This document shows positions 1 to 64,000 of a stretch of 64,000 nucleotides of DNA, one piece after another. This DNA is from a virus. Within the stretch, counting starts at the first letter, position 1; every line of letters begins with the position of its first letter. The translations under genes were made by a program, and so were the position numbers. The notes beneath the pieces are model-generated. The model did not search any database. It was not told the origin of the DNA and saw only the letters and a program-made list of their open reading frames with translations. The stretch is taken from the IMG/VR virus record IMGVR_UViG_3300021088_000005, positions 36,811 through 100,810 of that record; one strand, 5' to 3'.

Positions 1-3000
1 ATTGTTAGCTCCATTTTGTGCTCTCCGTTGAATTTCGTTATGCATTGCTCGAAGTCTATCTTCGCTATAGTGGAACTGACGAGATAGACCCGGCTCTCTA
101 AACCCTGCATTCTCCTTAATGATATCAGAAACTTCCGGTTTTGTCAAGTGAGATTTTGCAGAGTCTACTGCCTGATGTAGTTTTTCTTGAATCTCACCCT
201 CAGTATACCCCGCACGCAACATCATCCTACGCGCCATACCAGCGTCTGATCCTGGGCGCGTCGAGTCGAAATTGACATTATTGTCTCTTGGCTGCTCGTT
301 AAAAACCTCATCCGCAGCTATTCCACCCATCAAACTACGTACAAGACTAGGAACACTCTCTGGCTTTATAGCGCCACTAGGGTCGGATATATTATCGTAC
401 TCGAATCTTACAGCGCCCCTCTTCGCTCCTATGGCCTGCAAATCTGGATGAAGATGGCTAAGCATGCCGCGAACATCTAACCCGCTAGCAAGCCCCACAA
501 GAGCATGGCCTAGCTCATGTCGCTCTACATTTATATCCGGTTTTGTGAATTCCTGGTTAACTCCGGGGTTCCCAAAACGGTGCGACTTGCCAGTTGGAAC
601 CTTATACTCCCCCGCAGGAATCGGCTCGGGTCCGGTCGTGGTGCCCCAAGTAGACTCGCCTGGGAACTTCTTCTGCGCAACTCTGATAGCATCCTTACTA
701 CTGAACGCAGGAACTTTCTCAATGCGGGAGTTTCCCTGGGAGTCTATGACTTCAATAGGCCAGTTTTGTTTTCTGGCTGATTGAAGCTCATGCATCAGGT
801 CTTCGGATTCTTCCGCGCCTAGCTTTGGGTTTTCCGGCTTTAAATTTTCAATTGGCACGTATGCCTTTATAGTTTTATCCCCTCGCATATCTGCCGCAGC
901 TATTCTATGATTGCCATCTACAACTTCACCGTCTCGGTCAAGAACAATAGCTGGAAGAGGAGATTTCAACTTCGCGTATTTTTCAGCTAACGCTGGATTG
1001 TAATTATCTCCAGCATATACATATCCTTTTCTAGGAACAAAATTATCCAAATCTTCTTGGGTGTCGGGAACACGCTGTATAGGAACATCTTTTAAAGCGT
1101 ATTTTCCTGCACCGTATTGTTTAGTGAGATATCTCGCGTCCTCTTCAGATATCTTAGATGTCTTCATCAAGTGGTTAACTACATCGCTGCCGTCTACTAT
1201 TTTTGTCCCTAGCTTTGGGTTTGCTGGTCTGGGCTGGGGCTCTGTTGCGGCTGATTCATTTCTTCGTACGCCTTCGCCTTTTCCTTTAGCAGGTCCCTTC
1301 CCCTTCGGTCGAAGCTTTGCTGGATTCCCTTCCTCAGTTGCTGTTTCTGATCCGGCTCCATTCCCTGTAGCTGGTCCCTTAGCTCCTGGGCCATTTGCTG
1401 GAGGCTTCCCTGTTGGCTGTTCATTTGATGCTCCCTTAGTGTCCTGTATAATTTGTTGTAGCCTGCCAGGAGACACATGATGCTGATTGTCTAGTCCTGC
1501 TTCTCTAAACGACGCGTGATCTTCGATTACTTTCTGAACTCCGGGCTTAGACAGCACTGTCGCAGCATCTTCCTGTGCCTGACGTATCATCTTGTTAGCT
1601 TCTACTTCTGTGAACCCGGCGTCCTTAAATATGCCTTTCAACGCTTTCATATCCGCGCCTAGGTGATGGTTCTCTCCTGCTGGAATATCGTGGTAAAGGT
1701 CATTGGCGACCCCACCAGCCACGTATGTAGCCGCGATGTCCGCCATGCGTGATTTAATCTTGTTCCAGTCAATCTGTTTATCTTCACCTACGAAGTCGGT
1801 CCAGTCAATCGGAGTGCTCATTAAGCTACCCAAAGATACGTTCTCCGGGTGAATGTGACTTCTGATTCCGTCAGACACCTTAAGCCCGCGTGCATCTGCG
1901 ACAACCGCATGAGCTATGTCATGAACTATTCCCATTTGGGTGTCCATTCCCTTAGCTAACCCGGAACGCGGAGCCTGTAGTAGTGGCTCGACCTTCTCCG
2001 GAAGAGTAGCGGTTGGCAACTGCTTACCGGACTCTATGTTCTGCTGCATTTGCTTCTGCGCAGCTATTGTGTCTGCGGCATTCGCCTTGTTAATCTCGGT
2101 AACTATCTTCTTCTCATCCGGCTCTAGCGGCAATCCATGGCTCTGTTTATCTGCGACATCGTCCAGGAATCTCTTCTCTAGATCGACATAGCTAGACTTC
2201 CCTAAAATCTCACCGTAGTGGCTAGCGATAGCAACATGCAGTGGGGTGTTCTCGCGTTGCGGAACGAACATCTGCATAACCGGGCTAACGGGTTCCGGTG
2301 GGCCATATTGTCCCGCAGCTTTGCCTTCGTAGCCAAGGTTTGTTAACGCTACTCCCTTGTCCTTGACAGTGTGAATTCGGTCAGCTAGCTGATCTCGGGT
2401 CAGGTCTCCAGGAGCTATTCGCTTACCTAGTCGGTCTCCAAATGCTTTACCCATTCCATACCCGAGTGTTCCGCCGACTTCCGCACCTACTACTCCACCT
2501 ACATTGTATCCAATAGTTCCGCCTATTCCCGCTCCGCCTGCGGCTCCTAGGGTCGAAGCACCCTTCGCCAAGTTCTTAACAAACCATCCGGACTCTCCTG
2601 AACCTCGAACCGGCTGATCGCCCTTGCTGGCTACCTTCTCTAGAGCAGTCTTAACACGTATAATAGACGCTTGGTCTCTGCGCAGTCCTCTTACTCCGCT
2701 AACTCCACGTTCTTGCAGCGCACCGTCTATGCCAGTTCGGAGGCTATCCGCAGCCCAATACCTAGCTGCAAATTCCGGATCGGCGCGTAGTGCGGTAGCG
2801 ACATCCCAGAAATTTCTCTTAAGAGTAGCTCTATTCAGTGCGTTTATGTCTGTGAGTATCTTTTGTGCTTCTTCTACCGTAGGATCGGTTAGGTTGAACT
2901 TTTGTGACAGATGGTTCATTCCGTCTTCTACAAAATCCTGCTGCGGACTGTCAGCTAGTTTATCGCGAACGTCTTGATTAACATTTGTAGTGATCGCGTC

Positions 3001-4173
3001 CTTTCCATACTTGTCTACGTGTCTTCCTACTTCGGTGTCGATATCATCTGATAGCTGCTGAGCAGCGTTCACATGATCTTCTACCGTATGGATAGGATTA
3101 GTTTCATGCAGCTTCTCCGAAGCGCCTAAGAATATCTGTGCATCTTTATCCGAATATGCGCCTTGTGTTGTATTAGTCGGAGGAGCCATCTTCTTAAAGT
3201 TATCAACAGCTTGGCGAACTGCTCTATCCTGCTTCTCACTAGTCTTCGGTATGTTTTGAACCTTACGGTTTAGCCTATCCAGTTCTGCCCCGGCCTCTAT
3301 TCTTGCAGTGTGGGCGTCCTGTAGCGCAGTGCTTGCCTTACGTGAGTTTGCAGCCGCAGCGGACGCTCGGTTGTTCGCGTCGTCTACGTGCTGCTGAGTT
3401 ACATTCGGATCGCCGCTATCGTGGGCCTGGGTTATTCTCTCGGCTTCCTCGCGTGCTTTGACAGCCTGGTCGGTAGCGATCTGCTGTTCTCTCAAACGCT
3501 GATCGAACATAGCGGTCGCAGAATCATGCGTAGCGCTAGCGACCTGATGCGCACGGATATCTGACCGGAAGGTCTTAGCGATTCTCTCATGCTCGCCGCC
3601 GATTAACGTAGCTGCGATAGCAGGTACAGATTCTCCTACTATTCCTGCGATGTCTCCCTTGGCTGCTCTTTCGCGTATTCCTTCTGGGTCGAGACCAGCA
3701 ACTCCGCCGATACCGCTAGCGACTGAAGATATAACAGGCTGGCCTTCATCGCGAGCCCTAGTATATCCTTCGTATACGCCTTTCGCGCCTTCGTACGCGC
3801 TATAAACTCCGCCTGTCACAAGATTAGCAGCGACAGACTTTGCGGTTTCGGTTGCAGAACTAGGCAACATAGCCTTTGTTCCCGCAGCTACTCCGGAACC
3901 AAATCTAGACACCGCTCCCGGTTGCGCCTGCGGTTGATTATCGAACCCGAAATCGTATCCGGCCTGCGGAGTGGGCGCAGAAGCTGGTGCCGCAGCAACT
4001 GACTGAGGCTTCCCGAATCCGAAATCGAATCCGGACGATTGTGGCTGAGCCTGCGGGTCAACTGGCCCTAGTGGTTTGCCCGAAATGTCGTATGCAACAC
4101 CGTTTTCTACCCTGGTCGCGTTAGGATATTGCGCAGGGGTTTGAATCTGCTCTGGTTCTGGAGTATCAACCAT
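1..4173 (-). CDS. Giant polyvalent (probably ejected) virion protein, partial, >1391 aa; two M41/FtsH-like zinc-peptidase domains flanking a ParB-like domain
   Basis: Not in the ORF track because it has no stop inside the window. Manual translation from ATG 4173 (MVDTPEPEQ...) stays open to base 1. Motifs: HDIAH (1909-1923), PAIVLDRDGEVVDGNHRIAAA (~890-960), HELGH (505-519) followed by MGGIAADEVF and SDAG. Confidence 0.85.
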   Translation of the reverse strand, partial: MVDTPEPEQIQTPAQYPNATRVENGVAYDISGKPLGPVDPQAQPQSSGFDFGFGKPQSVAAAPASAPTPQAGYDFGFDNQPQAQPGAVSRFGSGVAAGTKAMLPSSATETAKSVAANLVTGGVYSAYEGAKGVYEGYTRARDEGQPVISSVASGIGGVAGLDPEGIRERAAKGDIAGIVGESVPAIAATLIGGEHERIAKTFRSDIRAHQVASATHDSATAMFDQRLREQQIATDQAVKAREEAERITQAHDSGDPNVTQQHVDDANNRASAAAANSRKASTALQDAHTARIEAGAELDRLNRKVQNIPKTSEKQDRAVRQAVDNFKKMAPPTNTTQGAYSDKDAQIFLGASEKLHETNPIHTVEDHVNAAQQLSDDIDTEVGRHVDKYGKDAITTNVNQDVRDKLADSPQQDFVEDGMNHLSQKFNLTDPTVEEAQKILTDINALNRATLKRNFWDVATALRADPEFAARYWAADSLRTGIDGALQERGVSGVRGLRRDQASIIRVKTALEKVASKGDQPVRGSGESGWFVKNLAKGASTLGAAGGAGIGGTIGYNVGGVVGAEVGGTLGYGMGKAFGDRLGKRIAPGDLTRDQLADRIHTVKDKGVALTNLGYEGKAAGQYGPPEPVSPVMQMFVPQRENTPLHVAIASHYGEILGKSSYVDLEKRFLDDVADKQSHGLPLEPDEKKIVTEINKANAADTIAAQKQMQQNIESGKQLPTATLPEKVEPLLQAPRSGLAKGMDTQMGIVHDIAHAVVADARGLKVSDGIRSHIHPENVSLGSLMSTPIDWTDFVGEDKQIDWNKIKSRMADIAATYVAGGVANDLYHDIPAGENHHLGADMKALKGIFKDAGFTEVEANKMIRQAQEDAATVLSKPGVQKVIEDHASFREAGLDNQHHVSPGRLQQIIQDTKGASNEQPTGKPPANGPGAKGPATGNGAGSETATEEGNPAKLRPKGKGPAKGKGEGVRRNESAATEPQPRPANPKLGTKIVDGSDVVNHLMKTSKISEEDARYLTKQYGAGKYALKDVPIQRVPDTQEDLDNFVPRKGYVYAGDNYNPALAEKYAKLKSPLPAIVLDRDGEVVDGNHRIAAADMRGDKTIKAYVPIENLKPENPKLGAEESEDLMHELQSARKQNWPIEVIDSQGNSRIEKVPAFSSKDAIRVAQKKFPGESTWGTTTGPEPIPAGEYKVPTGKSHRFGNPGVNQEFTKPDINVERHELGHALVGLASGLDVRGMLSHLHPDLQAIGAKRGAVRFEYDNISDPSGAIKPESVPSLVRSLMGGIAADEVFNEQPRDNNVNFDSTRPGSDAGMARRMMLRAGYTEGEIQEKLHQAVDSAKSHLTKPEVSDIIKENAGFREPGLSRQFHYSEDRLRAMHNEIQRRAQNGANN
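1209..1424 (-). CDS. Candidate nested 71-aa helical protein inside the giant ORF, in a different frame
   Basis: SD GGGAG 7 nt before ATG 1424; MNSQQGSLQQMAQELRDQLQG... is protein-like, while the main frame here is a low-complexity P/G/K linker. Confidence 0.5.
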   Translation of the reverse strand: MNSQQGSLQQMAQELRDQLQGMEPDQKQQLRKGIQQSFDRRGRDLLKEKAKAYEEMNQPQQSPSPDQQTQS

Positions 4174-4182
4174 CTTATATCC

Positions 4183-6375
4183 TTACAGCGGCTGTCCCGT
4201 CTGTTGACTATACTTCTTTCCTGTTGCGTCCTGAATCGAACCGTCAGACATCTTCCATACCGGAGTTCCGTTTGCAGCCTTTCCTGGGTTCGGGTTGACT
4301 GCGCCCTTAGGTGCTGCCGGAGTCTGATCTACTGGCTGACCTGCCATCTTAGCGAGAATATTACGCTGAGCATTCATAGTTGCCAGGTCCCCAGGCATGC
4401 GAGCCGCGTATTCCTTGCTTGGAGCACTCTCGTCCCATGTGTCCTTTAGGGTTCCAAACTTGTCCATCATAGACTGTGCCTGGGTTGTGATTGCTGCTTC
4501 GCGGCCTCCAGGAAGATTAGCTGCCAACGTAGATTTGATGTTGGCAATAGCCGGAACTGTACTATCTCCGTAGAATGCCGCCAATTCTGTTGACAAAGTG
4601 TCAATCTTGTTCATGTAGGCATTGTACGCAGGGGTTCCCGGAACGTGACTTGTGTTGGTGTTGAGTGCCATTGCTTCCTGCAAATGCTTCAACGCAGTGA
4701 CTCCGCTCTTAAGCTGATCTCCGGTCTTCCCAGAAGTGTACTTTGTGTAATTTTCCATATAACTCTTGATCTTGTCTGGTTCGAAATCCGGATATGCTCT
4801 TGTAACCGCGTTGATTACTTCTGGCTTACGCGATAGCAAGTAGCTCAAGTTATTAATAGGAGCCTTTCCTTGCCCGATCAAGTCCACTGTTGAGCGAGCC
4901 GCAGATGGCAAGCTAGCTCTAAATGCCTCTGGGGTTGTTGCGTTCTCGTCGCCCGCGAAGTCGCCGTTCTTAAGCTTGTCTGCCGCAGCCTTAGCATTTA
5001 TCTCCAAGACTTTGTTCTCTTCCTCTTGCTTATTGTGCCTCTCAACTTCGGTCTGCTTGCGATCTTCCTCTACCTTCTTCTCGTAGTTTTCCTTTGCAGC
5101 CGGGGTCAGTGCAGACATAGCTAAGTCAATCTTACGTGATGCGTCTTCCATCTGCTGTTTCTTCTGCTGCAATGCCTGGGTCACCGGATTCGGTTGTCCA
5201 GGTTGACTCGGGTTCTTCTTTTCTACAGCATCGATCATCTGATCTACCGCTGCTAGATGAGCGTCAGCGTTCTTACGTGCTTCGGTCAACCCGCCGACTG
5301 GATCGATGGCGATGTAGTGCTGAATCTGAGGATCGGTCAAAGCATCGTTAACTCTGCGAGACTGTTCCGCAGACATGTCTTCTTGGTTTGCTTTCTCCAT
5401 CCTAGTCTGAGCCGCCCGTACACCGTCGGCTTGTGATGATAGCGCGTCTAGCTCTGAGAAACTCAATGATGTGTTTGCTGGTATCTTCTTGCCTGTCCAT
5501 CTTGATAGATACTCGGCCTCGGCACTTGATATTGGCTGTCTCTTCTCGGTCATGTCAGTCTTAGAAATAGAATATGTCGGAGACATTACCGGATTTCCGT
5601 TCTTATCCACTGCTGGCTTGCCATCTTTGTAAACAGGCTGTTCTCCGGTAGGACGACCTGTGTGGGTCTTCCAGAAGTTTGGGTCTTTAGACAGCATGTC
5701 GTTTAACTGATCTTGGGTGACATCATCCTGATTGTTAGAAGTGTCGTACCTAGATCGCAGGTTCTTCATGAACGATGTGCCCTGGTCGTACTCGGTCTTT
5801 CTATCCTGCATGTCCTGACGGTACATGTTGCGGGTGTTCATTGCGATACGCTGAGTGGTTTCAGCACGTAGCAATTCCTGATTCTTCTCTTTCGAGATAG
5901 CTTCCTTCTCTTGAGCCTGACGCTGACCGCGTGCTTGTAGTGTTCTGGCAACTCCGGTCAGTGCTCCGCCGCCGTTCGGGGCGGGTTCTCCCGCAGCCGC
6001 AGCATCACTGATGCTGCCCATCATACCAGTCACTCCGGCTAGAACAGCCTTAGCCCATCCACCGGGCGCAGCAACCGCAGCCGGATTAGACTTAGCCGCA
6101 GCATCCATTCCCTGCGCCATCCTTGTAACAGCCGGAGACTTTACAGGTCGTAGGATGTTCTGTAGAGCCTGAACCCCAGGCAGGTCGCCTAAAGTAGCGC
6201 GGGTCTGGTCTTCGTCCTGGTTATCTTGGTCAGGTTGTTCCGCGTTCTGTGGTGCAGCTTGTAGCGCGGCGACCCCAGGGGCCATGGTCTGTCCGACCAT
6301 GCCTGCGGGAGTAGTATTTCCTAGAACGTCCGTGCTAGGAGAGCTAGGAAGTTGTCCTGGTACTATCTCTGTCAT
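4183..6375 (-). CDS. Internal virion/DNA ejection protein (730 aa)
   Basis: Helical, Q/A-rich, coiled-coil; lies between the small ejection protein and the giant protein, as in podoviruses. Confidence 0.6.
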   Translation of the reverse strand: MTEIVPGQLPSSPSTDVLGNTTPAGMVGQTMAPGVAALQAAPQNAEQPDQDNQDEDQTRATLGDLPGVQALQNILRPVKSPAVTRMAQGMDAAAKSNPAAVAAPGGWAKAVLAGVTGMMGSISDAAAAGEPAPNGGGALTGVARTLQARGQRQAQEKEAISKEKNQELLRAETTQRIAMNTRNMYRQDMQDRKTEYDQGTSFMKNLRSRYDTSNNQDDVTQDQLNDMLSKDPNFWKTHTGRPTGEQPVYKDGKPAVDKNGNPVMSPTYSISKTDMTEKRQPISSAEAEYLSRWTGKKIPANTSLSFSELDALSSQADGVRAAQTRMEKANQEDMSAEQSRRVNDALTDPQIQHYIAIDPVGGLTEARKNADAHLAAVDQMIDAVEKKNPSQPGQPNPVTQALQQKKQQMEDASRKIDLAMSALTPAAKENYEKKVEEDRKQTEVERHNKQEEENKVLEINAKAAADKLKNGDFAGDENATTPEAFRASLPSAARSTVDLIGQGKAPINNLSYLLSRKPEVINAVTRAYPDFEPDKIKSYMENYTKYTSGKTGDQLKSGVTALKHLQEAMALNTNTSHVPGTPAYNAYMNKIDTLSTELAAFYGDSTVPAIANIKSTLAANLPGGREAAITTQAQSMMDKFGTLKDTWDESAPSKEYAARMPGDLATMNAQRNILAKMAGQPVDQTPAAPKGAVNPNPGKAANGTPVWKMSDGSIQDATGKKYSQQTGQPL

Positions 6376-6384
6376 GTTATCCTC

Positions 6385-7083
6385 TTATCCCTTAAGTCCG
6401 CCAGCGAACCCGCTAAAGAAGTTACCTACCTGTTCGCCACCTGTCGAGGTTCCCGCTGTGTCTAGGTTACCTAAACCGCCACTAATACCGCCCATCAAGC
6501 CGCCAGCTAATGAAGTAATACCACCTGCGATAGCCATCTGCTCTTGATTCTTCTGTTCTTGGACTGTCTTAGCTTCACCGAACGCGCTTTGGTTTGACGC
6601 ACTAGTCTCGCCAGCTAGTTGACCCGGAGCGTAATCTGCTTGTAGAGCCTGCAACCCACCTGCGGCGGTCTGCCAGTTCTGTCTTCCCTGATTATAGTTC
6701 GCATTCGTGATGGCAAGGCTTTCTTGAGACGATTGGTTTGCCGCTGCGTTAGCTGCGGTTTGCCTTAAAGTGTCTTCTCCGCCAGTCGGAAGATACTCGT
6801 TTCCGCCGCCGCGTGCAGCCAAGGTATTGTTCAAACTTGTCTGAGCTTTCGCGTAGTTAGCAGCGACCCCTTCTCCCGCTTCGGTGTTCAGCGCAGCTAG
6901 TTGCTGTGGTTCGAACCCCTGCTGATCCGGACCTGCCTGGAATATAGGAGTGTAAACATTGTTCATGTTTTGCAACACCCCGGCCTGGTCAGCGAAGTTT
7001 GTTGCATACTGACCTTGCAGCAACCGACTGAACGCCGATTCCTGGGAAGCTAACTGTTTTTCTGAATCACTTGGTCCGCAAAT
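6385..7083 (-). CDS. Small ejection protein (T7 gp14/P22 gp7-like position), probable ATT start
   Basis: A/Q/G-rich with Gly-rich hydrophobic C-terminus; frame extends upstream of the track start to ATT-TGC-GGA-CCA (MCGPSDSEKQ) after SD-like GAGGGT. Confidence 0.6.
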   Translation of the reverse strand: MCGPSDSEKQLASQESAFSRLLQGQYATNFADQAGVLQNMNNVYTPIFQAGPDQQGFEPQQLAALNTEAGEGVAANYAKAQTSLNNTLAARGGGNEYLPTGGEDTLRQTAANAAANQSSQESLAITNANYNQGRQNWQTAAGGLQALQADYAPGQLAGETSASNQSAFGEAKTVQEQKNQEQMAIAGGITSLAGGLMGGISGGLGNLDTAGTSTGGEQVGNFFSGFAGGLKG

Positions 7084-7505
7084 ATGGCTACCCTCACCTG
7101 GTAATCGCTACCGCCTGCTGGTTCGAATCCGAATTTTCGTTTCATAAAATCAATAAGCAATTTACTAGTCGATTGGAATACGACCAGATTGGCTTGCTGC
7201 TGTTTACTGTAGTCAAGAACAATCGGAACACACTTAATCATTGCCTTAACCAATCGAAGCTTCTGCACATCTCCGCGAGGCGCGAACTGGGTGTGCAATC
7301 TGATCGCTCCGAATAAGTCTTTCGGGTCGAGTCTGACATAACAGATCGATCCGGTGTCATCGTCCAGTCTGAATGACAACAGACTTCCTGGAACGCCTGT
7401 CAGCCACCAGATCGGATCGAGGCAATCCTTATGGTAAGGATCGTTCTGAATCCATCTGGTAAGCTGATCGATGTCTTCCTGTGTTGATGGGATTAGTTTA
7501 ATCAT
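7050..7505 (-). CDS. GNAT-fold-like protein (T7 gp13-like position)
   Basis: 151 aa; MIKLIPSTQEDIDQL N-terminus and LIDFMKRKFGF C-terminal motif resemble acetyltransferases; directly precedes an MC-starting ejection protein. Confidence 0.5.
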   Translation of the reverse strand: MIKLIPSTQEDIDQLTRWIQNDPYHKDCLDPIWWLTGVPGSLLSFRLDDDTGSICYVRLDPKDLFGAIRLHTQFAPRGDVQKLRLVKAMIKCVPIVLDYSKQQQANLVVFQSTSKLLIDFMKRKFGFEPAGGSDYQVRVAIFADQVIQKNS

Positions 7506-9247
7506 TAGGTTATCGTTGTGTCTACAATTGTGTACTGGATAGACAAAGTTACAGTGCCGTCTCCGACGGTAGGATCGGCCACGTCCGTAAATGCGAACAA
7601 CGCTGTGTTAACCTGATCGGCTGTTGGTATATTGCGGTCAAAAGACCCACCGTTGTTGTAGGCATCCGTAGCTTGATCTATAAATCCAGCGTTAGACGCT
7701 AAAAACCACACGGATGAGGCTTGATTATTGTTAAAGCACAATCCGATTTGAGACGAACCGTTCAGTGTAAACGCCGTCGTGTTGTGACGGTAGTGTGCTA
7801 ACGTAGACACAATTAGATAGGTCTTGTTAGCTCCCGGTGCCGGAAGTACTTGTGTCGGCACTGAATGCAGGGTCTTTATCTGTGCTGCTGTCAGTGTAAA
7901 TGTCTTCGACTGGATGTACGCAGCGCTCCCGCTTGTAGAATTCTGGAACTGCAACGCACCCGATACAGATACTCCGCCCCAAGTGAACGCACCGGAGTTG
8001 CTGATATTAGTTGTCGTAGTAGCGTTGGTTCCCGCGCCGACCGTATCGTTTATAGATGTAGACGACAAAATGCCCGCAGAACCGTTCCACCATGAGCTAT
8101 CTACGATGAAACTTGTCGAATTGACATTTCCAATTGCAGTCGCTAACGCGGAAGTCAAAGTAACATTTCCACCGACAAACTGAGACTGAGTTGACAACTG
8201 ACCTGTAGACACTGAAACAGGCATACTTATTAATGAGTTAGCAAGACTCTGCTTATTTTTAATGGTCAGAGTCTGACCACCGATTCCTGCATTCCCCACG
8301 CCGACAGAAACCTGCATCGTGAACGAATCATCTTCGGTTGCCGATCCGGTCCATACCTGTCCGCCGATCTCGAATATCGGAGAGTTCTGGTTAGCAAGGC
8401 TTGTGGCTGCTGTGCGATTAAATATCTGCGTAGTTGTTGTGGCGGTTCCGCCAAAGAAGTTATTCGCGCTAGCGGAATAGAATCCGAAACCACTTCCTGT
8501 CTGAGGGTCCGCATGGAACGCCGCGCTTAAAGTATCGCCCGCCAATCCCTGGTCGTCAGAATGAAAACCGAAGTTATTGTGCATTGTTCCGGAGTTAGAA
8601 GCAGACACTGCCCAAAATGCCATATTGGTAGTAGTCGTACCTCCTTGGCAATTAGTTTCTCCAAGAACGCTGAACATCTTAGTAACTGTACCAGGGCCAT
8701 TATTTGCGGCGAAAGTTACAATTGCGCCGTTAAAAGATTGAACTGCTCCTATGCTAGGAGCGCTAAAAGTATCCGCTTCTACCGCGAACATACTAGAATC
8801 AGCAGTTCCTTCTGCTAATGTAGTAGAATAAACTCCTGACGAAGTAGTGTTATTTGTAGACTGCCCAACGGCCATTACAGCATACTGATTTCCAACCGAC
8901 CCGCTTATCAGCGCAGAAAATCTTGATGTTGTAGGCTGCGGTGTTATAGAAGAAAACAAAGGGTCGAGTCCACTGATAGACCCGACTTCTAGTTCTTGCG
9001 CAACCGTATTCCATGTGAAGTTAGGGTCGCCTATCAAGGTGTCCGTTCCGGAACCGAAACCTACTTGTCCCGCAGGTAAAGTAGCACCAGTACCAAATAG
9101 CAGACTACCCTGAAGATGTCCATCAGAATCGATCCACCCGAACACCTGTCCGCCCTGGCTATTTGCAAGCTGAAGGAAATCGAACGTGGCGCGGCGCGGA
9201 TTTACGAACTGACCTATAACTGTCTGTGTTGTTGGAGTAAGTCCCAT
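7505..9247 (-). CDS. Tail fibre/spike-like structural protein (580 aa)
   Basis: T/S/G-rich beta-rich sequence, GDPNFTWNT fibre-like motif, tail module location. Confidence 0.55.
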   Translation of the reverse strand: MGLTPTTQTVIGQFVNPRRATFDFLQLANSQGGQVFGWIDSDGHLQGSLLFGTGATLPAGQVGFGSGTDTLIGDPNFTWNTVAQELEVGSISGLDPLFSSITPQPTTSRFSALISGSVGNQYAVMAVGQSTNNTTSSGVYSTTLAEGTADSSMFAVEADTFSAPSIGAVQSFNGAIVTFAANNGPGTVTKMFSVLGETNCQGGTTTTNMAFWAVSASNSGTMHNNFGFHSDDQGLAGDTLSAAFHADPQTGSGFGFYSASANNFFGGTATTTTQIFNRTAATSLANQNSPIFEIGGQVWTGSATEDDSFTMQVSVGVGNAGIGGQTLTIKNKQSLANSLISMPVSVSTGQLSTQSQFVGGNVTLTSALATAIGNVNSTSFIVDSSWWNGSAGILSSTSINDTVGAGTNATTTTNISNSGAFTWGGVSVSGALQFQNSTSGSAAYIQSKTFTLTAAQIKTLHSVPTQVLPAPGANKTYLIVSTLAHYRHNTTAFTLNGSSQIGLCFNNNQASSVWFLASNAGFIDQATDAYNNGGSFDRNIPTADQVNTALFAFTDVADPTVGDGTVTLSIQYTIVDTTIT

Positions 9248-9255
9248 GTGTCCTC

Positions 9256-9507
9256 TTATGTCTTGCTAATACCTGTGAATCCTGGTCGTGTCCAGTCTTC
9301 TGGGTGCGCCGGAGCAGGCTCTGCCTTCCAGCCCGGTCCCGCCTTCGGGCTCGGAGAAATCTTGTCGTCCGCGTCTCCCGGCTTCGGAAGCGACTGATCG
9401 GTGTATGTTTTCGGCTTGGTCTGGTCTATGACACCTTCGATCTCCATAGACGATTCGCCCTTACGGGCGTTGCGAGCCGATTTATATGATGGTTTGTTGT
9501 CTGCCAT
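9256..9507 (-). CDS. Hypothetical protein (83 aa)
   Basis: ORF tightly packed in the operon. Confidence 0.5.
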   Translation of the reverse strand: MADNKPSYKSARNARKGESSMEIEGVIDQTKPKTYTDQSLPKPGDADDKISPSPKAGPGWKAEPAPAHPEDWTRPGFTGISKT

Positions 9508-9516
9508 AATATCTCT

Positions 9517-10377
9517 TTATAGATCAGAAACTATAAAAACTTGTTCGAGTGTAAGAGCGCTGGACCCGCTGGTAAAGCATTCACTTGACGCGCAATACCG
9601 CAAATTAGTACTAGCAGATGGGAGGTGTGTTGTAATAGTAGCAACAAGAGCGCCATTTATATAAAATGTAACATTAGGAATAGTATCATTAAAAATTATT
9701 CCGAATTCAACCGGACCGTTGATAATCGGGGCAATTCCAGAACTTACGATAGTCTGGGTCGTTCCATCTTTTGTAATACACTGCCACGATGTGTCGGGTA
9801 CTGTAGTATCATACCTAAATGCAGCGTAATTTCCGGCGGGATTAGCGCTTGCACCCTGCGTTGCAAGAGTTTGATCTGTTAACCCAAACCACCATCTTTC
9901 GTCTGTAATCCTTCCTCCGGGACCTGCTATCATCAAAAAAGCTATATTTCTTCCGGTTCTGTAGTTAGCGTTTCCGGATGCACCGCTTACAACATTATTG
10001 CTGTTTACGAAAATACCGATTGCCGGGCCTAGTGTTGCATTTACTATGTCTGCAACTGAACTTCCTGAAGTAGTGTTGACATCCCCTATTGTAGAAAATG
10101 TCGTAGTAGAACCGTCTGCGCTGCCTATGGTCTGTCGTCTATGGCCCAACACACCCGCTGTGGACCCGCTACCAGCGTTGGCCTGAACGAATGCGGTAGT
10201 CGCTATCTGATTTGTATTAGTGCCAAGTGTCGCTGTAGGAGCAGTTGGAATACTGGTCAGAGCAGGGGACACAGACAGAACAACTGTTCCCGACCCTGTA
10301 GTACCATCCGATAGGTCTGCCGCAGCGGGCTGCTGAAGACCTACCGGAGTCAGATACTTGTTAGTTGCATTGCTCAT
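9517..10377 (-). CDS. Tail fibre protein (286 aa) with C-terminal lectin-like domain
   Basis: PTAPTATLGTNTNQIATTAFV phage fibre repeat; NVTFYINGALV beta-sandwich-like motif. Confidence 0.65.
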   Translation of the reverse strand: MSNATNKYLTPVGLQQPAAADLSDGTTGSGTVVLSVSPALTSIPTAPTATLGTNTNQIATTAFVQANAGSGSTAGVLGHRRQTIGSADGSTTTFSTIGDVNTTSGSSVADIVNATLGPAIGIFVNSNNVVSGASGNANYRTGRNIAFLMIAGPGGRITDERWWFGLTDQTLATQGASANPAGNYAAFRYDTTVPDTSWQCITKDGTTQTIVSSGIAPIINGPVEFGIIFNDTIPNVTFYINGALVATITTHLPSASTNLRYCASSECFTSGSSALTLEQVFIVSDL

Positions 10378-11531
10378 TAGATTCCTATTGCTCTAGCTCT
10401 ATAGGCAAACTGCATCGGAGTAGCTCCGCTAGACGCATATGCGGTTACCTGCCCGACATCAAACTGGATATTTGTAGACGCCTTTGCGTTTACGACAAAT
10501 GTTCCCTGAACAAATGTCGATAAGGTGTTTGTCGTAAGCCCGGATGTCAACGGAACAGTAATCGTTGCTCCGCTATCTTGGTCCGTCCACTTGATTCTAG
10601 AATCCGGTAAGGTAGATGAAACAGTAGCGGCTTGACTTACTATCATGAATACTTCTATCAAATACAACCCCGCACTAACTACAGCAAACAGGGTTGTCGC
10701 TGCTATGTTAGCAGACTGTGCTGTTAAATTTGCGGAACCTGATACAGAAATTCCGCCGCCTGTGCCATTTGACACCGCTGTAATAATGCCCTGAGCATCT
10801 ACAGTTAGGTTTGTATTTGTGTACGATCCGGCTACAACTCCTGCCTGAGCCTTGACCGCTATTGTGTTATTCGGCCACGAACCTGTAATCGTTATATCCG
10901 CGCCCTGTACTAAACCAGGGGTCGCTGTTCCTGTACCACCAGATGCTATGCCAAGTATTCCGGATATGTCTGTGAACGCAAGCTGTCCCACAGTAAACGA
11001 TCCGCCAACTGTGCTTTGCTGGACAACTTGGTGCGCTCCACCAGTAGCCGATAGGATAGACCCCGTTCCACCAGATGCCACGCCTAGCGGATTGCTAATA
11101 GTCAAACTTCCTATAATTGATAGAGTGCTGGTACCGTTGTTCCACTCAAACTGCGCCGCTCCTGCAAGCGCTCCGCCGTTATTAAACTGAACAGCGCTGT
11201 TAGGACCTGCGGCAGCAGCGTTAACAAACTCCTGCACTGTAGATGTAACAGACGAAGCCGCTGCGGAGTTTATGCTTGGTATTCCGCTAGGCGGAAGCGG
11301 CGCGATACGGAATGAGCTAAGGCCGGGACGATTGTACTGCTTTAGAGTATCCGGCGAATACTGCAACGGCAGAGGAATCGTTGTACGTAAATAAGGTGAA
11401 GATTGAGTCTCTGCTGTCGGTGACTGGCTCGGTCCTGTCGGAGTAAGGTTCGGAATTTGCGGCTGCGGAACATCTGGTGGTGGCGCAGGCGTCCAGCCTT
11501 TCATTTCCGGGAAGAAATCGGAAAGAGCCAT
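10377..11531 (-). CDS. Tail fibre protein (384 aa)
   Basis: LGVASGGTG/LGIASGGTG repeats and AGSYTNTNLTVDAQGIITAVSNG fibre repeat. Confidence 0.65.
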   Translation of the reverse strand: MALSDFFPEMKGWTPAPPPDVPQPQIPNLTPTGPSQSPTAETQSSPYLRTTIPLPLQYSPDTLKQYNRPGLSSFRIAPLPPSGIPSINSAAASSVTSTVQEFVNAAAAGPNSAVQFNNGGALAGAAQFEWNNGTSTLSIIGSLTISNPLGVASGGTGSILSATGGAHQVVQQSTVGGSFTVGQLAFTDISGILGIASGGTGTATPGLVQGADITITGSWPNNTIAVKAQAGVVAGSYTNTNLTVDAQGIITAVSNGTGGGISVSGSANLTAQSANIAATTLFAVVSAGLYLIEVFMIVSQAATVSSTLPDSRIKWTDQDSGATITVPLTSGLTTNTLSTFVQGTFVVNAKASTNIQFDVGQVTAYASSGATPMQFAYRARAIGI

Positions 11532-11534
11532 CCT

Positions 11535-14500
11535 TTATTCCTCTGGAGGCTGCTCTACCGTACCGAAAACGGTTAGGGACAATACCTCGTTCGCAAAATT
11601 TTCCGCAGGGAAGCTTACCTTGACCTGCATGTGTTCCGCTAGAGCAGGAACTCCTGCCGCACGGAAGTAATACGCATTTGAATACAAACTTGTCGGCTGT
11701 TTAGTAGCCCCGTATATCTGCCACGGATACGCCTGAGACTGCGGGAATGTCGTGAATGTTCCGGATATTTCGTTCAACAAGAATCCGACAGTTGGGGTTG
11801 TTCCTACGCGAGTTGCTCGCAGGTTAACGAATGTCAATCCGGCGATCTGCCCTGGGTTTACCAGGTTGATGTTGCCCATCGTGAAACTGCAAGTATATGG
11901 GGTTCCGTCGTCCTCGTAAGTTGAGAAGTCTCTTTGCAAAATATGCTTGTTTGAGCCGATTCCGCCTACAAGTAGTCTGTGAACGCCATTAGAAACTTCG
12001 ATGCTCAACACTGCTCCCGCACCACCTGTAATTGTCGCAAACGGACTCCATACTGCAAGGTTGTTCGGGAATTGGCTCGGATTCAGTCGGTACCAGCCTG
12101 TTACTCCGTCTGATATATAGACAGCATTGTCATTGCCGCTTTCGTGAACGGTGACGAATACTTTGGTTGAATCGAACAATGCGAGCTTGTCCTGGATAGG
12201 ACCGCCCATACGCTGCGCACCACCGCTAGGGTCTAAACTGATAAACTGGTTGTCGGAAGTGTACATGTAAATAACGCCGCCATGAATATCCAGAGCGTTG
12301 TAGTGCAGCAATCCGACTCCTGGAATCATCGGGGTTGGGAAGAACGTAGTGAATACAGGTCCGCCCAATATAGCGTAAACATCTGATGTTAAGAATACCA
12401 AAATGCCTGTTGCTGTCGGCACAATCCTAGTTACCGGACTCGGGAACTCAAAGAAGTCCAACGGGTCGAACGCTTCGTTCGGATTTCCGGTCAATACATC
12501 CGGTCCGCCAGAAGCAAACACGAAGTTTCCTACCGCACCCCAAATTCTCTCGAAGTGATACGCCATAGGCAAGAATCCCGCAGGCGGAGGGTTGTTTTGG
12601 TTGTTGATCGGCGCTTCGATGAACTGGTTTATAACAGAATCCGGCTGCACGTCCTTGACAGTTTGGAACTGTTGAATTCCGCCAATCGGAGGAGTATTTG
12701 GAACTTCGGTCAAGAAGAACAAAGTGCTTCCGCCGTCTAGAGTTCTCCAGATTACGATAGTATCTACCTGAGGGTCAGGTGATCCCGGAATTGTCAACGT
12801 GACCACAGATGTAGGGAACGCAGACGAGAACGTAAACAACGGTGACGCAGTTGACACATGCCCGGTTCCCGACCCTGTCGGAGGTCCTAGAGCACTCGGC
12901 CAGTCTGGGGGAGCAGTCGTATTATAGATATCGTTTGCAGTACGACTCTTGTAGCTATACGCATACGACACACTCTTTGTGATCGAAAATCCTTGAGTCT
13001 GCGCTACTCCAAGATTGAACCAAACTAATCCGTGGGTTGCTATGCCAGAGTGGGTTTCGTTAACTTGGGTTGTGGTTGTGACAACCAATGTTGTTGCGGT
13101 TGAAGCTGTCACCTTTGCTATTACGTTATTTCCGAAGTTCGTGAACCCAGAGAACAAAAATGAGCTACCAGCATAAGCGTTTCCCGCACCGCCAGTTATT
13201 GTTCCGGTATACGTAGTTGACGGTCCGGCAACAGTTACTTGGGTCAGAGCAAAAATACTATCGCTGTCTGCTGTAAGATTTCCAGACGCAGCCCACGTAG
13301 GATGCGCACCTGTCTTACTTTGGCCTGACCTGACCGCAGCTTCGATATTGTTGTTGCTATCGATAATCAGCGCTCCGCCATATGGAACTGCTCCGCTAGG
13401 AGGGAACCATCCGGTAGTCGGCAAATACCATGTCTGATTAGCAGCCCAAGTTAACACTTGTCCTACGCAGGTCCATACTACAGTACCGTCTACAGTGGTC
13501 TGCCCGTATCCTTCTGCCCACGAAATACTTGATGTAGCCGTAGCAGACGAGACTCCGCTAGTGGTGCAAACCTGGAAGTTAGCGTTAGCATCAATGATTA
13601 CAGAGAATACCGTGCCTTGAGCGGTAAACGCCACATACGCAGTGTTTGTCAACCTTGTAGAAGACCCAAGGTTCAACCACGCAAGTTGGTTATCCCCGGT
13701 CACTGTTCCTGTGGTGATCGACCACGGTGGTGAAGTTCCACCTGCTCCGGTTGTCTGTGTTGACCCTGTGAAGTTTACCTGATAGAAAACCGTCTGATTA
13801 CTTGGCAATCCACCAGCTAGACCAACAGGCTCGACTACTGTGTTGGTTCGCGAACCGTCTAGTGTGGGAACAACCATTCCTGGCTTCCACGGCTGCGGAG
13901 TCTTCTGCACGCCAAAGTTAAACCAGATCAGGTTGTTATCTGGGACTGATCCGCCGACTGCTGCGGAGAAGTTCGGACGTGTTGTTCCGCTTGTTCCGGC
14001 GGGGTTAGCCTGCACCTGACAGCAATTTGTGATCGGATCAAATATGATGCAAGGGCTTAATAAAGTTCCACCTGTGGCACTGTTATTGTACGAATGCCCC
14101 GGTTGCCAGAACGTAATCGGGCCGAAGTTCGTCCAGTCCCACCCGTTATCTAGAGTGAATCCGCCGGGAGTCTGATTCCAGTTTGGCTCTCCGTTTCCGC
14201 CCAATCCGAAACGAGTAGAGTTAGGGTTTGTTGCTGGCTGCGCGTTAACTGAAATTAACTGCTCGATGTTTCCGTTAGAATCTAAGATCAGCCCCATCGT
14301 AGAGAATACGGTATCCTGCTGCCACTGCACTGTCGCAGATGCGCTCGGAGTGATTGTAACGACCGGAGCCGTAGGTCCGGCCACTATTCCCCAATTCGAT
14401 ACCTTACCGTTAGCCGGGTTGCAGTCCGCTCCGAGAATGAACTTCTGTAAATCAACTCCGTCTCCGTAATACAGGGTATCTGCTACGCCCTGGTACTGCC

Positions 14501-14891
14501 CCTGGTGCGCTCCCGCAGACTTCGTGAAGATCAGGTTCTGGGTTGTCGCACTCTGAATATAAGTAGACGTAGTTGTATCTACAACCACCTTAGGACCGCA
14601 AGACAAAGTTCTCCAATCGTAGAACCAGTTTATCTGATCTGGGACTGTGACTGAAGACCATTCGGACAATCCTGGGCGACGTATAAGAGTAAGCGCGTTG
14701 CTTATCTCCATGTTGCTGCCGTCGATCAATGCATCCGGATAGCCGCCATACTTTGAAATGTACCAAGACGCAGGATCGTGAAGTGGAGACCTATTGGTGA
14801 ACAACCCGGTCTCCATTCTCGCGATATGTATTGGCTTGCCACGCGAAGGATTTCTTACCTGCGCTCCGACAGCTTCCAGCATTCCTGTCAT
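11535..14891 (-). CDS. Tail nozzle/DNA-stabilisation protein (1118 aa) with inserted Trp-rich repeats
   Basis: N-terminal DGSNMEI...LIRRPG and C-terminal propeller-like part resemble gp10/gp12-like nozzles; central repeats PxW-x5-7-D-x3-W. Confidence 0.6.
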   Translation of the reverse strand: MTGMLEAVGAQVRNPSRGKPIHIARMETGLFTNRSPLHDPASWYISKYGGYPDALIDGSNMEISNALTLIRRPGLSEWSSVTVPDQINWFYDWRTLSCGPKVVVDTTTSTYIQSATTQNLIFTKSAGAHQGQYQGVADTLYYGDGVDLQKFILGADCNPANGKVSNWGIVAGPTAPVVTITPSASATVQWQQDTVFSTMGLILDSNGNIEQLISVNAQPATNPNSTRFGLGGNGEPNWNQTPGGFTLDNGWDWTNFGPITFWQPGHSYNNSATGGTLLSPCIIFDPITNCCQVQANPAGTSGTTRPNFSAAVGGSVPDNNLIWFNFGVQKTPQPWKPGMVVPTLDGSRTNTVVEPVGLAGGLPSNQTVFYQVNFTGSTQTTGAGGTSPPWSITTGTVTGDNQLAWLNLGSSTRLTNTAYVAFTAQGTVFSVIIDANANFQVCTTSGVSSATATSSISWAEGYGQTTVDGTVVWTCVGQVLTWAANQTWYLPTTGWFPPSGAVPYGGALIIDSNNNIEAAVRSGQSKTGAHPTWAASGNLTADSDSIFALTQVTVAGPSTTYTGTITGGAGNAYAGSSFLFSGFTNFGNNVIAKVTASTATTLVVTTTTQVNETHSGIATHGLVWFNLGVAQTQGFSITKSVSYAYSYKSRTANDIYNTTAPPDWPSALGPPTGSGTGHVSTASPLFTFSSAFPTSVVTLTIPGSPDPQVDTIVIWRTLDGGSTLFFLTEVPNTPPIGGIQQFQTVKDVQPDSVINQFIEAPINNQNNPPPAGFLPMAYHFERIWGAVGNFVFASGGPDVLTGNPNEAFDPLDFFEFPSPVTRIVPTATGILVFLTSDVYAILGGPVFTTFFPTPMIPGVGLLHYNALDIHGGVIYMYTSDNQFISLDPSGGAQRMGGPIQDKLALFDSTKVFVTVHESGNDNAVYISDGVTGWYRLNPSQFPNNLAVWSPFATITGGAGAVLSIEVSNGVHRLLVGGIGSNKHILQRDFSTYEDDGTPYTCSFTMGNINLVNPGQIAGLTFVNLRATRVGTTPTVGFLLNEISGTFTTFPQSQAYPWQIYGATKQPTSLYSNAYYFRAAGVPALAEHMQVKVSFPAENFANEVLSLTVFGTVEQPPEE

Positions 14892-16948
14892 TATCCGCGT
14901 CCTCTAGCTGCTTCGCCCTGTTGGGTTTGAATCTGGTTTATCAACTGCTGTGCGTTGACGTTCATGTAGCTCGCCATGAATGCTACACGATCCATCTGTG
15001 TTAATCCTTCTGTCTTGCCTAGAAGTCCTGCTACTCCACGAGCGATATACTGTGGTGCGCGTGGGTCTTGGCATGAGTCCATGTAATACCCTAAGCATAG
15101 ATTGTTGTATATATCCGAGAACGAATCCGGAATTGGGGACCAGGAGTCAGTAACCGCTGTGAACTGAACAGGTTTCTTCTGGTATATCAAGTTAACTGGA
15201 AATATCTTATTTGGTACGGCTGAAAATCTAAATATAGGAGAGACATTTCCTAGGCCGGGAAGTGTCGGATATCCGACAAGTACTGCCTGCCACTCCGCTG
15301 AGGACGCCTGCGTCCAACTTGATGAGTATGTACCCGCTGTAGAAGCCAGCAGCGCAGCAGTACTTAGTTGAACATTGACAAGAGCCGAATCCGCAATGGT
15401 CCCTGATTGTAGAAGGCTAAACGGCGCTGTAGCCGTAGCTGGCGGAGCGTACCCGGTTGTGAAGGATATTAAAACTTCATTATCCAGTGGGGTAACTATA
15501 GAAGTGGAAGACCAAGATGATCCGGTGCCCTGGCTGTTAACCGGAAATGTAAGCTGTATTGGACCGACTCCTGTTAGAAGCGCCCCCTGAACGAGGAAGT
15601 TTCTAGGTCCCGGTCCGGTGATAGTGATAACGCTGGTTCCGGAAGCCGTCACAGGCATATTGTATACAACAAATTGGTGATCGTCAACAACTGATGGAAC
15701 TGTCGCAACTGTGAGTGTAACCGCAGTTGCGATGGTAACAGCCCCGGAACTAGTTACTATGCCAGCTAGGGCTCGACCATTAAAAGTTCCGCCGCCAAGA
15801 GTAATACTCGTATTAGCCAGAATGTTGCCGTTAAATACTCCTATGGTTCCTACAGTGGTAGCAGAACTACCTACAAGCCAAACCACATTTTCAGCACGAG
15901 CACCGTTAACCAAAAGAATGGATGCCCCGCTCTCCAAAGTAAGCGTGCTTCCAGCCTTAAAAACGAACATGGCATTTGAATTTCCTTGCGCGTCCAATGT
16001 AATGCTGGTCGGAATGTCCATACTTGTACCAGCGGAATAATTGCCAGGAATATAGGTGCTAGCGTTAGAACCGTTTCCTAGAACAGATAGATTAGCAGAA
16101 GAACCGCTCAATGACGTAAAACTTAATGCGCTGTAAAAGTTATACGCAGTAAGCGCATCGGTTAACGCCGCAGAAGCACCAGTATTGTTGATTGCCGCAG
16201 GAGGGGTGAAATTTGCCCCGGTAAAGCCTGTCTCGGTAGCAGTCGGGAACGATCCGATATTACCGCCAGTAATTAGGGTTGCGCCGGAGTTCGTAATTCC
16301 CGCTGCGGCAAGGATAGCGTACGCAGCAGCCGTGCCTAGTTTCGTTGCTACCGGGTCCGATCCCGGAAATGACGCGTTCTGTGATGAAACTAGGGTTATC
16401 ACATTGCCCAAATTATCCGAAACACTTGTGGGATTCCCTACACCGTCACTCATATCAAGCCCGAATACGAGAGTATCTCCGGCTAAAATTGTTTGAGGTA
16501 CGGTAAAGCTAAAAGTTGTCTGTCCCGTAAAATTTGAAGAAGAGAAGCTAGTCTTGATTACGGAGTTCAGATTCGGCGTTAGCGGCGTTACTCCGAAACG
16601 CTGAACTGATATAACTTCAGGACGAGCCTGTGTTGAAGACTTTGCAAGAGACACGGTATTCTGAATGTCCTTCAACTCATAAAGTTTACCATCGGTATCC
16701 TGCACTGTAGTCTGTTCTAGGAACCCGAAATCCAGGATACTTGTCGGGTAATCTTGTTGAGATATAACTGTTGTGATACTGTCGTCAAAGTTACGATTGA
16801 ACGGCCAGGTGAACGGTGCAGATAGGATTAAGTTACGAACAATGTTCGCAATTCCTATGAATGGCATGCCGTTAGTGCCTATATTGGCTGGCATATACCG
16901 ACAGTACGGTACGACATAGTTGATGGTGTCTTGTAGAGTATTAGTCAT
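14891..16948 (-). CDS. Head-tail adaptor-like protein with inserted DUF3494 ice-binding domain (685 aa)
   Basis: Adaptor-like ends (WPFNR...QQDY; PVQFT...SPIPDSF) bracket LGTAAAYAILAAAGITNSG...ITLDAQGNSNAMFVFKAGSTL...NVVWLVGSSAT...GNILANTSITL...GRALA. Confidence 0.75.
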   Translation of the reverse strand: MTNTLQDTINYVVPYCRYMPANIGTNGMPFIGIANIVRNLILSAPFTWPFNRNFDDSITTVISQQDYPTSILDFGFLEQTTVQDTDGKLYELKDIQNTVSLAKSSTQARPEVISVQRFGVTPLTPNLNSVIKTSFSSSNFTGQTTFSFTVPQTILAGDTLVFGLDMSDGVGNPTSVSDNLGNVITLVSSQNASFPGSDPVATKLGTAAAYAILAAAGITNSGATLITGGNIGSFPTATETGFTGANFTPPAAINNTGASAALTDALTAYNFYSALSFTSLSGSSANLSVLGNGSNASTYIPGNYSAGTSMDIPTSITLDAQGNSNAMFVFKAGSTLTLESGASILLVNGARAENVVWLVGSSATTVGTIGVFNGNILANTSITLGGGTFNGRALAGIVTSSGAVTIATAVTLTVATVPSVVDDHQFVVYNMPVTASGTSVITITGPGPRNFLVQGALLTGVGPIQLTFPVNSQGTGSSWSSTSIVTPLDNEVLISFTTGYAPPATATAPFSLLQSGTIADSALVNVQLSTAALLASTAGTYSSSWTQASSAEWQAVLVGYPTLPGLGNVSPIFRFSAVPNKIFPVNLIYQKKPVQFTAVTDSWSPIPDSFSDIYNNLCLGYYMDSCQDPRAPQYIARGVAGLLGKTEGLTQMDRVAFMASYMNVNAQQLINQIQTQQGEAARGRG

Positions 16949-16951
16949 AAA

Positions 16952-18037
16952 TTATCTCGGGTACTGGAACGGCCACGCCGCCCCCTGATATCGACCGTTT
17001 CTTCCGCCTCCGCCCCTGCTGGTGACTCCCTGCTCCGGGACGAATCGGTTCTCTTCAAGTTCACGGTCTTCGTTCGCACGTAGGTCGTTCAAACTCTTTA
17101 GCCAAATCTGGTAGTTCTTCTCGAACTTCGCCTGGACAGATGCAACTGAACTGTAGCGATAGCACTGCGCGATAACTCCCTGGCGGAAGTACGGCTCGTA
17201 TCTATCCGGCATCGGAGCTAGGGTGTTATCCAAACTTGTAAATCGAACAGGAGGCATCTGTGCGACTAGCTTAAACTGGAACACTGGCCCGGTCTTTGAC
17301 GGCACTGGAAGAATACGGATGCCTACTCCGTCAGGGTCTACTACTGTCCAAACTGTGCCGCCGTCTACTGTGTTTGTTCCTGGTGCTGCGCCAGCGTTCG
17401 GCCAATTAGGTGCGGTTGCTCCGCAGGTGCCGTATGTTGTGACAACCTGAAGGTTGCCGTTCGGATCAATTATCTGTGTGATGGGGTTTGAAGGCTGGTC
17501 GTTCGCAGTTGCGTTCAATGGGTTTGTGTACACTGCGTTCGGGCCTGGGTTGTTTCCGATTGTAGGATTACCTGTGTCGGTAGCTCCCCATGTTCCGTAG
17601 TACAACATGCTGTTCGGAAACCAACTTGCCAAGAATGTCGGGTAAGACCATCCTGCAACCTGCTGGAAGGTTCCTGTGGCTTGCGCCAACTGGCGACCAC
17701 ACTCTACGTACCCAAATGGCTTCGGTATCGCATTATTGGTTGACATCAGAATAGCAACCCCGCGCTCAAGCCATTCAACATTGTAGACGCTAGTGCCGTT
17801 CGGATTCAATAGAGCATAGTCCTGTTGGTAGCTGTTTGTGTAGAAATCGGGCAGCTTGACTTCGTTCCACTTGTGAGGGAACGGAACCCCGCAGATTTCA
17901 GTCATAACATCGGTGCAGATAGTAATGAACGGCTCCAACTGGAAGCCGCCGACATTAGCTAAAACCGGGTTCACGTCTCCGAGAGGCTGAACCTTATCGA
18001 GAATGTTTTGTAGTGTGTATCTAGGTAGAGGAGCCAT
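16952..18037 (-). CDS. Second head-tail adaptor-like protein (about 361 aa)
   Basis: Shares QQDY and PVRFT...PMPD motifs with the neighbouring gene; ATG 18037 preferred over the track's TTG start. Confidence 0.55.
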   Translation of the reverse strand: MAPLPRYTLQNILDKVQPLGDVNPVLANVGGFQLEPFITICTDVMTEICGVPFPHKWNEVKLPDFYTNSYQQDYALLNPNGTSVYNVEWLERGVAILMSTNNAIPKPFGYVECGRQLAQATGTFQQVAGWSYPTFLASWFPNSMLYYGTWGATDTGNPTIGNNPGPNAVYTNPLNATANDQPSNPITQIIDPNGNLQVVTTYGTCGATAPNWPNAGAAPGTNTVDGGTVWTVVDPDGVGIRILPVPSKTGPVFQFKLVAQMPPVRFTSLDNTLAPMPDRYEPYFRQGVIAQCYRYSSVASVQAKFEKNYQIWLKSLNDLRANEDRELEENRFVPEQGVTSRGGGGRNGRYQGAAWPFQYPR

Positions 18038-18133
18038 GGTGTTCGACCAGGCTACGGAAAGGCGGGTCTCCAAGACCCATTGTGCCGTAGTCTTAGAGTG
18101 ATTCGGAATGGTATATCAGGGTCGATCTCCTAT

Positions 18134-18158
18134 AAAAGTTGGGGCTCGTGTGAGCCCC
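18134..18158 (-). terminator. Intrinsic terminator
   Basis: GGGGCTC-ACAC-GAGCCCC followed by AACTTTT on the minus strand. Confidence 0.6.
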
Positions 18159-18168
18159 TAGACTGCGC

Positions 18169-18699
18169 TTAGGCTAAATCTGCGGTATTGGTTTGGATCG
18201 GCTGCGTATTCAACTGAACTTCTGATGCTGCTGCCGTGTTTGTAGACTCCTGGACCATCGCATACGCTTGCTTCCAGCCTATTCCCGTATGGTTCGGAAC
18301 CTTCTGTCCCTTTCGGACTAGGGTTTCCGCTGTGTCCAAGCTACGCCACTTCATTCCGCAAATCTGGCAACGGATATAGCTTGAGGCATCGGTAAACGTA
18401 AAGAAATACACCGCGTAATCGGTCTTCGGTGACTTCAATCCTCTGCCGCCCTTCTTGTGAGTACACATTTGCTGAATCTTATTCTTTTCGGCAACTGAGT
18501 ACTCGGCGTTGATGCGGCGCTGCTCGTTCTTAGCCGCTAACGCTCGTGCTTTCTCTTGTCTATCTTGCAGTGCTTCCTGGCGCTCTGCCAATAGAAGCTG
18601 GACCAACATTTGTAAGGTCGCTGCATCGGTTGCTGCTGGTGTTGCTGGCGCTGGAGCAGGAGTGCCCTGTCCAGACGCAGGCTTCGTCTGATCTGTCAT
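18169..18699 (-). CDS. Hypothetical protein with possible Zn site
   Basis: 176 aa; coiled coil, then CTHKKG...CQICG. Confidence 0.6.
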   Translation of the reverse strand: MTDQTKPASGQGTPAPAPATPAATDAATLQMLVQLLLAERQEALQDRQEKARALAAKNEQRRINAEYSVAEKNKIQQMCTHKKGGRGLKSPKTDYAVYFFTFTDASSYIRCQICGMKWRSLDTAETLVRKGQKVPNHTGIGWKQAYAMVQESTNTAAASEVQLNTQPIQTNTADLA

Positions 18700-18777
18700 G
18701 ATGACTCACTTCAGGGCACTGCCCTGGTTTCCGGTTAACCCCGGTAAGGTTGTTTTCGGCTACAAGCCGTCGGAATT

Positions 18778-19428
18778 CTACTCCTGGTCCGCCCAGGTTG
18801 CATTGCTTGTTAGCTCTCGTCTATTACGGAGCCAGTACAAGCTTTTGCGGAATCGCCTGCTGACAGGTCCGTCAGTAGGGTGACCGAATATCTCATGGGC
18901 TCTTGCCTCTGAGACGATTCCTTTTTCGATCAACTGGACTTCGACTGTGCGCCATCCGCGAAATGCCTCTCCATTTGGCATGCCACGTTTGTCCAGTCGC
19001 AAGACAGACCATTCGTACATAGCGGGCACTTGGAGGTAGCACACTGGTACGACGTGATCTGTTCCTGGTTTGAAAGCCCATAATGCCACGGTAGCGGGCG
19101 GGAACCCGTTATCGATGGTGTAGCACTTAACGCCTTCGTTACGAAGTTTCTCTATGAAGTCCCGAGTACGGATGGGATTGACCTTCCTTGCTAATTCATT
19201 GATTAGCAATTCCTGATCTTCCATCTTGTACCGATACGCCATTTTATCTGACACTTCTTTGTCAGCGAGAATCGCTTCTTGGGCGAATGCTTTATAGTCT
19301 TTCGGCCACTTGAACCAATTTGGGGTTCCACCAGCGAGAAGTTTCTTGATTGTCTCTCGCGTAGTCTTCAAATCCCGATTAACCTCCCACGGTTTATCGA
19401 GGTTTTGCAGCGGCGGCTTATTAGCCAT
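18778..19428 (-). CDS. Hypothetical protein (216 aa)
   Basis: Long ORF in the head operon. Confidence 0.65.
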   Translation of the reverse strand: MANKPPLQNLDKPWEVNRDLKTTRETIKKLLAGGTPNWFKWPKDYKAFAQEAILADKEVSDKMAYRYKMEDQELLINELARKVNPIRTRDFIEKLRNEGVKCYTIDNGFPPATVALWAFKPGTDHVVPVCYLQVPAMYEWSVLRLDKRGMPNGEAFRGWRTVEVQLIEKGIVSEARAHEIFGHPTDGPVSRRFRKSLYWLRNRRELTSNATWADQE

Positions 19429-19430
19429 GT

Positions 19431-19958
19431 TCAGTCCTTTATTGCTCTTCGGCGCTGCTGCGCCAAAGACAAATTGTGTTTATGCTCTTCCGTAAAAACA
19501 CGACCTTTTGCCTTTTCAGACATCAGTCTTTTTGTTTCTTCGGAGTGCTTCATGCCGAGGCGAGCTTTATTGCCCATCTTAGCGACGGAAATCTTTTTGC
19601 AATGCTCATCAGACTTCACGTGCTCTGACATACGACGTTTGGTGTCTTCGGACAAACGGAAGCCTAACATCCCTCCGCCGCCGTCAGTTAGATTATACCC
19701 CTTTTCGGGGTTCCTCAAGTCTAAAAACTTAATTAATTCGCGTTCGTAGAAATCCATATCTTCTTTTGTTTTAACAAAAGCCAAGGTTTCTATCTCAAAA
19801 TTATCTATGCCGTACTTCTGAATGGCATTATATAAATACGATGGTCTGCGGTGAGTGAATGGCTTTTGATGCCTCTTCCACCGTTTGTCTAGGCTTTGAG
19901 ATGTTTGCCCAACATACTGCTTACCGTTAATTTTGTTTGTAACAATATAAATCTGCAT
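19431..19958 (-). CDS. Free-standing GIY-YIG homing endonuclease with NUMOD3 repeats
   Basis: MQIYIVTNKINGKQYVGQT...R, GYNLTDGG, repeated HSEETKRLMS-type motifs; SD GAGGAG before ATG 19958. Confidence 0.9.
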   Translation of the reverse strand: MQIYIVTNKINGKQYVGQTSQSLDKRWKRHQKPFTHRRPSYLYNAIQKYGIDNFEIETLAFVKTKEDMDFYERELIKFLDLRNPEKGYNLTDGGGGMLGFRLSEDTKRRMSEHVKSDEHCKKISVAKMGNKARLGMKHSEETKRLMSEKAKGRVFTEEHKHNLSLAQQRRRAIKD

Positions 19959-20016
19959 TTTGTTCTCCTCAAAAGAACGGGTCGGGAGATATGTTTGAGG
20001 CATATCTCCCACCCTA

Positions 20017-20046
20017 ATCCTAACACGGATGGCCGTCCGTTGTCAA
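20017..20046 (-). promoter_or_regulatory. Sigma70-type promoter for the GIY-YIG gene
   Basis: TTGACA-18 nt-TAGGAT with extended TG. Confidence 0.6.
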
Positions 20047-20053
20047 GAGTTAT

Positions 20054-20138
20054 TTACTGAATGGCCGGAACGCTGTCGATCCAACGCATTCTCTGCGTAT
20101 TGGCCCCGCGTGCCGGAGGAAGTGATACTGTTTGGTGG
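20054..20138 (-). CDS. Major capsid protein, exon 2
   Basis: After the intron's terminal G: C-CAC-CAA... gives (F)HQTVSLPPARGANTQRMRWIDSVPAIQ-stop, in frame with exon 1. Confidence 0.85.
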
Positions 20139-20385
20139 CAGTTTTGTTACCTCAATCTCTTGAGGGGTTAGTCATTTCTGCTAACCTCACACGGTTGTTA
20201 TTCCCGTGTAGCTCAGACTATTGCATCACCCTGTCGGGTGTTCTCTCGCTTAGTCGTTCAGGCTACCTTTCGGCTTGCCCCTCGTTGGCATTTCAGCGTT
20301 CGAGTCAATCAGAGAGAATTTTCTAACGATAGATTACGCTATCGCGAGTCCATTGTTAACGGATGTATCAAGTCCATTAACGTCA
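20139..20385 (-). ncRNA. Group I intron (247 nt, no internal ORF) in the major capsid gene
   Basis: 5' exon ends in U pairing with G (AAGUU/GACUU); P7 GACUA/UAGUC; P8 CACCC/GGGUG; P9 hairpins; terminal G (AAAACUG); splicing restores the frame. Confidence 0.88.
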
Positions 20386-21335
20386 AACTTATATGAGCAC
20401 CAGCCCCCGATTGTTGCTGTCGGGTCGAAGCTGGACGGTGGTGCATTGTCCACAACCTTACAGTCAATCGTGCGCCAGTCGCCTTCACCTAGGTCCACGT
20501 CGCCCGGAACTTCCAACCATACGCCGATCAAAGCGTAGTTACCGAACACATAGGTTCGATAGCCGATCTTACTAGTTGACTGGTAGTTCGCGGTTGTGGT
20601 AACGAACGGAGTCTGACGTAGCACTATGTTCGTACCCGGAAGCTCGATGTCCATCTTCTGGTCTGCACCAGCGATCTTGTCGAACTTCTCGATGTTGCCA
20701 AGCTTCCACAAGTCAACGATTGAGTTGTTCACTGTCGTTGCGTTGAAGATGTCGCCTAGCACGTTCGGGGAAACTGCGCCCATGAACTTCCCGGCCTTGC
20801 AAGGAAGCACGTTCTTTGAAACTAGCTGCTGCTTCAACTCACGGATTGTGCCCAAATCGAGCGTGTACGGAGATGATAGCAAGCTGCTTTGGTTAACCTG
20901 GGTGTCTACAGAAGATGCGCCTGCTGCGTCAGCTACTGCGCTGTACAACTCAGAGATGCTCTGTCCTGCCTGGTAGCCTAGCTCGACTGCGCTGTTTCCA
21001 ACTACGTCGTCTAGTGCGCTGGCAATAACAAAGGAACTGAAGTTGCTGTAATTGTTCCACTCACCCACCTGAGCAGGAGAACTGATCTGCCCGATGAATT
21101 CAGGTGAACCTACAACACCGTCTCCAACCTGGGTTGTGTCCCCGGTTAGGGTGTTGTACTGGAAGAACTGACGGTTGATACCAGCGTTCAACGGCTGGAC
21201 ACGTCGTTCTGCCGCCGCCAAGAATGCATCTGTTTCTCCCTTTAGGTTCGGGATAAGTTCCTTATCGAACAAGATGCTCTGTGCGGTCAATATATTTCCT
21301 ACGTTTGCTGCTGATGGGGTTGGTGATCCAGCCAT
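20386..21335 (-). CDS. Major capsid protein, exon 1 (spliced product 344 aa)
   Basis: Follows the scaffold; C-terminal DPTATIGGWCSYKF resembles N4-gp56-type capsid proteins. Confidence 0.8.
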
Positions 21336-21378
21336 GGCTGAACCTCGTGTGCGTTAACTCCGCTTGCGCGGGATGCGG

Positions 21379-22533
21379 TTATTTCTTAGCCTGCGAACGG
21401 GATGCGGCGAAAGCTTCTATTTGTGCTCTGATTGCGGGATTACGCATCTTCAGACGCATCGTCGCTCCGTCCCATGACTTAATTTCTTCCGCTGTGAGTC
21501 CTTTCGGGGCTGCTGCACTTGGACGAACGCCTGAGTTCTGTCCAGGTTCAATACCACCGTTGACTCCCGGCCTATGCGCGGCGACTACCGGATTTGCCGG
21601 AGACGCTGCTGGTGCCGGAGCAACTACCTGCGGCTGCACGCTCACAGGTGTTACTGGCTGTTGTACTACTGGTGCTACTACCGGAACCGGATTAGCCGGG
21701 GGTGTAGGCACGACTGGCTTCTCAACAGGAGCCAGTTCAGATTCCAATGCATGAAAAGCTAGCTCAAGGTTATCGGATGTCCAGGCGAGTTCGTTCTCCA
21801 CGAAATACGCCTCGATCATCTTGATATTGGCTTGGCAATTGTTGTAATCGTGCTTGTGATCCGCCAAGAACTTCTGACTTACCATTTGCTGGCGGTGCAA
21901 TTCCTGGGCTTCGGCAACTTTCTTGTCTGCCTCTGCCTGAATCTTTCGGGTGTCAGCTTCGTTAACCTTTCGAACAGCTTCTAGCTGCTTCTGAGGGTCG
22001 TCCGACTTCAAGTCCTTCATGTACGCCAATAGCTCTTCGTCTGTCGCCTTTGGAGCGGCTGGTGCTACTGGTTCTTTGAAGGTAAGCTTCTGCTTCTTCA
22101 AGCGGTGAAATGCTCGGGTCGCCTGAACGTGCGCTTCTATGATCTTGCCGCGCATCTCTTCTTCGGTTGCTGCTTCGAGGTGAGTCGGACGCCCAATCGG
22201 GTTTCCGTCTTCGTCCTTCACCTGATAGTCAACCACAATTTTCTTCGGTGCTACCGAGATTACGGGCTCTACCGGAACAACTTCTGCTACAGGGACTACC
22301 GGGGTCTCGACCACGGGCTCTGCAACGGTCTCGACTACAGGCTCCGCTACCGGAGTCCTGGACTCGATCTCTGCCTGTGCTGCCTCGACTTCTGCAATAG
22401 GCTTGGCTGCAATGACCTTATAGATGGCTTCGCGCATCTCTGGACGGCGCATCTGGTCTTTCATTGTCTGTCCGTCCCACGATTTAATGTGATCGAACGT
22501 GAGAGTTTCAGGCGTTACGCTTGGTGTTGTCAT
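21379..22533 (-). CDS. Capsid scaffolding protein
   Basis: Between portal and capsid genes; E/P/V-rich and coiled; IKSWDGxTM motif at both termini. Confidence 0.65.
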   Translation of the reverse strand: MTTPSVTPETLTFDHIKSWDGQTMKDQMRRPEMREAIYKVIAAKPIAEVEAAQAEIESRTPVAEPVVETVAEPVVETPVVPVAEVVPVEPVISVAPKKIVVDYQVKDEDGNPIGRPTHLEAATEEEMRGKIIEAHVQATRAFHRLKKQKLTFKEPVAPAAPKATDEELLAYMKDLKSDDPQKQLEAVRKVNEADTRKIQAEADKKVAEAQELHRQQMVSQKFLADHKHDYNNCQANIKMIEAYFVENELAWTSDNLELAFHALESELAPVEKPVVPTPPANPVPVVAPVVQQPVTPVSVQPQVVAPAPAASPANPVVAAHRPGVNGGIEPGQNSGVRPSAAAPKGLTAEEIKSWDGATMRLKMRNPAIRAQIEAFAASRSQAKK

Positions 22534-22864
22534 TATTTAATCCTTTTACTATTCGATTAGGTTCCGGCTTAAGCTCCTTCTCTTCCTGCTGGACAGTGAG
22601 TAATCGTTCTTGTAACTCAATAGTCTGTAGGATTAGAAGGGAGAATTCATTACGTTCGCGAGCCCGTGACTGGAGGGCTTTAAGCTTTCGCTCATAGCCC
22701 TCGTCAGTTGGATTCAAGCTTATAACTTCTTCGGTGGCTCTCTTGCAAGCCGCCATGAACAGCTTTTCTAGAACAGGATATCCAGGTTGATGTTTCAGAG
22801 CCGATAGAGACACTCTCTCGGTCTGGGTTAGATCACCCGGTTCCATTAGTAGCGGTACTGGCAT
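22508..22864 (-). CDS. Small head-assembly-region protein (118 aa)
   Basis: Helical ORF between portal and scaffold. Confidence 0.55.
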   Translation of the reverse strand: MPVPLLMEPGDLTQTERVSLSALKHQPGYPVLEKLFMAACKRATEEVISLNPTDEGYERKLKALQSRARERNEFSLLILQTIELQERLLTVQQEEKELKPEPNRIVKGLNNDNTKRNA

Positions 22865-22875
22865 TTATATTCCTT

Positions 22876-24996
22876 TTATAGCGAGGTCTCTGAGCCGAAT
22901 GACTCAGGATTATTGCTCGGCTGTCCCTGTTCTTCCATATTCAAACTATGCTCTGTAGCTGCACGTAGGGCTTCCGCGCCAGCCTTGCCCAAGGTCTTCT
23001 GATCTTCCAAAACCTGGTCTTGCTGGAACTTCTGCTGTTGCATAGCCTGCTGACCCTTGATCTGCTGCGCTTGCATTGCGGCAGGAGAGTTAGCTTCGTA
23101 TCTTTGTACTTGTTCCGGCGTCATCGGCTTCAAGAAGTCCTGACTGAACTTCCATCCTGCCGCGTCAGTAAATGCCTTGAAGATCGCCACTGCGTCAAAC
23201 ATCCAGTGCGCGTCATTGACACTCTTCTGGAACGTCGGGTTGTTCAACAACTGTATGATTACTGGTAGCGCCTGGGCCATTTCCTTCTTTGCGCCCAACT
23301 TTGCGCCTGCTAGGACTTCATACTCGAACTTCGCAGTGCGAAACTCGATATGATCCCCTAGATACTTAGTTCCCATCTCTTCGCCAAGAACTCGGCGGAG
23401 AACTGATGTTGGGAGCAACAGGTTGTTTAGCTCGTCCATCTGGTAGAGCCACGGTTCGAAAACCTGCTCTACTAAACGGCTGGTGGGTCCGTCCAATCGA
23501 GACGCATTAGCCTGTCCGACTAATGACGCTCCGGTTGCGGAACGCATTCCGGTTGTCTTAACACCCGGACTGCCTGCGCCCATCATAACTTGTTCGTTAG
23601 CGCCTGATGTCTGCTGCGCGGTAGACGCTGCCTGCTGCAAAAACTGCCACGCTTCGCCGGGAACCGGAGGCATCGTCAAGAACTTGAATGCCTTGTCCAC
23701 GTCGTCGTCCACGTCGATAATGCCGCCCTGCTTCCAGCGGGTCATCTGCGTAGGAACATTGAATCCCTTCTTACGAATAGCAGTTGGCTGCAACCCGTAT
23801 GCAAGTAGATCGAGAGCCAGGTTAGTGATACCCTGCTCTACAACTTGCTCAGGACCGATTAACTGACCGAGACCCTGGCCATAGAAGCTGTCAGGAAGAT
23901 CGCGCCAGTTTGCGCTAAAGAATGGAAGCTTACCGTATGGGTTAGCTTCATTCCTGATTAGAATGTTTATGCCGTTGAATGTCAGAACAACGATAACCCT
24001 ATCCTTATCCCATCGCTCAAGGATTTCCATCGGGTTGTCTAGAGGGTTGGCACTGGTCTTCCTGCTTCTCGGAAGAGCCTGCTGCAAATACCCCCACATG
24101 CCTTCCGGGATGGTCATGCTGATATTGTCTGCGCCGACTGTCGGGGCTGACAAAAAGAATGACTTCAAGTCTGCTTCGCTCGGGATGCTGTACCCCGGAA
24201 CACCACGGAGAATGTTTAGATCGTCGTAGGTCGCGTAGTCTCGGTAGATAACCCACTTAGCTTCGCGAATATCACCAACTCGACAACCCATGTCAACCAA
24301 AACCGTACGGATATCGCAGTACCTGATCCACGGTCGAGAAATCTTAACTGCTTCAACGAATACTTCGTACTCGTCGGAATCGGGCGTATCAATAGCGGGT
24401 GTTGGAGCTATCGAGTCGAGATTAAGCTGTTGAGCCTTGCGGCGAACACTCTTAACCTTATCGTCGCGCTCTAGGTAACCCCACTTGAATATGGTCGTTC
24501 CTAGTAGAGCCATCTGGTCTACGCCGCGCTGCATCTGGGTTCTGAACTTCATGTCCCATAGCTGTGCGGAGAACAGAGCAGTCTTGGCTCGGGTCACGTC
24601 TGGCTTCGTTCCCGGACGCGGGCGAAGCAAGAATGGTGGGTCTTCGTAAAACAAACCCTCTATGACCTTAGGGCTGATTGCGCTCAAATGATTTGATAGA
24701 GTAAACTTCGGAACATTAGCCTGAGCCACGTTTCCGCCGTCAAAAGCTGACGAGTCACGCGGGCTCTGCAAAAGAATCAAACTTTCAGTCCAGTTAGACG
24801 CCCACTGGTTAATGTTGGCGTAGGTGTCAGCAGCCGCAGCATCGTCTATAACAAGCTTTAACGCTGCTTCGTTATCGAACATGTACGCCCCGGTTTCGGC
24901 GTCCTGGGTCATGTTCTCTGATGTTATGGTGCCCACAGGCTCAACCGCTATCCTCTCGATAGTATCGGCTGCATGCTGGTTTAAGGCTTCCGTCAT
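22876..24996 (-). CDS. Portal protein (706 aa)
   Basis: Follows TerL; LLGTTIFKWG, NPYGKLPFF, FYGQGLG, RSATG motifs and Q-rich C-terminal tail typical of podovirus portals. Confidence 0.88.
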   Translation of the reverse strand: MTEALNQHAADTIERIAVEPVGTITSENMTQDAETGAYMFDNEAALKLVIDDAAAADTYANINQWASNWTESLILLQSPRDSSAFDGGNVAQANVPKFTLSNHLSAISPKVIEGLFYEDPPFLLRPRPGTKPDVTRAKTALFSAQLWDMKFRTQMQRGVDQMALLGTTIFKWGYLERDDKVKSVRRKAQQLNLDSIAPTPAIDTPDSDEYEVFVEAVKISRPWIRYCDIRTVLVDMGCRVGDIREAKWVIYRDYATYDDLNILRGVPGYSIPSEADLKSFFLSAPTVGADNISMTIPEGMWGYLQQALPRSRKTSANPLDNPMEILERWDKDRVIVVLTFNGINILIRNEANPYGKLPFFSANWRDLPDSFYGQGLGQLIGPEQVVEQGITNLALDLLAYGLQPTAIRKKGFNVPTQMTRWKQGGIIDVDDDVDKAFKFLTMPPVPGEAWQFLQQAASTAQQTSGANEQVMMGAGSPGVKTTGMRSATGASLVGQANASRLDGPTSRLVEQVFEPWLYQMDELNNLLLPTSVLRRVLGEEMGTKYLGDHIEFRTAKFEYEVLAGAKLGAKKEMAQALPVIIQLLNNPTFQKSVNDAHWMFDAVAIFKAFTDAAGWKFSQDFLKPMTPEQVQRYEANSPAAMQAQQIKGQQAMQQQKFQQDQVLEDQKTLGKAGAEALRAATEHSLNMEEQGQPSNNPESFGSETSL

Positions 24997-25008
24997 CTTG
25001 ATTCCCTA

Positions 25009-27285
25009 TTACCGTCCCCAATATTTCTTCTTGATATTATCGATTGGAGTTTCCGGCTTCTGTTGTTGCTCTATTTGTTCGGTTCTTCTTTGAAACACAT
25101 CGTAGTCTCTTCCGAACATCATGTCATGCTGTGCCTGAAGTAATTTAGCGCCTATTTCCCTATCTTCTTGTGCTAAATCTTGTTGCTGTTGTTCAGGTGA
25201 CTTCGGAGTACTGCTAGGAAGATATCGACTAATAAACGACATCGCATCCGGAATGTCATCTTTCCTCGTTCGAGTGCTCTTAGCTCCGGTGTACTGGCTC
25301 AACTGCGTAAAGGTCTCGTCATTCCACGGACCCATAGAGAAGAACAGCCTATCGGCTTTAAGAAGCACTTCGAGCCCTTTGATGCGGTTACGTTTTGCGT
25401 CGTACCCCTGCTCAACTGGTGCCCAATAGATGTGATAGCACGGCAAACCTGTCTGCTTGAACGCCATCGGGATAGCTAGCGAGATGAAGGACTCTAGACC
25501 GCCTGTATTCTCGATCTGAATCTTTCTCGGCAACCATTTCTGGTTCATTTTAGCCAAATGGGTTGCTATCTCGGTCTGCGTCCACTTTCCGTAGTCTACG
25601 TCCAACACTACGGTAGCCACGTCGCCGTCTTGAATCCCGGTGTCGGGATTCCTCTTTCTGAAAATCTTCATGGCAATGAAGGTTGACCAATCGGAGTTCT
25701 TCTTGGCTTCCTTCGCCATGTCGCCCATAATGTAGACATCGCCCTTGAGCGCCGCTGCCTCTGTTGGCAGCATCTGGCGACTCTTCAATAACTCTAGAGG
25801 GATGTTTACACCGTCGTCGCCCCAAACTGGCTCATTCAGATACTGACAACGGAACGTGTACTCGTTTCTTAGCTTGCCCTGAAGGAACTTCCAGCTTGCG
25901 TGCTCTGGAAAAGTCAGAGTGACCATGTGTTCTTCAAGTTCTTTAACCTTTCGGTTGCCTGGGTTAGCAAATTCAGGCTTAACATACCACGCTGCTCTCT
26001 TGAACAGCTTAATGCTAAGTTCTTCTGGTTTGTCTTTGGCTGATGTTTCGAGATACCCGTAATAATCATCAGGGAAGTAGCGGGTGCCGATGAAATCGAT
26101 CCAGCCCCAGGTATCGCACACAGACATAGTAGTATCTATGTGATTCTTAAGCTTCTCTCTGGTGATAGGAGTTTGACAGTTGGTATTAGATACCACGTCG
26201 TCAAACTTCAACACATCACAGTGCAATCCGGACAACGTGGAATCGATAGAGTCCGCCCAAAGAGTTGCGTAAGGACGTTCGATTCTGCGGGCGGGACACT
26301 CTAGCGGTTCATTAGACGTTCCCTTGACTCCACGCAATACGTATTCTGGGAATAATAGATGAAGTGGACTCGGCGTTGCGCCCGCCGCAAGAAAGAATTT
26401 CTTCTTGATCTCGTTCACGAATATCTCTGCAAGGTTGTTATCCGCGCAAAGAATAATCATGGTAATGTCAGGGCATGCAAGCATGTGCTGAATAGCATCA
26501 GCACGTCCAATGGTTGACTTAAAGAAATCGCGGGCGTCCTGAGTCAAAGAAATCCGGTCGTAATTGCACGGGTCTTCGACATCGGTTTGCGATTTCGGAA
26601 TATAGTTCTTGGTTTCCGGATTCCATCTCTGCGGAACGCGGTTTTGTCGCTGAATTGCGGAAGTTAGCTCGTGGATGAGATATCCAGGTCGATAAACTCC
26701 GTCATAGTTCTTTGAGACGAACTGATCGCAGACAGTCTGATGGACCCGTTCGATCACTAGGCTGTTACCTAGGACTTCTTGGTTCAGCCACAGCAAGTCT
26801 TTACGAGCCTGATCGCGTGCGTAAAGCCAATCCGGAAAGTCCAGATAGCCGTCGTCATGGAAGTGGGCACCGTACGTAAATCCGTTCGGTACTGGGATTC
26901 CATTCTTATCGAACACAGAAGTGAAGCAAACACGTCGTGCTTTGATTGGCTCTATCGCCAGGTCTTCACGACCTTTCTTGGCTTTCTTTGGTTTTTCCTT
27001 TCCGCGTAGCTGATCTTCTTCGGAAAGATACTGGACGCCGATATACAAGTACCACAACTCCTCCATCGGAGTCTTGCTGCTATTGTTTCCGTCTGCCGGA
27101 CTCACGTGACCTTCGCCACGAAAATACTTGCCTTCAAGACAACACTCTAGGATTTCCTTGTCCACCTTAGACAAGTCGAGACCTTCGATCTCGCCCTTGA
27201 CTAGTTTAGACCAAAATGGGGCTTGCTTCTTCGCACGGTAACTTACAAACTCCCAATCCTTCTTTTCTTGTCCTGATAGGCCCAT
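25009..27285 (-). CDS. terL: Terminase large subunit (758 aa)
   Basis: Walker A-like ARDFFKST, Walker B GLHCDVLKFDDVV, IGTRY, QYLNEP, nuclease motifs GDMA, SDW, IEN, KDDIPDA. Confidence 0.92.
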   Translation of the reverse strand: MGLSGQEKKDWEFVSYRAKKQAPFWSKLVKGEIEGLDLSKVDKEILECCLEGKYFRGEGHVSPADGNNSSKTPMEELWYLYIGVQYLSEEDQLRGKEKPKKAKKGREDLAIEPIKARRVCFTSVFDKNGIPVPNGFTYGAHFHDDGYLDFPDWLYARDQARKDLLWLNQEVLGNSLVIERVHQTVCDQFVSKNYDGVYRPGYLIHELTSAIQRQNRVPQRWNPETKNYIPKSQTDVEDPCNYDRISLTQDARDFFKSTIGRADAIQHMLACPDITMIILCADNNLAEIFVNEIKKKFFLAAGATPSPLHLLFPEYVLRGVKGTSNEPLECPARRIERPYATLWADSIDSTLSGLHCDVLKFDDVVSNTNCQTPITREKLKNHIDTTMSVCDTWGWIDFIGTRYFPDDYYGYLETSAKDKPEELSIKLFKRAAWYVKPEFANPGNRKVKELEEHMVTLTFPEHASWKFLQGKLRNEYTFRCQYLNEPVWGDDGVNIPLELLKSRQMLPTEAAALKGDVYIMGDMAKEAKKNSDWSTFIAMKIFRKRNPDTGIQDGDVATVVLDVDYGKWTQTEIATHLAKMNQKWLPRKIQIENTGGLESFISLAIPMAFKQTGLPCYHIYWAPVEQGYDAKRNRIKGLEVLLKADRLFFSMGPWNDETFTQLSQYTGAKSTRTRKDDIPDAMSFISRYLPSSTPKSPEQQQQDLAQEDREIGAKLLQAQHDMMFGRDYDVFQRRTEQIEQQQKPETPIDNIKKKYWGR

Positions 27286-27316
27286 ATATTTTGCCTCGGT
27301 ATTGTCAAACTATTTC

Positions 27317-27943
27317 CTACGACGCGTAGGCTGTGTCTTCCGATTCTTTCTTCGGCTTGAAAACTGGTTTCGCTTGAAACTTGTTGCCGTCGAACGTAAC
27401 CGCTACTACTCCGCCCGGTTCAACCAATGCGTGCTTGTGGTCGTTGTGAAGCAGATGGCCCAAGCTGTGAATAACCGATGAATGAACTGAAAAGTAGCTC
27501 GGCTTTCCTGATCTTAGCGCTGCTCGAAATCCCTTAAATAGGGGAGGACGGACACGATCATTAACACCGTCGATAGACTCTCCACCTGGGATACGCTTAT
27601 CGGTGTGCTCATGATAGTACTTCATATCTTCTTTGTGGTCGTCTTTGCTCAGTCCGGTGTATTTTCCGGAATCGAGAGGTCTAAGTTTTTCGGTGGAGTT
27701 GAGCCGGACGCCGCGTCCCTTTAGGACTGCCTTGCCTGTATCCTTAGCTCTGCTTAGGTCGCTAGTCCATGCTTGTCCAATCGGCTTGTCTGCCATGAAC
27801 TTAGCTTGGTCTTGCGCGTCCTGCCGACCCTGATCGTCCAAAGGAACATCCCTCTGACCACGATACTTGTTTTCTTTGTTGAGTTCCGTAGTCCCGTGCC
27901 TGCCGACATACGCGATGACTCTCTCATTCTGGTTTTCTGCCAT
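27317..27943 (-). CDS. Histidine phosphatase superfamily protein
   Basis: RHG motif (YVGRHGTT), SDLSRA, PGGES, second His (SVHSS). Confidence 0.88.
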   Translation of the reverse strand: MAENQNERVIAYVGRHGTTELNKENKYRGQRDVPLDDQGRQDAQDQAKFMADKPIGQAWTSDLSRAKDTGKAVLKGRGVRLNSTEKLRPLDSGKYTGLSKDDHKEDMKYYHEHTDKRIPGGESIDGVNDRVRPPLFKGFRAALRSGKPSYFSVHSSVIHSLGHLLHNDHKHALVEPGGVVAVTFDGNKFQAKPVFKPKKESEDTAYAS

Positions 27944-28331
27944 GGGCTCTCAAATACTCAATCGCTCTTTGTAGTAATACAACGCTATCGTTAAAGAAAC
28001 CGAGTGCCCTATTACACTTATGACACAATAGTTTCCTCAAGCAATTAGAGCAACTTTTCTTTCCTCCACAGCACTCATGATTGTGATCGTATACCAGAAC
28101 CTCTCCGCCTTTCGGAGGATTTCCACATATGGCGCATACTCCGCCTTGAGAATCTAAGTCCTGTTGATACTGCTCGATAGTCTTACCGTGATATCTCTTT
28201 AGATCAGCTTTTCGATAAGTGATTGAGCGAATAATTAAGATTCCCGTGGGGTTCTTTGCTACTCCCTTAAGAGCTTCGCTAATTGCGGTCTTGTGTTCTG
28301 GCGAACACGGTATTCCTTTTGGTCTTGACAT
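27924..28331 (-). CDS. Endonuclease VII-like HNH endonuclease
   Basis: QGGVCAIC...YDHNH...LRKLLCHKCNRALG; N-terminal NUMOD3-like motif. Confidence 0.85.
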   Translation of the reverse strand: MSRPKGIPCSPEHKTAISEALKGVAKNPTGILIIRSITYRKADLKRYHGKTIEQYQQDLDSQGGVCAICGNPPKGGEVLVYDHNHECCGGKKSCSNCLRKLLCHKCNRALGFFNDSVVLLQRAIEYLRAHGRKPE

Positions 28332-28415
28332 TTATTTTTCCCCTAAACAGAATCGACTAGTGGCGTGGTTTAGGCACGCCCTCAAGTCTGCTCTTCGGGA
28401 GCTACCCAAAGAATA

Positions 28416-28592
28416 TCATGATAGTTCTTGTATCCTTCTTTCGATCTCCTCGCTGCTAGGAACCTTAACTGAAAACGGCTCTAGAACAGAAAGTTTGACT
28501 AGAGCTTGGATAGCCTCAATTCTAAGGCGTCTCTCTTCCTCGACTTGCTGCATCAGCTTGCCGATGACTTTCTTAAGAAGTTCCTCGGACAT
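28416..28592 (-). CDS. Hypothetical 58-aa helical protein
   Basis: Manual translation MSEELLKKVIGKLMQQ...; below the track cut-off. Confidence 0.45.
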   Translation of the reverse strand: MSEELLKKVIGKLMQQVEEERRLRIEAIQALVKLSVLEPFSVKVPSSEEIERRIQELS

Positions 28593-28620
28593 TGTTTACC
28601 ATTTCCAGAATTCGATGACT

Positions 28621-28905
28621 TTAAGAAACCACTGCCACCAAGTTGGTGGGAGGTTGAATAGGCACCGTTACAGCGACTTCGTTCGAGTGAACGGATTCGA
28701 CGCCTTGTGCGGATACCGCCGTCACCACGTAGTCCAGTTTCTCTCCGCCTGTCACGTTAGGGTCAACAAATGTTGTTCCAGTGATTAGCGACGGATTGAT
28801 CGGGGTTGCCCCTTCGTTTCCTGGGGGATTTGTTCCACGGTATACGTTGTATCCTGCAACTGTGTCAGTAGATGCTACCCAATTAAGAGTTACGGAATGT
28901 GACAT
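28621..28905 (-). CDS. Single fibronectin type III domain protein
   Basis: VTLNW...AGYNVYR...FVD...YVVTAV...ES.HSNEV. Confidence 0.85.
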   Translation of the reverse strand: MSHSVTLNWVASTDTVAGYNVYRGTNPPGNEGATPINPSLITGTTFVDPNVTGGEKLDYVVTAVSAQGVESVHSNEVAVTVPIQPPTNLVAVVS

Positions 28906-28915
28906 TGGTCTCCTA

Positions 28916-29143
28916 TTACTTCTTTGAAAATGCTTCTACAGCCGAACCCACCTTGTTTGCTACATAGTGGGACGTGCTAAATGCAGTTACCCCGGCAGTC
29001 GCTACAGCGTCCGGCAGGGCATGAGTGTGATATACCACGTGCGATATCCAGACTATACTAGCCAATGCGCAGACCGCAGAAACAATGCGTGACGAGCTAG
29101 GCGTTCCGTTATCTGAAAATGCACCTTTGATGAACTGTTTCAT
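28916..29143 (-). CDS. Small membrane protein, possible holin
   Basis: 75 aa, SSSR motif followed by two hydrophobic segments. Confidence 0.45.
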   Translation of the reverse strand: MKQFIKGAFSDNGTPSSSRIVSAVCALASIVWISHVVYHTHALPDAVATAGVTAFSTSHYVANKVGSAVEAFSKK

Positions 29144-29149
29144 ATATCC

Positions 29150-29401
29150 CTATTGCGTAAATGTTCCTGCTGCCGTAACTGATGCAACTGCGGTTCCCGT
29201 AGGAGAAGGAATCTCTCCCGCCGCGATAGCCGCGTTCAGCATTAGTGGTGCTATAAAATTTTGGATAGCTGTCGTATTTGGCAAACCTGCGATTGCGCTA
29301 AACCATGGATTAATAGTGACAGGAAATCCGTCTACCGTTCCTGTTATAGTCATAATATCGCCAACGTGGACAGCACTTAAAACCACATATGTATGCGCCA
29401 T
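29150..29401 (-). CDS. Hypothetical protein (83 aa)
   Basis: SD GAGGA; packed in operon. Confidence 0.55.
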   Translation of the reverse strand: MAHTYVVLSAVHVGDIMTITGTVDGFPVTINPWFSAIAGLPNTTAIQNFIAPLMLNAAIAAGEIPSPTGTAVASVTAAGTFTQ

Positions 29402-29410
29402 TTAATCCTC

Positions 29411-29947
29411 TTATAGGTACCAAACCGAACCAGTCCATGTAATTTGGGTTGTCGTACCGTTAAGCGGAGTTGCCACGTTTATGGCAATACCTGTCGTGAA
29501 GTTCAACAACGCTATTTGCGATGGGCTCAGAATCACAGTTCCTGATGCTGCTATAGGAACGGCTAAAACTGCACCGCTTGTTGCCGTGGTCGCTGTATTA
29601 AAGAACTCAATAAATCCTGCCGTGGCTGTAGCGCTTACGATAGCAAACCCATATAAATTTCCAGCCGATGCTTTTATATTAACCGCAGTGGCTTGCGCGG
29701 AAAGCAATTTGCAGGACAGTGCTCCGCCTGCTCCGCTTGTAGGTACTGCAATATGGGCTAGATTATTAGTAGGCAATGTTCCGACCGCAGCGTCGAGAGA
29801 CGCCCCTGCATTTCCCAATATATCCACTTTACCGATTGTATTGGCCCCCGCTGGGATCGCGTTAACAGAAATAGTGCCGGAAACAGGTTGGGTTGCTGGA
29901 GATGCTCCAGGAGTAACCATGACATTTCCATTTGCGTCAAGATTCAT
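29411..29947 (-). CDS. Small beta-rich virion decoration-like protein
   Basis: AIPAGANTIGKVDI repeat and IKASAGNLYG domain; likely start MNLDANG. Confidence 0.55.
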   Translation of the reverse strand: MNLDANGNVMVTPGASPATQPVSGTISVNAIPAGANTIGKVDILGNAGASLDAAVGTLPTNNLAHIAVPTSGAGGALSCKLLSAQATAVNIKASAGNLYGFAIVSATATAGFIEFFNTATTATSGAVLAVPIAASGTVILSPSQIALLNFTTGIAINVATPLNGTTTQITWTGSVWYL

Positions 29948-29949
29948 GA

Positions 29950-32058
29950 TTATTCCTCTGTGCCCATAGCTATAATACGGCACACACCTGTCGCTAACGC
30001 TGAAGACAAGTTAACATTCAATACGTTATTAGCCGCAGCAGACAAAATTCCAAACTGGCCCAAGTCCAACTGAATTTCTGCTCCGTCACCTATTGTTGTG
30101 GTAACCGCAGTGGTTGGAACGAAAACACTGAAAGTTATGTTTGTAGTCGTGCTTGAATCTTGAATATCAACTGTTAAAACTCCGCCCGAAGCCAACGAAG
30201 CGTTATCGGTGACCTGAATAAACAATTTTAGTAATCTAAATTTATTTCCAGAACCTGGAGTCCAGATTGCTGTATTACCCGATGCGGTAGCCGAGACAGT
30301 TCTAAATACTGTCGGGGTACGCATCTTGCTCCAACCCTGTAAAGCAGCATTGGCTGCGCCGCTAAAAGCTCCTCCATATATAGAGTTTGCCGTATATAAA
30401 GGATTAGATGTTGAACCCGACGATTGAAAGAAATTCACTTGGGCCAAATCGTCTGCAACTGAGGCCCCGTTAACAGTACCTCTGACGTTAACTGGCGCGG
30501 TGGTGTTATTCACATTTACTTGTGAAAGAGCGGGAGACTGCGCTACTGCCTGTATTCCAACATTTACAGTCGCAGTACCAGACAGCGCCAAGGATAAGCG
30601 AACCCGAAAAGCTGCCCATCCAGCCACACTAAACTGAAAAGACGCATTAGTGTTTGCTACGAATGTATAAGTACTAGCGACTCCTGTTGCTGATGCTAAA
30701 GAAAATTGAGAAAGTCCAGATATAGAATACCAATTTGTTCCTGCAACTGTATCTGAAACTTCAAATGCAACCGTACCGCCAGTAATCGTTGATCCTTGGT
30801 TAAGAGTTAGTAATACGGTCCCGTATCCTATACAAGTTTGTTGCAATACCGTATTTAATGCCGTAGCACTTGTCCACGCGGCTGTGACTTGAGGAATATT
30901 AGAACCCATAGTTCGTAGACCGCCGTTAAGGTCTACCGATTCTAAAACCTGATTACCTTCTGTCCACAATGGTCCTGATGCATTAGCGATGGCACCCAAT
31001 GCACCCACATTCGTATTTGCTGAGGGGGCCGCGCTATTGTTAGTCTTAGTTCCGACTAATGTTGCGTTCAAGTTTGCTGCTGTTGCTTGAGCAACTGTAA
31101 AAGGACCAGCAGTGTTGGTGATATTCGCGTTAAGCGAAGTACCTGTAGCAGTGATGCCAGTTACGCCCGCAAATAGCGAAGCATTAACACCTGGAACAGC
31201 AGCCGCAGCAGGAGCGGAACCAAAGTTTGTTACTGCTGTTGCGCCGAGTGATGTTCCAGCCACTTGAGTTAAGTTATTAACCCATGGAGAAGTGCTCTGA
31301 GTTACCGCAACAGTCCCAGTAATTGTTGTGGAAGTTAAACTTACTGGTTGAGTTACACCACTTCCATCAACTCGCAATGCTCCCGCAGTCGTAAGTGACA
31401 ACGAATCACTTTTACCTGTCGTATATGTTGGGGCAGCCGTTGTTACCGCGCCGAATGCTGTTAAGCCTTTAACACCAGAAGTTGTGGCTTCTTGGGCAAT
31501 CAATGCCGCGTCAAGAGTCGCCTCTTGTACCGCAAATGTCCCTGTTCCTACTACAGTTGCATTCAGGTTTGCAGCAGTTGCCTGACGAATAAATACGTTT
31601 CCGTCTGCACCTTTTACATCAACAAATCCAGCAGTAGTAAACGCTGTGCCTAGAGTTCCTAGTAGATTTACATCGGCTGCAAACTTGCTAGTAAACGTAG
31701 TACTATTAGTCGTTATGTGCTGAAGATTTCCGCTACCATCAACTACACCGATTTCAGTGGCTGAAGTTGGAGCCGCTGCGCCGATAGTTCCGACAGATGC
31801 GTTTGACCCGCCGCCAGACACAACAGCAACATTCAAAGCGCCGGAGCCGTTAGAAAGTAATGAAGCGCCTGTAGTGTCCTCAATCTTAACTGTGCCGCTT
31901 GATCCGCCGCCTACTGCAACATTAACTAGAAGATTTCCGTTAGCATCTTGTTGAAGTGATAGAGACTGACCGTCTACTGGCGCAGGAGCTACAACATTAT
32001 AAGTTCCGCCTACTACTGACGCTGTAGGAATTTTCGCGCTATCTAACGGTCCTGACAT
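29950..32058 (-). CDS. Fibre/decoration-like structural protein (702 aa)
   Basis: A/T/G/S-rich with fibre-type repeats (VDGSGVTQPVS, QATAANLNAT x2). Confidence 0.6.
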   Translation of the reverse strand: MSGPLDSAKIPTASVVGGTYNVVAPAPVDGQSLSLQQDANGNLLVNVAVGGGSSGTVKIEDTTGASLLSNGSGALNVAVVSGGGSNASVGTIGAAAPTSATEIGVVDGSGNLQHITTNSTTFTSKFAADVNLLGTLGTAFTTAGFVDVKGADGNVFIRQATAANLNATVVGTGTFAVQEATLDAALIAQEATTSGVKGLTAFGAVTTAAPTYTTGKSDSLSLTTAGALRVDGSGVTQPVSLTSTTITGTVAVTQSTSPWVNNLTQVAGTSLGATAVTNFGSAPAAAAVPGVNASLFAGVTGITATGTSLNANITNTAGPFTVAQATAANLNATLVGTKTNNSAAPSANTNVGALGAIANASGPLWTEGNQVLESVDLNGGLRTMGSNIPQVTAAWTSATALNTVLQQTCIGYGTVLLTLNQGSTITGGTVAFEVSDTVAGTNWYSISGLSQFSLASATGVASTYTFVANTNASFQFSVAGWAAFRVRLSLALSGTATVNVGIQAVAQSPALSQVNVNNTTAPVNVRGTVNGASVADDLAQVNFFQSSGSTSNPLYTANSIYGGAFSGAANAALQGWSKMRTPTVFRTVSATASGNTAIWTPGSGNKFRLLKLFIQVTDNASLASGGVLTVDIQDSSTTTNITFSVFVPTTAVTTTIGDGAEIQLDLGQFGILSAAANNVLNVNLSSALATGVCRIIAMGTEE

Positions 32059-32077
32059 CCGACCTCTCTAATTCCAT

Positions 32078-32266
32078 TTAGTGCTTGAACTTGCCCATTG
32101 TCTTAGCAAAGTTCTTCATGTGCTTCATGTGCTCGCTATCGTTCTCGTGAACGGCTAGCTTTTCCTGTGGAATTGTCTCGCCCTCCGGTACTCCAAGAGC
32201 CTTATGAAGGCCTCCTTTTCGGAGATGATGCATAGCACGGTACAAACTTACATTATGCTTCGCCAT
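32078..32266 (-). CDS. Hypothetical protein
   Basis: KGGLHKALGVPEGETIP motif. Confidence 0.6.
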   Translation of the reverse strand: MAKHNVSLYRAMHHLRKGGLHKALGVPEGETIPQEKLAVHENDSEHMKHMKNFAKTMGKFKH

Positions 32267-32267
32267 T

Positions 32268-32519
32268 TTATGCCCCCATTGCAGGAAGTGGTGCTGGCGG
32301 TGCTGACGCTCCCGCTGGTGCTGCTTGCGGTTCCGCTTCTGCCTCTCCTGGGTTCGGAGCAGAAGTGTGGTCCATCATGCCGTCGAGCATGGTATCATGA
32401 TCCGCTGATGCATACTTCTTGTGCGACTTGCCATCTTCATGATGGTGAGTCGTTGTGTGACTGCCGTCATCATGGTGCTCTATCGTTGTATGTGTGAACT
32501 TGTGGTGCTTCTTAGCCAT
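32268..32519 (-). CDS. His-rich small protein
   Basis: MAKKHHKFTHTTIEHHDDGSHTTTHHHED; SD GAGG. Confidence 0.6.
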   Translation of the reverse strand: MAKKHHKFTHTTIEHHDDGSHTTTHHHEDGKSHKKYASADHDTMLDGMMDHTSAPNPGEAEAEPQAAPAGASAPPAPLPAMGA

Positions 32520-32832
32520 TTTCGTTTTCCTCAGGTGGATCGACAAACTCACAGCATCCACGCTCGATGTTTTCAATGCATAATCCTATATAATCGTGCT
32601 TAACTTCCGGGTCGCTTATGACAACAGGTTGATTACAGCGGCCTTTGCCGTTAGCGTCCTTAAACTTGGTTCCGTCCGGGTTCTTCTTCAAGAATGTGCA
32701 GTCTTCACAATGATACGGTCCGCTCTCTGCGTATCCGGAAAGCTTTGTGCTATTAGGCCACATCGGTCCTACTTCGCGTAGGAGCCTCTTAAGCGCCGCT
32801 ATCTTCTTTAGCCAACTCTTGGTCTCCGCCAT
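32512..32832 (-). CDS. Cys-rich small protein (possible metal or Fe-S binding)
   Basis: CEDCTF...GRC...GCCEF. Confidence 0.55.
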   Translation of the reverse strand: MAETKSWLKKIAALKRLLREVGPMWPNSTKLSGYAESGPYHCEDCTFLKKNPDGTKFKDANGKGRCNQPVVISDPEVKHDYIGLCIENIERGCCEFVDPPEENENG

Positions 32833-33001
32833 TTACTTATCCTTACGCATAGCCCGAGCCATGTGATATGAAATCTTGTCCCATCCTGCTGGAGGCTTGG
32901 GCGGCATTGGTTTGTCAGGCGCAGGGGTGTGATCTACGGTCTTGACAATATCGGTGCTCTCACCCGGCTTGACATTTAGTCCTGCAAAATCATTTGGCAT
33001 A

Positions 33002-33217
33002 TTACTTCCTGGCGTCTCGGGCTAACCCGTAGTCGCTCGTAACCTGTTCTGACTTCTGGCGATTTTCCATGCGTGCGGTTTCGTTAGCTGTGCCTTCGTA
33101 ATCCTTGTCCACATTGGCTGAGCCAGCAATATACGACTTGGCTTCTTCATGACCTAGACCAGCCGCCTGCTTGCCCCGCTCTAAAGTCAGCGCTGCCTTA
33201 TCTTGTTCAGTTGCCAT
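33002..33217 (-). CDS. Hypothetical protein
   Basis: Translationally coupled ORF. Confidence 0.55.
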   Translation of the reverse strand: MATEQDKAALTLERGKQAAGLGHEEAKSYIAGSANVDKDYEGTANETARMENRQKSEQVTSDYGLARDARK

Positions 33218-33402
33218 TAGGATTCCTTTCTAGCTTTTCTGGCGTGAGCGTATGTCGGAAGACCTTTGCGCGGAGTTGACGCGAAATCATGCAACTGCTT
33301 ATGCGACATCTCAAGCAAACCCTTATTCTCTGCGTGCAGTTTCTCCGGTTCGTGCTCGGCTATTGCCATGGCAATTTGCTGCTTCTTACTGACTGCTGGC
33401 AT
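33217..33402 (-). CDS. Hypothetical protein
   Basis: MPAVSKKQQIAMAIA...LHDFAST...GLP. Confidence 0.65.
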   Translation of the reverse strand: MPAVSKKQQIAMAIAEHEPEKLHAENKGLLEMSHKQLHDFASTPRKGLPTYAHARKARKES

Positions 33403-33411
33403 AACTACCCC

Positions 33412-33654
33412 TCAAAACTTCCAATGCAACCATTGGCCCAAATCGTGATGAACAAACGCACCCGCAGTCACGACAAGAGAGTGAATCCACTGGCGTGTTT
33501 CGGTCTTGTCCTGCTCTTCTTCTACAGCGCTTACGCGAGCCTCCATACTACCCTTGAAGCCAGAAAACTCTTGATGTAAATCACCAATTGCTTTCAGCAT
33601 CTCTGCTCGTGCATCGCTAATCGACTGCATTACTGCCTGGGTGTCCCCGTTCAT
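33412..33654 (-). CDS. Coiled-coil protein with hydrophobic C-terminus (lysis-associated?)
   Basis: RVSAVEE coiled coil, then a hydrophobic tail. Confidence 0.4.
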   Translation of the reverse strand: MNGDTQAVMQSISDARAEMLKAIGDLHQEFSGFKGSMEARVSAVEEEQDKTETRQWIHSLVVTAGAFVHHDLGQWLHWKF

Positions 33655-33770
33655 ATGAGCCTTATCAAAATGTGTCGGAGGCTTTCACTTCGACTGCTGT
33701 GGCTTTCACACGGTTTTCTGGAGGAGGGCTGGAATCTAATGTGTCCAGCCCGTCACAATCCAGGAAATGC

Positions 33771-34415
33771 TTATTCTTGAACGATCTTGAACTCAGTCAA
33801 GCTCGCGGTGTTGGCTGCGTTCGATGTGCTGAAGGTAATACCTACAACAAAGCCGAACTCAGTTGCGTACAATCCTCCGCCCACCAAACCAGTTACCGGA
33901 GTTATAGCTACCGGAACCTGGGATGAACTTGATCCGCCACCTGCACCCTGAGCATAAGTCCATTCCTGGAATCCACTCAATGTTCCAGAAGTCGGATCAA
34001 AGTATAGATCGCCAGACATAGACCAACCCAATGGTACAGTGGTTACAACTGCACTCGATGCTGTACCGCCCAAGAAGGTGGCATAGCTCGGAGAGGCAAT
34101 TGTTCCGGTGTTGATCTGAACAGTTGCTGTAATAGTTGGCGTGCCTGTTGCAGTCGCTGATCCGGATGCGTACATGTAGAAACGACCACCCTGCAACTTA
34201 AATGCAACTGAGTCAAAAGACAACTGACCCAATGCGCTTGTTGACGACGGGGTTGCTCCTAGCTGTGCGCTAGAAATCGGAGTGTTAACTCCGCTTACGC
34301 CTGTGTTCCAAAGGCTCTGCGGTGGGTTGCTATTGAAATACTTAATGGTTGTGCCCGTTCCGCCTACGACGCTCGGAAACGCTGCGCTTACCAAATACTG
34401 TTCTACTGTTGCCAT
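33771..34415 (-). CDS. Beta-rich structural protein (214 aa)
   Basis: T/S/G-rich; SD GGGAG. Confidence 0.6.
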   Translation of the reverse strand: MATVEQYLVSAAFPSVVGGTGTTIKYFNSNPPQSLWNTGVSGVNTPISSAQLGATPSSTSALGQLSFDSVAFKLQGGRFYMYASGSATATGTPTITATVQINTGTIASPSYATFLGGTASSAVVTTVPLGWSMSGDLYFDPTSGTLSGFQEWTYAQGAGGGSSSSQVPVAITPVTGLVGGGLYATEFGFVVGITFSTSNAANTASLTEFKIVQE

Positions 34416-34507
34416 GTGTTTCTCCCTTTATGTACGGTCTGCCGATGCTACCTTTATTGGTACTTACACCAAGCATCCGCTTTAATAGGACTGCGTTAAG
34501 CGCAACC

Positions 34508-35347
34508 CTAAACTCTTTCTAAGCTAGTCCCGCATTCGTTACAGAACTTAGCTGATGATTTGCTTGTCTTACCGCAAGTCTCGCACTCAAGCACAGTCTT
34601 GACGGTCTTGGCGACCTTGACAGGTGCTCCGTTGGTCTTGCCGATAAGATGAAGAACTAGCGCTTCCGCTGGTTCTGTGTCGAATCCTGAAACTTCTGTG
34701 AATTTCTGATTGCTGATCGAGCCTGGGACTGTGATTCCGGCGTTGTTCACAGCACAGTCCAACTGAACATTGGACTGCTGCGAGTACTTATACATGTCCG
34801 TCGTGCTGTTGCTATAAGAACAGTTGACAGCACCGCTAGCGCTGGTGTTCGTAACCGGAGCACTAAGACCGCGTGTTATTACTGTACCACTGAGCGAATT
34901 GCTCGTACAATAGCGCGTACGGGGATAGTAATGAGGCCAACCGTAGCAACCACCAGGATAATAATGATAGTAATCGTGATGGACAACCACCTTTGGACTT
35001 TCATATATCTTCTCGCGTTTGAACTCAACACGAATGAGTCCGTCTTCCGCCTTAACCCCGCGATGTTCCTCGACCGCTTCAGTGCGCTCGATAAACTTGA
35101 ATCTATTTCCCTTGTCCAGGTTCTTTACGAATCTTTCTACTTCGATGCTTTGACCAGCCGGAATAATCAGCCAGCCTGTTGCAGCTTGCCCGTCGATGGA
35201 AATTTGCGCCTGCATGCGAACTGTGTCTAGGTTCTTCAACAGAACCGAGTACTCAGAGCCGAACGGTAGTTCTACTTGGTTCTTAGACTCACGTAGGACT
35301 TTACCTTCGACCATAATCGCAGCTACAAAATTACTCTTATGCACCAT
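34508..35347 (-). CDS. Hypothetical protein with C-terminal zinc ribbon
   Basis: LPFGSEYSVLLKN N-domain; CETCG...FCNECG. Confidence 0.75.
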   Translation of the reverse strand: MVHKSNFVAAIMVEGKVLRESKNQVELPFGSEYSVLLKNLDTVRMQAQISIDGQAATGWLIIPAGQSIEVERFVKNLDKGNRFKFIERTEAVEEHRGVKAEDGLIRVEFKREKIYESPKVVVHHDYYHYYPGGCYGWPHYYPRTRYCTSNSLSGTVITRGLSAPVTNTSASGAVNCSYSNSTTDMYKYSQQSNVQLDCAVNNAGITVPGSISNQKFTEVSGFDTEPAEALVLHLIGKTNGAPVKVAKTVKTVLECETCGKTSKSSAKFCNECGTSLERV

Positions 35348-35429
35348 AGTTCACCTTTAACGGTTGACTGACTAGCAACCCGATTCTTAAAGTCAGTTGA
35401 TTTTCCTGTGATGGATCACAGAGAATACT

Positions 35430-35699
35430 TTAGAGATAGCCTTCAGCATCTCCCGCTGATTCGTTTCCAGCATTGCCGACCATGGACGGCTTCTTCTTAG
35501 CCATTCCGCCTAGAGCCTCATCCTTGTGGGATGTTGTTCCCGGCATGCTGTGAGCCATTGGCGGCTTCTTCTTTGACATCCCGCCTAGCGCTTCATCCTT
35601 GTGAGATGTTGTACCTGGCATAGAGTTGCCCATTGCTGGTTTCTTCTTTTGCATACCACCAAGTGCTTCGTGGTTAGAGCTATCTTTCATTGACGGCAT
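35430..35699 (-). CDS. Tandem-repeat peptide
   Basis: Three copies of EALGGMxKKKPxM; near-perfect 25-aa repeat. Confidence 0.65.
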   Translation of the reverse strand: MPSMKDSSNHEALGGMQKKKPAMGNSMPGTTSHKDEALGGMSKKKPPMAHSMPGTTSHKDEALGGMAKKKPSMVGNAGNESAGDAEGYL

Positions 35700-35710
35700 A
35701 AAATCTCCTA

Positions 35711-36091
35711 TTACTTGTAGTTCACAGTAACTGATACGTTCGATGCGGGTGATGAGCTACCAGCGGTTCCGCCAGCGGTGACGCAAATAGCTGACAACGC
35801 GGTGCCGAATGTGACTCCCGGTGCTGCTGCCGTGAAATATGTCTTGGTCACGACTGAGCTTCCAGGAATGTACAAAATTTCGTCCGGTGCGGTCGTGCCT
35901 ACAACAACTGAGCCGCTTGCCAAGTTATATAACTTGACATAGACTGCGCTACCGTTAAGGCTGTTGTCCACAGTTACGGAATATAGCAACGCGGAACTTG
36001 ACTTGATTCCGTCTGCGGTATTGCCCATCGCAGTATCGTTGAAGATGATTTCGTTTGTCGGTGATGATACGTTAATCTGGCTGATGCCCAT
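35711..36091 (-). CDS. Small beta-sandwich virion-like protein
   Basis: IKSSSALLY...VYVKLYN...GTTAPD; resembles the 29411-29947 domain. Confidence 0.55.
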   Translation of the reverse strand: MGISQINVSSPTNEIIFNDTAMGNTADGIKSSSALLYSVTVDNSLNGSAVYVKLYNLASGSVVVGTTAPDEILYIPGSSVVTKTYFTAAAPGVTFGTALSAICVTAGGTAGSSSPASNVSVTVNYK

Positions 36092-36112
36092 AATTTACTC
36101 CGTCTTATACTG

Positions 36113-36445
36113 TTAGTTCTGAACGTACCAAACAGTTCCACTAATCTGCACAGCGCCAGATTGGTTCAACACAAAGTTGTTTCCCGCTACCGCTGATTGA
36201 TACCAGTCCACTGTTGGATCGGGCGGCAATACCAGTGGAACTCCGGCTGCTAGCGGCATAGCGCCACTTAGCGCGGTCCCGCCAGTACCGTCCTTGACTG
36301 TTATATTTGTGGTACCTGTTGAAACTAATACCATAGAGACAATCGTGATAACCTTTCCTGCTACACCTGCGATAACCGTGTTATCTCCAGTAGTAGTGAA
36401 AGAGATTGCCGCTTGGTGAATTTGTTCACGAAGTGCGATTCCCAT
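36113..36445 (-). CDS. Small beta-sandwich virion-like protein
   Basis: GDNTVIAGVAGK motif; resembles the C-terminus of 29950-32058. Confidence 0.55.
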   Translation of the reverse strand: MGIALREQIHQAAISFTTTGDNTVIAGVAGKVITIVSMVLVSTGTTNITVKDGTGGTALSGAMPLAAGVPLVLPPDPTVDWYQSAVAGNNFVLNQSGAVQISGTVWYVQN

Positions 36446-37111
36446 TTAGATAGTTCCTCGACGCTTCATATCTAGTATCAAAGCGATTACTTGTTCTTTT
36501 GAAAGTCCTGGACCTGGGATTCCCTGTTCGCCTTCTGGACCCTGAGGACCTATCGGTCCTTGTGACCCCGACTCACCTTGAGGACCCTGCGGTCCTGCTT
36601 CTCCGCGCAGTCCTTGCTCGCCCTGCGGACCTTGTATGCTCAATCCTGTAGGGCCTTGTAACCCTTGAGGACCCTGCGGTCCTGCTTCGCCTTGAGGTCC
36701 TTGAGCGCCAACTGGTCCTTGAGGTCCTGGAATATCGGAAACTCCTGGCTCTCCCTGCGGACCTTGTAATCCTTGTTCTCCCTGCGGACCTTGATCGCCA
36801 TCGCGACCGTCTTTTCCGTCTACTCCGTCGCGACCGTCGCGACCTGCTGGTCCTGTGTCACCTTTTGGCCCTGGCACTGTGCTGTCTGAGCCGGTCGCTC
36901 CGGTTTCGCCCTTCTCGCCGCGTTCACCGCGAAGACCTTGCGGTCCAGGAATGTTAGAAACCCCCGGCTCACCTTGTAGACCTCGTGGACCTTCAAGACC
37001 TCTTCGAGAGTCTCTGTGTCTGTGCAGGTCATTTACTGCTGTTTCAAGTCTTGAGATTCGTTCGTCTAAAGTTAAATCCACAGTATCATCTCCAAATCCA
37101 TCCGCAGACAC
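36446..37111 (-). CDS. Collagen triple-helix repeat protein
   Basis: About 50 Gly-X-Y triplets (GPQGEQGLQ...) after a short coiled coil. Confidence 0.9.
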
Positions 37112-37190
37112 ACCTTACAATATCCAACGGGTTTTTCTTTTGTAGCAGACGTTTACACTGCGGGCAGTTTCGCGTCCACATCTAAACCTC

Positions 37191-38948
37191 TTATGAGCCA
37201 CTTGCGACTCCGTTGTGATCCAGAATATAAACTACATTGCCGCTGTTAGGAACGACTACGTGAACGATGTCTAGCAATGACGGGTTTGTGAATGCATCAG
37301 CGAACAACTGAGCAATTGTTGCCCCGCTGGTTAGGCGTGTGAAATACTGGCCTAGTCTGACCCCATTCGACGGAGTGAAGGACGCAGCAATGGTGGCGGT
37401 AGCAGCATGAGTTTCTGCTGTCTGCGTGGTCTCGGCTACAACTATGGTTGTGGCCGTGCTTGAGATTACAAGAACACTCGATACATTGTTGCCGCTGCTA
37501 GTGAAACCAGTAACTGTTATGAAACGACCAGCAAGACCGTTGGACGCACCGTTCGTTATGGTTCCGGTATATGTGGCCTTGTTGACTCCGGAGATACGAA
37601 CAGTTGCCGCATGCGTTTCAGCCGCTTGGCCCACTATGAAGGTACCAACCAAGGTTGTTGCTGTTGACGCCGTGATAACAAAGCTTACGTTGTTGCCGGA
37701 TGTTGTAAATCCGGCTACTGTCGCAGTAAAACCTACAAATGCGTTAGAAGCACCGCCTGTGATCGTTCCGGTGTAGGTGGTAAGTGATACCCCGGCTATC
37801 TCGGCAGTCGCAGCGTGAGTTTCGTCAACCTGAGTGTTCGGGGTAACCGTGATGGTTGTCGCAGTTGATGCAGTAATAGTGAATGTGCCGTTATTTCCAC
37901 CGTTCACGAAACCAGCGATTACAACCTGCTTACCAGCAAATGCGTTAGAAGCACCACCAGTAAATGTTCCGGTGTAGACACCTGTTGAACCGACAACAGA
38001 TGTGATTGTGAATGACGAAATAGCAACAGAGGTTAGCGCGAAGTCGTCTACCGCGACAGAAGTTAGCGGAGATGTAAACAAAGAACTGGTTGAGACATTG
38101 TGAACTGTTCCGATATTGTCAACCGAAACCAGGATGTCTCCGCCCTCTCCTACAATCTGAAGCAGGTCTAGGTTCTGTGGGCCAACACCGTTAGGGGTAA
38201 CTTGAGGATACGCAGATGGTACGCTTAAGCCGGGCTGAGACGCAATTAGCGCCTGAGCCACTCCGCCAGCAGTTGTTGGGGTGGCTGCGGAAGCAGGGGC
38301 TGTGATGTTTGTAGCTGTCGCGATAGTAACCGCGCCGCTAGACGTGACCAATCCTGCGAGAGCACGGCCCTTCAGGGTGCCGCCTCCCAATGTGATGCTA
38401 GTGTTGGCAAGAATATTACCAACCATGTTAGAAGTACCAGCAAAGATTGAAGTGAAGGAACTTCCTACTAGCCAAACCACGTTTGCAGCCTTAGCGCCAT
38501 TCACAAGCAATACAGACGCACCACTCTCTAAAGTAAGTGTAGAGCCTGCCTTAAAAATAAAAACAGCATTAGGGTTTCCCTGCGCATCTAGGGTAATAGA
38601 TGTCGGGATGTCCATTGATGATCCAGCGGAGTAATTGCCGGGTAGGTATGTGCTAGCCGTCCCGCCATTTCCTAGAGTAGATAGGTTGGCTGAAGACGCA
38701 GACAAAGATGTGAAGGAAAGTGCGGAGAAAGCGTTATAAGCAGTGAGGCCGTCTGCAATAGCTTGCGCGGCGTTTGGGGTATCAACTGCGGCAGGAGGAA
38801 TAAAGATCATCCCGTCCAAAGTATATGTCGCGGTTGGTGACGACCCGACATTGCCACCTGTGATGATGCTAGAGCCTGAGTTAGTAATACCAGCGCCTGC
38901 TAGAATGACATAATTAGCGGCGGTCAACAACTGAGACTGAATAGACAT
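37191..38948 (-). CDS. DUF3494 ice-binding domain protein with C-terminal repeats
   Basis: TAANYVILAGAGITNSG...ITLDAQGNPNAVFIFKAGSTL...NVVWLVGSS...GRALA, then three YTGTxTxGASN...GF...GNN...ETHAAT modules; SD AGGAG before ATG 38948. Confidence 0.85.
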   Translation of the reverse strand: MSIQSQLLTAANYVILAGAGITNSGSSIITGGNVGSSPTATYTLDGMIFIPPAAVDTPNAAQAIADGLTAYNAFSALSFTSLSASSANLSTLGNGGTASTYLPGNYSAGSSMDIPTSITLDAQGNPNAVFIFKAGSTLTLESGASVLLVNGAKAANVVWLVGSSFTSIFAGTSNMVGNILANTSITLGGGTLKGRALAGLVTSSGAVTIATATNITAPASAATPTTAGGVAQALIASQPGLSVPSAYPQVTPNGVGPQNLDLLQIVGEGGDILVSVDNIGTVHNVSTSSLFTSPLTSVAVDDFALTSVAISSFTITSVVGSTGVYTGTFTGGASNAFAGKQVVIAGFVNGGNNGTFTITASTATTITVTPNTQVDETHAATAEIAGVSLTTYTGTITGGASNAFVGFTATVAGFTTSGNNVSFVITASTATTLVGTFIVGQAAETHAATVRISGVNKATYTGTITNGASNGLAGRFITVTGFTSSGNNVSSVLVISSTATTIVVAETTQTAETHAATATIAASFTPSNGVRLGQYFTRLTSGATIAQLFADAFTNPSLLDIVHVVVPNSGNVVYILDHNGVASGS

Positions 38949-38964
38949 GATGCTCCTGAAATAC

Positions 38965-38993
38965 AAAAGCCGCCCAATCTAGGCGGCTTCTTT
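38965..38993 (-). terminator. Terminator ending the RNA array (possibly bidirectional)
   Basis: AAGCCGCC/GGCGGCTT stem with T tracts on both strands. Confidence 0.7.
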
Positions 38994-39006
38994 GATGCTT
39001 ATGTTT

Positions 39007-39085
39007 TGGTCGGGAAGGTGGGATTCGGACCCACGTGCTTTCGCTTCCGAAGCGAACGAGATAAGCCAAACTCCTCTACTTCCCG
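39007..39085 (-). tRNA. tRNA-Pro(CGG)
   Basis: TTCGC-TTCGGAA-GCGAA; CCA encoded; T-loop TCCGAAT. Confidence 0.85.
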
Positions 39086-39091
39086 TAAAAT

Positions 39092-39165
39092 TGGTCGGGG
39101 AACTGAGAATCGGACTCAGACCCTACGCTCCCAAAGCGTATGTGCTGCCATAACACTTCTCCCCG
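39092..39165 (-). tRNA. tRNA-Pro(TGG)
   Basis: TACGC-TTTGGGA-GCGTA; A8/U14; T-loop TCCGATT. Confidence 0.85.
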
Positions 39166-39171
39166 ATAAAA

Positions 39172-39936
39172 CTAAAAGAACGAAATTGTTTCTGCTTTCT
39201 CTGGATTAGCCGCGATGAACTTATCGACTGTATTATCCTGTAAGTCATTCAAGAAATCTAGAACACGGTCCGCCGGAGTCACTATATCGTAAGTACCGGA
39301 ATGGAAATCACCGACTGCAATACCGATTAGCGCACGTTCCTTAGCGCTGTAGATTCCGCTTCCACTAGACCCAGGCGCGATAGTCACGTCCATGGGCATT
39401 GTGTGAATCCAAAACGGATACTGCTCAATTATCTCTAGCGGCATGGCTAGGAATGCGGAAGACATGAATCGACCGTAGAATACCTGCTTGCCTGTGCCGT
39501 ACGGGAACGAAACATCAAATATCGGGTCGCCGGACTTTAATCCGCGTTCGTCTTTGATTCGAACTTCCGGGACGCCAGCGCCGTTCCTGATTAGCATCAA
39601 AGCTACATCGTCTGTCAAACTAATCGCAATAGGCATCGCGTCATAGAACGGTCCGCCCTCGTTATCTGAGAAGCTGACCTTCATGCTCTGATTGACGACA
39701 TTCGTGTCCGGGTCTGCTACGCAATGGCGTGCTGTCAAGAAAACACCGTCACCTGTCGAAGTGTGGCCGATTTCTGTGCCGCTGCAATTGAACCTGCGCT
39801 CAGCGCCTACGAATATGGCTCCGGTTGCTGCCCGAGCATCAATCTCGAACGGGTGCCGTGGTGCTCCACTAATCGCTAAGCCTGAGCCTAGGGCGAGTAG
39901 AACGGCTAAAGAAATCACTGCTAGCAACTTCTTCAT
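39172..39936 (-). CDS. Secreted trypsin-like serine protease
   Basis: Signal peptide; CSG, FLTARHC, DDVAL, APGSSGSG triad motifs. Confidence 0.85.
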   Translation of the reverse strand: MKKLLAVISLAVLLALGSGLAISGAPRHPFEIDARAATGAIFVGAERRFNCSGTEIGHTSTGDGVFLTARHCVADPDTNVVNQSMKVSFSDNEGGPFYDAMPIAISLTDDVALMLIRNGAGVPEVRIKDERGLKSGDPIFDVSFPYGTGKQVFYGRFMSSAFLAMPLEIIEQYPFWIHTMPMDVTIAPGSSGSGIYSAKERALIGIAVGDFHSGTYDIVTPADRVLDFLNDLQDNTVDKFIAANPEKAETISFF

Positions 39937-39961
39937 AGACTACCAACTCATTCGCAATACT

Positions 39962-40018
39962 TGGCGGAGCACTTATGCGAATGCATGCCGTTCGCTTATT
40001 GGAGCGAGCCTCTGCTCG
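39962..40018 (-). ncRNA. CCA-terminated tRNA-like small RNA (about 57 nt)
   Basis: GAGCA/TGCTC stem, two inner hairpins, ends GCCA. Confidence 0.45.
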
Positions 40019-40029
40019 GCTTGTAAAAA

Positions 40030-40104
40030 TGGCTGCGAGACTAGGACTCGAACCTAGATGCGCGGCTTCAGAGACCGCTATCCTACCAATTAGATGATCT
40101 CGCA
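40030..40104 (-). tRNA. tRNA-Gln(CTG)
   Basis: GCGGT-CTCTGAA-GCCGC; U1-A72; CCA. Confidence 0.9.
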
Positions 40105-40112
40105 ATAAATTT

Positions 40113-40176
40113 TGGAGGGTAGCCATTTCGTTCCCGCTAGGGCGAAGGGGTCGTTATCACTAGGGCAGTACTACCC
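40113..40176 (-). ncRNA. CCA-terminated small RNA (64 nt)
   Basis: GGGTAG/CTACCC terminal stem plus TCCA; no cloverleaf. Confidence 0.45.
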
Positions 40177-40222
40177 TGCTGTTGTTCCCTAATTACCTGA
40201 CCAACGATTTCACAGATCGAAC

Positions 40223-40298
40223 TGGTTGCCTCGACACGACTCGAACGTGTATAGCGGGATTCAAAGTCCCGCGTCCTACCAAATTAGACGACAAGGCA
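40223..40298 (-). tRNA. tRNA-Gln(TTG)
   Basis: CGGGA-CTTTGAA-TCCCG; CCA. Confidence 0.9.
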
Positions 40299-40304
40299 AT
40301 AAAA

Positions 40305-40376
40305 TGGAGCGAACTACTTACGGATTCGAACCGTCATCCGGTTGGCCTTCCGGATTACACCCTAGTGCGTGTTCGC
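40305..40376 (-). ncRNA. Atypical tRNA-like RNA (8-nt anticodon loop, 5-nt bulge between T arm and acceptor stem)
   Basis: GCGAAC/GTTCGC-TCCA; ATCCGG-AAGGCCAA-CCGGAT; ACGG-TTCGAAT-CCGT-AAGTA. Confidence 0.6.
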
Positions 40377-40382
40377 ATAAAC

Positions 40383-40459
40383 TGGACCAGCAAGTCAGAC
40401 TCGAACTGACTAAGAACAAGGTTGCAGCTTGTCGCCTCGACCGCTTCGGCATTTGCTGG
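40383..40459 (-). tRNA. tRNA-Cys(GCA)
   Basis: ACAAG-CTGCAAC-CTTGT; U73; CCA. Confidence 0.88.
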
Positions 40460-40460
40460 T

Positions 40461-40494
40461 TGGTCGCGGAACCGCCGTGAAGCTAAGTCCCACG
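40461..40494 (-). ncRNA. 34-nt ACCA-terminated minihelix 1
   Basis: CGTGGGAC-TTAGCTTCACGGCG-GTTCCGCG-ACCA. Confidence 0.55.
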
Positions 40495-40496
40495 AT

Positions 40497-40530
40497 TGGT
40501 GCCCCGCCAGGATTGCTCCGAAGCTAGGGC
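40497..40530 (-). ncRNA. 34-nt ACCA-terminated minihelix 2
   Basis: GCCCT-AGCTTC-GGA-GCAA-TCC-TGGC-GGGGC-ACCA. Confidence 0.55.
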
Positions 40531-40535
40531 ATAAA

Positions 40536-40622
40536 TGGCGGATGATGAAGGAATCGAACCCTCTTCACCTTTCGGTGAGGACAGTTTTCAAGACTGCTGC
40601 CCCCCATGGAGCCCAATCATCC
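40536..40622 (-). tRNA. tRNA-Ser(TGA)
   Basis: GCAGT-CTTGAAA-ACTGT; long variable arm; G73; short D arm. Confidence 0.82.
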
Positions 40623-40629
40623 GTAAAAA

Positions 40630-41145
40630 TTAAGTATGAAACACTGTAATCGGCAACCAAGCAACATGGATATCTACTTCAGTCCCGTTGACTGGTGCGG
40701 AACAAGTTGCGCTAACTCCTAGTCCGAATAGAGAAGACTGAACCGTGCTCCACAAAGACAATGGGTTAATTCCCCATAGATCAGTCGAACTACCAAGAGT
40801 ATAAAACTGTGGCTCGTTAGTTAAAGTAACATGTTTTCCGGTTCCGATTGGGTTGCCGTTCAAAGACATGGCAACATACAACTGACCGCTTCCGCCACCT
40901 GGCGAAGCATAGTACGCCCAGAATCCACCTTCAAGACCTGTTACACTCTGCTGCTCAGCTAATGTAAATCCGTATCGCTGACCGAAGACTGCTACCCCTG
41001 TGTTCTGACTACCGCCACTGAACTCTTTGTTCTGAGCGTAATCGCCTGGGGGCGATCCTACGAGACCACCGATATTAGTCCAGAGTACTTCATTACCGTT
41101 TGCGTACTGTACCGAATAGCCTGCGTATGCGCTTTCACTTGCCAT
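40630..41145 (-). CDS. Beta-rich hypothetical protein inside the RNA array
   Basis: SD GGAGG; YTLGSSTDLWG motif. Confidence 0.65.
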   Translation of the reverse strand: MASESAYAGYSVQYANGNEVLWTNIGGLVGSPPGDYAQNKEFSGGSQNTGVAVFGQRYGFTLAEQQSVTGLEGGFWAYYASPGGGSGQLYVAMSLNGNPIGTGKHVTLTNEPQFYTLGSSTDLWGINPLSLWSTVQSSLFGLGVSATCSAPVNGTEVDIHVAWLPITVFHT

Positions 41146-41174
41146 CTAGCCTCCGGCAATGCTAGTTAAAAATT

Positions 41175-41256
41175 TGGCGGAGAACCCCTTGCTAAGACTC
41201 CATGTCGCGTTTCCGCTGCAAGGTCCGCTGAAGCGTGTACCTGTTTAAGGTTCCCC
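41175..41256 (-). ncRNA. CCA-terminated branched RNA (82 nt) with G3-U70
   Basis: GGGGAACC/GGTTCTCC-GCCA; inner GCG-GAAA-CGC hairpin. Confidence 0.5.
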
Positions 41257-41279
41257 GGTCTTTCGACGGTTCTAATGTT

Positions 41280-41365
41280 TGGCGGAGAAGGAGGGACTTG
41301 AACCCCCACATCCTTTCGGATGCGAGTTTAGCAAACTCGTGCGTCTACCATTTCGCCACTTCTCC
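41280..41365 (-). tRNA. tRNA-Ser(GCT)
   Basis: CGAGT-TTGCTAA-ACTCG; long variable arm; CCA. Confidence 0.92.
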
Positions 41366-41374
41366 GTATTCAAC

Positions 41375-41666
41375 TGGTGACCAATAGCCAGGGTTCTGTC
41401 CAGCGCTTTCACGCTTGAACTGTCATTCGTCTTCGCTTCCAACCCGACCTTCGTCACGCTCAACAAGCGCTCTGGTCCTATTTGGAATTGCACCTACAGA
41501 GAGTCACTTCGCTCGAATGACCTATATGACGGTTGTTAAGTTTCTAATCGACCGCTATATGGGTACGAAGCCTTACTAGTCCGGTTACCCGGCCCGCAAC
41601 TTCCACGGTGTAGTGTTGAGATGTGCCCTGAACTTCCTCGGTTTCCCGCGACAGTTTAGGTCACCA
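41375..41666 (-). ncRNA. rnpB: RNase P RNA (type A-like, no P18, divergent S-domain)
   Basis: CR-I GAGGAAGTTCAGGGCAC and CR-V ACAGAACCCTGGCTA form P4 with bulged U; P1 TGGTGACC/GGTCACCA; P2 ACTGTCG/TGACAGT; P3; P5 GCAC/GTGC; P6 CTCAACA/TGTTGAG; P7 CTACA/TGTAG; P15 TTCC/GGAA; CR-IV AGACGAAT; P19. Confidence 0.9.
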
Positions 41667-41675
41667 AACTAAAAC

Positions 41676-41752
41676 TGGACGACCTGACTGGACTCGAACC
41701 AGCAAACATTTGTTTAGGAAACAAAGCCCCGATCCTTTCGGGGAACAGGTCG
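41676..41752 (-). tRNA. tRNA-Arg(CCT)
   Basis: TTTGT-TTCCTAA-ACAAA; CCA. Confidence 0.85.
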
Positions 41753-41756
41753 AAAC

Positions 41757-41831
41757 TGGAAGGCCGTAACGGAATCCAACCGTTGTCTCCCCGTTAGAAG
41801 CGGGGCGCATTTTGCACTATACTAACAGCCC
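41757..41831 (-). tRNA. tRNA-Arg(TCT)
   Basis: CCCCG-CTTCTAA-CGGGG; C19-G56. Confidence 0.85.
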
Positions 41832-41837
41832 ATAAAT

Positions 41838-41912
41838 TGGCAGGGGAAGAGAGATTCGAACTCCCATAACTGGTTTTGGAGACCAGAGTCCTAGCCGTTG
41901 GACGACTCCCCT
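41838..41912 (-). tRNA. tRNA-Trp(CCA)
   Basis: CTGGT-CTCCAAA-ACCAG; G73. Confidence 0.92.
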
Positions 41913-41917
41913 ATAAA

Positions 41918-42035
41918 CCTTTCCGATGTCACTTTCTCAGATCGCAGGCGCGTGACTGGCCGTGTCACAGTCCTTTGGGCTCGCGTGATCTGCTACGTTA
42001 GGCGATCATCGGTGCTAGTTTTCAAGGCTAGCAGG
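41918..42035 (-). ncRNA. Unknown structured RNA between tRNAs
   Basis: GCTAG/CTAGC, CCGATG/CATCGG, CAGATC/GATCTG, GTGAC/GTCAC stems. Confidence 0.45.
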
Positions 42036-42039
42036 AACT

Positions 42040-42113
42040 TGGAGCGACTGACGTGACTCGGACACGTTTCTCTGGATTGGAAGTCCAGGGCACAACCTAT
42101 ATACCACAGTCGC
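42040..42113 (-). tRNA. tRNA-Gly(TCC)
   Basis: CTGGA-CTTCCAA-TCCAG; U73; T-loop TCCGAGT. Confidence 0.88.
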
Positions 42114-42119
42114 AAAACT

Positions 42120-42194
42120 TGGAGCGGCTGACGGGAAATCGAACCCGTACCTGAACCTTGGCAAGGTTCCGTACTACCACTATACTACAGCCGC
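42120..42194 (-). tRNA. tRNA-Gly(GCC)
   Basis: GAACC-TTGCCAA-GGTTC; 8-nt T-loop. Confidence 0.9.
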
Positions 42195-42195
42195 A

Positions 42196-42271
42196 TGGTC
42201 GCTGTGGCTGGATTCGAACCAGCTATACCCGCCTTATGAGAGCGGTGCTTTTCCGGTTAAGCTACACAGCG
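42196..42271 (-). tRNA. tRNA(CAT), elongator Met or Ile2
   Basis: CCGCT-CTCATAA-GGCGG; paired 1-72. Confidence 0.85.
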
Positions 42272-42277
42272 TAAAAT

Positions 42278-42350
42278 TGGTTGCAGGGGTAGGAGTCGAA
42301 CCTACGTAAGCAAGTTTATGAGGCTTGCCTGAATCCCATTCTCCTCTGCA
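42278..42350 (-). tRNA. tRNA(CAT), possibly initiator-like, reduced D arm
   Basis: CTCATAA loop; TGCAG/CTGCA-ACCA; D arm GAAT-GGG-ATTC. Confidence 0.7.
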
Positions 42351-42358
42351 CAGAAATT

Positions 42359-42442
42359 TGGTGCGCGATGAGGGATTTGAACCCCCACGAGTTTCCCCAA
42401 TAGTTTCTAAGACTATCGTGTCTGCCGTTCCACCAATCGCGC
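42359..42442 (-). tRNA. tRNA-Leu(TAG)
   Basis: ATAGT-CTTAGAA-ACTAT; long variable arm. Confidence 0.92.
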
Positions 42443-42448
42443 AAAACT

Positions 42449-42524
42449 TGGTAGGGATGGAGAGATTCAAACTCTCGTCACTTGGCTTGAAGGGCCAGTA
42501 TCATTATCGCTAGACCACATCCCC
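42449..42524 (-). tRNA. tRNA-Glu(TTC)
   Basis: TGGC-CCTTCAA-GCCA; C33; A19-U56. Confidence 0.8.
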
Positions 42525-42530
42525 AAAACT

Positions 42531-42604
42531 TGGTCGCGCTGCGGGGAATCGGACCCCGGTTACACGGATGAGAACCGTGTGGCTTGCCACTAACCGACAA
42601 CGCG
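42531..42604 (-). tRNA. tRNA-Glu(CTC)
   Basis: CACGG-TTCTCAT-CCGTG; T-loop TCCGATT. Confidence 0.85.
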
Positions 42605-42605
42605 A

Positions 42606-42680
42606 TGGCGGAGATACCGGGGATCGGACCCGGACTTTACCCGTGACAGGGGTACGTCGTTACCAACTGACCCTATCTCC
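42606..42680 (-). tRNA. tRNA-Asp(GTC)
   Basis: TACCC-CTGTCAC-GGGTA; G73; T-loop TCCGATC. Confidence 0.85.
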
Positions 42681-42681
42681 G

Positions 42682-42755
42682 TGGAGCACCATAAAGGAAT
42701 CTAACCTTTTCTTCCGCTTTACCAAAGCGGTGGACTAACAATATCCTAATAGTGC
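42682..42755 (-). tRNA. tRNA-Thr(GGT)
   Basis: CCGCT-TTGGTAA-AGCGG; U19-A56. Confidence 0.85.
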
Positions 42756-42760
42756 GAAAC

Positions 42761-42834
42761 TGGAGCAGCGTCTGAGAATCGGACTCAGGCCAGCGGTTTA
42801 CGAAACCGCGATCATACCACTAGACCAACGCTGC
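42761..42834 (-). tRNA. tRNA-Thr(CGT)
   Basis: GCGGT-TTCGTAA-ACCGC; T-loop TCCGATT. Confidence 0.87.
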
Positions 42835-42839
42835 AAAAC

Positions 42840-42914
42840 TGGAGCACAATCGAGGAATCCAACCTCGGCTTCCGAGGTACAAGCTCGGCGTCATAGGCGC
42901 TAGACCAATCGTGC
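42840..42914 (-). tRNA. tRNA-Thr(TGT)
   Basis: CCGAG-CTTGTAC-CTCGG; C19-G56. Confidence 0.85.
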
Positions 42915-42920
42915 TTACAA

Positions 42921-43009
42921 AGGCTGGGGCAGCAGGATTCGAACCTGCAATGTGCTTACGCACTGTCTGGGTAACGGCCAGATGCTGTACCGGATTGAGC
43001 CACACCCCA
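42921..43009 (-). tRNA. tRNA-Asn(GTT) with long variable arm
   Basis: TCTGG-CCGTTAC-CCAGA; GTGC-GTAA-GCAC variable hairpin; G73; ends CCT. Confidence 0.78.
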
Positions 43010-43489
43010 ATAAAGTCTATCTTCTTCCTCTGCGTGGCAGTTAGCGCAGAGTAAATCACACTTATCTAATTCTAATTCTAATTTTACTTTTTCCCAGGCT
43101 ACAGTTTCTGGGCGCGATATAGCAAATTCTTTTTCTCCAGGTTCTCTATGATGAAATTGTAGTGCTCTTACACACTTACAGTACCCGCACTTCATGCACT
43201 TCCTGCCGAGATATTCAACAGCTCTCTGCTTTATATCTCTACGCCAGTCCATGACTCTTTTACTTACCGCTTTTCTCTTACGGTTAGCGGACTGTTCTTT
43301 CTTTATATTTCTGCACTCATCACTACAATAACTTAATACTGTCCGAATTGCCTTACCGCAAATCTTACAAGACCCTTCTGGTTTCCTCTTAGGAAAACGA
43401 TTGATATTGTTGTTCGCAGAATTGGCACACGTCTTAGAACAATATTTAGGATTGTCTGTGAGTACACCACATCCGTTACATGGGTGCAT
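42956..43489 (-). CDS. HNH endonuclease with Zn-finger repeats, 3' end overlaps tRNA-Asn
   Basis: CMKCGY...ALQFHH...KCDLLCANCHAEE. Confidence 0.88.
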   Translation of the reverse strand: MHPCNGCGVLTDNPKYCSKTCANSANNNINRFPKRKPEGSCKICGKAIRTVLSYCSDECRNIKKEQSANRKRKAVSKRVMDWRRDIKQRAVEYLGRKCMKCGYCKCVRALQFHHREPGEKEFAISRPETVAWEKVKLELELDKCDLLCANCHAEEEDRLYWGVAQSGTASGRYPDSA

Positions 43490-43522
43490 TCTAGTCTCCT
43501 AGTTTTAACTTCTAAACAAAAA

Positions 43523-43598
43523 TGGAGACCCTGGAGAGATTCCAACTCCCGACGCCCACGTTCGAAGCGTGGCGCTCTGTGCGCTGAGCTACAGGGTC
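43523..43598 (-). tRNA. tRNA-Arg(TCG)
   Basis: CCACG-CTTCGAA-CGTGG; C19-G56; A20. Confidence 0.87.
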
Positions 43599-43608
43599 AA
43601 ACTAATCA

Positions 43609-43764
43609 TCAGCGAGGAAACCTACGAATCAACTCCAACTGATGTGTTTCATCTTGGTACCAAACATGAGTGTCCATGTACTTCTTAGAATACCAAAGCA
43701 TAATAGGTAACGGGACCAACCAATAAATCCAAGGTCTCCATGACCAATATATTTTACTCTTCAT
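43609..43764 (-). CDS. Small Trp-rich membrane peptide
   Basis: MKSKIYWSWRPWIYWLVPLPIMLWY; ATG 3 nt after a tRNA CCA, no SD. Confidence 0.4.
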   Translation of the reverse strand: MKSKIYWSWRPWIYWLVPLPIMLWYSKKYMDTHVWYQDETHQLELIRRFPR

Positions 43765-43767
43765 ATC

Positions 43768-43843
43768 TGGTGATCCTATGTGGACTCGAACCACAGCATC
43801 GAGCTTCGCAGGCTCGCACTCTTTCCATCTGAGTTATAGGACC
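43768..43843 (-). tRNA. tRNA-Arg(GCG)
   Basis: CGAGC-CTGCGAA-GCTCG; A20. Confidence 0.88.
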
Positions 43844-43912
43844 ATAAACTTTTAGGGTTACGATCCCTCAACGGCTGCTTATTTCCGGTCTACAGCAAGA
43901 CGATCATTAAAC

Positions 43913-43987
43913 TGGTACGCCGCCGAGGAGTTGAACCTCGCTCTTCCGGGTGTAAACCGGGTGCATCTGCCGATCTGCCAGCAGCGT
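43913..43987 (-). tRNA. tRNA-Val(TAC)
   Basis: CCGG-TTTACAC-CCGG; A73. Confidence 0.85.
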
Positions 43988-43988
43988 A

Positions 43989-44052
43989 TGGTGGAGTCGG
44001 TGTGCCACGGTATCCCGGAAGGTTCTACCTTCTGTAGGTCTTGCCGTGCTCC
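43989..44052 (-). ncRNA. CCA-terminated small RNA (64 nt)
   Basis: GGAG/CTCC-ACCA, CACGG/CCGTG, GAAGGT/ACCTTC. Confidence 0.45.
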
Positions 44053-44138
44053 ATAATGTCCGGCGCGGATTGCATGTTGCTCCGCGTCGTCCGATGTGTC
44101 AGATAGTTCGTTGTATACTATCTCACACATCGTAAAAT

Positions 44139-44212
44139 TGGTGTAGGCGAAGGGAATCGAACCCTCAAATTCTCGGTGCAAGCGAGACAGTTTCCCGTTA
44201 GCTTACGCCCAC
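44139..44212 (-). tRNA. tRNA-Ala(TGC)
   Basis: TCTCG-CTTGCAC-CGAGA; G3-U70; A73. Confidence 0.9.
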
Positions 44213-44219
44213 ATAAAAT

Positions 44220-44293
44220 TGGTAGTCGGCCAGTGACTCGAACACTGATCTCACGTTAATCGGACGCGGGTCCTACCTTTGAACGAGCCGACT
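44220..44293 (-). tRNA. tRNA-Ile(GAT)
   Basis: CGCGT-CCGATTA-ACGTG; unusual C33 and U37. Confidence 0.78.
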
Positions 44294-44411
44294 ATAAACT
44301 TTACCGCTACACTTCTTCATATGAAACCAAAGAGCATCAGCCGGATTTATCTTGGCTGTTATCTCTTGCCCACATTTACTGCATCGAAGTACGCGTAGCT
44401 TTGACATAAAC

Positions 44412-44500
44412 TGGTGGAGAAGGAGTGAATCGAACACTCTACGTCTCAAGGACGGTTGGTTTTACAGACCAATGCGACTCTCCAACTTCGCCGCTTCTCC
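44412..44500 (-). tRNA. tRNA-Tyr(GTA)
   Basis: TTGGT-CTGTAAA-ACCAA; long variable arm. Confidence 0.9.
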
Positions 44501-44506
44501 AAAACT

Positions 44507-44582
44507 TGGTGGGACATGACGGGCTCGAACCGTCAACCGACTCCTTAAAAGGGAGCTATGTTGCCACTAACACCTATGTCCC
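44507..44582 (-). tRNA. tRNA-Lys(TTT)
   Basis: GCTCC-CTTTTAA-GGAGT; A8/U14. Confidence 0.88.
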
Positions 44583-44588
44583 GAAACT

Positions 44589-44663
44589 TGGTGCGCCTCC
44601 CGTGAATTAAACACGGTCCCGACGGGTTAAGAGCCCGCTGTGCTATCGTAACACCTGAAGCGC
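44589..44663 (-). tRNA. tRNA-Lys(CTT)
   Basis: GCGGG-CTCTTAA-CCCGT; A8/U14; A19-U56. Confidence 0.85.
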
Positions 44664-44673
44664 AAAACTTAAT

Positions 44674-44770
44674 AACCTGTGGAGGAATCGAACCTCTACT
44701 GACATTAGCGCGTAGACGTTATCGGTCAGCAAGCACCCGAGGTATCTACGTACCCGCCGTGCTCACGGTC
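44674..44770 (-). ncRNA. tRNA-shaped RNA with kissing loops, no CCA
   Basis: T arm GAGG-TTCGATT-CCTC; loops CGTAGA and TCTACG complementary. Confidence 0.55.
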
Positions 44771-44771
44771 T

Positions 44772-44858
44772 TGGTGCGCTGCCCCGGATTTGAACCGGGA
44801 CGGGGTTTAGTCCAGCGGGTTTTAAGTCCGCTATGTCTGCCTGTTCCATCAGCAGCGC
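44772..44858 (-). tRNA. tRNA-Leu(TAA)
   Basis: GCGG-ACTTAAAAC-CCGC; long variable arm. Confidence 0.9.
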
Positions 44859-44867
44859 AAAATCATA

Positions 44868-44936
44868 GATGGCGTCCTATCCGTTAGACGATACACGCCG
44901 ATAGCATGCACCGGGACTCGAACCCGGATTTCCACC
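44868..44936 (-). ncRNA. Circularly permuted, anticodon-less tRNA (YrlA Y-RNA-like)
   Basis: Order: GGTGG, AAAT, T arm, TGCATGC, TATCG loop, GCGTGTA, D arm, CCATC. Confidence 0.8.
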
Positions 44937-44941
44937 TTACT

Positions 44942-45035
44942 TGGTAGTCTCGAAGAGATTCGAACTCTTATCGCGCCCCAATCTAGGGCTTATCCAGTTT
45001 ATAAGGCTGGCGCTCTGCCGTTGAGCTACGAGACT
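44942..45035 (-). tRNA. tRNA-Ile(TAT) with long variable arm
   Basis: CCAG-CCTTATAAA-CTGG; GCCCT-AGATT-GGGGC variable hairpin; A73. Confidence 0.82.
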
Positions 45036-45041
45036 AAAATC

Positions 45042-45136
45042 TTGAACCTTCCCGAGCTTTACTAGCGTGACACTCGGTCTTGATTAACAAGTCGTGCCTT
45101 CCACGCTAGCGGTTGCACGATCAATGAACGGTTCAA
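45042..45136 (-). ncRNA. Unknown multi-stem RNA with 8-bp kissing loops
   Basis: TTGAACC/GGTTCAA; TCGTGC/GCACGA; CCGAG/CTCGG; loops CTAGCGTG/CACGCTAG. Confidence 0.6.
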
Positions 45137-45142
45137 ACTTGA

Positions 45143-45229
45143 TTCGGGACCCGGCATCAACCTTCCCAGGAAGTGCCACGTCGGTTAGAAGCTTGACACT
45201 TACTACCAACGTCGTCAAGGTTTCCCGAA
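45143..45229 (-). ncRNA. Unknown pseudoknotted RNA
   Basis: TTCGGGA/TCCCGAA; CTTGAC/GTCAAG; ACGTTGGT/ACCGACGT; GGCA/TGCC; CTTCC/GGAAG. Confidence 0.55.
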
Positions 45230-45232
45230 AAC

Positions 45233-45317
45233 TGGTGCGACAGAGGGGAGTTGAACCCCTATGAGACAAGCTCGGCGGTTTTTGAGACCGCTGCGTATGC
45301 CATTCCGCCACTATCGC
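45233..45317 (-). tRNA. tRNA-Leu(CAA)
   Basis: GCGGT-CTCAAAA-ACCGC; long variable arm. Confidence 0.92.
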
Positions 45318-45385
45318 ATAATCTTTAGGGCTCTTAGCCCAAGGTAAGACTTCATCCATGTAGGAGAAGCTTTCTTACCTAAACT

Positions 45386-45460
45386 TGGTCCGGACTCACG
45401 GAATTGAACCGCGTACGCCCACCTCTTCAGGGTGGCGCTCTACCGATGAGCTAAGCCCGG
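45386..45460 (-). tRNA. tRNA-Phe(GAA)
   Basis: CCACC-CTGAAGA-GGTGG. Confidence 0.9.
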
Positions 45461-45468
45461 ATAAAATA

Positions 45469-45639
45469 GTATTCATCGTGACAAACGTCTTAAGCCGGAT
45501 GCCTTCGTCACAACGGGTGACCAGCCATATAGAGTTCACGCCCCACCGGGGAATGACTCTAGTCTAAGCAAACTCACCAGATTGGCCTGCGCAAGCCTTA
45601 GCATCTCTCCGGCAAGAAGCAAGTCTCGATTACAAATAC
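45469..45639 (-). ncRNA. 6S RNA-like rod (about 170 nt)
   Basis: End-to-end hairpin ATCG/CGAT, GAC/GTC, TCTT/AAGA, GCCGGA/TCCGGC, central bubble, GGTGA/TCACC, TAGAGT/ACTCTA, CCCC/GGGG. Confidence 0.5.
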
Positions 45640-45668
45640 ATTGTACCACAACTTTCGAATCTTGTCAA
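45640..45668 (-). promoter_or_regulatory. Sigma70-type promoter for the RNA array
   Basis: TTGACA-17 nt-TACAAT with extended TG. Confidence 0.85.
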
Positions 45669-45987
45669 GCGATTTCTTCGACCATCTCAAGAAATATTTC
45701 CATCGCTTCGATCATTCTGCTGCGCCCAAACTCGTCAGCCAGGACATAAACCTCAGCGTCGGACATCTTGCTTGTTATGACTACGCCGTCTTCCAGGGAT
45801 GTCCACACCATCGGTTCCTCCACCCGCCTGGGGGTTGGACCCGGCGGACAGAATCTAATCCAGTGGCGGAGAAAGGATCGTAACCGCTACGCCGGACGCT
45901 CTTATGAGCACACTGGAAACTTTGGGTGGCTGATTGCGCTCTGACAGCCGAAGTTTCAGCGTATGTTTCAGCGTATGTTTCTAATTT

Positions 45988-46063
45988 TGGGGTGTCCCGC
46001 CGGAATCGGACCGAGCGCTACAGGATTCACAGTCCCGTGTGCTTCCATTACACCACGGACACC
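45988..46063 (-). tRNA. tRNA-His(GTG)
   Basis: CGGGA-CTGTGAA-TCCTG; G-1:C73; T-loop TCCGATT. Confidence 0.85.
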
Positions 46064-46077
46064 ATCGATCTAGATAC

Positions 46078-46106
46078 ATTCTATCACAACTTCTAAAATC
46101 TGTCAA
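46078..46106 (-). promoter_or_regulatory. Sigma70-type promoter at the start of the RNA array
   Basis: TTGACA-17 nt-TAGAAT with extended TG; shares GAA(A)GTTGTG spacer sequence with the 45640 promoter. Confidence 0.85.
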
Positions 46107-46113
46107 GCTTTAT

Positions 46114-46293
46114 TTACAGCTTTGCTTTGACTGCTGCAACTAGTGCCTTTACTTCGGCTACTGTAGATGCTTCGACCTTGGCTAGCTCTGCGCGAACTGC
46201 GGCAAGCTTGCCTGCGTTCTTAACTCTTCCGCCTGCAAAACCCAATGCCAAACTAACAATGACTGTAATCGCAACGTAAGCCAAGTGTACCAT
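46114..46293 (-). CDS. Small membrane-anchored protein (59 aa)
   Basis: Manual translation MVHLAYVAITVIVSLALGFAGG...; SD GGAG. Confidence 0.55.
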   Translation of the reverse strand: MVHLAYVAITVIVSLALGFAGGRVKNAGKLAAVRAELAKVEASTVAEVKALVAAVKAKL

Positions 46294-46313
46294 AATCGGG
46301 TCTCCGTGTCAAG

Positions 46314-46637
46314 CTAATTGTTTACTTTTAAGTCCGACGGATTATCGGTCGGGTTGTTGAAATTCTTCTTAAATGACTGCGGACCCTTCTGCTGCATCTG
46401 GTCATGTCCGTAGCGCTTCCAATTCAATTCGATGTTTGTCCCGAGTTGTTCTTTGCAGGCGTCTTCCACTTTGGAGTCCGGCGCACACTCTGCTACCGTG
46501 GTAGCATTACGCTTGAAGCGGCTCGGGTTTCCTAGAGCATCATTCTTGATATCGCCGGATACCTTACTAGCCGGGGTGGTTGCGCCAGCGCTTGGGTGGG
46601 CTACCTGGTCATAAACTGAATCGTAACGCTTTGCCAT
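46314..46637 (-). CDS. Hypothetical protein
   Basis: 107-aa ORF with SD GGAG. Confidence 0.6.
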   Translation of the reverse strand: MAKRYDSVYDQVAHPSAGATTPASKVSGDIKNDALGNPSRFKRNATTVAECAPDSKVEDACKEQLGTNIELNWKRYGHDQMQQKGPQSFKKNFNNPTDNPSDLKVNN

Positions 46638-46639
46638 GA

Positions 46640-47050
46640 TTACTCCGGGAAGTACTTTCTGGTGTCTACCCCCATATGCTTCAGGGCGACGATCACCTGG
46701 GTCTTGAATCTTTCGAATTCTGTTCTGCTGACAATAAGGCTGTCCAAAGTTGCCTTTACAATGTTGACGTTACCGATGTTGTCGTTCGGGTCGTCCGCTG
46801 GAGACCCGTACTCATGGATAGCTGTATTTGTACCGTCTTCACGATGCTCGATGGACGTAGACACCAATAGCCCATACGGGTCGGTTGGCGATTCGAATAC
46901 CGGGGCGGGTCCTACTTTGTCCAGTTTTGGCTCCGGGTCTTCGGACGGTGTAGCAATCTGATCTACAGCAGCTCCGGTTTCTTCAACAGGCTTAAGTGCT
47001 TCAAAATGCGGGCCTTGATTGACTCTATTCACGTATGACTCGGTGCTCAT
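46640..47050 (-). CDS. Hypothetical protein
   Basis: 136-aa ORF, first gene of the leftward block. Confidence 0.6.
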   Translation of the reverse strand: MSTESYVNRVNQGPHFEALKPVEETGAAVDQIATPSEDPEPKLDKVGPAPVFESPTDPYGLLVSTSIEHREDGTNTAIHEYGSPADDPNDNIGNVNIVKATLDSLIVSRTEFERFKTQVIVALKHMGVDTRKYFPE

Positions 47051-47380
47051 TAGAAGTCCTTTGGTTTCAGTCCGGTCTTAAATTCAGATTGGGCATTGTG
47101 TAAGTGCTTTAGAATCAACAACGTACAGGTACCGTATGCGGCAGGAAGTTTGGCACGTTCGTATGCGTGCTCGGCGCCAGACGCCCCTGGGGCGACCCTG
47201 CCTGCGGCAAGCCCACCCGGATACACTTTAGAATCAACGACATACAGAAAATATCTCTAACCTACACATAATCAACAGCGCTCTAACTAGTTTAGAATCA
47301 ACACAATAGCGCGTTATGCTTCGGATGCGACCAGAACACAGCATTTATTGCAATTCCTTGCAAACAAACGAGTTAAAATC

Positions 47381-47409
47381 ATTGCGTATAATGAAACATT
47401 ATGCGGATT
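47381..47409. other. dif-like Xer recombination site candidate
   Basis: ATTGCGTATAA-TGAAACA-TTATGCGGATT resembles XerC/XerD arms, with a 7-bp spacer. Confidence 0.4.
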
Positions 47410-47585
47410 CTCTGCTATATGTGCTCGAATATGCTGCTAAATGCAGTGTTTTCAGTGTTTTGCGCGGTTTTTCGCGTGTTTTGAGAGTTTTTCCGCGAAT
47501 ATTTCCGAAAATTTTGTGCTGCGAATTTTGCCGAGTGTCCTACAGGCTCCCTACTAGTGGTTCCAATAGCCCCGGCATTATTCTA

Positions 47586-47636
47586 GTACTAGTACCATTT
47601 TGTTGTTGACAAGCGTACGCTATAGTATGGTATAGT
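47586..47636 (+). promoter_or_regulatory. Early promoter family member 1
   Basis: GTACTAGTAC-CATTTTGTTG-TTGACA; TATAGT 19 nt downstream. Confidence 0.65.
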
Positions 47637-47657
47637 CTAGGCAAGGAGAAACACCTA

Positions 47658-48371
47658 ATGAAACTATTAAGCGTATCATCGGATGCAAAGACGGTCAAAG
47701 GTGAGAAACAAGGATACTTAACTGGCATTCTGTATCTTGCTCCGGCGAACACAAGCGGCACTAACGTGTGTGCAATGGCCACAGACGGATGCAAACGCGG
47801 ATGTTTAGCATTCTCTGGACGCAGCGCAATATTCCCTGCTATCATGGAAGCACGGATTCGCAAAACTCGCGAGTTATTCGCGGACCGTCAAGCTTTCATC
47901 GCGCAATTGCGTAAGGATATCGCGGCGCTAGTGCGCAAAGCAACACGCGAGAACCTTATCCCTTGCGTACGAATCAATGGTACATCTGACCTGCCATGGC
48001 TTGCATTGACGCTAGCGCGTGAGTTTACCGCCGTCCAATTCTACGATTATACTAAACTCCCAGGCGCACATACTCGCACACTCCCGAATTATCACCTTAC
48101 CTTTAGTCATTCCGAGTCAAACGAGCAAGAGTGTGTCAATGAATTGTCCCATGGTATCAATTGCGCTGTAGTCTTCGCGGTCAAACGTGGTCATGTGTTG
48201 CCTACACACTGGCATGGTTTCGAAGTATTGGACGGAGACCTATCGGACCTAAGATTCCTTGACGAATCCGGTAAAGTTATCGGTCTCCGCGCAAAAGGTA
48301 CTAAGGCGAAGAATGATTGCAGTGGATTCGTTGTATCTCCGCTAGTTCAGATTGGACAGGCTATCAGGTAG
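47658..48371 (+). CDS. GP88-family phage protein
   Basis: LAPA...VC...GC...CL, RINGTSDL, QFYDYTK, YHLTFS, DGDLSDLRFLD, GLRAKG. Confidence 0.8.
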   Translation: MKLLSVSSDAKTVKGEKQGYLTGILYLAPANTSGTNVCAMATDGCKRGCLAFSGRSAIFPAIMEARIRKTRELFADRQAFIAQLRKDIAALVRKATRENLIPCVRINGTSDLPWLALTLAREFTAVQFYDYTKLPGAHTRTLPNYHLTFSHSESNEQECVNELSHGINCAVVFAVKRGHVLPTHWHGFEVLDGDLSDLRFLDESGKVIGLRAKGTKAKNDCSGFVVSPLVQIGQAIR

Positions 48372-48439
48372 AATATTCAAGGTGTAGGGTAGCTAGTCTA
48401 CCCTTATCCTTGAGGATTCTATCCTCACTAGGAGACCAT

Positions 48440-48682
48440 ATGTCGGGCACAATCAAGGTAAAGAATCTTTGTGGCAAAACACGGAAACAAGATAATCCAT
48501 ATGAAGTATGGCAATCGTTCGATGGCACATGGACATGGAATGTACTTAAGAAGTGGCAAACGGATGATAGCAAACCATACGCAAGGTGGTTCTGCAATGT
48601 AGTTACTCCTATCTGTCCCAACGGCGAATTAGGCGACGTGTACGTTGCAGAGATTAAGTCTAACGCACGGCGAATTAGCTAG
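48440..48682 (+). CDS. Hypothetical protein (DUF2958-like)
   Basis: WTWNV...WFC.V...ELGDVYVAEI; SD AGGAG. Confidence 0.5.
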   Translation: MSGTIKVKNLCGKTRKQDNPYEVWQSFDGTWTWNVLKKWQTDDSKPYARWFCNVVTPICPNGELGDVYVAEIKSNARRIS

Positions 48683-49202
48683 AGTATTCTAGCCTGGGCT
48701 CACAGAGTCTAGGCTAGAGCATTCTTGCTCTATAGGAGACCTATGTCTACCCTGTACCACGTTCAAACCTTGCGCGGGTTGTATTCGATTGCATTAGACC
48801 GTGGCACCCTAGGCTATTCAATTAGGGAGTATAAGCACGGCAATCTACAGGGATGCGCTAGCCTAGGCAATGCTAGCCTAGAGGATTCTATCCTCGAATA
48901 CAATCGGCGGATATCAGACGCGGCAAAATACGACCAAATCTACTATGTCCGGAAAGTCAACCCGGAACAAATTTGATCGGGTTTCCAATTTTGCGGGTAT
49001 TTTGACTGGCCGGACATTTTCATGGCTATCTAAGCGGCCCGAAGTTCTCCCTCTCCCCAGGACTCTCCCGCAGACCTGGTAGCGCTATCGCTCTATTATA
49101 CGGATAGGTTTACCCGGTAATTAGCGCTGTAGTGCTTAAGCGTCCGACCAGGGAGATTAAATCGTTGCACTTGTTTGTTGCAAATCGTTGCAGTTCTTTG
49201 CG

Positions 49203-49505
49203 TTATTTCTTGTACGTGATGTTAGCTACAGGCTTGTGCAAGCGGATTAGCCTAATCTCTTCTTGATTGGCTTCCTCTTTGTTGTCGAAGACTGTTATAC
49301 GTACCTCATCCGCTTTCCAGAATGCCTGTACCCTAGTCGGCCCAGGGTTGAGGGCGCTGGAATACAGTCCGCTGTATTTGTCGAAGACTCTGGTAAACCC
49401 GATGTAGGATCGTCCGACATACATGACCTTACCATCCGCGATAAACTCATAGACGCAGGGCATGCGGAACTTCTTACCAGATACCGTTAATGTGCCTAAT
49501 CTCAT
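49203..49505 (-). CDS. Small GIY-YIG-like nuclease
   Basis: CVYEF...MYVGRS...R...EEIRLIRLHKPVAN; own promoter TTGACA...TATGAT upstream. Confidence 0.7.
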   Translation of the reverse strand: MRLGTLTVSGKKFRMPCVYEFIADGKVMYVGRSYIGFTRVFDKYSGLYSSALNPGPTRVQAFWKADEVRITVFDNKEEANQEEIRLIRLHKPVANITYKK

Positions 49506-49550
49506 GCTCGAATCATACCACAAAACCGATAATTTGTCAATATAAATCGT

Positions 49551-49594
49551 GTGGCGAAATATCGTCACTTAATTAAGTGGCGAAATATCGTCAC
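49551..49594. repeat. Two exact 18-bp direct repeats separated by TTAATTAA
   Basis: GTGGCGAAATATCGTCAC x2, each an imperfect palindrome. Confidence 0.9.
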
Positions 49595-49876
49595 CTTGCA
49601 GCCCTAAAAACACGTAGCTCGTAAGTTATTGAAAACACACATGTGGCACCAACCGGGTATTAGAGAGGAAAAGTTATTATGTGTGAGGGTTATTGTAAGG
49701 TTAAAACTATGACAAATAACGACTTGGAGCTATTAAAAAGATAATTATAATTAGCGCGTGTCTCCCTCTTACGGCCTAGTTGGTGACACATATTATACGG
49801 AATATTTTGCTTCTTGTTTTCCGTATAATAAGTGTCACCAACCCACTTGGTGCCACTTATTATACACAATATTTTG

Positions 49877-49925
49877 GTACTAGTACCATTTTGTTGTTGA
49901 CATATCTCCGAGCATATGAGACTAT
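49877..49925 (+). promoter_or_regulatory. Early promoter family member 2
   Basis: GTACTAGTAC-CATTTTGTTG-TTGACA-17 nt-GACTAT. Confidence 0.75.
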
Positions 49926-50337
49926 ACGCACATGGCAACCAGAAAGTGCTTCGCATGCGGTCGCAAGCTAGGCAAGAACCCATACCGTGCGGTATGCGAA
50001 GACGAGCAGATCGTGTTTATAGGCTCCGAGTGCTTTAAGCTGATCGGTCCTGATGGGTTCCAGCTAGACCACGGCCCCAGGCTGTACAGAGGCATATTCG
50101 CGCCTAATGGAGTCCTGTTACAGGTTATCGGACTAGACTCGCATCCGAGCATTGGAAAGCAGTACTAATGCACAAGATCATCAAGCGCAACCGAAACTAT
50201 GAGATTCCCAGGCGGGATAAGATCGAATTTGAGGTCTATCTGGACGGTCAACTAGTCGCGGTGTTCGACTCCAAGCGGGAAGCTATTGATTGGGTTATGG
50301 CCCAGGAGTACCCTAAATCCGTATAATAAGGAGACCT

Positions 50338-50658
50338 ATGTACAAATCATTGATCGTCGCAATGTTCGTTGCCAGCACGGTATCGGCAGCACCGAAGCCA
50401 AAGAAAGTCTATAAGGTCACCCCGGTATCTGACTCGGAAGCCATTATAGTCTGCTCGAACGGCGCGGACCCTACTTTTAAGGCGGTCACTTCCGGCGCTG
50501 TCCTGGTCTCATGCGGCGCTACTGTCAAGGCAACCTGGGACGGCACCAAGTTCACATGTCCTGCGAGCGCCCCGTATGTTTGGGCCGATGAGGGCGAAGC
50601 TCTCAATGGTAAGTCGGACTATGTGTATTGTGGCAAGACCCCGCTGTTAGGCCAGTAG
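50338..50658 (+). CDS. Small secreted Cys-containing protein
   Basis: Signal-peptide-like N-terminus, 4 Cys. Confidence 0.6.
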   Translation: MYKSLIVAMFVASTVSAAPKPKKVYKVTPVSDSEAIIVCSNGADPTFKAVTSGAVLVSCGATVKATWDGTKFTCPASAPYVWADEGEALNGKSDYVYCGKTPLLGQ

Positions 50659-51310
50659 TACTTAATCGGTACTAAAGTACTATTGCATTCAATCCAAGAC
50701 TGTGAGACTATAGCGCCATGGACAACAAACAACTTCGGAAGATAGGAGCTAACATGGAAGAAACTCCAAGATGGATTGGCGCTCATTCAGTGAACTGCGC
50801 AGTCTGCGACACTTTGGTGGACGAACGGGACTGCGCCCCTAGTGCTGACGGTGACGTTTGTCCCGAGTGTCAAGTGCTCGATGCCATCGAATCTGAACGG
50901 ACAGACTAGGAGACAATATGGAAGTCGGCACATATGTCGAGATTATCGGAATGGACTTGCGCGGACGGATTATCAGCATTCGACTGGACGACCGCCGCGA
51001 ATTGATTATCACAGTGGAACTGGACGACCAAACATCTACACCGTCGGGACTATACTACGCACGTGTGTACGAATTGGACGTAATATGAATCCGCGATACC
51101 TAGCGTATTGTCGAGCGCATAATATGAGCCCACAGCAGATGATGCAGCACGACCGCGATAAGTATCCCGGCGGGTGTATGTGTGGCTTTATTATCTGGCA
51201 TAGTGCCAAGCTAAGCGAAGCACGGCATGCGCACCCGGAGTTTTTCTACATTGAGATTGGCGGAACCGCAGGCGGGTTACTTAATCATAAGGCCTATGAT
51301 AGGTGGTTAA

Positions 51311-51700
51311 ATGAAAACTAAACTCACAGTCGAAATTGACATAGACACCGAACGTGACGGAGCAACCTGTCTAGCCGGAACACACATTCCCGGACTATAT
51401 CAGATTGAAGTAAGAAAAGACATAATGGATGCATTCGGCGCGTCCCCGCTGTCACCCGGTGTAGCACTGGCCCATGAGCTAGGACATTTGATAGCGCATG
51501 TATTTCAGATGCCCGGTAGCGTTCGCGAACCCAGGCCCCTATATCCGAATCAATGGGGGCAATTCGTCCCTGATTATAGTTTGAGAGTATTAGCGTCCGA
51601 AAAGGAAGCCTGGGACGTAGCCGAGCTAATCTTCCAAACCAAACACGCTAAGATCGAAGCGCTTAAGACGTACGAGAAAGGATTCAAGCTATGGGAATAG
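51311..51700 (+). CDS. Zinc metallopeptidase-like protein (HExxH)
   Basis: ALAHELGHLIAH...EKEAW. Confidence 0.65.
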   Translation: MKTKLTVEIDIDTERDGATCLAGTHIPGLYQIEVRKDIMDAFGASPLSPGVALAHELGHLIAHVFQMPGSVREPRPLYPNQWGQFVPDYSLRVLASEKEAWDVAELIFQTKHAKIEALKTYEKGFKLWE

Positions 51701-52027
51701 ACTTCGGCCAGGCTAAGAAAATGAAGCCACGAAAATTTCGCTTACACTTCAATAGAGTCAACATGCAACGCGGCAATCCAAATATCTGGACTGTCCATAC
51801 TTCGGACCGATGTTATCAGGTTAAGCGCGTGGTAACATACGTCCAATTGGAAACCGTATTCAAGCCGGACGGCCCGCAGCCGCGTGCTTATTTATCAGGA
51901 CGCGGTACGGTAGTAATCGACGGAGACACAGCGTACTTGACCTAGTACTTTAGTACCATCAAAATCGGTACTTTCGTACTATTGTGTTTATTTCTGTTTC
52001 TGGTATGATCGTCATATAGGAGATTAC

Positions 52028-52546
52028 ATGGCACTCAAAACAACCTATACCGACGGTGGCAAGACCACAGAAGGATTCGCTCATGAGCACAACGACTGTG
52101 GTGTTCGAGCGCTGGCAATAGCAGCCGCCATCCCATACTCTGAGGCTCACGGTCTACTCAAGGCAGAGGGTAGACGAGACCGTAAGGGCACAAAGGCAAA
52201 CTGGATTATATCCGCGATGCGCAAATCTGGAATCCAAGCGGAAGAGATCACAGTACGCGACCCTAAGCTGCACTGGTATGGTGGTAACTCATACACTAAT
52301 CCAACCCTGGCAGAGATAATCCGGGCACATCAGACCGGGCGCTATCTTGTTATAGTCAACGGGCACGCTCTCGCAATGATCGATGGGGTTATACACGACA
52401 AGGGCGAAATCGCAGGCGCACGTTCGCGAGTCCGGATGATGTACCGCGTGACTCCGAAGACCCAGGAAACAGCGCAACCACAGATAACCCAGGGACAGAT
52501 CAATGAACTGTGGGAGCGCATGAACCGCCTAGCAGCGAAGCTGTAG
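52028..52546 (+). CDS. Hypothetical protein, possible papain-like Cys/His peptidase fold
   Basis: NDCGVRALAIA...GHALAMIDG.IHD. Confidence 0.5.
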   Translation: MALKTTYTDGGKTTEGFAHEHNDCGVRALAIAAAIPYSEAHGLLKAEGRRDRKGTKANWIISAMRKSGIQAEEITVRDPKLHWYGGNSYTNPTLAEIIRAHQTGRYLVIVNGHALAMIDGVIHDKGEIAGARSRVRMMYRVTPKTQETAQPQITQGQINELWERMNRLAAKL

Positions 52547-52594
52547 TACTGGTACCATTTTGTTGTTGACATTATTCCGGATCGGTGAGACAAT
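52546..52594 (+). promoter_or_regulatory. Early promoter family member
   Basis: GTACTGGTAC-CATTTTGTTG-TTGACA-17 nt-GACAAT. Confidence 0.75.
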
Positions 52595-53022
52595 CTCTAT
52601 ATGAAAAGCATACAAGCAACAGTAGGACAACACAAACGGCAACACCCGGAGCAATACTGTCCGGTTCGTGATTGCCTGTGGAAGACCAACGGCGGGCTGT
52701 GCCCGCGTCATATCTCGAAAGGTGAACCCGATGGCTATGTCTTCGGCCACCCGGTATGGCTTCCCGAAGTAGCAAAGCGAAAGGCGGTGCGATAATGTTT
52801 AAGTCAATTACTCCTGTTGTGCTGTTGACAGTGGCCGAAGCCGAGTACAGGGCGCTAATTCAGAAGCACTGGCAATCAATGTGGCGCACGTACATGTGGT
52901 CTGCTGATGGCTGCGGAGACAACCTGTACAGGACTGCGGGCGATGCGCTACAGGCCTACAAAGCATACCAGATGTTGGCGGTCGTAATGACCCAATACGA
53001 CATCGATACAGAGCACGCCTAA

Positions 53023-53071
53023 GTACTAGTACGTTTTTGTTGTTGACAAGCTTTCGAGTTCATGAGATACT
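53023..53071 (+). promoter_or_regulatory. Early promoter family member
   Basis: GTACTAGTAC-GTTTTTGTTG-TTGACA-17 nt-GATACT. Confidence 0.75.
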
Positions 53072-53111
53072 CAGTACATCAAAAGCGGCACAGCCGCAGA
53101 AAAGAGATAAA

Positions 53112-53933
53112 ATGAGATTCCAACGCAATCGTAACTTCAACAACGAACCCTTGACGAATGACCAGATTCAGAAGGTCGCTCCGTCAGCATTCGCGGGACA
53201 GCCGCATGAGTCCCGGTCAGATCGTTACGCGTTCGTTCCCACCGTGGATGTTATCGACGGCTTGCGCAATGCAGGCTTCGCTCCGATGTTCGCTACTCAG
53301 TCGTCTTCCCGTATCGCGGGGAAGTCGTTTTTCACAAAGCATCAATTGCGCTTCCGGTCCCTAGGTCAGACTTTGACCGTAGTTGGCGATACAGCCGTGG
53401 AAGCGATCATGACCAATTCCCACGATGGCACTTCGGTGTTCGAGATGGCGCTTGGCGCTTTCCGGCTGGCTTGCTTGAACGGCATGACCGTAAGTGAGGG
53501 CATGGTTCAGTCTATCAAGGTTCGCCACACCGGGAATATCATTGAGCAGGTTGTCGAATCCGTCCACCACCTGATTACGATGGCCCCAAAGGTTGTCGAA
53601 GCTATCCAGACTTGGAAGCGCATTGAGATGTCCGATGAAGAGCAGATGATCCTGGCAGAGGGCGCTTTGGCTCTCCGCTACGAAGACAACGCTCCTATCA
53701 CTGCCGATAAGCTTCTGATTGCGAATCGCAACCAAGACACGGCTAATGACCTGTGGACCGTGTTCAATCGTGTCCAGGAGAATGCAGTGCGCGGTGGTAT
53801 CAAGTACAAGACCGAAACCGATTCGCAGACCCGGCGGATGCGTACCCGCGAAGTCAAAGGGATCGATCAGAACAGCCGTTTGAACCGCGAACTGTGGGCT
53901 CTCGCGGAGAAGATGGCCGAACTCAAGAGCTAG
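53112..53933 (+). CDS. DUF932-family protein
   Basis: HESRSDRYAFVPT, NSHDG, GAFRLACLNG, DLWTVFNRVQEN, LNRELW. Confidence 0.88.
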   Translation: MRFQRNRNFNNEPLTNDQIQKVAPSAFAGQPHESRSDRYAFVPTVDVIDGLRNAGFAPMFATQSSSRIAGKSFFTKHQLRFRSLGQTLTVVGDTAVEAIMTNSHDGTSVFEMALGAFRLACLNGMTVSEGMVQSIKVRHTGNIIEQVVESVHHLITMAPKVVEAIQTWKRIEMSDEEQMILAEGALALRYEDNAPITADKLLIANRNQDTANDLWTVFNRVQENAVRGGIKYKTETDSQTRRMRTREVKGIDQNSRLNRELWALAEKMAELKS

Positions 53934-53997
53934 CTATCCAGGGTGAGGGGCAGTTAGCTGCCCCGATCCCTAGGCAACTAGCCTACTAGGAGCTACA

Positions 53998-54420
53998 ATG
54001 GGAACCAGGTCGTTGACAATTTTCCAGTCGGACAAAAAGGATGTTTGCGTGATGTATCGCCAGTACGACGGATATCTCTCGGGTCACGGCAAGGAATTGA
54101 AAGAGTTCTTGGCCAGCTTTGACGCTATCACCAACGGTATCGCAGTCGGTGAGACCCGTAAGACCGCCAACGGAATGGGCTGTTTAGCGGCGCAGGCAGT
54201 CATGCACTTCAAATCACAGAACCCTGTCGGCGGGTTTTACTTGGAGCCTTCCGGGACTCGGGACGCTGGCGCGGAGTACCGCTACTTTGTCACATTGAGT
54301 GACGAATCCGAAATGAGGTGTCCCAAAATCATGCTCAAGGTTCAAAGCGGATATGGCCGGAAGTGGAAGACAATCTATAACGGTCCCGTATCCGCAATGC
54401 CGACCGAAGACAACGAATAG
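53998..54420 (+). CDS. Hypothetical phage protein
   Basis: MGTRS...YRQYDGY...NGMGCLAAQ. Confidence 0.7.
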   Translation: MGTRSLTIFQSDKKDVCVMYRQYDGYLSGHGKELKEFLASFDAITNGIAVGETRKTANGMGCLAAQAVMHFKSQNPVGGFYLEPSGTRDAGAEYRYFVTLSDESEMRCPKIMLKVQSGYGRKWKTIYNGPVSAMPTEDNE

Positions 54421-54486
54421 GTTATTCTGCCTAGGGCTCTAGGTCACGTGAGCCCCAGGTTGAGCAACTTGCTCAGAGGAGAACAC

Positions 54487-54894
54487 ATGTTTACTGATAA
54501 GCAAATCAGGCGCTTCCGCAAGGTTATCAAGTTCATCATTGCTGAGCCCCGGCGATTCAACATGGTGGCAGGAGTCGAGTACGCATCCGCCCACCGTGAT
54601 ACTCAACTGGAGACTCCGCCTTGCGGTACTGCGTGCTGCATCGGTGGCGCTGCGTTCATTGTCGGCCAACGCATCAAGCTTGATATGCCTGTCCGATTGG
54701 GATGGAATCCAGTTGCGGAATATGCAATGGAGTATCTTGGATTGGACCGTGGGCAACGCGAGCGCTTGTTTTATACCGCATATTGGCCTGCGACATTCAA
54801 GACTGCTTACGAACAATCGAGGTCAGCGCAAGAGCGTGCGTATGTCGGCGCGGCTCGCTTCGAGCACTTCATTGCGACCAATGGCGCAGAGTAA
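54487..54894 (+). CDS. Hypothetical phage protein
   Basis: CGTACCIGG motif; SD GAGGAG. Confidence 0.65.
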   Translation: MFTDKQIRRFRKVIKFIIAEPRRFNMVAGVEYASAHRDTQLETPPCGTACCIGGAAFIVGQRIKLDMPVRLGWNPVAEYAMEYLGLDRGQRERLFYTAYWPATFKTAYEQSRSAQERAYVGAARFEHFIATNGAE

Positions 54895-54908
54895 CGGAGG
54901 CACATACT

Positions 54909-55394
54909 GTGACAAACCAACAAGTCATAGCGATATTCGAGCAACACAAGCCAAGCGAGCCCGAGCAGGTCAAAGACCTGGGATTCGGTCTAGAGCATGT
55001 TGGTTCAGGTGGAGCTAGACTAGTCTACCGCGTCATACGCGGCAAGCAAAAGACCGGGCTCGTAATCAAGTTCGATCAGAACGGTGGATTGCAGAACCAG
55101 CGCGAGATACAAGCGATGAAGAAGTTCCATAATGACCCACAGATGGAAATGTTGCGGGTTCACACCCCGCCGCTGTATTATGAGTCTCCCGATCAAAAGC
55201 TGATTGTGACAAAGTACTATGCTACTAAACTTCCGCCCGGAGACGACCCAGAGTTGAATAATTTCATGAGCAAGATGGAACAAGCCGGAGTAGGCGATTT
55301 GTTCTACAAGAATGTCAGCAAGGATCGACACGGTAGGTTTGTTGCAATTGACCTGGGCTATTATCGGGGAACACCGGAGCCCGAGAACGATTAA
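54909..55394 (+). CDS. Minimal protein-kinase-like protein
   Basis: VGSGGARLVY, VIK, QNQRE, DLFYKNV, IDLG. Confidence 0.7.
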   Translation: MTNQQVIAIFEQHKPSEPEQVKDLGFGLEHVGSGGARLVYRVIRGKQKTGLVIKFDQNGGLQNQREIQAMKKFHNDPQMEMLRVHTPPLYYESPDQKLIVTKYYATKLPPGDDPELNNFMSKMEQAGVGDLFYKNVSKDRHGRFVAIDLGYYRGTPEPEND

Positions 55395-55446
55395 GCTTGA
55401 CAAGTTTCGTATTTCTGATAGACTATACAAGTGAGGATGATGGCAA

Positions 55447-55803
55447 GTGACACAGAGGCATAGAACTAAGGGCCAACGAAAGTGCGAGCAAAGATATGAG
55501 AAGTCCGCCAGAGGGCGATACAGAAGGTATAAAGACGATGCCAGAAGCAAGGGTCATCGTTTCGCCATATCTCTTGCATACTTCGACACTCTAATAAATC
55601 AAGTTTGCACTTATTGTGGTAGTAAGGACCCACGTAAACTAAATGGCATAGACCGGGTAGATAACAGGCGCGGGTATATTCGCGGAAATGTTGTCTCCTG
55701 CTGCACCGATTGTAATTTTGCAAAGAGGATTCGATCTAAGGAAGATTTTATAGACCACTGCATCAAAGTGGCTGAATACCAGAAGAGTTTGAACCGCACT
55801 TAG
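55447..55803 (+). CDS. HNH endonuclease
   Basis: CTYCG...NGIDRVDNRRGYIRGNVVSCCTDCNFAK. Confidence 0.88.
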   Translation: MTQRHRTKGQRKCEQRYEKSARGRYRRYKDDARSKGHRFAISLAYFDTLINQVCTYCGSKDPRKLNGIDRVDNRRGYIRGNVVSCCTDCNFAKRIRSKEDFIDHCIKVAEYQKSLNRT

Positions 55804-56034
55804 ACTACGCTTAAGAATCAGGTAGAGGTCGAATGGTTTACGCCAGCGACCCAAATGCTGCGGAAGCCCTGGGCGTAGGAGGTTCGAAACCATGAGCGGG
55901 CGGGAACACTCGACACCGAAATGGTTAAAGACCAGCGGCGAGCAGCGCGGAGTGGCGATTCTGCATTGGCTGAGAAGCCCCCAGGAGCCATCGGTCAGCG
56001 ACTAAGCGGCTGGCAAAATTAATCGGAGGATTAT

Positions 56035-56418
56035 ATGTGGACACGATTCATGGACATGCATTCAGGCGGCGAGACAAAGGAACGAAATCTAAAGACAGGC
56101 CGTGGGTATGAATACATCTACATCGAAGCTACGCTAGAGCAAGCGAAGTTAATTTTCTGTAGTAGATTTGGGCACGATCCCGAGCATGTCACATGCGATT
56201 GCTGCGGCGAAGATTACAGTATCAGCGAAGAACAATCGTTGCAGCAAGCGACTGCATTTGAACGTGGCTGCTATTTTGATATGGAAGTGAACGACTATGT
56301 TGAGCACGGAGACCCGGACAAGTCCTATCGTCCGTATCGCACGCTCGAAGACTATCTAACCGACCCTGAGGTTTGTGTGATCCGGGCGGAAGACATTCCA
56401 CATGGGAGACTAGTGTGA
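56035..56418 (+). CDS. Hypothetical protein
   Basis: SD GGAGG; TCDCCGEDY. Confidence 0.65.
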   Translation: MWTRFMDMHSGGETKERNLKTGRGYEYIYIEATLEQAKLIFCSRFGHDPEHVTCDCCGEDYSISEEQSLQQATAFERGCYFDMEVNDYVEHGDPDKSYRPYRTLEDYLTDPEVCVIRAEDIPHGRLV

Positions 56419-57936
56419 GCGAAACCAAGACCGAGCGCATCGAAGCAGTCAACAAAAAGATTGTCTACTTGATGTTGATGCGTGCCAAAGAGCGCAGGCA
56501 CGGAACATGGGCGAAAGAGTGTGAGATCAACGACCAGATAGCCGCGCTAGAGCTACAAATCAAATCTATCAGAGCAGAGGGCCGCGATGTCGAAGTCGAA
56601 TAACTCGATGCTATGGGTTCTGATATTGTGGTTCTTGATAATCTTGATGCTGGTCGCTTTGTACGGCTGCGGAGCCCGCGAAGTATCGTCAACCGATCAT
56701 CATGACCGAGTTCCCGAAGTTCATTGCGTATTAGTAAAGTACCAGGGACAGATCAAACAACTATGCTGCGAATCAGGGAGATGTGCATTTACTAACTAGG
56801 AGACATATGACAGAACAACAGATCAAACAACAGTACGAACAAAAGCACGGCAGACCGATGTCGCAGGGAGACTATGAAGCTTTCCTGAAACTAACCGCGA
56901 TGCTAGGGGTCACCACGTATGTATCGTACGTGGACGCCCAAGAGCAGGTTATTCAAGCTATCGCATCTCGTTTCAATGTTGCTGCTAAATATCCAGAAAG
57001 CGAATACATTAACTAAGGGAGATCACATGTCTTACTCACGCAAGAGTATCAAAGTATTCGCAGCAAAGAAAGTCACAGACACAGGAAATAAAGCGGTCAA
57101 CGAAGACATCAAACCGAACACAGGAATTGTCGTCCAGGCGTCACCGTACGGAGATGAGATGCTAGGAACCCCAGGAACGAAGTGCGAGCATGGAGTCTAC
57201 ATCCCTGCTAGCGCGTCGAACCCGAATCTCGCACCGTTCTGTTCATGGTGCCATCCGTACCTGATTAAACCTAACTAGGAGACCATATGGCACGTCCAGA
57301 GTACGACGGAGAGAAGTGGGACAGATTCATTACGCACAGACGGATATTTGTCCGCACATGGATTGACAAACAACGCAAGCGAGATTCTGACGAAGATATT
57401 CGCGAAGCAATGCGACAGTCGCCGTCGGAGTATCTAAGGGAGACTAAATGAAGAAACCGTTTATTGCATACGACAACGAGAACACCACCACAATGGGCGC
57501 ACTAGCATACAGCGAGTATGAGATACTTGTGGGCCGAAATTGGTACGGAATCAATCCAGCCGAACCTATACTGCCGCAATTGCGCGGCATGCGTGCATAC
57601 CGTCTGATAGGTACATACGGAGACATGAAGTACTCGACAATAAATCCGTCATACGAATAGGAGACCAAATGCGTCAGCTTACGGGCCTTCCCCAGGTGGT
57701 CCGATGCTCCGGGTGTCAGCAAGAGTTTACCGCAGGAAGCTTGCCACATGTCAGTGCGTCGGGCAGACTTCTGGATATTGTTTACGAAGATCAGGAATTG
57801 TTCTACTGCGAACAATGCGCGGCGAAGGTGTCCGAAGCAGTTGATACCACGCGTTCTGTCACGCAATTTTACGCTGATACAGCGGGCGAAATCATACAGT
57901 AATACCGGGGCCATAGGAACCTCTAATAGAGGGACT

Positions 57937-58338
57937 ATGGACGCGCGGGAACGTCACTTAAACACAGCATTCGACATCACGTCCGCAGAGTGGGACGAAG
58001 TACTGCGGTATCAACGCGGTTGTTGCGCCATTTGCGGCAAGCAAATTACTGGCAAGCCAAGACCCCACACAGATCACGATCACGACAACGGAAACCTACG
58101 CGGACTGTTGTGTAGCCAGTGCAACCGTGCGCTTGGGAAGGCTCAGGACAAGCGATGGGCATGGACCCCGGTGTGTTTCCTCAAAGCGTATTTATATCTC
58201 ATCCAGCACCCTGCCAAGCTCGCTTTAGGGCGTCAACCCGTAGGGTATCCTGGCAAGATCGGAACCGGGGTTTATCGCAAGTGGGCAAAGAAGAAAAATG
58301 CCGGGGCCATAAGGACACCCAATAGGAGAGCATGTTAG
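57937..58338 (+). CDS. Endonuclease VII-like protein
   Basis: QRGCCAIC...DHDH...RGLLCSQCNRALG. Confidence 0.85.
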   Translation: MDARERHLNTAFDITSAEWDEVLRYQRGCCAICGKQITGKPRPHTDHDHDNGNLRGLLCSQCNRALGKAQDKRWAWTPVCFLKAYLYLIQHPAKLALGRQPVGYPGKIGTGVYRKWAKKKNAGAIRTPNRRAC

Positions 58339-59012
58339 ACAAATATATAACTTTCGTTAAGGCGCATGAGAAGCTGCTGATTGTCGGTCTTGCCGGACTT
58401 TTGTTGTTCAAGACCGGACAGGGCATCGAGAACATGTGGATTCGTCATGACGATCATGTGGCGCAGCAAGCGGCTATACAGGTCACGACCGATACCACGT
58501 CTAACAAGGCCCTGGCGGATATTTTAGCAGCGTCAAAGGCAAATCAAGATGCGGCATTCGCGAAGATTAATCAAAGCATCGCTCAGGCCGAAGCAGACTT
58601 AAAGAAACAACAGGCAGTAGATTCAATAGCAACACAACAACAAATCCTAGATAGATGGAAGCTTTTGCTCCCATTGAAACCAGGGGCAGTCCAATCCAAC
58701 GGCAGCACCGACACAATCACTACAGAAGCGGCAACACAAACGGTGCAGGCGTTAGAGAAAATACCAGTGCTCGAATTGCAGGTGAGTGATTTAAATGCCA
58801 AGCTTCTAATCGATGATGGCATCATTGGAAAGCAAGACGATTTAATCACCGGGCTTAACAAGCAAATTGTGGACGAGAAAGCTTCACATGTCGCGGATGT
58901 TAACCTGGAAAAGGCAAAAGCAAAGCGCAGTTGGTTCCGTGGATTCAAGATCGGCGTGATAGTTAGCGCTGTAGGAACCGAAGCGATTCGAGTCTGGGTT
59001 GGACACCCTTGA
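58332..59012 (+). CDS. Membrane-anchored coiled-coil protein (spanin-like?)
   Basis: Hydrophobic segments at both ends, long coiled coil. Confidence 0.45.
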   Translation: MLDKYITFVKAHEKLLIVGLAGLLLFKTGQGIENMWIRHDDHVAQQAAIQVTTDTTSNKALADILAASKANQDAAFAKINQSIAQAEADLKKQQAVDSIATQQQILDRWKLLLPLKPGAVQSNGSTDTITTEAATQTVQALEKIPVLELQVSDLNAKLLIDDGIIGKQDDLITGLNKQIVDEKASHVADVNLEKAKAKRSWFRGFKIGVIVSAVGTEAIRVWVGHP

Positions 59013-59755
59013 TTATGCAAACACAAGTCAAAGTTTTGCTGTTAGATATTGAAACCGCCCCGTCTCTAGGATGGGTGTGGGAGAAGTACGAAACAAACGT
59101 GATCGATTTTAAGTCCGATTGGTACATTCTTTCCTACGCGTACAAGTGGCTAGGAGACAAGAAAGTCACAGCCGTTGGTTTGGTTGACTACCCGAGCTAT
59201 GACCGAGATCGCGAGAACGATAAGCAGTTGATGAAGTCATTGTGGAAGTTGTTAGACGAAGCAGACATTATTATTGCGCACAACGGAGACAAGTTCGACC
59301 TTAAGAAGATCAACACCCGGTTCTTAACCCACGGTCTTAAGCCGCCTACACCGTACAAGACAGTGGACACCTTGAAGATCGCTCGCAGTAACTTCGCGTT
59401 CGATTCGAACAAGCTAGACGATCTAGGGCGGTACCTGGGAGTCGGACGCAAGTTGCCTAACACAGGGTTCCATCTGTGGAAGGGCTGCATGATCGGTGAC
59501 CGCAAGTCGTGGCAGCAAATGAAGGAATACAATGCTCACGATGTGGAACTACTAGAGCAGGTTTACAACATCGTGTTCCCTTGGGACAAGAAACACCCGG
59601 CAGTTAATCTTGGAATAGCTGAGACCTGTCCGAAGTGCGGAAGTAACAAGGTTCAGAAGCGTGGTTACAACTTCACACTGCTATCAAGGGCTCAGCGTTA
59701 TCAATGCCGCGAATGCGCGGGCTGGTTCCAGGGTAGCTCGAAGAGGATTAAGTAG
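59009..59755 (+). CDS. DEDD 3'-5' exonuclease-like protein with Zn ribbon
   Basis: LLLDIET, AHNGDKFD, DTL, SNKLD, YNAHDV; CPKCG...CREC. Confidence 0.85.
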   Translation: MIMQTQVKVLLLDIETAPSLGWVWEKYETNVIDFKSDWYILSYAYKWLGDKKVTAVGLVDYPSYDRDRENDKQLMKSLWKLLDEADIIIAHNGDKFDLKKINTRFLTHGLKPPTPYKTVDTLKIARSNFAFDSNKLDDLGRYLGVGRKLPNTGFHLWKGCMIGDRKSWQQMKEYNAHDVELLEQVYNIVFPWDKKHPAVNLGIAETCPKCGSNKVQKRGYNFTLLSRAQRYQCRECAGWFQGSSKRIK

Positions 59756-60472
59756 ATGTTGATTATAGGTTTCGGCAATAAGGCACGGCAGGGGAAAGAT
59801 TCCGCAGCGGAAGCGATCTGCGAGCACTACACCAAAGAGAATCGCTTCGCTGATGTTTACACTTTCAAGCCAACTAGAGTCGGTACATTCAAGTTCGCGA
59901 CCGCGCTGTACCAAGAAGTCAACCAGGCTTTATCTGAGGGAATCTGGGAATCACGTATCGCTAAGGATGTGGAAGTAGATCGATGGGTTTATTGTAACTG
60001 CGAAAAACATCCGCCGCATGAACATAGTATGTTTTCAACCACATCTTTGCCAGATTGGGTTCAGCCAGAGCCGAACCCAGAAGTCAACGAACTAGCGCCA
60101 TACGGAAAGCATCCGAAGTTATTGCAGTGGTGGGGTACAGAATTTCGCCGTGCGCAGGACCCGGACTATTGGGTTAAGCAGACATTCGCGAGTATTCCAG
60201 CTAATCTGGATATCGCACTTATCACCGATGTTCGATTCCCTAATGAAGCGCAAGCGGTGGAACAACGGGACGGTTATAACGTCAACGTACAAAGACTGCG
60301 CGAAGACGGAGCACAGTATTATGCAACTGACCGCCCTGTTGACCATCCTTCGGAGACCGCCCTGGACGGCTATAATTGGGACTTCAAGCTGATTAACTCA
60401 GCAGGACACCAAGCGTTGCTAGGAGAGCAGGCAATCACCCTGGCAGCGTACTTAAGGGGACTAACCAAGTGA
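59756..60472 (+). CDS. Deoxynucleoside monophosphate kinase-like protein
   Basis: IIGFGNKARQGKDSAA, LLQWWGTEFRR, ITDVRFPNE, HPSE. Confidence 0.88.
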   Translation: MLIIGFGNKARQGKDSAAEAICEHYTKENRFADVYTFKPTRVGTFKFATALYQEVNQALSEGIWESRIAKDVEVDRWVYCNCEKHPPHEHSMFSTTSLPDWVQPEPNPEVNELAPYGKHPKLLQWWGTEFRRAQDPDYWVKQTFASIPANLDIALITDVRFPNEAQAVEQRDGYNVNVQRLREDGAQYYATDRPVDHPSETALDGYNWDFKLINSAGHQALLGEQAITLAAYLRGLTK

Positions 60473-60640
60473 ACAAGCCCAGGAAGCAGAAGGACTACAA
60501 GCCGATAGGGTCTGTTAATGGCTTGATGCAATGCCAGCGGACGCATAGATGGGATGTCTTCGATCTGAATCTAGAGCGCAAGACAGTCAACTGCCCGGTC
60601 TGTGGTGGATATACTAGCATCTCAGAAGGGTTAATACGAA

Positions 60641-61213
60641 ATGATGGACCTCAAGGGTAACGACACAAAGAAGGCGTATATCGCCACTGTTAGCGGTAAG
60701 AAGTTTTACCTGCTAGAGCCCAGGCTCGAAGACATCGATATTCACGATATAGCGCATGCTCTAGCGCTACAATGCCGATGGACAGGACACTGTAAGTTTC
60801 ACTATTCAGTGGCGCAGCATAGCTACTATTGCAGTTTCCTAGGACCGGACGCAGAAGCATTCGATAGACTGATGCACGATGCCCCGGAAGCATATATCGG
60901 TGACATGAACCGACCGCTTAAGCACTACACTGAAGCCGGAAAGTTCTATCGCCAGCAAGAGACAGTAATTCAAAAGGCGATTGCAGAGAGATTCGGATTT
61001 TCCGTAGTTGAGCCGCCATCGGTTAAGCTAGCAGACAATTCGATGCTGTACGCAGAAAAGAAACAGATCATGGGATACAAGTTCGAGGAAGCAGAAAATT
61101 GGGAGCACTATGACGAGAACAATGGAATAGTGATCGCAGAGTGGACCCCGCAACAAGCAAAACAAATGTTTCTCAAGAGATTTGAGGAACTATATTCAGG
61201 TAGGCTTAATTAA
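60641..61213 (+). CDS. HD-domain phosphohydrolase (YfdR/YfbR-like)
   Basis: DIAHAL, YSVAQHS, LMHDAPEAYIGD, VKLAD. Confidence 0.9.
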   Translation: MMDLKGNDTKKAYIATVSGKKFYLLEPRLEDIDIHDIAHALALQCRWTGHCKFHYSVAQHSYYCSFLGPDAEAFDRLMHDAPEAYIGDMNRPLKHYTEAGKFYRQQETVIQKAIAERFGFSVVEPPSVKLADNSMLYAEKKQIMGYKFEEAENWEHYDENNGIVIAEWTPQQAKQMFLKRFEELYSGRLN

Positions 61214-61225
61214 AGGAGAACTACA

Positions 61226-61561
61226 TTGGGCACAATAGTAACTAGTTTCGTAACGATTTCTTGCGATACTCCGTCTTGCGACAAAACAATCACGTTTCCG
61301 CAGACCGAGCAAGGCGAGAAGGAAACAATCGCGGCTAATCCATGGATGAACTCCATCCGATTCGCTAATACACTTGACGGGCGTAAGTTCACTTACTGTT
61401 CTGACGAGTGCGAAGCCAAGGCAGTAGGATTCGGCCAACACAATAAGAAGGTCATTGTCCCACCGACAGGCGCTAACACAGTTGATCTAGCGGCGCAGGC
61501 TCAAGAAGCTGCACGCAAGGCAACCGAAGAACTAAAGAAGGGTCCGGTCACACTAGCATAG
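61226..61561 (+). CDS. Hypothetical Zn-binding protein
   Basis: CDTPSC...YCSDEC; SD AAGGAG. Confidence 0.6.
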   Translation: MGTIVTSFVTISCDTPSCDKTITFPQTEQGEKETIAANPWMNSIRFANTLDGRKFTYCSDECEAKAVGFGQHNKKVIVPPTGANTVDLAAQAQEAARKATEELKKGPVTLA

Positions 61562-61727
61562 GAGAAACAATGAGAATATACGAAGTAAACATCGAGCACA
61601 AAAAAGCGGGTCTAAACTGGCGCTCAGAGAAAGTTGCTGCCAACACTGCGGAAGAAGCCATAAAGAAGATAAAGTTCGAGTCATTTGAACGACTTGAAAG
61701 TATCGAACTTTTGGCGTCCACAGATTA

Positions 61728-62006
61728 ATGCTATACAACGGAAATCATGGTCCGAGTCTGGTGTCGGAAGAGTTTAATCAGATGTGCATAGACAATCATG
61801 TCGAAGCCACTGTGCAAGCTTTTCCGAACCCAGGCAGTCCGTTCAAAGCAATGCGGCTGGTCACGTTCCGCAATTTTAACGAGACAACAATTCGCGTAAT
61901 TCAGTTCGACCGCGACGGTAAGACGCACGACATTCCAGGTAAGGGCACAGTCCAGGTTATGCTAATGCCAGACGAGCCTCTTCCCATATTCGAAAAGGTG
62001 GAATAA
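61728..62006 (+). CDS. Hypothetical protein
   Basis: Coupled ORF. Confidence 0.55.
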   Translation: MLYNGNHGPSLVSEEFNQMCIDNHVEATVQAFPNPGSPFKAMRLVTFRNFNETTIRVIQFDRDGKTHDIPGKGTVQVMLMPDEPLPIFEKVE

Positions 62007-62374
62007 TGTCCTCAAGTTACTTTGTAGACTTTACGGGATACATCGATGAACGCAAACGTCCTGAGGGATTCCCGAAGCAAGTGCATGTCAAGGATGTGTA
62101 CGATTCGATAGAGAGCATCATACATCTTCAGGCAGTAGTCAACACCCGATTCATCGATTTAATCAAGGCAGCGGGACTGGTGGTGCTCAAGGACGAAGAC
62201 GAGCCTATAGAGACCGGGCACATTACATTCGATAAGCGAATATTCGTACCGTGGCACATGATAACCCACATGACCCTGGACGTAAAGCACATCCCTAATC
62301 AGGCAGGCCCAGAGGATTTGTTAATACCGCTGACAACCGAGCCGGATAAGAAGCCGAAAGAAGTGGTGAACTAA
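62006..62374 (+). CDS. Hypothetical protein
   Basis: Coupled ORF. Confidence 0.55.
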   Translation: MSSSYFVDFTGYIDERKRPEGFPKQVHVKDVYDSIESIIHLQAVVNTRFIDLIKAAGLVVLKDEDEPIETGHITFDKRIFVPWHMITHMTLDVKHIPNQAGPEDLLIPLTTEPDKKPKEVVN

Positions 62375-63097
62375 ATGATTTTGATGAGTTTGGACTTCGA
62401 AACAACAGGGCTCGATGTTGTCAATGATCGCGTCATAGAATTTGGGGCGGTGTTGTATAGCACGACCCAGAAGAAATGTCTGGATAACCAGGGGATGCTA
62501 GTCAGTGCAGATGTTCCGGTAACTCCGCAGATCACAAAGATCACAGGGATCACCCAGGCAGCGGTAGATCGATTTGGATACGCACCGGACGATGCACTCG
62601 GGGTCATTCTTGACATGGCAATGAATGCCGACGCAATGATCGGATTCAACGTCAAGCGGTTCGATAAGCATGTCTTCGAGAATTGGGCGAAGCGTGCGGG
62701 GCGTACGCACGGTGTCAGTCTGTGGATCGATCTGTACACAGACCTTCCGTGGCAAGTCCCGATGGGCAAGCTGTCCCATGTCGCCGCAGATCACGGAATC
62801 CTGAACCTGTTCCCACACTCCGCATTAGCTGATGCTCAGACCGTATTAGCTATCGCAGAGAAGTATGACGCGGAAGAGTTACTACACCGGGCGCAGTCAC
62901 AAGTCGTGGTATTGCAGGCACGCCAGGATCGTAGTCAGAACGAGCTAGTCAAGCAGGCACCGTTCAAGTTTCGGTGGTGCCCAAGTCACAAGATTTGGTG
63001 GAAGGGAGTCAAGCAGCAAGATGTAGACGAAGTAATACAATCGGCCCCGTTCGCAATATCAATAGAGCGGTGGACCCCAGAGGAGCTAGAAAACTAA
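62375..63097 (+). CDS. DEDDh 3'-5' exonuclease (DnaQ-like)
   Basis: LDFETTGLD, GFNVKRFD, HSALAD. Confidence 0.9.
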   Translation: MILMSLDFETTGLDVVNDRVIEFGAVLYSTTQKKCLDNQGMLVSADVPVTPQITKITGITQAAVDRFGYAPDDALGVILDMAMNADAMIGFNVKRFDKHVFENWAKRAGRTHGVSLWIDLYTDLPWQVPMGKLSHVAADHGILNLFPHSALADAQTVLAIAEKYDAEELLHRAQSQVVVLQARQDRSQNELVKQAPFKFRWCPSHKIWWKGVKQQDVDEVIQSAPFAISIERWTPEELEN

Positions 63098-63291
63098 TGG
63101 CACAACAGGCACAAAAGGCGTTAGCAATAGGAGATGTAGTCAGGCTGAACGGTACGACCGGACCAGCTTTGACAGTGATTAATATTCCGTCGCCGCAAAC
63201 AGTACAAGTGGCGTGGTTCAATGAAGAACTATCTTTGCGTCTAGCAGAAGTCACTATCAATGCTGTGACTCTGTTGAAGGTGAGGAAGTAA
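63097..63291 (+). CDS. YodC/DUF2158-like small protein
   Basis: IGDVVRL...GPALTV...VAWF. Confidence 0.7.
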   Translation: MAQQAQKALAIGDVVRLNGTTGPALTVINIPSPQTVQVAWFNEELSLRLAEVTINAVTLLKVRK

Positions 63292-63782
63292 TGAACAGAG
63301 GCGGAGACCAACTGGCTAGTGGCGCAGCAAGTGCGCAGTTCAGTCCGGCGAACGTGTCGGAAGAGAAGTGGAAGGAAATATTTGGTGAGGAAGGCTATCG
63401 TAAGCTTAACGCGATGTCCCAAGAAGATCGTGAAAAGCTACAGCAGCAAGCGGTCGCTGAAGTCGAGAAGATCGAACAGCAAGCTAAGCCAATTCCAGTA
63501 AAGTTTCGCGCAGTCCAGGATCGAATCGTCGTGACTCGTTTTGAGGAAGAGGAGAAACGCAACGGACTGTTCGTACCCGATGAAGGCAAGGAAAAGCCTG
63601 CAAAGGGGATCGTTGTAGCAGTTGGGCCAGGTAAGTATGTGAACGGGACATTGCAGAAACCAGGCGTCGAAGTTGGCGAGAAGGTGGCTTTCGGTAAGTT
63701 CTCGGGCGCAGAGATTCAAATCGGATTTGAACACTACCTTGTGCTACGGGAAGAAGATATTTTCGTAGTCGAGGAAAACTAG
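63291..63782 (+). CDS. groES: Co-chaperonin GroES homologue with N-terminal extension
   Basis: DRIVV...GLFVPDEGKEKP..G.VVAVGPG...VGEKVAFGKFSG.E...LREEDI. Confidence 0.9.
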   Translation: MNRGGDQLASGAASAQFSPANVSEEKWKEIFGEEGYRKLNAMSQEDREKLQQQAVAEVEKIEQQAKPIPVKFRAVQDRIVVTRFEEEEKRNGLFVPDEGKEKPAKGIVVAVGPGKYVNGTLQKPGVEVGEKVAFGKFSGAEIQIGFEHYLVLREEDIFVVEEN

Positions 63783-63790
63783 GAGATAGC

Positions 63791-64000
63791 ATGACATTCA
63801 TTATTCCCACAAAAACGTACGAAAAGCCAGAAAGCGGACAGTACTTCGCAGTGTTGGCGGATATCGTTGACTTGGGTGAAGTAACGACAACTTATAACAA
63901 TCAAGTTAAGAAGTTTCCGGCAGTCCGATTTGTCTGGATTCTCAACGTGAACGGTAAAGATGGAAAGCCTCTTCAGGTGCAACAGCGCTTCAATGTCACC
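63791..64000 (+). CDS. Partial phage replication/ssDNA-binding-like protein
   Basis: SD AGGAG; MTFIIPTKTYEKPESGQYFAVLADIVDLG...; runs off the window. Confidence 0.5.
   Translation, partial: MTFIIPTKTYEKPESGQYFAVLADIVDLGEVTTTYNNQVKKFPAVRFVWILNVNGKDGKPLQVQQRFNVT

What the first reader, a model, noticed from the sequence alone, without database searches (positions are those of the whole stretch)
40461..40530. Tandem pair of 34-nt ACCA-terminated minihelices sharing an internal motif
Seen: between tRNA-Ser and tRNA-Cys lie two hairpins of identical length, each ending in discriminator A plus CCA and each containing TAGCTTC...GGCGG although their stems differ. They have no D, T or anticodon arm. 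Known: minihelices can be substrates for synthetases, CCA-adding enzyme and RNase P in vitro. Inference: naturally encoded minihelix RNAs acting as decoys for acceptor-end toxins or as aminoacyl carriers.
Basis: partly seen in the sequence, partly recalled or inferred. Interest (0 to 1): 0.85.

Follow-up and report, generated by a model that had tools for sequence, protein, structure and literature searches.

The report
Phage tRNA-array minihelix RNA genes
Two 34-base RNA hairpins that copy only the CCA-bearing end of a tRNA sit like genes between two tRNAs of a soil phage; relatives keep the same hairpins through matched base-pair changes, so they are real selected RNAs, but their job is unknown.

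Summary
On the minus strand, 40530-40497 (hp1) and 40494-40461 (hp2) are 34-nt hairpins, each ending in A+CCA. They lie between tRNA-Ser(UGA) and tRNA-Cys, separated by the 1-5 nt spacers that separate tRNAs in this ~36-gene array. The array also holds an RNase P RNA.

They are not tRNAs, terminators or chance. hp2 has homologues in three related soil-phage contigs: 98% of cells pair, 7 of 13 pairs change on both sides, and 0 of 500 shuffles reach this. hp1 has a homologue with 30/34 identity, including an A-U to C-G swap, while the flanking tRNAs are only 67-75% identical.

The same slot upstream of tRNA-Cys holds 0 to 5 tandem units in relatives. Units are 30-37 nt, with 11-13 stacked pairs, tetraloops and NCCA, and are drawn from several families in different combinations.

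Best reading: a modular family of minihelix genes, cut out like tRNAs and acting as non-decoding acceptor-end mimics. Processing and function are inferred. The discriminator base varies within a family, which argues against the aminoacyl-carrier idea. The decoy idea is untested, and no RNA read covers the hairpins.

Earlier notes of this scan report CCA-ended minihelices in phage tRNA arrays of about 79 other genomes. I found no published description.

The parts
40497..40530 (-). hp1: 34-nt minihelix. 5 bp, bulged A, 3 bp (GCU/GGC), small internal loop, 3 bp, GCAA tetraloop, then discriminator A + CCA.
   Evidence: Homologue at L265:3565-3598(-): 30/34 identical, with A14-U19 replaced by C14-G19.
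40461..40494 (-). hp2: 34-nt minihelix. 9 bp, 2-nt bulge, 3 bp, UCAC loop, then discriminator A + CCA.
   Evidence: Family members L217:3955-3989(-), L220:557-591(-), L245:381-415(-). Covariation.
40531..40535 (-). UUUAU spacer between the CCA of tRNA-Ser and hp1. It is the same type of spacer as between tRNAs of the array and puts U at -1 of hp1.
40495..40496 (-). AU spacer between hp1 and hp2.
40460..40460 (-). Single A between the CCA of hp2 and tRNA-Cys. The same 1-nt spacing is seen in L151, L127, L217 and L265.
40536..40622 (-). tRNA-Ser(UGA), upstream neighbour, CCA encoded.
40383..40459 (-). tRNA-Cys(GCA), downstream neighbour. In relatives the minihelix units always lie directly 5' of this gene.
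41370..41667 (-). Phage-encoded bacterial type A RNase P RNA in the same operon; the presumed processing enzyme RNA.
   Evidence: 72.7 bits, E 5e-21. Relatives score above the Rfam gathering score: 102.6, 111.8, 104, 102.3 and 102 bits.
45640..46106 (-). Two sigma-70-like promoter matches (46106-46078 and 45668-45640, 11 of 12 with TG) at the head of the minus-strand array.
   Evidence: These are consensus matches only.

Best explanation
hp1 and hp2 are two genes of a modular family of phage 'minihelix' RNAs. Each is a hairpin of about 34 nt with 11-13 stacked base pairs, a tetraloop and a single-stranded N-CCA 3' end, which is the size and end of a tRNA acceptor/T-arm stack. They are transcribed within the polycistronic tRNA precursor of the phage's tRNA/RNase P operon. 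RNase P (phage RNA, presumably with the host protein) would cut at the first paired base. The next RNase P cut, 1-2 nt downstream, plus exonuclease trimming would leave the CCA end. The released RNAs cannot decode. I propose they act in trans as acceptor-end mimics that occupy a protein or ribozyme which reads helix length plus CCA: a host tRNA-end-targeting defence enzyme, a 3' exonuclease or CCA-adding enzyme, or RNase P itself. Shown: the anatomy, the tRNA-like register, homologues, selection on pairing and on CCA, and modular gain and loss. Inferred: transcription, RNase P processing and stability. Speculative: the trans-acting decoy role. My odds are about 0.85 that they are real selected structured RNAs, about 0.7 that they are processed like tRNAs, and about 0.3 that they act as trans decoys or competitors.
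For: Register: each unit follows the previous CCA by 1-5 nt, with U at -1. The same holds in L151, L133, L265, L244, L217, L220 and L245.

Selection on hp2: across the four hp2 members 98% of cells pair and 7 of 13 pairs change on both sides. 0 of 500 shuffles reach this, and slid controls pair at 31-47%. The apical module GCY-UCAC-GGC is conserved.

Selection on hp1: hp1 and L265 are 30/34 identical, with an A-U to C-G swap and the GCAA loop kept, while the flanking tRNA-Ser and tRNA-Cys are 75% identical.

Shape and size: units are 30-37 nt, often with GNRA or UUCG loops. hp2, L220 unit 4, L245 unit 2 and L151 hp2 share one plan of 10 bp, a bulge or 1x1 loop, 2-3 bp and a tetraloop.

CCA: it is kept in about 19 of 22 slot units while the discriminator varies. 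In short array gaps, hairpins followed by CCA number 8 on the sense strand and 0 on the antisense strand.

Operon context: an RNase P RNA lies in the same operon and is conserved in more than 100 contigs. There is no U-tract terminator at the hairpins.
Against: There is no RNA evidence: the three RNA-library runs that hold parts of this phage have no contig over 40369-40635. Contigs could not show 34-nt species in any case.

The elements are dispensable. L138, the relative with the most similar flanking tRNAs in the IMG/VR set, and at least four other contigs have an empty slot of 0-8 nt.

Families are small (2 and 4 sequences). The four hp2 members amount to only three distinct lineages, since L220 and L245 differ only at the discriminator. 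The genomes are also mosaic, so some conservation could reflect recent exchange.

No partner protein is identified, and the phage encodes no recognisable CCA-adding enzyme, RnpA or FemAB.

A decoy would have to compete with a very large tRNA pool.
Confidence: 0.5

Rival explanations
1. The hairpins act only in cis, as processing or stability modules of the precursor. They would be extra RNase P/exonuclease punctuation that sets the order or efficiency of maturation of tRNA-Cys (always the next gene) or protects neighbouring ends. The released hairpins would have no function of their own.
For: Every unit found lies directly 5' of tRNA-Cys, 1-7 nt away. The units keep only generic RNase P determinants: helix, NCCA, U at -1. 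Stem-loops standing in for tRNAs as punctuation are established for mitochondrial transcripts (my own knowledge).
Against: Several relatives join tRNA-Ser and tRNA-Cys with 0-8 nt and no hairpin, so tRNA-Cys maturation does not need them. One to five units of different families, each with a conserved apical module, is more than punctuation requires. In the other gene order tRNA-Cys follows tRNA-Leu by 5 nt with no hairpin.
Confidence: 0.25
2. They are aminoacyl carriers: minihelices charged by a synthetase, delivering an amino acid to a non-ribosomal acceptor.
For: Synthetic minihelices are charged in vitro by several synthetases (established knowledge). hp2 of this phage has C1-G72 and A73, and its acceptor stem matches tRNA-Pro(UGG) of relatives at 13 of 14 positions.
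Against: Within the hp2 family the discriminator is A, A, U or G, and pair 1:72 is C-G in one member and G-C in three. No G3-U70 is present. The 13/14 match is within chance given 1601 tRNAs compared. No FemAB-type transferase is found in the genome.
Confidence: 0.07
3. They are neutral relics: tRNA genes that lost their core by internal deletion and are decaying.
For: tRNA arrays of these phages gain and lose genes. The hp1 acceptor stem resembles tRNA-Leu(UAG) of relatives at 12 of 14 positions.
Against: Compensatory changes keep the stems intact. hp1 is better conserved than its flanking tRNAs. The internal parts show no tRNA similarity beyond shuffled controls, and Rfam finds no tRNA hit at E<=10. 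Lengths are tightly bounded at 30-37 nt, and GNRA or UUCG loops recur.
Confidence: 0.05
4. They are chance hairpins, or terminators read on the other strand.
For: Loose hairpin+NCCA matches occur about once per 4.8 kb of strand sequence scanned (both strands) in this genome.
Against: They form an adjacent pair in register, have homologues with covariation, and no U-tract follows on either strand.
Confidence: 0.01

Closest known systems
Synthetic acceptor/T-arm minihelices (35 nt: 12 bp, 7-nt T loop, NCCA), used as minimal substrates of RNase P, CCA-adding enzyme, EF-Tu and some synthetases
   Same: Size (30-37 nt against 35), about 12 stacked pairs, a single-stranded discriminator plus CCA, and no anticodon.
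   Different: These are natural genes. Their loops are tetraloops (GCAA, UCAC, GUAA, UUCG), not a T loop. Most carry a bulge or small internal loop about 10 bp from the end. Whether they are substrates is untested.
Natural hairpin-type RNase P substrates: 4.5S RNA precursor and the P1/P7 C4 antisense RNA
   Same: Non-tRNA hairpins with an RCCA-like 3' flank that RNase P cuts at the base of a helix (my own knowledge).
   Different: Those are single RNAs with known jobs, in the signal recognition particle or as an antisense repressor. The units here are tandem cassettes inside a tRNA array, and no target complementarity is known.
Small stable RNAs of phage tRNA clusters (T4 rnaC/rnaD, 'species 1 and 2')
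   Same: Non-tRNA stable RNAs co-transcribed and co-processed with phage tRNAs, function unknown (my own knowledge; lead from note e1-5694202).
   Different: The T4 RNAs are more than 100 nt and structurally more complex. The units here are minimal hairpins that occur in several interchangeable families.
tRNA-like small RNAs cut out by tRNA enzymes (mascRNA; tRNA-like module of bacterial and phage Y RNA YrlA)
   Same: tRNA mimicry is used to recruit tRNA-processing enzymes or tRNA-binding proteins without decoding.
   Different: Those keep a cloverleaf or an elbow. These keep only the acceptor-like helix and the CCA.
Type III antitoxin RNA arrays (ToxI: tandem 36-nt repeats)
   Same: Tandem units of about 35 nt processed from one transcript; phages are known to carry decoy copies.
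   Different: ToxI repeats are near-identical direct repeats, cut by their own toxin and forming pseudoknots. Here the neighbouring units differ in sequence, end in CCA, and have no toxin gene next to them.
CCA-ended minihelices in other phage tRNA arrays, noted earlier by this scan (e1-5889013, e1-5661935, e1-5733862, e1-5854192 and others)
   Same: Hairpins of about 12 bp plus N plus CCA, filling tRNA slots 1 nt before the next tRNA, and conserved among relatives.
   Different: They lie in unrelated phage lineages with unrelated sequences. This case adds an RNase P RNA in the same operon and a hot spot holding 0-5 interchangeable units. Those notes are unpublished AI notes that I did not re-test.

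Membership tests
tRNA (Rfam RF00005) | Cloverleaf with D, anticodon and T arms | tested here: not met
   No ARAGORN call and no Rfam tRNA match at E<=10 over 40461-40530. Each unit is 34 nt and folds as one hairpin.
tRNA (Rfam RF00005) | Acceptor helix followed by discriminator and CCA, in array register | tested here: met
   ACCA ends and spacers of 1-5 nt, like the tRNAs of the array, nearly all of which encode CCA (31 of the 32 listed).
Acceptor/T-arm minihelix | About 12 stacked base pairs | tested here: met
   hp1 has 5+3+3 pairs and hp2 has 9+3. Relatives have 11-13.
Acceptor/T-arm minihelix | 7-nt T loop (TPsiCRANY) | tested here: not met
   The loops are GCAA and UCAC. No tRNA similarity beyond shuffled controls.
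Acceptor/T-arm minihelix | Substrate of RNase P, CCA-adding enzyme or a synthetase | not testable with these tools
   This needs enzyme assays.
Intrinsic terminator | GC-rich hairpin followed by a U tract | tested here: not met
   No terminator-like site at 40461-40530 on either strand. The tails are ACCA followed by the next gene.
Type III antitoxin RNA (ToxI-like) | Near-identical tandem direct repeats beside a toxin endoribonuclease gene | tested here: not met
   hp1 and hp2 share only a core of about 14 nt. The neighbouring genes are tRNAs.
Conserved structured RNA family (hp2 type) | Homologues that keep the fold through compensatory changes | tested here: met
   98% of cells paired, 7 of 13 pairs changed on both sides, 0 of 500 shuffles reach this. 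The set is only 4 sequences, amounting to 3 distinct lineages.
Conserved structured RNA family (hp1 type) | Homologues that keep the fold through compensatory changes | tested here: inconclusive
   Only one homologue was found (L265), with one A-U to C-G swap and one new U-G pair.

The most novel reading that the evidence does not exclude
Phages encode interchangeable cassettes of minimal tRNA acceptor-end mimics, here next to their own RNase P RNA. These form a dedicated RNA-based counter-measure that soaks up or misdirects host enzymes attacking or editing tRNA 3' ends, such as CCA pyrophosphorylating or nucleotidylating toxins, acceptor-stem nucleases and CCA-trimming exonucleases. Different hairpin families would be tuned to different host effectors, which would explain the 0-5-unit hot spot and the rapid turnover.
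Probability: 0.2. Interest if true: 0.9.

Novelty: new variant of a known kind. Interest (0 to 1): 0.72.

Why it matters
Minihelices have been laboratory constructs for 35 years. They are used to define what RNase P, CCA-adding enzyme, EF-Tu and synthetases read at the acceptor end, and they feature in models of tRNA origin.

Here they appear as natural genes under selection. They form exchangeable families of up to five in a row, inside a phage operon that also carries its own RNase P RNA.

If the RNAs are made, they give a ready natural system for two questions: what a cell or a phage does with an anticodon-less CCA end, and whether RNA decoys are part of the phage answer to tRNA-targeting defences.

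The phage group is abundant in soil and peat metagenomes, with more than 100 contigs, and earlier notes of this scan suggest the same idea recurs in unrelated phages. It may therefore be a general, overlooked gene class that tRNA finders skip.

Tried and rejected
- **Motif scan of IMG/VR** for TAGCTTC..GGCGG..ACCA: 118 or more hits, none in a tRNA array and none convincing. These are chance matches.
- **Scan for the hp1 stem pattern in IMG/VR**: 46 hits, all chance. The one inside a tRNA array (L164) is the tag-coding part of a tmRNA.
- **Neighbouring ORF 40630-41145 as an anchor**: it has no relatives, so it is private to this genome.
- **blastn of the region against cultured phages**: only generic tRNA-Ser matches.
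- **RNA evidence**: three metatranscriptome runs hold contigs identical to parts of the phage, including the RNase P RNA, ORFs and some tRNAs. None covers 40369-40635. These are contigs, so this says nothing either way about a 34-nt RNA.
- **A loose end at 40546 in DNA run X2**: it could not be followed up.
- **General enrichment test**: over all array gaps, including coding ones, hairpins followed by CCA are not enriched. Only in short gaps is there a sense-strand excess (8 against 0).
- **tRNA-origin test**: acceptor-stem resemblances (13/14 to tRNA-Pro, 12/14 to tRNA-Leu) are within chance, and internal similarity is no better than shuffles.
- **hp1 covariance model R2**: found no further members. 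L151 hp2 resembles hp1 by eye (CCCURGCU...GGYCGGGG-ACCA), but I could not show this statistically.
- **MAFFT and covariance-model alignment of hp2**: these place the one gap of the window's copy in a register that differs from its minimum-free-energy fold. The pair counts therefore include one unpaired cell that is an alignment artefact.
- **Targeted searches of the genome** for a CCA-adding enzyme, RnpA and FemAB: nothing found.
- **Cultured relatives**: none carries the RNase P RNA.

Full report
**Where the finding lies**

The window is the right-hand 64 kb of a 100.8-kb, about 95% complete IMG/VR virus record from soil. Its minus strand carries a dense RNA operon between 46062 and 39007. 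ARAGORN finds 32 tRNAs there and Rfam adds three more. Rfam also finds a bacterial type A RNase P RNA at 41370-41667 (72.7 bits, E 5e-21).

All but one of the 32 array tRNAs listed encode CCA; the ARAGORN call for tRNA-Asn ends in GCC. Neighbouring genes are separated by short U-rich spacers such as GUUUAU or AUUUUA. Two strong sigma-70-like promoter matches head the block.

**The observation**

Read on the minus strand, the 76 nt between tRNA-Ser(UGA) (40622-40536) and tRNA-Cys (40459-40383) run as follows:
- UUUAU
- hp1 (40530-40497)
- AU
- hp2 (40494-40461)
- A

Both units are 34 nt, end in A+CCA and fold as single hairpins.
- hp1: 5 bp, a bulged A, GCU/GGC, a small internal loop, 3 bp and a GCAA loop.
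- hp2: 9 bp, a UA bulge, GCU/GGC and a UCAC loop.

The shared string TAGCTTC..GGCGG occurs nowhere else in the window. Neither unit is seen as a tRNA, even at Rfam E<=10, and no U tract follows on either strand. The description is therefore accurate.

Taken alone it would not be compelling. A loose hairpin-plus-NCCA search gives about 42 hits on the two strands of this genome.

**Finding relatives**

Nothing close exists among cultured phages. The large terminase led to one complete relative, G001, at 75% amino-acid identity. G001 has a syntenic array and an RNase P RNA scoring above the Rfam gathering score.

A 16-nt invariant stretch of that RNase P RNA then pulled about 20 tRNA-array contigs from IMG/VR. 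An extended pattern pulled 82 more from soil and peat metagenomes. Four further RNase P RNAs pass the gathering score. This is a large, uncultured phage group whose tRNA arrays carry their own RNase P RNA.

**What the same slot holds in relatives**

In contigs with the order RNase P, Ser(GCU), Ser(UGA), Cys, Gln, Gln, the Ser-to-Cys slot varies widely.
- Empty (0-8 nt): L136, L138, L204/L267, L226, L268.
- One hairpin ending in NCCA: L265, L244, L133, L217.
- Two hairpins: this phage and L151/L253. L127 also has two, but its first unit has lost the CCA.
- Four hairpins: L220.
- Five hairpins: L245, one of them with UCA in place of CCA.
- G001 has one hairpin ending GUCA that resembles the second unit of L127.
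- A few contigs hold a long perfect hairpin or a small ORF instead.

The units are 30-37 nt, lie 1-2 nt apart, and the last one lies 1-7 nt before tRNA-Cys. Loops are often GNRA or UUCG. CCA is present in about 19 of 22 units, while the base before it varies.

**Homology and selection**

hp2 has clear homologues in L217, L220 and L245. They share the apical module (U)UA-GCY-UCAC-GGC, but their 9-10-bp basal stems are largely different in sequence.

A covariance model built on the four sequences recovers only them at E<1e-5 in 606 kb. On its alignment, 98% of cells form standard pairs and 7 of 13 pairs change on both sides. None of 500 column shuffles reaches any of the five measures, and sliding the partner by 1-3 columns drops pairing to 31-47%. 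Between L217 and L220, which align without gaps, five of ten basal pairs are fully compensatory and none is broken.

hp1 has one homologue, in L265 at the same slot. It is 30/34 identical. Among the four differences, A14-U19 becomes C14-G19 and U11/G22 becomes pairable. The tRNAs on either side are only 75% identical, and the Gln tRNAs 67-68%.

A further family (L220 unit 4 and L245 unit 5) differs by two swapped pairs. hp2, that family, L245 unit 2 and L151 hp2 share one plan: 10 bp, one bulged or mismatched position, 2-3 bp, a tetraloop and NCCA.

hp1 looks like the same core with a shorter base and a longer tip, which leaves the total length unchanged. These are therefore selected structures. 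What is selected is the helix, its length, an apical module and the CCA. The stem sequence and the discriminator are not.

**What this excludes**

- Chance and terminator readings are out.
- Decaying tRNA genes are unlikely. Pairing is maintained, and internal similarity to 1601 array tRNAs is no better than for shuffles. The acceptor-stem resemblances (hp2 to a tRNA-Pro at 13/14, hp1 to a tRNA-Leu at 12/14) are within expectation for so many comparisons. An origin from tRNA genes remains possible.
- A conserved synthetase identity is unlikely. Within hp2 the discriminator is A, A, U or G, and the first pair flips.

**Most likely mechanism**

The units sit in exactly the register of tRNAs: U at -1, a helix, then NCCA, with the next gene 1-2 nt further on. 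An RNase P RNA lies in the same operon. The economical reading is that they are cut out of the precursor by RNase P and trimmed to CCA like their neighbours. This is inferred, not shown.

The phage encodes no recognisable RnpA or CCA-adding enzyme, so host proteins would be needed.

What the free hairpins then do is open. The conserved features are those read by enzymes that measure the acceptor/T-arm stack and the CCA end. The 0-5-unit hot spot, with families combined differently in each phage, looks like accessory and possibly conflict-driven content. I therefore favour trans-acting acceptor-end mimics, as decoys or competitors, at modest odds. A purely cis role in precursor processing is the main rival. 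Empty slots in several relatives show that neither tRNA neighbour needs the units.

**RNA data**

The stretch is found in soil metagenome runs. Three metatranscriptome libraries hold contigs identical to parts of the phage, including the RNase P RNA in runs from two studies. None covers the hairpins, and contigs cannot reveal 34-nt RNAs. This is recorded only as tried.

**Novelty**

Full-text searches found no description of natural minihelix genes or of RNase P RNA in phage tRNA arrays. Earlier notes of this scan report CCA-ended minihelices in phage tRNA arrays of about 79 other genomes, several judged conserved by follow-up agents. The phenomenon seems general, and this scan has seen it before on other DNA.

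This case adds formal covariation for one family, the modular 0-5-unit slot, and the link with a phage RNase P RNA. I class it as a new variant of a known kind, namely tRNA-mimicking small RNAs processed by tRNA enzymes. It has a real chance of being a new functional class.

Noticed in passing
window 41370-41667 (-); L125:2140-2447(-); L127:8190-8518(-); L138:1458-1764(+): A bacterial type A RNase P RNA is encoded inside the phage tRNA array. It is conserved in about 20 IMG/VR contigs and 82 metagenome contigs, and five relatives score above the Rfam gathering score. RNA-library contigs identical to it occur in two runs from two studies. No RnpA gene is present in the phage. I found no publication on this.
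   Followed up: partly
window 40299-40382 (-): An 84-nt gap between tRNA-Cys and tRNA-Gln(UUG) folds like a tRNA with a UUCGAAU T loop and a UCCA end. Its anticodon stem closes an 8-nt loop (AAGGCCAA). Neither ARAGORN nor Rfam calls it.
   Followed up: no
L133 (oriented copy 1398-1472) and L222: ARAGORN reports tRNAs with four-base anticodons (UAAG, GUAA) in relatives' arrays. These may be frameshift-reading tRNAs.
   Followed up: no
window 44859-44941 (-): In this gap a T arm (CCGGGUUCGAGUCCCGG) precedes a D-arm-like segment, which suggests a permuted tRNA-like or Y-RNA-like module.
   Followed up: no
L125, L241, L247, L276, L273 (oriented coordinates): A second conserved small hairpin family, CUUCGCC-GCGAAAGC-GGAGUGAAG-ACCA (26-28 nt), lies about 30 nt upstream of tRNA-Arg(UCU) or tRNA-Leu(CAA) in several relatives.
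   Followed up: no
window 40105-40222, 41913-42039, 43988-44138, 45036-45232 (-): Four other inter-tRNA gaps of 118-197 nt fold strongly (down to -73 kcal/mol) and are not tRNAs. Two of them end in NCCA before the spacer.
   Followed up: no
L223 and L206, Ser(UGA)-Cys slot: In two relatives the same slot holds a small ORF beginning MCYQCEKELYKLEKQ... instead of hairpins.
   Followed up: no
window 37191-38966 (-): A 591-aa protein next to the array carries an ice-binding-like domain (PF11999, E 9e-35). The best cultured terminase relative is a phage of the tundra-soil acidobacterium Tunturiibacter, at 25% identity.
   Followed up: partly
window 40536-40546, run X2: A DNA contig of a second soil sample matches the window from 40546 onward but differs to the left of it, which is the side of the hairpins. 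This hints at a strain or relative with other slot content.
   Followed up: no

Follow-up and report, generated by a model that had tools for sequence, protein, structure and literature searches.

RNase P RNA is regarded as a housekeeping ribozyme of cells and organelles, and bacterial RNase P RNAs need their protein at physiological ionic conditions. The P3 helix is part of the protein-binding neighborhood in bacterial holoenzymes, and the GGU of L15 binds the 3'-CCA in type A RNAs. Shortened forms exist; the RNase P RNA of Mycoplasma fermentans is devoid of P12, and the type T RNA of Pyrobaculum has almost no specificity domain (S-domain). In CPR RNase P RNAs, the peripheral elements P12, P13, P14, and P18 have been lost with the core kept, detection needs thresholds below those of Rfam, and the CCA-binding motif is lacking in two-thirds of the RNAs (PMC8172020). 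Each of these is the sole, essential RNase P RNA of its cell, and the protein partner is encoded in the same genome. As for substrate recognition, interdigitated double T-loops stack on the tRNA elbow in RNase P (J11/12-J12/13), the ribosomal L1 stalk, and T-box stem I (PMC4810234, PMC4919913). The known enzymes recognize the elbow by stacking and read its shape more than its base identity, and a mitochondrial RNase P without the T-loop pair co-occurs with elbow-less tRNAs (PMC4810234).

Translation housekeeping RNAs are also borne by tRNA-rich phages in the form of tRNA arrays and tmRNA, and the tRNA sets of phages are believed to stand in for host tRNAs that have been depleted or attacked (PMC10264068, PMC11555353). 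For huge phages, tRNAs and tmRNAs have been listed and RNase P RNA has not (PMC7162821, PMC8172020), and a study running Rfam on megaphages gave tRNAs and one tmRNA only. The RNA described here belongs with these phage-borne RNAs, but, unlike tRNAs and tmRNA, an RNase P RNA is a trans-acting ribozyme that matures other RNAs.

We analyzed a window of 64,000 nucleotides, namely, bases 36811 to 100810 of a 100,810-bp IMG/VR virus record with a CheckV completeness of 95%. The source is an uncultured phage of about 100 kb from a soil metagenome. Genes for a major head protein, a portal, and a large terminase are present in the record; the best cultured relative by terminase, Tunturiibacter phage Tunturi_3, is merely 25% identical, and no RF00010 match is present in that phage. 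The RNA occupies a 310-nt gap between tRNA-Arg(CCU) and tRNA-Ser(GCU), where the Rfam model RF00010 (RNaseP_bact_a) aligned end to end (model positions 1 to 367) with a score of 72.7 bits and E-values of 3.7e-22 (601 nt searched) and 1.5e-23 (whole record). This score is below the curated gathering threshold of 100 bits, and the default cutoff hides the match. The initial annotation had proposed a phage-encoded RNase P RNA and had named a search with RNaseP_bact_a as a check; the full-length match, with an E-value of about 1e-22 in a record carrying head, portal, and terminase genes, bears this out, even though the score falls short of the cutoff. Thus, we classify the window RNA as an RNase P RNA descended from the bacterial type A. 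The coordinates of its elements and neighbors are listed in Table 1.

Table 1. Features of the RNase P RNA locus (positions in the window)
Feature	Position	Strand	Remarks
tRNA operon	39007..46062	-	32 of the phage's 33 tRNA genes
Three sigma70-like promoters	45640..46312	-	Operon head; 10-11/12, extended -10 TG; consensus matches alone
Upstream tRNA-Arg(CCU)	41676..41752	-	CCA end 8 nt before RNase P RNA
Phage RNase P RNA gene	41370..41667	-	298 nt aligned to RF00010; covariation
Downstream tRNA-Ser(GCU)	41280..41365	-	Starts 4 nt past the aligned end of RNase P RNA
P1	5' strand UGGUGACC 41659-41666 / 3' strand GGUCACCA 41375-41382	-	Covariation in the clade
P2	41650-41656 / 41418-41424	-	Paired strands
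P3	41639-41648	-	Merely 3 bp, GAAA cap
CR-I	41630-41639	-	Reads GAGGAAGUUC
CR-I and P4 5' strand	41626..41639	-	GAGGAAGUUCAGGG, bulged U36
P6 pseudoknot	CAACA 41614-41618 (J5/7) / UGUUG 41461-41465 (L17)	-	Compensatory changes
Specificity domain	41494..41613	-	P7-P12 alone; without P13 and P14
J10/11 UAAGG	41571..41575	-	G96-G97 as D-loop-like 'GG'; G97 pairs with C153
P12 hairpin	41520..41564	-	About 14 bp here
CAUUCGAG	41512..41519	-	Invariant; T-loop-like pentamer U151-U152-C153-G154-A155
P15-P16-P17 module	41437..41487	-	J15/16 AAAUAGG; L15 GGU at 41442-41444
P18 site	41433..41436	-	4-nt linker GCGA between P15 3' strand and CR-IV
CR-IV	41424..41432	-	AGACGAAUG; class A consensus AGAYGAAUG
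P19-like hairpin	41402..41415	-	AGCGU-GAAA-GCGCU, between P2 3' strand and CR-V
CR-V and P4 3' strand	41386..41399	-	ACAGAACCCUGGCU; CR-V itself reads ACAGAACCC

Relatives of the RNA were collected in three ways, by means of two phage proteins, of a DNA pattern made from the positions invariant in the first seven copies, and of a metagenome collection. We then tested the fold on 14 clade members, aligned by MAFFT without regard to structure, using an explicit structure that included P4, P6, and one tertiary pair. Standard pairs were formed by 94.1% of the cells, compared with 35 to 39% when the 3' partners were slid by 1 to 3 columns. Compensatory change on both sides was found in 53 of 73 pairs, the covariation score was 0.543 versus 0.06 to 0.10 in the slid controls, and none of 500 shuffles reached any observed value. 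P1 was only 64% paired in this alignment because MAFFT shifts its 3' strand by one column; when aligned directly, it forms 5 to 10 contiguous pairs with obvious compensation (for example, UGGCAGUC/GACUGCCA and UUGGUUGUCC/GGACGACCAA). RNAalifold, run without Rfam input, recovered P3, P4, P7 to P12, and P15 to P17, with 35 of 60 pairs being compensatory. Outside the helices, covariation of columns was clean in three cases, i.e., an extra P4 pair, the base of the P12 helix, and RNA positions 97 and 153. Thus, covariation across the 14 phage tRNA-array relatives proves the fold, and the substitutions have the pattern expected of an RNase P RNA that is under purifying selection in these phages.

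The initial annotation had read the catalytic domain as complete, with P1 to P7, P15 to P17, and P19 all pairable and with both the P4 and P6 pseudoknots. We were able to locate every element named there; the helices were assigned coordinates or, like P5, found present, and the P19-like hairpin is capped by GAAA. The P4 pseudoknot, formed by CR-I and CR-V, has 8 bp and the bulged U36, is 98% paired, and contains three covarying pairs. The G that stands in place of a consensus A in CR-I is one side of a covarying pair. In P6, 91% of the cells are paired and compensatory change was seen in all five pairs, and P15, P16, and P17 are 95 to 100% paired, also with covariation. The CGGGU of L15 is invariant in 14 of 14 clade members and aligns with G292-U294 of Escherichia coli. 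Furthermore, comparison with E. coli M1 RNA indicated that G61-A66, U69, A248/A249 (J5/15), C253-G260, G292-G293-U294, and A347-A352 are kept.

In overall architecture, the phage RNA resembles the type A RNAs, represented by RF00010, E. coli M1 RNA (rnpB), and Thermotoga maritima P RNA, in P1 to P12, P15 to P17, the two pseudoknots, CR-I, CR-IV, CR-V, A248 of J5/15, the L15 GGU, the L8 and L9 loops, and the order of the helices. It differs from them in that it is virus encoded within a tRNA operon without an accompanying rnpA, has a P3 of 3 bp, lacks P13, P14, and P18, and carries a GG...UUCRA module instead of CR-II and CR-III; its length is 298 nt versus 377 nt for the type A comparator. Compared with the CPR RNAs, it has retained the CCA-binding motif and possesses its own replacement S-domain module.

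At the site of P18, no nucleotide was aligned where the covariance model has 24. P18 is lacking in 10 of the 14 clade members, short in L137, L194, and L183, and longer in L161, and we conclude that it was lost inside the phage lineage. Since P18 is missing, the phage RNA is without the L18-P8 contact described for type A enzymes (PMC8457005). In the S-domain, the model takes a local end over 105 consensus positions. The helices P7, P8, P9 (with a GNRA loop), P10, P11, and P12 are present, and the last three of them covary strongly. Neither the ACAGARA nor the GUGAAA string of CR-II and CR-III was found in the S-domain of the window RNA, and GUAAGG and the conserved CAUUCGAG stand in their place. 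All clade members have in common (R)GUAAG-S preceding P11 and (U)CAUU-S-RAG following P12. The length of P12 varies across the clade from about 14 bp in the window RNA to 3 bp in L146 and L137 and none in L142, and the invariant GUAAG and (U)CAUUCRAG strings persist in L142 despite the deletion of P12.

Positions 97 and 153 connect these two strings. Among the 14 sequences that suggested the pair, it is G-C in 11 and C-G in 3, with no exceptions. We examined 10 further nonredundant clade members, drawn from metagenome and genome collections outside the proposing set, and found G-C in 8 and C-G in 2, again without exception (overall, 19 G-C and 5 C-G). Based on a maximum-likelihood tree, at least two of the swaps are independent as judged from well-supported branches, with four as the best estimate. 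The third base of a pentamer, U-U-C/G-R-A, in which U151 and A155 are invariant, is at position 153, and position 97 follows an invariant G. A T-loop has a reverse Hoogsteen pair between U1 and A5 of its pentamer and an intercalated base between positions 4 and 5. The partner of position 3 in T-loops is a distant base, with Watson-Crick pairing, and G18-G19 of tRNA associates with T54-A58 (PMC4810234). The 97/153 arrangement matches this tRNA arrangement, and we assign it by this likeness as a T-loop-like motif. It shares with the double T-loop motif a UUCRA pentamer, a third base in a distant Watson-Crick pair, and an adjacent conserved GG; unlike that motif, it has one recognizable pentamer and not two interdigitated ones, and its three-dimensional form and elbow contact are predictions. 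Such conservation and covariation are the signature of a selected substrate-recognition module that has been altered and neither lost nor decayed, with the single T-loop-like module probably still serving as the docking site for the tRNA elbow. Thus, while the initial annotation was right that P18 is absent, with only about 4 nt (GCGA) between P15 and CR-IV, and that canonical CR-II and CR-III are not to be found, its further suggestion of an elbow-insensitive enzyme is unsupported, because P7 to P12 are kept and the S-domain holds the two invariant strings and the covarying T-loop-type pair of a selected module.

We next consider how widely such RNAs occur. Each of six related phage records, including one complete 111.6-kb genome with terminal repeats, has a full-length match of 78 to 103 bits within a tRNA array and on the strand of the tRNAs, and the clade relatives overall score 66 to 127 bits. 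A more general pattern, which allows P18, retrieved 52 more viral contigs, about 35 of them with the RNA within tRNA arrays; where no tRNAs lie nearby, the copies resemble host flanks. Full-length RF00010 matches were obtained in 40 of 40 other tRNA-array records scored, 34 of them above 100 bits, so that all 46 tRNA-array viral records scored (the 40 and the six close relatives) have a match. The 40 include records of 463, 456, 332, and 177 kb that are 100% complete by CheckV and records of 176.5, 109, and 102 kb with terminal repeats, and copies are present in the complete genomes with terminal repeats G008, G020, G034, and G046. A tmRNA lies nearby in two contigs bearing RNase P RNA. The window RNA and one huge-phage copy had no blastn match among deposited phages, and a near-consensus phage copy gave six partial matches (a misfiled Salmonella contig, prophage-like contigs, and unannotated fecal contigs), none of which is an annotated phage RNase P RNA. 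A loose DNA pattern, GAATG...ACAGAACCC, was also tried and rejected; it had at least 119 chance matches, and a CR-I filter was passed by the window's own locus only.

Among 185,579 species genomes, the P18-less pattern of the clade was found in 14 only. Thirteen come from MAGs of scattered affiliation (Bdellovibrionales, Bipolaricaulota, Kiritimatiellia, Planctomycetota, and others), and their RNAs resemble the phage copy in lacking P18 and in having equal spacing from J15 to CR-IV. Unlike the phage copy, however, all 13 keep ACAGARA and GUGAAA and sit outside tRNA arrays, with 0 to 4 tRNAs in 8 kb. The 14th is a 99.9-kb contig binned as "uncultured archaeon," which we take as a misbinned phage because of its phage-type motifs and the 21 tRNAs that it carries within 8 kb. 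The GUAAG...AUUCRAG S-domain was thus seen in none of the 13 cellular P18-less RNAs and in tRNA-array (phage) contigs only. The same division was observed in the metagenome contigs: every match in a tRNA array has AUU(C/G)RAG and is without the pair of CR-II and CR-III, whereas every match without tRNAs has both CR-II and CR-III. Judged by this distribution, the remodeled S-domain is a phage-specific form. A search of openly accessible full texts, among them the papers on two RNase P gene finders, the survey of huge phages, and an IMG/VR structured-RNA survey, yielded no account of an RNase P RNA from a phage or other virus. The contributions of the present analysis are the covarying T-loop-like pair, the split between phage and cellular S-domains, and the rnpA census given below.

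In 10 of 14 relatives, the RNase P RNA lies at a syntenic position, and the downstream tRNA starts 1 to 6 nt after the RNA in 7 of 14. No strong promoter-like site was found directly before the RNase P RNA, strong sites being confined to the head of the operon. The 3'-CCA is encoded by 31 of the 32 tRNA genes of the array, which fits the retained GGU. The pre-tRNA leaders read RUUUUAU, and many of the spacers are 1 to 7 nt. In three of four soil metatranscriptome runs, we found exact contigs covering 41422 to 41647, 41426 to 41647, and 41355 to 41627; the RNase P RNA contig is the deepest exact phage contig (11.4) in run X11, and one of the three runs also contains a relative whose P12 differs. 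These contigs are no more than a weak hint of expression, as they carry no strand, ends, or level, and DNA carry-over is possible. Two of them end at 41647, which may be due to assembly-graph branching.

With regard to the protein partner, the initial annotation had noted that no rnpA is visible in the window. We confirmed this for the whole 100.8-kb record, in which PF00825 (RnpA) is absent even at an E-value of ≤10, and for a further 20 phage records with an RNase P RNA, of which 11 have a completeness of at least 90%; PF00825 was likewise absent from these, while control genomes were positive.

Taken together, we consider it likely that the RNA is a functional, phage-owned RNase P RNA that is cotranscribed with the tRNAs and processes the packed pre-tRNA array with the help of host RnpA. 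The RNA would be made as part of the polycistronic transcript of the phage tRNA operon, and its ends would probably be freed by the cuts that release the neighboring tRNAs. Once folded, it would cleave the short U-rich 5' leaders of the phage pre-tRNAs, most likely paired with host RnpA, since the phage has no RnpA gene of its own. As the spacers are often 1 to 7 nt, one RNase P cut would also separate adjacent tRNAs, and the array would therefore make a heavy demand on RNase P capacity. What the phage gains may be either a processing capacity matched to the burst of phage tRNA synthesis or freedom from reliance on a host RNA whose synthesis has ceased or that is broken down. The shortening of P3 to 3 bp and the score below the Rfam cutoff speak against this reading, and the activity could be weak or condition dependent because the L18-P8 contact and the double T-loop platform are missing.

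A more far-reaching version, in which tailed phages with large tRNA operons bring an RNase P ribozyme of their own, would make the locus in this soil-phage clade a self-contained orthogonal device for tRNA maturation, in which the RNA is excised from the very transcript that it processes, works with any or no host RnpA, and has a single-T-loop S-domain coevolving with odd elbows, so that phage tRNAs would be matured preferentially or independently of the host. We hold this version to be possible but rather unlikely.

A related proposal refines the elbow idea of the initial annotation and can coexist with the cotranscribed, host RnpA-dependent RNase P favored above. Here, the S-domain would have coevolved with phage tRNAs having odd elbows, and the RNA would prefer, or be needed for, substrates on which the host enzyme performs badly. 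In the window, compensated 19-56 swaps occur in four tRNAs and C55 in seven, and tRNAs without U55 make up 13.4% in the clade versus 2.1% in phages whose RNase P RNA has a canonical S-domain (Fisher P = 4e-6), although tRNAs of related phages are phylogenetically dependent samples. Besides, the GUAAG...AUUCRAG S-domain is restricted to the tRNA-array contigs, and the mitochondrial enzyme described above offers a parallel, its T-loop pair being lost in company with elbow-less tRNAs. On the other hand, the difference in tRNAs without C56 (7.5% in the clade versus 3.4% in the canonical-S-domain phages) is not significant (P = 0.08, with the same dependence among samples), and the L141/L151 lineage, which keeps CR-II/III-like strings, has odd elbows more often than any other (41% without U55). 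Moreover, about 80% of the tRNAs of the clade are canonical at the elbow, and stacking reads shape. The link between the remodeled S-domain and the odd tRNA elbows of the phage is suggestive only, and an orthogonal RNase P of this kind appears unlikely.

It is also conceivable that the RNA acts without host RnpA, either as RNA only in vivo or with an unrecognized phage protein as cofactor. The lack of rnpA in all 21 phage records examined would agree with this, and phages with a wide or uncertain host range would gain from independence of a cognate protein; against it stands the general need of bacterial RNase P RNAs for protein under physiological conditions. We therefore looked for a phage-encoded cofactor and rejected this candidate, since there is no conserved small basic open reading frame (ORF) beside the RNase P RNA gene among the relatives and no RNA-binding family in the block. 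The adjacent ORF of 171 amino acids is acidic (pI 4.5) and missing from the relatives, and the other small ORFs are sporadic. Pfam and PHROGs searches of the tRNA block detected no RNA-binding or tRNA-processing protein; the proteins in or beside the block are a trypsin-like peptidase, an HNH endonuclease, an ice-binding-like protein, and a collagen-repeat protein. RnpA-free action seems unlikely.

The initial annotation had offered, as an alternative to borrowing, that the RNA sequesters host RnpA. Such a decoy would be catalytically unimportant and would soak up RnpA or pre-tRNA-binding factors of the host, halting host tRNA maturation, and both the absence of a phage rnpA and the conservation of the protein-proximal region (CR-IV, CR-V, and P15) would suit it. 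A decoy, however, needs neither the bulged U of P4, P6, the CCA-binding GGU, and A248 nor a selected S-domain, all of which are conserved or covarying, and a block of RNase P would also stop the maturation of the phage's own 33 tRNAs. Sequestering is disfavored because every feature of the catalytic core is kept under selection, and we judge it very unlikely. Finally, carried-along host DNA, an assembly chimera, or a decaying pseudogene might be suspected from the score below the Rfam cutoff and from some IMG/VR and INPHARED matches without nearby tRNAs that resemble host flanks, but this reading is in practice refuted by pervasive compensatory substitutions and by the syntenic tRNA-array position in at least 14 phage contigs, including complete genomes with terminal repeats, and the S-domain type occurs in no cellular genome of the 185,579 species, one misbinned phage contig apart.

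A viral copy of RNase P RNA that functions in the way favored here, as a phage-owned enzyme RNA working on its own array, would extend the known set of translation-related phage genes by a catalytic RNA and would show that tRNA-rich phages secure the maturation of tRNAs as well as their supply. The phenomenon is broad, as it extends to phage records of up to 463 kb, complete genomes included, and the reduced forms are missed by standard annotation because their scores fall below the Rfam cutoff. The natural variants of 260 to 330 nt, which are without P18, P13, and P14, have a variable or absent P12, and carry a novel, conserved module in the S-domain, provide a series for testing what substrate recognition and the use of a foreign protein require. 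Furthermore, compact RNase P RNAs matched to packed arrays may aid cell-free tRNA-array expression systems (PMC12381190).

Nearly all members of the clade, that is, the phage relatives that share this type of RNase P RNA with a remodelled S-domain, have a P1 3' strand that terminates in ..CCA (window 41375-41382) and faces a 5' UGG, and the flanks of their RNase P RNAs are similar to tRNA leaders and trailers. This hints that the ends of the RNase P RNA are trimmed in a tRNA-like manner.

With regard to the P18 region, the P19-like hairpin occurs in 11 clade members and is capped by a GNRA loop in 7 of these. It is missing from the RNase P RNAs of two other members (L137 and L194), in which a GAAA-capped mini P18 is retained, and that of another member (L142) has neither element. 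The P19-like hairpin may be a stand-in for the lost L18 contact.

Further covariation was found within the RNA. Positions 203 in L17 and 241 in CR-IV (window 41465 and 41427) covary as U-A (seven times), C-G (six times), and U-G (once). Position 203 also belongs to P6; the covariation has no obvious explanation and may reflect a base triple or shared ancestry. Besides, the base at position 165 (window 41503) follows the T-loop-like tertiary pair 97-153 of the S-domain: a G-C pair always goes with C at this position, and a C-G pair with A or G. This base may be a third partner of the pair.

Three of the four window tRNAs with a compensated change at positions 19-56 (swapped elbow) combine the T-loop UUGGA with the D-loop GC, and the remaining one combines UUAGA with GU. 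The near-universal U55 is replaced by C in seven further window tRNAs, the T-loop of which reads UCCGA. Directly downstream of the tRNA block lie genes for an ice-binding-like and a collagen-repeat protein, and copies related to the HNH homing endonuclease of the window are scattered at differing positions in the tRNA arrays of relatives.

Coordinates of features in the window and in two other phage contigs
Feature	Position	Remark
P19-like hairpin	window 41402-41415	equivalent site in relatives
Elbow-swapped tRNAs, compensated (n=4)	window 41757-41831, 42682-42755, 42840-42914, 43523-43598	D-loop/T-loop sequence
HNH homing-endonuclease gene, inserted in tRNA array	window 42956-43489	
591-aa protein, ice-binding-like domain	window 37191-38966	PF11999, 120.7 bits
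Collagen-repeat protein	window 36446-37111	
Phage tmRNA/RNase P RNA neighbourhood	L196 636-993; L202 11520-11873	

Among other contigs, the 99,937-bp CABMCB010000059.1 (L219), which bears the label 'uncultured archaeon isolate LFW-28', carries a phage-type RNase P RNA and 21 tRNAs within 8 kb, and it looks like a phage of the window clade placed in an archaeal MAG by binning. The match to RF00010, the Rfam bacterial class A model, in a 360-kb phage (L188; G043:C1:19454-20103) is 650 nt long (118 bits), and this length suggests an insertion of about 300 nt in this RNA. In two large-phage contigs (L196 and L202), a tmRNA gene lies about 1 kb or less from the RNase P RNA gene.

A 109-kb phage with terminal repeats (L141/L151) encodes a 276-nt RNase P RNA without P18 (126.8 bits) and represents a P18-less phage lineage separate from the window clade. 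Its RNase P RNA retains CR-II/III-like strings (CAACAGUGA and AGUGAAAC), despite which 41% of its tRNAs are non-U55.

What the first reader, a model, noticed from the sequence alone, without database searches (positions are those of the whole stretch)
41757..44663. Compensatory swaps of the near-invariant G19-C56 elbow pair in six tRNAs
Seen: Arg(TCT), Thr(TGT) and Arg(TCG) have D-loop GC with T-loop TTGGA (C19-G56). Thr(GGT) has GT with TTAGA (U19-A56). Glu(TTC) and Lys(CTT) have GA with TTT(G/A)A (A19-U56). Every change at 56 is matched at 19, which argues for selection rather than decay. Known: G19-C56 is the surface read by RNase P, T-box leaders and the L1 stalk. Inference: shape is kept while sequence changes to escape a host factor that reads the elbow or T-loop.
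Basis: partly seen in the sequence, partly recalled or inferred. Interest (0 to 1): 0.85.

Follow-up and report, generated by a model that had tools for sequence, protein, structure and literature searches.

The report
Phage tRNAs with swapped elbow pair
Six of this soil phage's 35 tRNA genes replace the almost universal G19-C56 corner pair by another matched pair; the swap is real and common in related phages, so the shape is kept while the letters change, for a reason not yet known.

Summary
Observation confirmed. The Rfam tRNA model puts the odd D-loop base at position 19 in all six tRNAs: C19-G56 in Arg-UCU, Thr-UGU and Arg-UCG; U19-A56 in Thr-GGU; A19-U56 in Glu-UUC and Lys-CUU. All 35 tRNAs of the array keep a Watson-Crick 19-56 pair (exact chance about 1e-8).

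Non-C56 T-loops make up 17% of this array. They make up about 1% of about 900-1,100 tRNAs (by caller) from 119 other phage arrays, and 0.3% of about 600 bacterial tRNAs.

Nine related soil-phage arrays, found through a neighbouring protein, show the same trait. All 22 non-C56 tRNAs scored in the ten arrays are compensated. tRNAs with the same anticodon sit in different states in different phages. Lys-CUU, for example, is A-U here, C-G in one relative and G-C in three.

So pairing is selected and base identity is not.

Seven more tRNAs here have C55, so 13 of 35 lack the UUC (T-psi-C) motif.

The escape idea is plausible but untested. A T-loop nuclease that needs U54 and U55 and targets a UUC motif (Cash, PMC13462974) fits better. 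Neutral compensatory drift remains a serious rival.

This scan has reported the same phenomenon on other phages. I found no paper that describes it.

The parts
41757..41831 (-). tRNA-Arg(UCU). D-loop AGUGCAAA, T-loop UUGGAUU. C19 (41814) pairs with G56 (41777).
   Evidence: (51.5 bits).
42452..42524 (-). tRNA-Glu(UUC). D-loop AGCGAUAA, T-loop UUUGAAU. A19 (42507) pairs with U56 (42469). Also has C33 and a C.A mismatch at 27-43.
   Evidence: (52.8 bits). Missed by ARAGORN. Lies wholly inside an exact contig of two RNA libraries.
42682..42755 (-). tRNA-Thr(GGU). D-loop AUUGUUA, T-loop UUAGAUU. U19 (42738) pairs with A56 (42702).
   Evidence: (57 bits).
42840..42914 (-). tRNA-Thr(UGU). D-loop AGCGCCUA, T-loop UUGGAUU. 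C19 (42897) pairs with G56 (42860).
   Evidence: (51.7 bits). Lies wholly inside an exact RNA-library contig.
43523..43598 (-). tRNA-Arg(UCG). D-loop AGCGCACA, T-loop UUGGAAU. C19 (43581) pairs with G56 (43543). The same loops occur in the Arg-UCG of L291 and the Arg-UCU of L307.
   Evidence: (56.1 bits).
44592..44663 (-). tRNA-Lys(CUU). D-loop UACGAUA, T-loop UUUAAUU. A19 (44646) pairs with U56 (44609). Also has A8-U14 in place of U8-A14.
   Evidence: (45.1 bits). Missed by ARAGORN.
39007..46062 (-). The whole array of 35 tRNA genes, covering all 20 amino acids. 29 have G19-C56. Seven have C55 (T-loop UCCGA): Pro-CGG, Pro-UGG, Gly-UCC, Glu-CUC, Asp-GUC, Thr-CGU and His-GUG.
41370..41667 (-). 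Shortened RNase P RNA-like gene inside the array, 90 nt downstream of Arg-UCU. This is context only, since the elbow is what the specificity domain of RNase P docks on. It is the subject of another report of this scan.
   Evidence: 72.7 bits, E 6e-22, below the cut-off of 100. Found at the same syntenic place in relatives.

Best explanation
Shown: these are working members of the phage's own tRNA set, and the tertiary pair that locks the D-loop to the T-loop has been rewritten by matched changes on both sides. Across this lineage of soil phages only the pairing of 19-56 is under selection, not the identity of the bases. The same holds for 8-14; for 18-55 the only matched change seen is A18 with G55. 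A Watson-Crick swap keeps the flat stacking platform of the elbow. Folding, RNase P docking and ribosome contacts should therefore still work.

Inferred, about 45%: what the swap changes is the letters at T-loop positions 55 and 56. Together with the seven C55 tRNAs, 13 of 35 tRNAs no longer show the U54-U55-C56 (T-psi-C) motif. The most likely benefit is that these tRNAs are poor substrates for host proteins that read that sequence. The prime candidate is a T-loop-cutting defence nuclease of the Schlafen/Cash kind. TruB and TrmA are further candidates.

For: - **Position 19.** The Rfam model fixes position 19 in all six tRNAs.
- **Pairing.** All 35 pairs are Watson-Crick, exact chance 1e-8.
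- **Relatives.** 22 of 22 non-C56 tRNAs in ten related arrays are compensated, against 0 of 22 and 5 of 22 when the register is shifted. In the gapless alignment none is unpaired.
- **Function.** Cloverleaf scores are 45-57 bits. CCA ends are encoded. There is one gene per anticodon. The codons they read are much used by the phage: AAG is 72% of Lys, GAA 55% of Glu, ACA 32% of Thr.
- **Enrichment.** Non-C56 is 6 of 33 here by my scanner. It is 8-12 of 897 in 119 other phage arrays and 2 of 589 in bacterial loci. Fisher p is 2e-5 to 4e-7. C55 is 7 of 33 here against 15 of 897.
- **Where the variation sits.** In all 35 tRNAs of the window, G18, T54, A58 and G53-C61 never change; only 55 and 56 do.
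- **Kinds of swap.** C-G and U-A swaps have no wobble intermediate. They are as common in the lineage as A-U (6, 6 and 10). In the other phage arrays only A-U is seen.
- **A nuclease that fits.** CbCash cuts 5' of U55, is abolished by single U54 or U55 mutations and targets a UUC motif (PMC13462974).
Against: - 22 of the 35 tRNAs keep UUC, among them every decoder for 12 amino acids. A general T-loop nuclease would still stop translation.
- Within same-anticodon families 19-56 differs in 23% of comparisons, against 26-70% for helix pairs. There is no sign of accelerated change.
- The host is unknown, so no T-loop nuclease can be tied to it.
- No cleavage, modification or charging data exist.
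- RNA-library contigs cover only parts of the array, and I could not lay a silent-stretch control.
Confidence: 0.45

Rival explanations
1. Neutral compensatory drift. In this phage lineage the constraint on which bases form the elbow pairs is relaxed. The tRNAs act only briefly and in excess, and the phage may mature them with its own RNase P RNA. The pairs then wander among Watson-Crick states as helix pairs do, with no benefit from the new letters.
For: - The pair changes more slowly than ordinary helix pairs, not faster: 23% against 26-70%.
- Swaps are spread over at least 13 anticodon families with no clear pattern.
- 8-14 also swaps, and G55 always comes with A18, as expected from a general loosening.
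- A low background of A19-U56 exists in other phages.
- Every array of the lineage carries a reduced RNase P RNA-like gene.
Against: - Drift alone does not explain why this lineage has 7-17% non-C56 tRNAs and other phage arrays about 1%.
- One array with an RNase P RNA-like gene (L072) has no swap.
- C-G and U-A swaps need two changes with no viable intermediate, yet they are common.
- C55 is uncompensated, loses the universal psi55, and still occurs seven times in the window.
- From my own knowledge, RNase P stacks on the pair, so the host enzyme should not have constrained base identity in the first place.
Confidence: 0.38
2. Inherited from the host. The swapped elbows were copied from host tRNA genes that already had them, for example tRNA-Arg of some bacterial lineages, and say nothing about phage biology.
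For: - tRNA-Arg is over-represented among swapped tRNAs: two in the window, plus L012, L036, L091, L116, L118 and L267.
- The only two swapped tRNAs in the bacterial sample are Arg-CCU and Arg-CCG, on a contig binned to an Acidobacteriales MAG.
Against: - That contig is 4,973 bp long with 13 CCA-encoding tRNAs, so it looks like a phage array rather than host DNA.
- The other Acidobacteriota loci in the sample have C56 throughout.
- Same-anticodon tRNAs differ in state between closely related phages, so the changes happened within the phage lineage.
Confidence: 0.07
3. Not decoders. The six are tRNA-like decoys or regulators, or decaying pseudogenes, rather than tRNAs used in translation.
For: - Glu-UUC has further oddities: C33, a C.A mismatch at 27-43 and G1.U72.
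- The array also holds non-tRNA elements: minihelices and a permuted tRNA (notes), and a tRNA-like gene without a D-arm at 42281-42350.
Against: - Five of the six have normal anticodon loops and stems.
- Each is the only gene for its anticodon in a set that covers all 20 amino acids.
- Decay would not produce perfectly matched double changes 22 times out of 22.
Confidence: 0.06

Closest known systems
Canonical bacterial and phage elongator tRNA (Rfam RF00005) with the elbow contacts G18-psi55, G19-C56 and T54-A58 (reviewed in PMC7912444)
   Same: Cloverleaf, loop sizes, G18, T54-A58, G53-C61, R57 and an encoded CCA end. The 19-56 contact is still a Watson-Crick pair.
   Different: The bases of the pair are C-G, U-A or A-U, not the G-C described as virtually universal (PMC4117946, PMC7912444). 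Seven sister tRNAs have C55.
Phage tRNAs that evade host tRNA nucleases through changed anticodon loops (PMC10264068), the viral tRNA that neutralises PARIS (title of PMC11464382), and phage tRNAs that let phages evade retrons (abstract of PMC11555353)
   Same: Phage-encoded copies of tRNAs whose sequence differs at a site a host factor could read, while the tRNA stays usable.
   Different: Here the changed site is the T-loop/D-loop elbow, not the anticodon arm or variable loop. PMC10264068 does not mention the T-loop, D-loop or elbow. Resistance has not been tested here.
Cash, a CRISPR-associated prokaryotic Schlafen nuclease that cuts tRNA T-loops (PMC13462974)
   Same: It cuts 5' of U55. 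Single U54 or U55 mutations abolish cleavage, and it targets a UUC motif. These are the letters altered in 13 of the 35 tRNAs.
   Different: It is only a candidate selective agent. No such gene is tied to this phage's unknown host, and 22 tRNAs of the array still carry UUC.
Animal mitochondrial tRNAs with variable or missing elbow contacts (PMC2777451, PMC4394434)
   Same: They depart from G19-C56.
   Different: Mitochondrial tRNAs change loop sizes and often lose the contact. Here loop sizes are normal and the pair is always kept.

Membership tests
Elongator tRNA (Rfam RF00005) | Cloverleaf that scores above the family cut-off of 29 bits | tested here: met
   The six score 45.1-57 bits.
Elongator tRNA (Rfam RF00005) | Seven-base anticodon loop with U33 and a purine at 37 | tested here: met
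   Met in five. Glu-UUC has C33.
Elongator tRNA (Rfam RF00005) | T-loop frame: T54, A58, G53-C61, R57 and G18 | tested here: met
   Unchanged in all 35 tRNAs of the window.
Elongator tRNA (Rfam RF00005) | G19-C56 as the bases of the elbow pair | tested here: not met
   C-G three times, U-A once, A-U twice. The contact itself is kept as a Watson-Crick pair.
Elongator tRNA (Rfam RF00005) | Processed, charged and used on the ribosome | not testable with these tools
   The only data are exact contigs in soil RNA libraries that cover Glu-UUC and Thr-UGU. I could not lay a silent-stretch control.
Phage anti-defence tRNAs (nuclease-resistant variants) | Sequence change at the site a host tRNA nuclease recognises | tested here: inconclusive
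   The changes sit at 55 and 56, within the UUC motif that CbCash targets. No nuclease of the host is known.
Phage anti-defence tRNAs (nuclease-resistant variants) | Demonstrated resistance to cleavage, and rescue of infection | not testable with these tools
   Needs bench work.
Mitochondrial-type reduced tRNAs | Shrunken or missing D- or T-loops with loss of the elbow contact | tested here: not met
   D-loops are 7-8 nt, T-loops 7 nt, and the pair is always present.

The most novel reading that the evidence does not exclude
A lineage of soil phages runs a partly private tRNA system. It has its own reduced RNase P ribozyme. A large share of its tRNAs have had the T-psi-C letters erased by pair-preserving (19-56, 18-55) or unpaired (C55) changes. 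Those tRNAs would be invisible to host T-loop-directed nucleases and modification enzymes while still working on the host ribosome. That would be a second, structural route of tRNA-based counter-defence, beside the known anticodon-loop route.
Probability: 0.2. Interest if true: 0.8.

Novelty: new variant of a known kind. Interest (0 to 1): 0.55.

Why it matters
G19-C56 is treated as nearly invariant in cytoplasmic tRNAs, and single changes there inactivate a yeast tRNA (PMC4117946). Here natural tRNA sets use all four Watson-Crick versions of the pair, and relatives switch between them. That gives a natural experiment on what the elbow bases are needed for beyond pairing.

If the driver is evasion of T-loop-cutting defence nucleases, the known phage tRNA counter-defence would extend from the anticodon loop to the elbow, and the idea can be tested directly with wild-type and reverted transcripts. 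If the driver is drift, the data show that elbow base identity is dispensable for translation in bacteria. That is useful for designing orthogonal tRNAs.

Tried and rejected
- **Cultured phages.** Near and distant DNA searches of cultured phage records gave nothing useful. The closest cultured relative by terminase is Tunturiibacter phage Tunturi_3 at 25% identity. It has only 3 tRNAs.
- **Relatives by single proteins.** Scans of viral contigs with two proteins from inside the array found no relatives.
- Relatives were reached instead through an alignment of the neighbouring DUF3494 protein.
- **T-arm 15-mer.** An exact T-arm 15-mer search returned mostly chance coding hits. Only L012 had it inside a tRNA.
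- **My covariance model R1.** It aligned D-loops inconsistently, so I did not use it to read position 19. I used it only to check that ARAGORN and the model find similar numbers: 281 against 282 in 30 loci.
- **RNase P link.** Arrays with an RNase P RNA-like gene have more swaps, but almost all belong to one lineage. I do not count this as evidence.
- **RNA libraries.** Four soil metatranscriptome runs hold exact pieces of the array. With only one read-laying run I could not lay a silent control, so this is only a weak hint of transcription. Parts without cover mean nothing.
- **Phage genes.** The phage genome has no RtcB, RNA ligase, CCA-adding enzyme or TruB.
- **Host.** Not identified. Acidobacteriota is only a lead.
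- **Recent duplication.** Rejected as the source of the six genes: pairwise identity is at most 0.67, which is background level.
Full report
**What is there.** The window is the right-hand 64 kb of a 100,810-bp uncultured virus record that is about 95% complete. It has no near relative among cultured phages. The best terminase match is a Tunturiibacter (Acidobacteriota) soil phage at 25% identity. On the minus strand between 39007 and 46062 lie 35 tRNA genes for all 20 amino acids. Among them are a few ORFs, an HNH endonuclease gene and a shortened RNase P RNA-like gene at 41370-41667.

**Check of the observation.** I aligned the tRNAs to the Rfam tRNA model, which knows nothing about the 19-56 tertiary pair. 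In all six named tRNAs a G falls in the G18 column, the next base in the G19 column and the third T-loop base in the C56 column.

| tRNA | 19-56 pair |
|---|---|
| Arg-UCU, Thr-UGU, Arg-UCG | C19-G56 |
| Thr-GGU | U19-A56 |
| Glu-UUC, Lys-CUU | A19-U56 |

ARAGORN misses the last two; Rfam scores them 52.8 and 45.1 bits. The other 29 tRNAs have GG and C56. If the observed 56 letters were dealt at random over the 35 tRNAs, all pairs would be Watson-Crick with probability 1.0e-8. The six genes are not recent copies of each other: identity is at most 0.67, which is background level. The three pair types need at least three separate double changes.

**Is it unusual?** I wrote a cloverleaf scanner that requires the stems, T54, A58 and G53-C61 but ignores 55, 56 and the D-loop. 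It recovers 33 of the 35 window tRNAs, including the two that ARAGORN misses, with no hit on the reversed window.

I applied it to 119 IMG/VR loci and 120 bacterial loci. Both sets were picked by the same neutral pattern, two neighbouring canonical T-arms.

| Set | tRNAs | Non-C56 | C55 |
|---|---|---|---|
| Other phage arrays | 897 | 8 U56, plus 4 low-score hits that look false | 15 |
| Bacterial loci | 589 | 2 credible (two low-score hits look false) | 3 |
| This window | 33 | 6 | 7 |

All eight U56 tRNAs in the other phages have GA in the D-loop, which is A19-U56. The two bacterial cases sit on one 5-kb contig with 13 tRNAs that looks like a phage array. ARAGORN gives the same picture. It finds about as many tRNAs as a covariance model does. 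The window differs from both samples with Fisher p of 2e-5 or less.

**Relatives.** The 591-aa DUF3494 (ice-binding-like) protein next to the array has homologues at 62-75% identity. An alignment of them led to 78 viral loci. Nine of these carry arrays with a similar gene order; L291 follows the window's order most closely. All nine have the RNase P RNA-like gene except L293, where my motif search found none.

My scanner tRNAs in the ten arrays. Nine of these have G55 and are treated separately below. For the rest, the T-loop-blind rule for position 19 gives:

- GC 178, AU 10, CG 6, UA 6;
- four apparent mismatches, all with C56; three are class II Leu-UAG genes, where my D-loop parse is unreliable.

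All 22 non-C56 tRNAs are Watson-Crick. Shifting the register by -1 gives 0 of 22, and by +1 gives 5 of 22. With ARAGORN added, the relatives have about 17 non-C56 tRNAs in 231, or 7%. A gapless alignment of 40 seventy-base tRNAs gives 19-56 as GC 34, AU 4, UA 2 with none unpaired. It gives 8-14 as UA 36, AU 4, and 18-55 as GU 35, GC 5.

**States differ between relatives.** tRNAs with the same anticodon, often at the same place in the array, carry different pairs.

| tRNA | State in each array |
|---|---|
| Lys-CUU | A-U here; C-G in L291; G-C in L306, L307, L310 |
| Glu-CUC | G-C with C55 here; U-A in L291; A-U in L292; G-C in L307, L310 |
| Glu-UUC | A-U here and in L292, L307, L310; G-C in L290, L291, L306 |
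| Arg-ACG | G-C, A-U, U-A or A18-G55, depending on the phage |
| Arg-UCG | the same C-G loops here and in L291 |
| Thr-UGU, Thr-GGU | swapped only here |

So the changes arose within the phage lineage, more than once, and always in matched form. G55 always comes with A18: nine cases in the lineage and more in other phages. Within same-anticodon families 19-56 differs in 23% of pairwise comparisons and helix pairs in 26-70%. The elbow pair is therefore far freer than in cells, but it does not change faster than nearly all ordinary helix pairs.

**Are they working tRNAs?**
- Each of the six is the only gene for its anticodon.
- Five have normal anticodon loops.
- CCA ends are encoded.
- Both Arg tRNAs have an A at position 20. 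From my own knowledge, A20 is an identity element for E. coli ArgRS.
- Both Thr tRNAs have G1-C72 and C2-G71.
- The codons they read are heavily used by the phage: AAG 72% of Lys, GAA 55% of Glu, ACA 32% and ACC+ACU 55% of Thr, AGA 18% and CGA 13% of Arg.
- Four soil metatranscriptome runs hold exact contigs over parts of the array. One contig covers Glu-UUC whole and another covers Thr-UGU whole, with no differing letters. The RNase P RNA is covered most deeply. I could not lay a silent control, so this is only a weak hint of transcription.
- The phage encodes no RtcB, RNA ligase, CCA-adding enzyme or TruB.

**How it most likely works.** Shown: pairing is selected and base identity is not. 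A Watson-Crick swap keeps the stacking face of the elbow. That face is what RNase P, the L1 stalk and T-box leaders use (my own knowledge of the structures), so these are unlikely to be the factors being evaded.

What does change is the letters at positions 55 and 56. In all 35 tRNAs of the window G18, T54, A58 and G53-C61 never vary. Position 55 is changed in seven tRNAs and position 56 in six, so 13 of 35 lack UUC. A defence nuclease with the matching requirement exists. CbCash cuts 5' of U55, is abolished by single U54 or U55 mutations and targets a UUC motif (PMC13462974). From my own knowledge, TruB and TrmA also read these bases.

I therefore lean, at about 45%, to avoidance of T-loop sequence readers. 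Neutral compensatory drift under a lineage-specific relaxation of constraint is a serious rival at about 38%. In its favour:
- 22 tRNAs keep UUC;
- the pair changes more slowly than nearly all helix pairs;
- 8-14 swaps too, and 18-55 changes to A18-G55.

Inheritance from host tRNAs and a non-decoding role are less likely.

**Compared with what is known.** Reviews and mutational work treat G18, G19, U55 and C56 as virtually universal, and single changes there as inactivating (PMC7912444, PMC4117946). Published phage tRNA counter-defence concerns the anticodon loop. The key paper does not mention the T-loop, D-loop or elbow (PMC10264068). Full-text searches for swapped 19-56 pairs in phages found nothing.

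This scan has already reported the same phenomenon in several other phage arrays, so this window is one more instance. What this window adds is a set of close relatives in which the state of the pair can be followed from phage to phage. I class it as a new variant of a known kind.

Noticed in passing
window 39007-39085, 39092-39165, 42040-42113, 42531-42604, 42606-42680, 42761-42834, 45988-46062 (minus strand): Seven tRNAs have the T-loop UCCGA, with C55 in place of the near-universal U55 (psi55), while G18 is kept. They are Pro-CGG, Pro-UGG, Gly-UCC, Glu-CUC, Asp-GUC, Thr-CGU and His-GUG. C55 is 1.7% in other phage arrays and 0.5% in the bacterial sample.
   Followed up: partly
L289, L290, L293, L306, L307, L012 and baseline loci L055, L074, L091, L101, L104, L127, L134, L189: T-loops with G55 (UGC) always come with AG instead of GG in the D-loop, an A18-G55 covariation of the second elbow contact. 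One tRNA (L291 Leu-UAG) has both A18-G55 and C19-G56.
   Followed up: partly
window 39092-39165, 44507-44582, 44592-44663 (minus strand): Pro-UGG, Lys-UUU and Lys-CUU have A8 and U14 in place of U8-A14, a swap of another tertiary pair. In the gapless alignment 8-14 is UA 36, AU 4, with none unpaired.
   Followed up: partly
window 42452-42524, 44220-44293, 42922-43009 (minus strand): Glu-UUC, Ile-GAU and Asn-GUU have C33 in place of the near-universal U33. Ile-GAU also has U37. A Glu-UUC with the same CCUUCAA loop sits on contig L267.
   Followed up: no
window 41370-41667 (minus strand): Shortened RNase P RNA-like gene inside the array (72.7 bits, E 6e-22). Of all parts of the array it has the deepest cover in three soil RNA libraries. 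RNase P RNA-like genes also occur in eight of the nine related arrays (none found in L293), in L012 and in L072. It is already the subject of another report of this scan.
   Followed up: partly
window 42922-43009 and 42956-43489 (minus strand): The 3' end of the HNH endonuclease ORF runs about 54 nt into the 5' part of the tRNA-Asn gene. That tRNA has an unusual 17-nt insert in the variable region, where the ORF's stop codon lies.
   Followed up: no
window 44942-45035 (minus strand): tRNA-Ile(UAU) is 91-94 nt long, with a 24-nt insert at the variable region. Related arrays have similar long Ile-UAU genes.
   Followed up: no
window 42281-42350 (minus strand): A tRNA-like gene with a CAU anticodon loop and normal acceptor, anticodon and T arms, but 13 nt in place of the D-arm (26.3 bits, below the cut-off).
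   Followed up: no
window 42120-42194 (minus strand): tRNA-Gly(GCC) has an eight-base T-loop (UUCGAUUU). Even so, it is the best-scoring tRNA of the array.
   Followed up: no
window 41600-44800 (minus strand), after most tRNAs: Most tRNAs end in an encoded CCA followed by a similar short trailer, (A)GUUU(U), before the next gene. It may be a processing signal.
   Followed up: no
L267 (JAICSO010000104.1, 4,973 bp, binned to an Acidobacteriales MAG): A 5-kb contig with 13 CCA-encoding tRNAs. It includes Arg-CCU with C19-G56 and Arg-CCG with A19-U56. It looks like a phage array placed in a bacterial bin, and is a lead to the host phylum.
   Followed up: partly
window 37191-38966 (minus strand): The protein next to the array carries a DUF3494 (ice-binding-like, PF11999) domain. 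It has hundreds of relatives in soil and peat virus contigs.
   Followed up: no
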